From positions 1 through 16,437 of the forward strand of contig JANLPS010000251.1 of assembly GCA_031367385.1 (NCBI GenBank): a stretch of 16,437 bases of DNA, read 5' to 3'. This document shows positions 1 through 16,437 of this stretch, piece by piece. Under the pieces are notes generated by a model, which was not told the origin of the DNA, searched no databases, and was given only the letters and a program-made list of their open reading frames with translations. Position 1 is the first letter of the stretch. Each line of letters begins with the position of its first letter. The translations under genes and the position numbers were made by a program. The DNA comes from Archangium sp. Lineage in GTDB: Bacteria; Myxococcota; Myxococcia; Myxococcales; Myxococcaceae.

Positions 1-1
1 T

Positions 2-1699
2 GGCCGCCTTGTCGACCGGGTCGCGGCGGTACTCGATCCAGCTGATCATTTCGTCGGCTTCCCAGGTGTAGGGCTCGCCGTTGAGCGTGATGCGCCCCTC
101 GGCGACCGCGCGGGTCGCCTGCAGCAACGGCACCACTTTCAGGTCTCTCACCAATGCCTCGAAGCGCCCCTGCCGCTGGGGGTTGACGAACCGCGAGACA
201 TGCCGCGCCGCGTACGCCATGTGAAACCAGCTCGGGCGAAACGCAACGCCATCGAGCAGCACCCGCTTGGCCATCAACCCGACCAGCTGTGACATCTCGC
301 GCGCGAGGCCCAAACCCGGCACCTCTTGCCCCGGCAGCTGTGGGCGCACCGAGCTGAACTTCGCGCGCGGGTTGCGCAGCGACATCCAGTTGATGAACAG
401 AAACGTGCCCTCGCCCACCTTGCGCCGCTCGACCTCGAGCTCGACCAGGGTCACCGGCTGCCCATTGAGTGAATCACGCCCCTGAAGCCTGAGGCGATCG
501 GCCTGGCCCACCCGGTCGATGGTCACCTTGAGCTGCTCGAACCCGAGCCGGCGCAGCAGGCCCAAGAACTTGAATTGCTCGAGGGCGTACTCGATGCCCT
601 CGGCCGAATAAAACCCGAGCACTTTCGGGGGCCCCTCGCGGTGCATGCCCAGCGCCTCGGCCACGTCGGCGTCGGTCACCATCGGCGTTGAGCCGAGCGA
701 TTCGGTGCGCAGCTTTCGCGAGATGCCCAACATGCGCGCGGCCAACGGGTCGTAGTCGGTGGGAATCTGGTCGTCGGTGTGCAGCGCCAACGCGAGGCCG
801 GTGCCGGCGAGAATCTTCCACGCGTGCGCCGAGTAGCCCCCTGAGGGCAACCAGACCTGCGGCAGCGAGCCCAGCCGGTCGACGACCTTCAAGTCGCGCG
901 CTCGCACGCCGTTGAGGGTGAGCTTGAGTGTGCCGAGCCGGTCGCCCGCCAGCACATCGCCTCCGGCCAGCACGAAGACCAGCTCGACCTCGGGCATGCG
1001 TGAGAGCAAGCGGTCGACCGCGACCAGGTAGGCCTCGTCTTCGGTACCCGCCGCGAGCACGGTCTCATCGACGCCGGGCAGCTCGCCCCAGGTCACTCCC
1101 GAAATCGACCCCAGCCACACTGAGGGGTCGCGGCCCAGGCACTCCGCGGTGCCATCGGGCGGGTGGCAATCGAAGTCGAGCACCGCGACCCGGCCCGCGA
1201 AGCCCTCGGCTCGAAGTGTCGCGATGGCGACCGCCACGTCGTTCACCGGGCAGAACCCCGCGCCCCGGTTCGGCGCGGCGTGGTGAAACCCACCGAGCAG
1301 ATTCAACGCCGGCGCCCCGGTCTTCACCGTCGAGCGGGCCGCCTCGAGCGTGCCTCCGCAGGCCAGCCGCATCGTGCGCATGAGCTCGTCGACGTACACG
1401 TCGGTCGGGTCGACCGCGAAGATGTGCGCCATGGTCTCGGGCCGCAGCAACGACTCGAGGTACGCAGGTGTGTGCACGCGGCCCAACGCCTCGTAGCTGA
1501 TGGGCTGGGGGGTGATGACCCGGTGCGTCGGCACCGCTTGGGCGCGCAGCAGATAATGCAGCGCATCATCGGCCCGCCGGGTCTCCATTGGAGCCGCGGC
1601 GGCATCGGCGCCGGAGAGCGGGAGCCGGTACGCCTCATCGTGAAAGACGTGAATGCGGTGACGTCGACCGCGCACCAGCAGGGCCCGGAGGGGGTTCAT
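2..1699 (-). CDS. Zn-dependent histone deacetylase-family protein with additional C-terminal domain (partial, runs off the left edge)
   Basis: Translated by hand: ATG at 1699 (MNPLRALLVRG...), frame open for 566 codons to the window edge, so it is absent from the ORF track. HDAC motifs are GGFHHA, GFCPVND, LDFDCHPPDGT, AGGDVLAGDRLG and SGGY. About 260 further aa follow (LGFYSAEGIEYAL...WMSLRNP...LPGQEVPGLGL...). Confidence 0.92.
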   Translation of the reverse strand, partial: MNPLRALLVRGRRHRIHVFHDEAYRLPLSGADAAAAPMETRRADDALHYLLRAQAVPTHRVITPQPISYEALGRVHTPAYLESLLRPETMAHIFAVDPTDVYVDELMRTMRLACGGTLEAARSTVKTGAPALNLLGGFHHAAPNRGAGFCPVNDVAVAIATLRAEGFAGRVAVLDFDCHPPDGTAECLGRDPSVWLGSISGVTWGELPGVDETVLAAGTEDEAYLVAVDRLLSRMPEVELVFVLAGGDVLAGDRLGTLKLTLNGVRARDLKVVDRLGSLPQVWLPSGGYSAHAWKILAGTGLALALHTDDQIPTDYDPLAARMLGISRKLRTESLGSTPMVTDADVAEALGMHREGPPKVLGFYSAEGIEYALEQFKFLGLLRRLGFEQLKVTIDRVGQADRLRLQGRDSLNGQPVTLVELEVERRKVGEGTFLFINWMSLRNPRAKFSSVRPQLPGQEVPGLGLAREMSQLVGLMAKRVLLDGVAFRPSWFHMAYAARHVSRFVNPQRQGRFEALVRDLKVVPLLQATRAVAEGRITLNGEPYTWEADEMISWIEYRRDPVDKAA

Positions 1700-1714
1700 G
1701 CCGGCCGAATCACT

Positions 1715-1894
1715 TCAGATATCGATGTGAACCACGGTGCTGGGGGGGGCTTCACCGTCTGAGTGGCGATCGTCAGACTCGCGCTCTCGACGCTCATCGT
1801 GCTGCGGTATTTCGAGCTGGGGGCGCTGGCGCTCTTGTCGCTGGCGCTCTTGCTCGCGGCGCTTCAACTCCTGAATGATGAACGCGTCGAGCAT
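1715..1894 (-). CDS. Small charged hypothetical protein (59 aa, MLDAFIIQELKRREQ...STVVHIDI)
   Basis: Translated by hand. GGAG lies 7 nt upstream of the ATG, a sigma70-like promoter lies just upstream, and the stop is 15 nt before the HDAC start. The MLDAFII...RPQLEIP...VVHIDI pattern resembles small myxobacterial hypothetical proteins as I recall them. It is below the ORF-track length cut-off. Confidence 0.8.
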   Translation of the reverse strand: MLDAFIIQELKRREQERQRQERQRPQLEIPQHDERRERESDDRHSDGEAPPSTVVHIDI

Positions 1895-1921
1895 GGGTCA
1901 ACTCCGAGCAAACAGAGCGCA

Positions 1922-1949
1922 ATCTTAACCAGGCCGGCCCGCACGGCAA
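1922..1949 (-). promoter_or_regulatory. Putative sigma70-type promoter for the small protein-HDAC unit
   Basis: Minus strand reads TTGCCG (1949-1944), 16-nt spacer, TAAGAT (1927-1922), 27 nt upstream of the ATG at 1894. Confidence 0.45.
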
Positions 1950-1991
1950 TGTCGGCAGAAGTAAATGCCGCAACCCACGAGAATCGTTCAC

Positions 1992-2420
1992 CTACTTTTG
2001 CGATTCGATTCGGCGTTTGAAATTTTCGAGCAGCTTGGGGAGCTGGGTATCGACGAGCGCGTTGACGATCGTCTTCGGCACCAGTGCCCCGACGGCGACC
2101 TCGATTGAATAGGTGGCCTTGGTCTGGTTCTCGCCTGACTTCTCGAGCACCCAGCCGCCCTTGTTGTCTTTCATGAATTCGCCGTCGATGAACGTCCAGC
2201 TGACCTTGGTCGGGCCCTCTTCTTTCATGTGAACGGTGTACTTGATGACCTTCACGACCTCGGCCTCGTACTGCACGTCGACCTCATTGCCGCGGCGGTT
2301 CGAGGTTCGAATCTTGCGCACTTCGGGCAAAAACTCAGGGTAGCGCTCGTAGTCTGAGATGACTGCGAAGCACTTCTCGATCGGGGCATTGAAGACGATG
2401 GTTCGTTGGGCGCCAGGCAT
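1992..2420 (-). CDS. SRPBCC/polyketide cyclase (Coq10/RatA-like) family protein
   Basis: Motifs APIEKCFAVISDYERYPEFLPEV and FMKDNKGGWVL. Start reassigned to MPGAQRT (2420), preceded by AAGGAG; the longer ORF-track start overlaps glpX. Confidence 0.9.
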   Translation of the reverse strand: MPGAQRTIVFNAPIEKCFAVISDYERYPEFLPEVRKIRTSNRRGNEVDVQYEAEVVKVIKYTVHMKEEGPTKVSWTFIDGEFMKDNKGGWVLEKSGENQTKATYSIEVAVGALVPKTIVNALVDTQLPKLLENFKRRIESQK

Positions 2421-2449
2421 CGGTGTGTGAGCTCCTTGAAAGCGTTCTT

Positions 2450-3406
2450 CTACATGGGCTTCTTGTCGAAGCGGTGGGTCGCGGTCACATGACGAATGGT
2501 GCCGGTCTTCGAGCGCATGATGACACTGTGCGTCTCGCAACCGTGGCTGAAGAAGCGAACGCCGCGAAGAAAATCGCCCGAAGTGACACCGGTGGCGGCG
2601 AACATCACGTCGCCCGCGGCGAGCTCTTCGGCGGTGTAAATGCGGTTGGGGTCTTTGATGCCCATCTTCGAGGCCCGGGCGCGCTCGTCATCGTTGCGCC
2701 ACTTGAGCCGGCCCTGCATGTCGCCGTCGCATGAGCGAATCGCGGCGGCGGTGATGACGCCCTCGGGGGCTCCGCCGGTGCCCATCAGCACATCGACGCC
2801 GCTGGTCTCGAAGCAGGTCGACACGCCGCCGGCCACGTCGCCGTCTTCAATCAAGCGAACCCGGGCGCCGGCCATGCGCACCTCTTTGATGAGCTCGAGG
2901 TGCCGGTCGCGGTCGAGAATGCAGACGGTGAGCTCGGAGACGGTGCGAGCCAAGGCCTTGGCCACGGCCTGGAGGTTCTGAGTCGGCGTCTTGGTGAGGT
3001 CGATGCAGCCACGGGCGCGAGGGCCGACGGCGATCTTCTCCATGTAGGTATCGGGCGCGTTGAGCAGGCCGCCGCGGTTCGCGAAGGCCACGACGGAGAT
3101 GGCTCCGGGTCGGCCGTAGGCGCAGAGGTTCGTGCCTTCGAGCGGGTCGAGGGCGATGTCGACGGCGGGGTTGGTGCCGTTGTTTCGACCGACGCGCTCG
3201 CCGATGTAGAGCATCGGGGCCTCGTCGCGTTCGCCTTCGCCGATGACGACGGTGCCGTCGATGCTCAGCGAGTCGAAGGCCTTGCGCATGGCGTCGACCG
3301 CCGCCTGGTCAGCCTCGTCTTTCTTGCCCGTGCCCATCAGCCGGGCAGAGGCAATCGCGGCCATCTCGGTGACACGTACGACTTCCAACGCGAGGTTTCG
3401 ATCCAT
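2450..3406 (-). CDS. glpX: Class II fructose-1,6-bisphosphatase
   Basis: MDRNLALEVVRVTEMAA, ADQAAVDAMR, GTVVIGEGERDEAPMLYIGE, DPLEGT, APDTYMEK, DGDVAG, GGAPEGV and FAATGVT motifs. GGAG RBS before the ATG at 3406. Confidence 0.97.
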   Translation of the reverse strand: MDRNLALEVVRVTEMAAIASARLMGTGKKDEADQAAVDAMRKAFDSLSIDGTVVIGEGERDEAPMLYIGERVGRNNGTNPAVDIALDPLEGTNLCAYGRPGAISVVAFANRGGLLNAPDTYMEKIAVGPRARGCIDLTKTPTQNLQAVAKALARTVSELTVCILDRDRHLELIKEVRMAGARVRLIEDGDVAGGVSTCFETSGVDVLMGTGGAPEGVITAAAIRSCDGDMQGRLKWRNDDERARASKMGIKDPNRIYTAEELAAGDVMFAATGVTSGDFLRGVRFFSHGCETHSVIMRSKTGTIRHVTATHRFDKKPM

Positions 3407-3410
3407 GCTT

Positions 3411-3818
3411 TCAGCTCCCGGTGAGGAGTCGTACCACTGCCTCGGGCAATCGAACCGGTTTTCCGCGCTCGCCGACGCAGGCGTGAATGGTGTGACCGGT
3501 CGCGAGGAGCACCCCGTCGGCTTCGCGGCGCGCTTCGTACGCAAATGTGAGAGACGCGCGGCGCAGCTCATCGACCCAGGTCTTGATCACCACCACGTCG
3601 TCGAACTTCGCGGAGACCCGGTAATCGCAGCTGGCGTGAACGACGGGCAGGCCGAAGCCGGTTTTCTCCATCTCGAGGTAGGTGCCGCCGCACGAGCGAA
3701 AATATTCGGTGCGCCCCGCTTCGAAATACCTGAAGTAATTCGCGTAATAGACGACGCCCATTTGATCGGTGTCGCCGTAGATGACTCGGAGCTTGGTTTC
3801 GAAGGCGCGCGGCGACAT
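3411..3818 (-). CDS. Acyl-CoA thioesterase, YbgC/FadM (hot-dog fold) family
   Basis: RVIYGDTDQMGVVYYANYFRYFEAGR signature. Stop is 4 nt before the glpX start. Start taken at MSPRAF (3818). Confidence 0.93.
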   Translation of the reverse strand: MSPRAFETKLRVIYGDTDQMGVVYYANYFRYFEAGRTEYFRSCGGTYLEMEKTGFGLPVVHASCDYRVSAKFDDVVVIKTWVDELRRASLTFAYEARREADGVLLATGHTIHACVGERGKPVRLPEAVVRLLTGS

Positions 3819-3864
3819 TCTTTTGAAGCGACCGTATCGCAAAGCATGCGAGATTCGCGCGCTC

Positions 3865-5481
3865 ATGAATCGACTCGTGCTCGCGACGTTGGCGCTCTCT
3901 GCAGTCTCGGCTCAGGCCAAACCCCCGCGGCTGACCGTGATGATCACCGTCGATGCGTTCGGCAGCGACGTGTTTCAGAAGAACCGCTCGCACTTCAAGG
4001 CCGGGCTCTTGCGCATGATGAACGAAGGCGCGCTGGTACCGGTGGTTCGCTACGAGCAAGCCGAGTGCGTCACCTCGGCCGGTCACTCGACCCTGGCGAC
4101 CGGGGCCAACCCGGCGCGTCACGGCATCGTCGGCAACCGGGTGCTCAACCGCGCGACCGGTAAGCTCGAAGCGGTGTTCGCCGACCCGGGGCACCCTGCG
4201 TTGGAGGCTCCGCTGGGGCCCGATGACGTGTCACCGGTCGCGCTGTTGGCCGAGACCTTGAGCGACCGGCTGCGGGCCTCGACCGCGCTCAAGGGCAAGT
4301 CGGTCTCGATTTCGGGCAAGGCGCGTTCGGCGATCGCGATGGCGGGCCGCTTGGGCGACGCGTGGTGGTTTCACGAGCAGCTCGGCAAGTTCGTGACCGG
4401 CACCTGGTACCGCAAAGAGACGCCGACCTGGGTGAAGGCCTTCAACGACAAGAAGTTGCCTGACACCTACTTCGCCAAGAAGTGGGAGCTGGTGCTCTCG
4501 CCCAAAGAATACCTGGGCGAAGACGACCGCCCGTTCGAGAGCGATTGGTACGGCATGGGTCGCACCTTTCCCCATTCATTGACTGGGGGTTTGCCGGCGG
4601 CGGGGCCGCAGTCGTACTCGGCGCTGGCCTGCTCCCCGTTCATGGACGACGTGGAGGTCGAGTTCGCCAAGGCCGCCATCGACGCCGAGGGGTTGGGCAA
4701 AGACGACGTGCCCGACCTGTTGTCGGTGTCGTTCGCGCCGGTTGATCGCACGTACCATCTGTACGGGCCCAACTCGTGGGAGATGCAGGACCACCTGATG
4801 CGGCTCGACAAGTCGATCGGCGACTTGATCGCGGCGGCAGAGCGCGCGGCGGGAGGCCGGCAGAACCTGGTCGTGGTGCTCTCGGCCGACCACGGCGGCG
4901 CGGCGATACCCGAGGAGTGGGCGGCGATCGGGTTGGACGGGATGCGCGTCGCTCCGACGAATTTGCTCAAGGTGGTCGAGGACGAGCTCAACGCGAAGTT
5001 CGCTTTGAAGAGCTCGGTGCTGGCGATCGAAGAGACCGATCTGTACCTCGATTGGAAGGCCATCGCCGACAAGAAGCTCGACCTGCTGGCGGTGCGTCGC
5101 GCGGCCGCGGCGGTGCTGATGAAGCAGAGTGAAGTGGCGTTGGCGATCTCGCGCGATGACTTCGGGTCGCCTGACCCGACCGGGCTCATCAAAGCGTTTC
5201 AGAATGGGTTCAACGCTGAGCGCTCGGGTGACGTGCTGATGGTGCTCAAGCCGTTTCGGGTGCTCGAGTCGGAGCCGCGGGGCACCTCGCATGGCACTCC
5301 GTATTCGTACGACGCCGAGGTGCCGTTTCTGGCCTGGGGCCGGGGGGTGAAGCCTGGGGTGTACCCGGTGAAGGCGAAGGTCATCGACGTGGCTCCGACG
5401 GTGGCGGCGTTGATGGAGCTGGGCAACCCCGCGCTGTGTGAAGGTCACCCGTTGAGTGACGCGTTGGCCCTGCCGAAGTGA
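3865..5481 (+). CDS. Secreted alkaline phosphatase superfamily protein (PafA-like / nucleotide pyrophosphatase-phosphodiesterase family)
   Basis: Signal peptide MNRLVLATLALSAVSAQA. Motifs ITVDA, TSAGHSTLATGANPARHGIVGN (Thr nucleophile), SGKARSAI, DRTYHLYGP, SADHG and SHGTPYSYD. Start moved to 3865 because the longer ORF overlaps the divergent thioesterase. Confidence 0.92.
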   Translation: MNRLVLATLALSAVSAQAKPPRLTVMITVDAFGSDVFQKNRSHFKAGLLRMMNEGALVPVVRYEQAECVTSAGHSTLATGANPARHGIVGNRVLNRATGKLEAVFADPGHPALEAPLGPDDVSPVALLAETLSDRLRASTALKGKSVSISGKARSAIAMAGRLGDAWWFHEQLGKFVTGTWYRKETPTWVKAFNDKKLPDTYFAKKWELVLSPKEYLGEDDRPFESDWYGMGRTFPHSLTGGLPAAGPQSYSALACSPFMDDVEVEFAKAAIDAEGLGKDDVPDLLSVSFAPVDRTYHLYGPNSWEMQDHLMRLDKSIGDLIAAAERAAGGRQNLVVVLSADHGGAAIPEEWAAIGLDGMRVAPTNLLKVVEDELNAKFALKSSVLAIEETDLYLDWKAIADKKLDLLAVRRAAAAVLMKQSEVALAISRDDFGSPDPTGLIKAFQNGFNAERSGDVLMVLKPFRVLESEPRGTSHGTPYSYDAEVPFLAWGRGVKPGVYPVKAKVIDVAPTVAALMELGNPALCEGHPLSDALALPK

Positions 5482-6131
5482 AGCCGTTGGTGACGCTGGT
5501 CGACGACGCGCTGCCGCCTGCGAGCTTCGCGGCGGTGCTGAAGGCGGTTCGCGGCCTGGGCAGTGAGCGGCTTCGCAGCAGTTACCAGACGACGTTCTGG
5601 TTCGGCTTCGAAGCGGCGGCGTCGAACGTGATTGAAGACGCGGTGACACGGCTGCGACGTCACGTGCCTGAAGGCCGGTACGCGGGCGTCGAGTGGTGGC
5701 TCTCGCGAATGAGAACCTCGAGGGTGAAGGTCGATTTTCACCGCGACCGAGACAATGCGCTCGCCGCCAAGACGGGCCGTGAGGTGCACCCTGCGTGGTC
5801 GACGCTGCTCTATTTGAACCGGTGCCGAGGGGGGTTGCTGGCGGTGACGAAAGACGCTCCCAACGAGGAGAATCGGGCGTTCGCGCCTGACCGGCACGAC
5901 TTCGATTTGGTCGAGCCCGCGCCGAACCGATTTTGTGCCTTCGACGGGCGGCTGACGCACGGCGTACTCGACGCGAACAACCACATACCTGGAGCGCGGT
6001 TACCGCGCGAACCGCGGCTGCGCCTGGCAGTGGCGATCAACTTCTGGAAAAAAAGGCCGATGGAGGTGCCCACGTTTTCGCAAACGAGGCACTACCGGTC
6101 ACTGGGCAATAAAGGGGACAGGCTGGTTTAG
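5478..6131 (+). CDS. 2-oxoglutarate/Fe(II)-dependent oxygenase-like protein
   Basis: HxD (FHRD), LLYL...GG strand, distal His (THGV) and Arg (RLAVAINFW) of the jelly-roll fold. GTG start overlaps the phosphatase stop (GTGA). Confidence 0.75.
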   Translation: MKPLVTLVDDALPPASFAAVLKAVRGLGSERLRSSYQTTFWFGFEAAASNVIEDAVTRLRRHVPEGRYAGVEWWLSRMRTSRVKVDFHRDRDNALAAKTGREVHPAWSTLLYLNRCRGGLLAVTKDAPNEENRAFAPDRHDFDLVEPAPNRFCAFDGRLTHGVLDANNHIPGARLPREPRLRLAVAINFWKKRPMEVPTFSQTRHYRSLGNKGDRLV

Positions 6132-6164
6132 TTTTTTTTAAACCAGCCTGTCCCCTTTTATTGC
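6106..6164. repeat. Perfect 20-bp inverted repeat (REP/MITE-like palindrome, probable bidirectional terminator)
   Basis: aaaggggacaggctggttta (6111-6130), 8-nt loop, taaaccagcctgtccccttt (6139-6158). Extends to gcaat/attgc with one bulge. Lies between two convergent genes. Confidence 0.85.
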
Positions 6165-8329
6165 GCGTGGCCGACGAGCGACGTGCCGGCGTAGCTCGAA
6201 TACCCACGGAGCATCACGTACCAGTCGCCGGCCGCGGGTGCTGACACCGAGCAGAAGTCGGTGTTGCCCGTTCTGACGGAGTGGCATTGATACGAGGTGG
6301 CCGTGGGGTGGCCGCCCAGCTTGACGTAGAGGTCGGCGTCACCGGTGCCGCCGGAGATCGTGAAGCGCACCAAGCTCTTGCCCGCCGGCACGTGCATCAA
6401 GAAGTACGACGTTGAGCCCGACGCCCCGCCGAGCCCCGTCGCGGGCACGTCGTTGACGAGGACCGTGTCAGTGCCCACCCCGCCATCGGAGGCCTGCCCA
6501 GCATCGGCGGTGCCTGCGTCGACCGTTCCAGCATCCACCGGCCCGGCGTCGACCGGCCCGGCGTCGACCTGGCCCGCGTCAACCGTGCCCGCGTCGACCT
6601 GGCCCGCGTCAATCGAGCCCGCGTCAGAGGCGCCGGCGTCTTGTGCCACGCCGCCGGTGCACACGCTCGAGACGCACGCCTGCTGCGCGCCGCAGACCGC
6701 GCACACGGCGCCGCCCGTACCGCACGCATCAACCGAGGTGCCGGGCACGCAAAACCCAGCCGCGGTGAGACACCCGGCCGAGCACGTCGTGTTGGTCACG
6801 GTGATTTGCACTGGAGCCGACGGCACCGCGTTGGCGATGACTCGCAGCTCGTACACGCCGCCGCCAAGGCCCTGAGGCACGGCGACGTTCGTGCTCACGA
6901 TGGCTTCTCCGGTGGCGACGCCCATGGTCGAGTGCCCGAAGGTACGTGCGTAGGTGACGGCGCCGTTGCCGACGTTGGTGAGTTGAACCAACGGGTAGTT
7001 CGTCGCGGTCTCCGCGTCATCGCCGTACATCACGGTCTGCGAGAGCCCGTTGAACCGCTTGCCCTTGAGGGTCATCGTGGTGCCCGCAGTGACGGCGCTC
7101 AGCGCCTCGGTGATCACCGGAGCGGCGATCGACGGCGTCACCGCGGACCGAAAGGCGATCTGCCCGCTGCCCTGCACGTAGGCGGTCTCGCCGCTTGGCA
7201 GCAGCATGAGCCGGCCTTCGAACGGCGGCTGCGCGACGTTGCCCGGAGGCGTGGTGAGCGTGAAGGTCATCGTCTTCGGGTCGAGGTCATAGAACCCGGT
7301 GGGGCCGCCCCACCCTGACGACCCGGCCGACGAACCGGTGATGAGCAGGTGGCCGTTGGGCAACAACACGCCCGGAGTGTCTTTGGCGATCACCTGCCCC
7401 TGCGCGTCGTGGGGCATGTCGGGGCCGAGGCTCCAGGTGCCGCCAGGCGCCGTGGTCCCCGGTGTCCACACCGCGGTGTGGCCGGTGGCGCCGATGAAGA
7501 TGGTGCGCCCGTCGGGCAGCAAGAACGCGGGGCCGATCTCCTGCGATGAAGTCTCGGCGATATCAACGGGCAGTGAGCCGGCTTCGCTCCAGCCCTTGCC
7601 AGCGACCCACAGCTCCGACTTCTTCAAGCGGCTGCAGTCGATGGTCAGCACCGAGCCGTTGGGCAACAACACCCAGGTCTCTTCGTCGCTGGCGGTGAGC
7701 TTGGTGCCGGCGTCAGACCAGGCATTGGTCTTGGGGTCCCACACGGCGGTGCGCTTATCGGCCAGGGAGCCGAGCAGAAACCTGCCGTCGGCCAACAGCA
7801 CGCCAGCGGCGTCGCCGATTTCTGCCCAGCCGGGCGTGGGCATCGATGACCAGGTGTTGGTCACTGGGTTGTAGATCTCGGCCGTGTTGTCTTCGGTCTG
7901 CTGTGAGCCGCCGGTGTATTCGCCGCCGAGAATCGCGACCCGGCCATCGGCCAGCACCGCCGAGGCGTAGTACAGCCGGCCTTTCGACATCGGCGCCGCC
8001 TCGACCCACGAGCCATGCAGATACGAGCCCGTGGTATCGGGCGTCAGCAGGTGCCACTTGGGCAGATTCTCTTCTTGAACCATCAACCGGCCGTCGGTGA
8101 GCAAGAACATCGTGCTCCCGTTGAAGGGGATGTTGATTGTCGTCCAATCACCGGAGACGCCTTCGGGGCCTCGGAGCTTCGGGGTCTGAGACGAAAGGGG
8201 CGTACCGTGCCGCTTCGAGGTCGCCAACGTCGACTCGAATGACTCGCCTGCCGAAGGTGCCGGGCCGGTGGTGGGCCCGCAGGAAACGATCAACGCTGCA
8301 AGTGCGGCTCTCACGAAGAACAGGCGCAT
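6158..8329 (-). CDS. Lipoprotein: Kelch/galactose-oxidase-like beta-propeller + Ig-like domain + Cys-rich segment + DAG linker + C-terminal PPC domain
   Basis: Start MRLFFVRAALAALIVSC (lipobox) after AAGGA. Repeated blades (LLTDGR, VLADGRV..GG, EIYNPVTNTW, LLPNGS, LLPDGR, LLPSGE). C-terminus FTISGGTGDADLYVK...GDWYVMLRGYSSY is a typical pre-peptidase C-terminal (PPC) domain. Confidence 0.85.
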   Translation of the reverse strand: MRLFFVRAALAALIVSCGPTTGPAPSAGESFESTLATSKRHGTPLSSQTPKLRGPEGVSGDWTTINIPFNGSTMFLLTDGRLMVQEENLPKWHLLTPDTTGSYLHGSWVEAAPMSKGRLYYASAVLADGRVAILGGEYTGGSQQTEDNTAEIYNPVTNTWSSMPTPGWAEIGDAAGVLLADGRFLLGSLADKRTAVWDPKTNAWSDAGTKLTASDEETWVLLPNGSVLTIDCSRLKKSELWVAGKGWSEAGSLPVDIAETSSQEIGPAFLLPDGRTIFIGATGHTAVWTPGTTAPGGTWSLGPDMPHDAQGQVIAKDTPGVLLPNGHLLITGSSAGSSGWGGPTGFYDLDPKTMTFTLTTPPGNVAQPPFEGRLMLLPSGETAYVQGSGQIAFRSAVTPSIAAPVITEALSAVTAGTTMTLKGKRFNGLSQTVMYGDDAETATNYPLVQLTNVGNGAVTYARTFGHSTMGVATGEAIVSTNVAVPQGLGGGVYELRVIANAVPSAPVQITVTNTTCSAGCLTAAGFCVPGTSVDACGTGGAVCAVCGAQQACVSSVCTGGVAQDAGASDAGSIDAGQVDAGTVDAGQVDAGPVDAGPVDAGTVDAGTADAGQASDGGVGTDTVLVNDVPATGLGGASGSTSYFLMHVPAGKSLVRFTISGGTGDADLYVKLGGHPTATSYQCHSVRTGNTDFCSVSAPAAGDWYVMLRGYSSYAGTSLVGHAQ
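6497..6640 (-). repeat. Coding 15-bp tandem repeat: ten xxDAG pentapeptides
   Basis: QDAG ASDAG SIDAG QVDAG TVDAG QVDAG PVDAG PVDAG TVDAG TADAG; 15-nt period visible in the DNA. Confidence 0.9.
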
Positions 8330-8465
8330 CGGGTGGTCCTTGTCTGTGCAGCCCTCGCTTCGGGCGTGCGCCTTATGCCAGGGCCCGCCCCGTGTGGGTA
8401 GATGTGGGGTCGTTTTCGTTACGAGCGTTGAACGAAATCGCCCGAGCGCGTTATGACTGCCGGCC

Positions 8466-8963
8466 ATGCTTTCGCGCGTAACCCTCTCGATTGCTGTGCT
8501 TCTGGCCATGACGGCCGGGGCCGCGGCACCCAAAAAGGTGCACGCGAAGGCCATTGCGGCGTCGGTGCGAGAGGTGTTCAGCGCTCCGTCGTTGGCGGGG
8601 TTGGCACCGCAGCCCGCGGCGCCCGAAGCGACGGCGAGCACTGACCCGTTTCAGGTGGTGCACGAGACGGCGTTGAACCTCACCGTGGCCCATGCCTTCA
8701 CCCGCGACGCCGCCCGCGAACGGGTCGCCCAGCTGCTCCGCTATTGGGACGAACGCTTCGGCGTGAAGAGCGAATGGCACGGGTTTCGGGTCTTCTTGAC
8801 CGGCAAAGTGCTGGGCATCGCCATTCGCGCCCTCTTCGAAGTCGATGACGCGAACGTGGTGGCGATGGCCGAAGACCCGGGCACCGTTTTCTCGGGCGCC
8901 GCGCGCCGCTACGTCGATGCGAAGCTGCGCAAGTATTTGAACCCGAATTACCAAGAGCCGTGA
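8466..8963 (+). CDS. Polyhydroxyalkanoic acid system (PHA_gran_rgn-like) family protein with N-terminal signal-like extension
   Basis: The C-terminal ~100 aa (VAHAFTRDAARERVAQLLRYWDERFGVKSEWHG...GKVLGI...EDPG) resemble the myxobacterial members of this family as I recall them. Hydrophobic N-terminus MLSRVTLSIAVLLAMTAGAAA. Confidence 0.65.
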   Translation: MLSRVTLSIAVLLAMTAGAAAPKKVHAKAIAASVREVFSAPSLAGLAPQPAAPEATASTDPFQVVHETALNLTVAHAFTRDAARERVAQLLRYWDERFGVKSEWHGFRVFLTGKVLGIAIRALFEVDDANVVAMAEDPGTVFSGAARRYVDAKLRKYLNPNYQEP

Positions 8964-9118
8964 TCGCTTGGAGTCGTAAAGTCAACGACTTTGACGCACA
9001 TCACCTCACCCTGACGTCGCTGGCGGGCGCTGATCTGAAATCGCTCCCGAGGCGGTAAATCGGCCTCAAAAAACTCTGCCTTTACAGGCGGTTCGGTCTG
9101 ATCAGAATGCGCGGCGGC

Positions 9119-11845
9119 ATGTCTGAAGTTCCTCGCATCGCGCCAGTGCTCGCACCTTCGCCCACTCCTGACTCGCGTACGTTGACGCGTTTTCACGAGC
9201 GGTTGTTGGCCGAAGAGCTGACCACCCGTCTTGGCGACAGCTCAACACGCGTGGTGCGTGCGCTCTCTGACGCGCGAGTCGACTTGAACCCGCACCAGCT
9301 CGAGGCGGCGGTCTTCGCCATCGACGCGCTGACCCGGGGCGGCTGCGTGCTGGCCGATGAGGTCGGGCTCGGCAAGACCATCGAAGCGGGCATCGTGATC
9401 GCCCAGCTGGTGGCCGAGGGCAAGAACCGCATTCTGGTGTTGGCGCCGGCGACGCTGCGCTCGCAGTGGCAGGCAGAGCTCAAAGAGAAGTTCGACCTCG
9501 AGTCGATGATCGTCGACGGCCGCACCGTGCGAGCGACGGGCAACGTGTTCGATCAGCCCTGCCCCGTCATCATCGCCTCGCACCCCTTCGCCGCGTTTCG
9601 GCCCGAGCTGCTGGGCCAGATCACGTGGGACCTGGTGGTCATCGACGAGGCGCACCGGCTGCGCAACGCGCACAAGCCGACCAACAAGATGGGCAAGGCG
9701 CTGCGGGCGGGCCTGAAGAGCTCGCCGAAGCTGTTGCTCACTGCGACTCCGCTGCAGAACAGCTTGTCTGAGCTGTTCGGGCTGCTCTCGCTGCTCGACG
9801 AGCAGATTCTCGGGCCCGAAGAGGCGTTTCGCGCGCACTACCCGGTCGACCCCGATCACGGCGGGTTGCCGGAGGCCGCTTCGAAAGAGCTGCGCGCCCG
9901 ACTGGCGCCGGTGGTTCAGCGCACGCTGCGACGTCAGGTCAAAGAATACGTGCGGTACACGAATCGCCGCTCGGTGGTCGAAGACTTCACGCCGTCGGCC
10001 GAAGAGCAGTCGATCTACGAAGACGTGAGCGAGTATCTGCGGCGCAACGAGTGCTCGGCGATCGAGCCCGGCAAGCGCACGCTGCTCACGTTGGTGTACC
10101 GAAAGCTGCTGGCGTCATCGACGTTCGCGATCGCACCCACGCTGCGGCGGTTGGCCGAATCGCTCGAGAACAAGCTCAAGTTCGCCAAAGCGGGCCAGGC
10201 GGCGACGGGCCTGCTGTTCGAGCCTGACGAGACCAAGCAGTACTCCGAAGAGGCCGAAGACTGGGCCGATGAAGAGGCCAAGCCCCGCGGCAACGTGCTC
10301 GCCAACATGGAGCGCGAGGTCTGGGAGCTCAAGGGCTTCGCCGACCGCGCCGAGAAGATTCGAATCAACGCCAAGGGCGAGGCGCTCAAGCGGGCGCTCG
10401 ACCGGGTGTTCACCGTCGCCCGCGCGCACCAGTGGCCTGAGAAGGCGGTCATCTTCACCGAGAGCAAGCGCACCCTCGAGTACCTCTACGACCTGCTCGG
10501 CCGTTACGGGTTCGAGGGCAAGATCGCGAAGCTCACCGGCGACGCGGGCAGCCCCGAAGCGCGCAAGGCGTTGATCGACGAGTTTCGCGACAAGGCGCAG
10601 ATTCTGCTGTCGACCGAGGCGGGCGCCGAGGGGCTGAACCTGCAGTTCTGCAACCTGGTGGTGAACTTCGACCTGCCGTGGAACCCGCAGCGCGTCGAGC
10701 AGCGAATCGGCCGGTGCCACCGCTACGGGCAGCAGCGCGACGTGGTGGTGCTCAACTTCTTGAACCGCTCGAACGCGGCCGATGCGCGGTTGTACGAGCT
10801 GCTCGAGAAGAAGCTCAACCTGTTCGACGGCGTGTTCGGCGCGTCAGACGAAATTCTCGGAGCGCTGGAGAACGGCGTCGACTTCGAGAAGCGCGTGCTC
10901 GAGATCTACCAGTCGTGCCGAATGCCCAGCGAGATCAACGCGGCCTTCGATGCGCTGCGAAAAGATCTCGAGACCCGAATCGATCAGAAGATGACCGAAG
11001 CCCGCTCGACGTTGATCGAGCGCTTCGACGGCGATGTGCGCAAGCGGTTGCGGGTCGCGGGCGAGTCGGCGCAAGCGGCGCTGACCAAGCGAAAACAGAG
11101 CGAGAAGTCGTTCACAGGCTCAGTGTTGGGCTCGGCGGGCAACGGGCGGCGGCAGTTGGCGCTGGCGGCGAAAGAGGTTCGCGCCCGGGCGGGTGATGCG
11201 GTCAGTTACCTGGCCCTCGACGGCGCGACGATGCCGGGCAAGCTCGAGCACCTGCAAGGCCGCGAGGGCTGGTGGTTCGTCTACAAGTTCGAAATTTCAG
11301 GGCTCAAGCCAGAAGAGCGGCTGGTGCACCTGGTGATGGTCAAGCATGGCGAGGGCTTTCGGGTGTTGCCGGTGGCTGACGGCGAATTGTTCACCCGGGT
11401 GACTGCGCGCGAAGAGACGGTGCGAAAACCGGCCACGGTGTCGGTGTCGCTGCAGCACGAGGCGGCGTTGATCGCGGCCCGTGATGAGATCGTTCGAGTG
11501 GCGGAGCGAAAGAACGCGCTCGAGCTCGACGCGTCGAAAGATCGGGCCGACCGGTTCGGTGAAGACACGTTGTTCACTCCGCGGCAGCACGTCGAGCGGG
11601 CTCGAGGCGATTGGGAGCAGGCGCGCCTGGCGGTGCTCGGGGTTGAAGAGCCTTCGGAGCGGATCAAGGCTCGCGCGAACGCGGAGCGGCTCGAGCGGGA
11701 GTACCGAAGGAAGTTGCAGCAGCTGCGACAGGCCGAAGATCAACGGTATGCCGACAAAGACCGAATGTTGGCTGCGCTGAGCCTCAAGGCCAAGGTGACG
11801 ACGAATCGATCACTGGTCGCCTCGGCGTACTTCTGGGTGACGTAG
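9119..11845 (+). CDS. SNF2-family (SF2) helicase/ATPase with C-terminal coiled-coil region
   Basis: VDLNPHQ, LADEVGLGKTIEAG (motif I), IDEAH (II), LTATPLQN (III), STEAGAEGLNLQ (V) and PWNPQRVEQRIGRCHRYGQ (VI). Start is either 9107 or 9119. Confidence 0.93.
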   Translation: MSEVPRIAPVLAPSPTPDSRTLTRFHERLLAEELTTRLGDSSTRVVRALSDARVDLNPHQLEAAVFAIDALTRGGCVLADEVGLGKTIEAGIVIAQLVAEGKNRILVLAPATLRSQWQAELKEKFDLESMIVDGRTVRATGNVFDQPCPVIIASHPFAAFRPELLGQITWDLVVIDEAHRLRNAHKPTNKMGKALRAGLKSSPKLLLTATPLQNSLSELFGLLSLLDEQILGPEEAFRAHYPVDPDHGGLPEAASKELRARLAPVVQRTLRRQVKEYVRYTNRRSVVEDFTPSAEEQSIYEDVSEYLRRNECSAIEPGKRTLLTLVYRKLLASSTFAIAPTLRRLAESLENKLKFAKAGQAATGLLFEPDETKQYSEEAEDWADEEAKPRGNVLANMEREVWELKGFADRAEKIRINAKGEALKRALDRVFTVARAHQWPEKAVIFTESKRTLEYLYDLLGRYGFEGKIAKLTGDAGSPEARKALIDEFRDKAQILLSTEAGAEGLNLQFCNLVVNFDLPWNPQRVEQRIGRCHRYGQQRDVVVLNFLNRSNAADARLYELLEKKLNLFDGVFGASDEILGALENGVDFEKRVLEIYQSCRMPSEINAAFDALRKDLETRIDQKMTEARSTLIERFDGDVRKRLRVAGESAQAALTKRKQSEKSFTGSVLGSAGNGRRQLALAAKEVRARAGDAVSYLALDGATMPGKLEHLQGREGWWFVYKFEISGLKPEERLVHLVMVKHGEGFRVLPVADGELFTRVTAREETVRKPATVSVSLQHEAALIAARDEIVRVAERKNALELDASKDRADRFGEDTLFTPRQHVERARGDWEQARLAVLGVEEPSERIKARANAERLEREYRRKLQQLRQAEDQRYADKDRMLAALSLKAKVTTNRSLVASAYFWVT

Positions 11846-11853
11846 GGCCGCGC

Positions 11854-12628
11854 TCAAGGCACCGCTGCGGTTTCGTCGCAGCGACACACGAAGTCCAATC
11901 TCGTCTTCGCTTTCCTCGTGTCGGCGTACGTCACGTTCCCGCCGTCCCCAGGGTCTTCCGAATGGGTTCTCGTGTGAATCGCGCGCCCACGGAGGTGCGC
12001 CTCGACGACCAACGTCGTGCCGTCGAGCAACAGCACTTCCCCTTCGTCGTCTTCCTCCCATGAATCCGACCCGCTCAGACCGCAGTCGGCATGCTCGAGG
12101 TGCAACGTCACGGCGAATACCTGCAAGCTCCCCAGCGGGTGTTGTCGGTAGCCTTTGCGACGCAGCACGACTGCCGGTGGCGAGCGAGTGCTGCTGGCTG
12201 TCTGGTATTGACGTGGCCACCCGGTGAGCAAGCTGAAGGCGCGATCTTTCATGTCAAACGGGTGGTCGACTCGTTGCTCGGCCCCCACGAACACCACGCC
12301 GAGTTGGGCGCCTAAGCGCGCCTAAGCGCGAATCAAACCAACACTCCCACGGCGCATCGCCCCCGTCGCGACCGACGCGAAAGCCGTCATCGGTTTCAAG
12401 CAAGAAGCTGCTGCCTTGGCAGGCATCGAGAGGGGCCGGGGCTACCTGCAACGCGGTAATGCCCCCATCTCTCACCGCGACAATGGTTTTGTGCCTGAGC
12501 TGGCGAAGTTCACCTTCAAGACCGTCTGTTTGAAAATCCTCGACCCAGGTAGCGCCTGGCTGAAGCGGGGCGCGCAAGCACGTGCTTGGCTCAACTGACA
12601 AGAGGGTGAGGACAAAGAGCCCAATCAT
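11854..12628 (-). pseudogene. Hypothetical secreted protein gene frameshifted by a 10-bp tandem duplication (appears as ORFs 12254-12628 and 11854-12297)
   Basis: cctaagcgcg is duplicated at 12311-12330. Deleting one copy joins ...WFDSRLG to AQLGVVFVGAEQRVDHPFDMKDR... and gives one 254-aa ORF starting with hydrophobic MIGLFVLTLLS. Confidence 0.7.
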
Positions 12629-12667
12629 AGAGTTTTGGATACGCCCGACAAACCTGCCGAAGTGACG

Positions 12668-13468
12668 CTATCGACGGGCCAGCAGCTGCGGCAGGTCGAG
12701 CCGAAGACCAGCGAAGGCGCCGCCGAAGTTGCCCCAATTGTAGATCTCTCTCTTGGTGACCTCAGCGCCGCCGCCGACCAGCCGCAGCCGCAAGAAGAAG
12801 TCAGCCCCGGGGATGAGCGGCACTCCAAGCGTGAGCGCCACGTCGTGAATGCCGCCGACCAGCCCAACCCCGAAGGTGTTGAAGAAGTCGACGTCGGCCA
12901 TCGCATAGAGCACTCCGGCGTCGTAGCGCAGGCGGGCCTTGAGGGCGCCGACCACGCCGATGTCGCGCTCGACGTTGAAGACCGCCGGGCTGGCGTCGAC
13001 GGTCTTGAACTCGACCGACGCGTTGCGAATCTGCACGGAGGCCCCGACGCCCAGCGTGAAGCGCGAGGTGTTGACCAAGCTGAAGAGGTAACTGACACGG
13101 TAGCCATCGAAGAGGTAGCGGTGGTCGACCACCGACCCTTGGGCGAAGGTGGTGGTTTGAAAGACGATGTCGCGGGGCAGCGTCACGCGGGTCGTTACGT
13201 CGAGCGGCGCCCACAGGGCAATCACCGTGTGACGGCCCATCTTCGCCTCGACCGAGAGCCGCTGGGCGATGAAGAGGTTGCGCTGCTGCCCCACGTCTTT
13301 GGCGAAATACCGGGTACCGTTGGCGCCGTACCGGCCCTCGTTTTGAAAGAAGTAGAGCGCGCCTATTTCGTAGTCGGCAGTCAGTGAGTCGAAGAGCCGC
13401 CTGGGCGCATCGGGCTGTTCAACGGCCGACTGGCTCAAGACACACGCGGCGACGAAGGCAGAGAGCAT
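12668..13468 (-). CDS. Probable outer-membrane beta-barrel protein
   Basis: Signal-like N-terminus MLSAFVAACVLSQSA. Many alternating amphipathic strands (YRVSYLFS, FTLGVGASVQI, LKARLRYD, DFFLRLRLVGG, FAGLRLDL). Codon usage is GC3-rich in this frame. Confidence 0.7.
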   Translation of the reverse strand: MLSAFVAACVLSQSAVEQPDAPRRLFDSLTADYEIGALYFFQNEGRYGANGTRYFAKDVGQQRNLFIAQRLSVEAKMGRHTVIALWAPLDVTTRVTLPRDIVFQTTTFAQGSVVDHRYLFDGYRVSYLFSLVNTSRFTLGVGASVQIRNASVEFKTVDASPAVFNVERDIGVVGALKARLRYDAGVLYAMADVDFFNTFGVGLVGGIHDVALTLGVPLIPGADFFLRLRLVGGGAEVTKREIYNWGNFGGAFAGLRLDLPQLLARR

Positions 13469-13469
13469 G

Positions 13470-13489
13470 GGCGCCTGTAATCAGGCGCC
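13470..13489. promoter_or_regulatory. 8-bp perfect inverted repeat immediately upstream of the beta-barrel start codon
   Basis: ggcgcctg-taat-caggcgcc, 1 nt from the ATG at 13468. Confidence 0.45.
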
Positions 13490-13511
13490 GACGAAGAAGC
13501 GAGGCCAACTT

Positions 13512-13548
13512 GCGCCCGCGCAGCCAAAACCTCCGTCTGCGCGGGCGC
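13512..13548 (-). terminator. GC-rich hairpin downstream of the hypothetical gene (possible terminator or RNA-stabilising stem)
   Basis: gcgcccgcgcag, 13-nt loop, ctgcgcgggcgc (12-bp perfect stem), 9 nt after the stop at 13558. No U-tract. Confidence 0.5.
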
Positions 13549-13557
13549 GCTGTGAGG

Positions 13558-14301
13558 CTACGAGGGGCCGGGCGCGGGTTCTGGCTCAATCACCGGGTCG
13601 GGGCTTCGCTTATTCGTTCGCGAGAGCAGCGATGGCACGTGTTCGTCGACGTCTTTTTTGAAGATGCGTGCGCCCTCGGCCCACAGGTCTTCGTGGGCCA
13701 TGAGCACCAGCGTCCACACGCGGGACTGGTCGTCGAGCGCTGCGGTCAGGGCGTCATTCGAACGTTCACGCGCCCCGGCAGGCTTCAGCATCGCCAATAA
13801 CCGATTGGCGCGGTCGACCATTGCATCGATGGAGGCCGCGCCGAGCATGAGTCGGCGCCTGGCTTCGGGTACCCGATGGCAGAGTTCAGCGATGTCGAGC
13901 ACGTCGCGGGCGGCGTCGAACGGACCCTTGCCTGCGTAAATGCGTTCGACTTCGGCGGTTGGCACGATGCCGACCTTGCCCCAGAGGGTCAGGTTCGCCA
14001 TCAGCAGGTCGCGATCGCCGAAGACCTCGCCGGTGAGCTCGCGAACGCCTGACACGGGGAGACGCGCACGGTCGACCTCGGTGGTCGTCTCGACGAGCGC
14101 CTTCAGGTACCGACGGAGCTTTGTGCCCGCCCACGCGTACCCTTTGGTGACGAGCTTCAGCTGCGGAGCGTGCTTCTCGACGGCAGTGATGCCGAGGTTG
14201 GCGTTGTAGAGCACCAACTCGAGGTCACTGCTGAACTCCTTCAGCTCAGCGGGTTTTAAGGACAACGCATCAGGTCGAACTTCGTCGTACGCCGACTTCA
14301 T
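13558..14301 (-). CDS. Hypothetical all-helical protein (myxobacterial-type family)
   Basis: Strong AGGAGG 5 nt before the ATG at 14301 (MKSAYDEV); 247 aa. The pattern I..GKGPFDAARD...RVWTLV..AHEDLW..G...VDEHVPSL resembles uncharacterised Myxococcota proteins from recall; not verified. Confidence 0.8.
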   Translation of the reverse strand: MKSAYDEVRPDALSLKPAELKEFSSDLELVLYNANLGITAVEKHAPQLKLVTKGYAWAGTKLRRYLKALVETTTEVDRARLPVSGVRELTGEVFGDRDLLMANLTLWGKVGIVPTAEVERIYAGKGPFDAARDVLDIAELCHRVPEARRRLMLGAASIDAMVDRANRLLAMLKPAGARERSNDALTAALDDQSRVWTLVLMAHEDLWAEGARIFKKDVDEHVPSLLSRTNKRSPDPVIEPEPAPGPS

Positions 14302-14430
14302 TGGAGCCTCCTGCGGTTTGGGTTCGTGCTGCCCCCCTTTCACGCGAGGTCGCAGAAGGTATTCACGGGTGGTCGCACATTTATTTTCGATTTCTGAAGT
14401 GCCCGAAATGGCTGGTGTTTGCCGAGCAGC

Positions 14431-14614
14431 GGGACTGATTCAGTGATCTGAATCGACAAAAATGGCGGCCTGAGACTGCCGCAGTCTCCTGACAAGCAAA
14501 AAAGCGCGAAACCGAGACTTCGCCAGTCTCCCAGAAGGGGCTGCAGCGCTCGGAGGAGACTGAGTCAGTGATGGCGCTCGTTCAAGAGGGGTTCCAGGAG
14601 ACTGCCCAAGTGAT
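14431..14614. repeat. Array of five 17-bp palindromic boxes G(A/G)GACT-N5-AGT(CTC/GAT) with 41-42-bp period
   Basis: Copies start at 14431 (gggactgattcagtgat), 14472 (gagactgccgcagtctc), 14514 (gagacttcgccagtctc), 14556 (gagactgagtcagtgat) and 14598 (gagactgcccaagtgat). The intervening 24-25 nt are largely unrelated. Confidence 0.85.
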
Positions 14615-14724
14615 CTGGCGCCCCTGTGGCCTCGGTGAGCGGGTTGTTCAACGGCGCCCCAACGTGTCTCTCTCGCTGTGACACCGTGAGGCGATGACGC
14701 CCTCAACTCAGAGGGAGAACCCAG

Positions 14725-14740
14725 TGGCGCGCTGTTTGCT
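14725..14740 (+). promoter_or_regulatory. sigma54 (-24/-12) promoter
   Basis: TGGCGCG-CTGT-TTGCT matches TGGCACG-N4-TTGCW with exact GG-N10-GC spacing, 31 nt upstream of the ATG at 14772. Confidence 0.75.
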
Positions 14741-14771
14741 CATCGCGCTGACACACCCCCTGGAGGCTCCA

Positions 14772-15467
14772 ATGAAATGGATGATCGTACCCCTTGTCGT
14801 CGCTGCATCGACCGCTCTCGCGGACAACCAACCCGTCGTGGAGCACAGCACGCGCACCTTCTACAATGACGCTGAACGCGGTGCGTGGAGGCCCGCGCCG
14901 TTGCCGACGAGCGACGCGCTCGCGACCATCGACACTGAAAAAGAATACGACGTCTCGATGCGTCGATTCTATTTGATGCCCGTCATCGGAGGCGAAATCA
15001 CCACCCTCGGCGGCACCTTTCAGCGCAACTCCGACGGGAGCGTCAGCGCGCAGACCGCTGCGAGCGGCGTGTATGGCGCTCCGTCGTTCGGAGCGTTGCT
15101 CGGGTGGAGGCTCGGCGGGTTCAATGTCGGCGCTCGCTACCAGGGCTCGGTGTACGGCGACACGAGGCTCGACCGCCTCATGCTCAACAAGGTCTACGGC
15201 GAAATCGGCTTCAACGCCCGGCGCGGGCGCGCCATCTTCAACGGGTACCTCGATGCGGGCTGGGCCTTCGCGAGCAGCTCGGGGCAACCTCTGCGCAACG
15301 GCATCGGCGGCAAAGCTGGCGTCGCCGTCGACTTTCTCGCCACCCGCTACTTGAGCTTCGGCCCGGGCCTCGAGTTCGACGTTCAGGGGTACGCCACCGA
15401 CAACAGCCCGACCTGGGTCGCGGTCTACGGCGGTTCAGCGTTTCTGCGCATTGGCGTGCAGCTCTAA
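14772..15467 (+). CDS. Probable outer-membrane beta-barrel protein (small, about 8-stranded type)
   Basis: GGAGG RBS. Signal peptide MKWMIVPLVVAASTALA. Gly/aromatic amphipathic strands (FGALLGWRL, FNVGARYQ, YGEIGFN, YLDAGWAF, AGVAVDF, SFGPGLEFD) and terminal strand AFLRIGVQL. Confidence 0.78.
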   Translation: MKWMIVPLVVAASTALADNQPVVEHSTRTFYNDAERGAWRPAPLPTSDALATIDTEKEYDVSMRRFYLMPVIGGEITTLGGTFQRNSDGSVSAQTAASGVYGAPSFGALLGWRLGGFNVGARYQGSVYGDTRLDRLMLNKVYGEIGFNARRGRAIFNGYLDAGWAFASSSGQPLRNGIGGKAGVAVDFLATRYLSFGPGLEFDVQGYATDNSPTWVAVYGGSAFLRIGVQL

Positions 15468-16318
15468 ACGCGCGGGCTGTCGAGAAAGACAGTCGGGCGT
15501 TCTGCGCCCGTGCCGTCCCACTCCACCGTGAAGTCGCGGGCTCGAAGGACTTTGACGATCTGGGTTCCCACGCGACGCATGTCCTTCTCAGCTCCCGATG
15601 GCGCACCCCAGAACGCCAAGCTCAGCCTCCCGACCGCCTTCGCGCGGTCGAGGTCTTGGCGCGTGTAGAAACAAAACCCCGTGAGGCCTTGTGATGCCCC
15701 ACCTTCGTCGTGAAACGCCTGCGAGCAATCGGCGAAGCCATCGTCTTGCGTGACGCCCACATCGTGGAGCGCGATGAGGCCCCCTGCGCGCAGCGCTTCG
15801 AAGGCGGCATCGAGCCGCTTTTTTGCAGCACGCCACCGAGCGGCGCTCAACCTGACATTCTCTGGTGCTGGAGCACGCGGAGGCGGTGATGCTTGACCGG
15901 TCAGCCGCGCAAGCAGCTGCTTCACCTTGGGCAGTCGAGCGTTCAAGATGACGTGGTTGCCCTGCGCGTCGTGCACGTCTGGCTTGGCTCCCGCGGAGAG
16001 CAAGGTCTCAATGGGGCCGAGCGACGATGAGAACTCGGCGGCCAGGTAGAGCGGCGTTCGCCGGCGTTCATCTGACGCTAGCTCGAGGAGCGCTCCGGCT
16101 TGGATGAGCAACTGCATGACCTCGCTGATGGCTGCTGGCGACCCTCCGTCAGTGCCCATCGCCGCGCACTGGAGTGGCGTGAAGTTGTATTCGTTGACCG
16201 CATTGACGGCCGCATTGTGAGCGAGGCAGGCGCGCACCGCCGCGATGTCTGCGGCCCGAGCAGCGTCGTGAAGATCGTTCGTGGGCTTCTTTCGAGGCGC
16301 AGGTTTTCGACCGGCCAT
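15464..16318 (-). CDS. Ankyrin-repeat protein fused to a DUF6891-like C-terminal domain
   Basis: Ankyrin motifs LHDAARAAD, FTPLQCAA and RTPLYLAAE...LLSAGAKPDVHDAQG. The C-terminus RLDAAFEAL...GLIALHDVGVTQDDG...GFCFYTRQDLDRA...LSLAF...EWDG matches my recollection of DUF6891. GAGG RBS; the stop overlaps the convergent gene's stop by 4 nt. Confidence 0.8.
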   Translation of the reverse strand: MAGRKPAPRKKPTNDLHDAARAADIAAVRACLAHNAAVNAVNEYNFTPLQCAAMGTDGGSPAAISEVMQLLIQAGALLELASDERRRTPLYLAAEFSSSLGPIETLLSAGAKPDVHDAQGNHVILNARLPKVKQLLARLTGQASPPPRAPAPENVRLSAARWRAAKKRLDAAFEALRAGGLIALHDVGVTQDDGFADCSQAFHDEGGASQGLTGFCFYTRQDLDRAKAVGRLSLAFWGAPSGAEKDMRRVGTQIVKVLRARDFTVEWDGTGAERPTVFLDSPRV

Positions 16319-16410
16319 CAGGCAGCCTCGTGCGTTTCGTCAGACATGAAGCAGAGCGTATGACGCAGTGTTGGTGACTGCACTCCTACGCGAAGAGGGT
16401 GCGCTCAGCC

Positions 16411-16437
16411 CATGGTTCGACAGGCTCACCATGAGAG
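16411..16437. repeat. REP-like short palindromic repeat (probably truncated by the window edge)
   Basis: catggt-tcgacaggctc-accatg hairpin. The TTCGACAGGCTCA core is a dispersed intergenic repeat motif I recall from many bacterial genomes. Confidence 0.6.

Follow-up and report, generated by a model that had tools for sequence, protein, structure and literature searches.

A non-coding array of five phased dyad boxes in the window (the whole 16,437-nt stretch of Archangium sp. DNA analysed here, lying on the contig we call C308) belongs to the left-hand of its two flanking genes and not to the divergent gene that carries a sigma54-like motif, an assignment that is strongly supported. The array is real and gene-linked, and its pairing with the gene is apparently undescribed; a literature search, mainly of openly accessible main texts, found no paper on such an array–gene pairing. 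Arrays of the same period and of differing sequence recur beside paralogues of the gene, and likely mark a system not described before, with each protein predicted to bind the array belonging to it. Our best reading, to which we assign a probability of about one half, is that the boxes are phased DNA sites bound by the product of the adjacent gene, with the binding, the oligomeric state and any regulatory effect all being predictions. The features of the locus are given in table 1.

Table 1. Features of the array locus, in window coordinates.
Feature	Position	Strand	Remarks
GC-rich hairpin directly after the stop codon of the left gene	13512..13548	-	likely terminator, judged from sequence
Left gene, 247-aa all-helical protein of family A	13558..14301	-	no Pfam family; 14 members in genome
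Predicted ECF-type promoter of the left gene, GTGAATA-N15-CGTG	14341..14366	-	family consensus ends CGTC
A-rich stretch between array and promoter	14378..14394	-	kept in C258 paralogue; possibly UP-element-like
Array of five dyad boxes, core ACT-N5-AGT	14431..14614	.	period 41-42 bp
Sigma54-like motif of the divergent right-hand gene	14725..14739	+	judged outside the module
Divergent right-hand gene, 231 aa, signal-peptide-like start	14772..15467	+	no Pfam family; judged a bystander

The boxes start at 14431, 14472, 14514, 14556 and 14598, with spacings of 41, 42, 42 and 42 bp, and their centres lie 73, 114, 156, 198 and 240 bp upstream of the -35 motif of the left gene. Two of the five are perfect palindromes (GAGACT-N5-AGTCTC), the other three carry the right arm AGTGAT, and the 24–25-nt spacers between them differ in sequence. 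All of this agrees with the description in the sequence-only reading that preceded our analysis, and it is far beyond chance: the intergenic gap, shuffled 20,000 times, gave chains of ACY-N5-RGT cores at 40–44 bp of at most two (29 shuffles) and never of three, versus five observed. The same reading had named a genome-wide dispersed repeat as the outcome that would undo its interpretation. The motif is no such repeat, its original box pattern having no other match in the genome (7.97 Mb, 562 contigs); with the relaxed core, chains of at least three boxes occur at exactly three loci, namely the window, C258 (five boxes) and C7 (four boxes), the last being a cognate array without a gene. Three DNA sequencing runs spanning the window array and one covering it from 14489 onward, from two studies and possibly one strain, show no differences in it. 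The DNA occurs in sediment metagenomes; ESM Atlas clusters together with one Polyangiaceae label place the host in the Myxococcota, and no close relative turned up among named genomes.

Other repeats occur in this genome. Dyads resembling GTCACTTTNAAAGTGAC occur in pairs, with 46 bp between the two, at five places (C5:9853 and 12077, C106:8578, C143:1388, C197:6072) and represent a dispersed element different from the window boxes, and a REP-like family, GTGGTTCGACAGGCTCACCATGAGA, is often found in 39–44-bp tandem runs (C90, C187, C203, C301, C388, C441, C443, C447). In the window itself, the start and ribosome-binding regions of the two divergent genes (14297–14316 and 14757–14776) are near-identical over 20 nt and form a 90% inverted repeat 440 nt apart.

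The closest paralogue of the left gene, on C258, is 88% identical and keeps five homologous boxes in the same place at spacings of 42, 41, 42 and 41 bp. Between the two loci the boxes are conserved, the spacers have diverged and the far flank is unrelated. The sequence-only reading had offered the possibility that a sigma54 activator controlling the right-hand gene uses the boxes as its enhancer, and a sigma54-like motif does lie 121–288 bp from the box centres. However, C258 and C7 have retained the array with neither a sigma54 motif nor a right-hand gene present, and such a motif was found within 600 bp at only one of 16 array loci. Moreover, the right-hand gene has a single weak homologue among 120 genomes, with neither boxes nor a sigma54 motif in the 600 bp upstream of it. 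Based on these three observations we assign the array to the left gene and regard the enhancer interpretation as highly improbable. Genome-wide, sigma54-like motifs are mildly enriched (95 versus 65 in a shuffle). The window also encodes a SNF2-type helicase with a long C-terminal extension (9107–11845) and an ankyrin-DUF6891 protein (15464–16318).

The genome contains two unnamed families of helical proteins, family A with 14 members including the left gene and family B with eight intact members, and comparison of the family B and family A profiles gives a probability of 1–3%. Upstream of the paralogues we found the motif GTGAATA-N15-CGTC, which has 39 sites in the genome against five in one shuffle, 18 of the 39 being followed by a family A or B gene. 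The motif resembles the mapped ECF26 promoters of Sinorhizobium as given in the accessible text of that study, with -35 GGAATA and -10 (C)GT (PMC6180224), and there are 63 matches to sigma region 2 in this genome. Arrays were scored by the best autocorrelation lag upstream of a gene, a lag of 40–44 bp counting as a hit, for 20 genes of the two families, of which 18 have the strict motif and two, added by hand, a variant of it. The best lag was in this range for 16/20 family genes, as compared with 0/21 other genes with the promoter motif and 54/1000 random windows. Three family members are outside this set: C356, with 42 as its best lag; C433, a broken gene without one; and C332, which extends past the end of its contig.

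Given the contrast between the family genes and the other promoter-motif genes, we conclude that the arrays do not come with the sigma regulon, and we rejected the regulon as their explanation. What the arrays track is the gene family, not the class of promoter or the adjacent genes, which upholds one half of the second proposal of the sequence-only reading, the tie between the array and the adjacent helical protein. Genes with the promoter motif and no array likely constitute an ECF regulon. The 21 further sites matching GTGAATA-N15-17-CGT[CG] (e.g., C65:7857, C232:36900, C301:5274, C349:8936, C428:80933) include several in front of small secreted or lipoprotein-like genes without arrays.

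The family arrays sit about 40–250 bp upstream of the promoter motif and combine a fixed period with a locus-specific sequence. Array sequences are unrelated between loci, with the exception of the close paralogues C308/C258 and C46/C457 and, weakly, C376/C381, so that a single common regulator would not explain them. Thus, of the suggestion that arrays of GAGACT-N5-AGT boxes with a period of about 42 bp might recur beside homologues of the left gene, the period held, arrays of 41–43 bp recurring beside family genes, and the sequence did not. The flanks of the family genes are unrelated, the stop codon is often followed by a hairpin, and no neighbouring gene recurs within about 1.2–1.5 kb of the array-bearing loci. 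Coding repeats were rejected because the periods include 40, 41, 43 and 44 bp, which are not multiples of three. Palindromes in the array units are common, not universal, being better than those of shuffled sequences (p ≤ 0.05) in 6/21 arrays of this genome and 7/25 foreign arrays.

We propose that the array is the upstream part of an array–promoter–gene cassette. The boxes, four helical turns apart, would be read as double-stranded DNA and bound cooperatively by the helical protein of the adjacent gene, presumably in the form of a dimer or small oligomer, the period being set by its geometry, and this binding would tune the predicted ECF-type promoter of the gene itself. Each paralogue may have drifted with its own array, leaving some 20 cassettes insulated from each other, with unit sequences turning over by tandem duplication and homogenisation. 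The proposal draws on the four-turn period, the conservation of boxes while spacers drift, the change of array sequence with the paralogue, the fixed place on the promoter side and the lack of any other partner gene. The basic character of families A and B (median pI 9.5 and 9.6, respectively), with a Lys/Arg-rich tail, is consistent with it. Counting against it, the window protein itself has a pI of 6.2, unit palindromes are significant in only the minority of arrays given above, and the protein has no recognisable DNA-binding domain. Its AlphaFold2 model (138 sequences; pLDDT 95.3, pTM 0.79) is a compact all-helical bundle with a longest helix of 39 residues and no beta strand. A structure search (VIA) returned generic helical bundles only, the best being talin R4 (Z 8.4, rmsd 3.3, 101 aligned), with catenins also found; these matches are below the level counted meaningful for helical proteins and exclude nothing. 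Pfam searches with the window gene and 30 relatives and a PDB sequence search gave nothing over the cut-off, and the window protein had no match in the phage collection searched.

By analogy, the module would work most like the sopC–SopB centromere or KfrA with its repeat operator, yet it fails the defining features of both. The sopC–SopB centromere of the F plasmid consists of about 43-bp tandem units, each with an inverted repeat, beside the gene for the binding protein. The cassettes share inverted-repeat units of about this length adjoining the gene of a putative binding protein, but have no ParB domain or ParA neighbour, and there are many arrays per chromosome, each of another sequence. 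We rejected a ParB/SopB centromere system since no such Pfam family was found in 30 members and no neighbour recurs within the interval given above. KfrA of plasmid RA3 is, in the accessible part of its description, an alpha-helical protein that represses its own promoter via repeats, several copies of which are needed for tight binding; its operator has five 9-nt repeats overlapping a sigma70 promoter on a plasmid, and KfrA works with partition proteins (PMC7783346). As far as that description goes, the two have in common an alpha-helical protein with repeats at its own promoter, binding being predicted in our case, and they differ in that here 17-bp dyads 42 bp apart lie upstream of an ECF-type motif on a chromosome, in about 20 paralogous cassettes with differing sequences and no common neighbour. 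A KfrA-type long coiled coil on a plasmid partition module was rejected, the window protein being a compact bundle (longest helix 39) and the cassettes being single genes in varied surroundings.

Intergenic 41–42-bp arrays without a family gene are also present in this genome. Those cognate to family arrays match the upstream regions of family genes at E values of 1e-34 to 4e-3. The match is clear above shuffled controls for 6/20 upstream regions (C46, C457, C242, C373, C468, C335) and marginal for 4/20 (C308 and C258 with C7; C381; C544); one marginal score comes from a locus without an array (C411), and the remaining upstream regions have none. Homology between gene-linked and gene-less arrays ends shortly before the promoter motif, and there are one to three gene-less copies per array type. 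The C7 array, which no promoter motif follows, ends about 120 bp from the end of its contig, and a gene beyond is possible. Further 42-bp arrays without an adjacent family gene are found at C69:14780, C425:2700, C552:5260; C494:17440, C544:7640; and C29:4240, C471:16586, C165:1, and in C552 and C544 inserted ORFs separate the array from a family gene 0.5 and 1.2 kb downstream of it, respectively. We report cognate gene-less arrays as a feature of this genome; three queries in other genomes found extra array copies at contig ends only, or none.

If each protein binds its own array, the gene-less copies may be relics of gene loss or extra docking sites. They could also be the progeny of a selfish, mobile-like cassette whose protein causes its own array and cassette to be copied or amplified, in the way that RAYT acts on REP. 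Such an element would account for the 14 and 8 paralogues in unrelated surroundings, for the patchy multi-copy spread, for the finding of no family A match in the one congeneric genome (87% complete), itself too distant for a comparison of empty sites, and for cognate arrays in intergenic gaps, and a Porphyromonas MITE with tandem internal repeats provides a precedent, the main text of which gives neither a repeat length nor a gene link (PMC2575886). We consider this origin unlikely in view of the lack of a nuclease, recombinase or polymerase fold in the protein, the lack of a common 3' end or terminal repeats in the cassettes, the small number of gene-less copies per type where hundreds might be expected, and the outcome of the three queries in other genomes. 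In REP/BIME elements, the RAYT transposase is flanked by its own repeat class, further copies of which lie in intergenic gaps. The cassettes resemble them in both respects and differ in having no HUH nuclease, head-to-tail units at a fixed period and few gene-less copies; REP-RAYT was rejected on the basis of no Pfam hit to an HUH tyrosine transposase and no beta strand in the model.

The other half of the second proposal of the sequence-only reading was that the array is transcribed. In this case, the array would be expressed from its own promoter and cut into, or used as, RNA units of about 42 nt that partner the adjacent protein, like type III antitoxins or TIGR arrays. A fixed unit length with free sequence would also fit RNA arrays, as would their occurrence on either side of the gene, and the window array with its flanks forms a more stable fold than shuffled sequences do (z -2.6), mainly via pairing between boxes. 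The antisense strand is the more stable in 12/14 foreign myxobacterial arrays, which may be plain G-richness. However, only 3 bp can pair in three of the five window boxes, many dyads have centres of 0–2 nt, and the sole promoter motif that is conserved lies downstream of the array and is directed away from it. There is no G-U bias in the dyads either, mismatches on the gene strand comprising 45 G-T versus 43 A-C (non-independent cells from the 37/51 arrays with a clear dyad), a balance expected for DNA dyads. Rfam has no family match to the array, its single hit (E 2.2) lying outside it, and in many relatives the units are 92–99% identical with no variable spacer. Together with the invariance of the window array in the DNA runs covering it, these observations disfavour the RNA half, which we judge improbable, while leaving the array–protein link intact. 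Array periods of CRISPR, TIGR and VIPR are 60–79, 18 and 5 nt, respectively, in the accessible portion of a recent preprint (bioRxiv 10.64898/2026.10.21.760802). As characterised there, these systems also have a periodic non-coding array beside a cognate protein gene, but the present loci have no Cas, Nop-domain or other known effector, and no variable spacers in most relatives. A CRISPR/TIGR-type guide array, in the sense of a known repeat family with its cognate effector gene, was rejected given no Rfam match, no effector domain in the gene and no common neighbour.

Looking beyond the phylum, we scanned 185,579 genomes for the DNA motif by itself and obtained 49 loci; no family A or B protein is encoded at any of them, and most are REP-like doublets of Ktedonobacteraceae. 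These inverted doublets, GGGAGACC-N5-GGTCTCCCCTACA (L140–L188), are abundant in that family and are also found in single Clostridia and Ruminococcus genomes. At one locus of the Bacteroidota (L154), seven 41-bp units with GAGACT-N6-AGTCTC directly precede a gene of DUF6261 (PF19775). DUF6261 genes of Bacteroidota have 41–43-bp arrays at 25/34 loci (24 upstream, one downstream), the loci scored being the best 34 of 138 matches in 28 genomes, versus 1/60 distal control windows, and our literature search found no description of this pairing. The domain is present in 27/251 genomes, with at least 14 copies in the richest. Like families A and B, these are helical proteins of about 240 aa with a patchy, multi-copy distribution and upstream arrays; unlike them, their median pI is 5.7, which counts against DNA binding, and they have no sequence or profile homology to either family. 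The DUF6261 Pfam model has no match in our genome at E ≤ 1 and none among 30 family A members, and profile–profile probabilities are 0.4% with family A and 0.9% with family B. We therefore rejected membership of the two families in DUF6261 on sequence and profile, no match reaching the Pfam cut-off. In the ESM Atlas, DUF6261 is the nearest named family for family A (0.81) and the second nearest for family B (0.86), feature scores that serve as leads only. What recurs is a DUF6261-type array module, i.e. a 41–43-bp non-coding array, differing in sequence by locus, beside a gene for a helical protein of about 240 aa. Repeats of 42 bp may also lie upstream of Porphyromonas hagB, a point that is given no weight as evidence here.

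Boxes that are nearly identical (GAGACT-N5/6-AGTCTC) precede the genes of proteins whose identity to each other is undetectable or only 26–30% (the window, L003 and L154). A general host factor, such as a nucleoid protein or architectural activator, might accordingly read the spacing or shape of the DNA, the genes being merely co-regulated stress or surface proteins. The occurrence of one period in two phyla whose promoter types differ and the absence of a DNA-binding motif in the window protein also point this way. We give this explanation a low probability, as none of the 21 other genes with the same promoter motif has an array, and as the conservation of boxes with drifting spacers between C308 and C258 argues for sequence-specific reading that differs by locus. 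That different phyla have a period of four turns in common, with no such restriction on sequence, means a strong physical constraint of hitherto unrecognised origin. More speculatively, the arrays may reflect a cross-phylum class of helical-bundle proteins, lacking any known DNA-binding motif, that each recognise their own 41–43-bp array in modules programmable by evolution, amounting to some 20 orthogonal address systems in one genome, and that also dock at or bridge to cognate arrays at other chromosomal sites, or generate them; this extension is tentative and we would lean against it. If each protein does read its own array, the families would represent a new fold for DNA recognition and a naturally occurring set of orthogonal protein–site pairs, about 20 of them in one genome sharing one promoter type, useful for studies of specificity evolution and for synthetic circuits. 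It would also be the first handle on DUF6261 and the two unnamed myxobacterial families.

Within the phylum, family A was found in 64/301 genomes and family B in 6/251 genomes of the order, own genome included, and the window protein has 424 matching representatives at 50% clustering. We scored 92 foreign loci after dropping seven duplicates and the loci of our own genome, about 20 listed matches, mostly from a single-copy clade, being left out. The best lag was 40–44 bp (at 0.55 or higher) at 22/92 of these loci, several of which share a genome or an array and so are not independent, as compared with 5/1000 random windows. A mostly single-copy clade of family A with conserved neighbours has arrays at 0/31 loci; outside this clade they occur at 22/61 loci, comprising 18/55 of family A and 4/6 of family B. 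The 18 family A arrays include ten upstream and nine downstream of the gene, one gene having both, and the GTGAATA promoter motif is not conserved outside our genome. An array downstream in 9/18 cases is ill suited to a simple operator, and the single-copy clade likewise counts against binding of the array by its own gene product, as do the similar boxes in front of unrelated proteins. Such binding does not explain well the downstream and gene-less arrays, the absent DNA-binding motif or the similar boxes, all of which keep the three alternatives considered above, array RNA, selfish amplification and a general host factor, in contention. Members of the array-less clade (L005, L008, L010–L016, L060–L084) have a longer open frame of about 315–345 aa, and the clade is possibly a domesticated form of family A. 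Family A genes of another genome, G044, have upstream higher-order arrays of 85 and 127 bp (L019:576–1146 and L028:396–1090), which are built of alternating 42- and 43-bp units.
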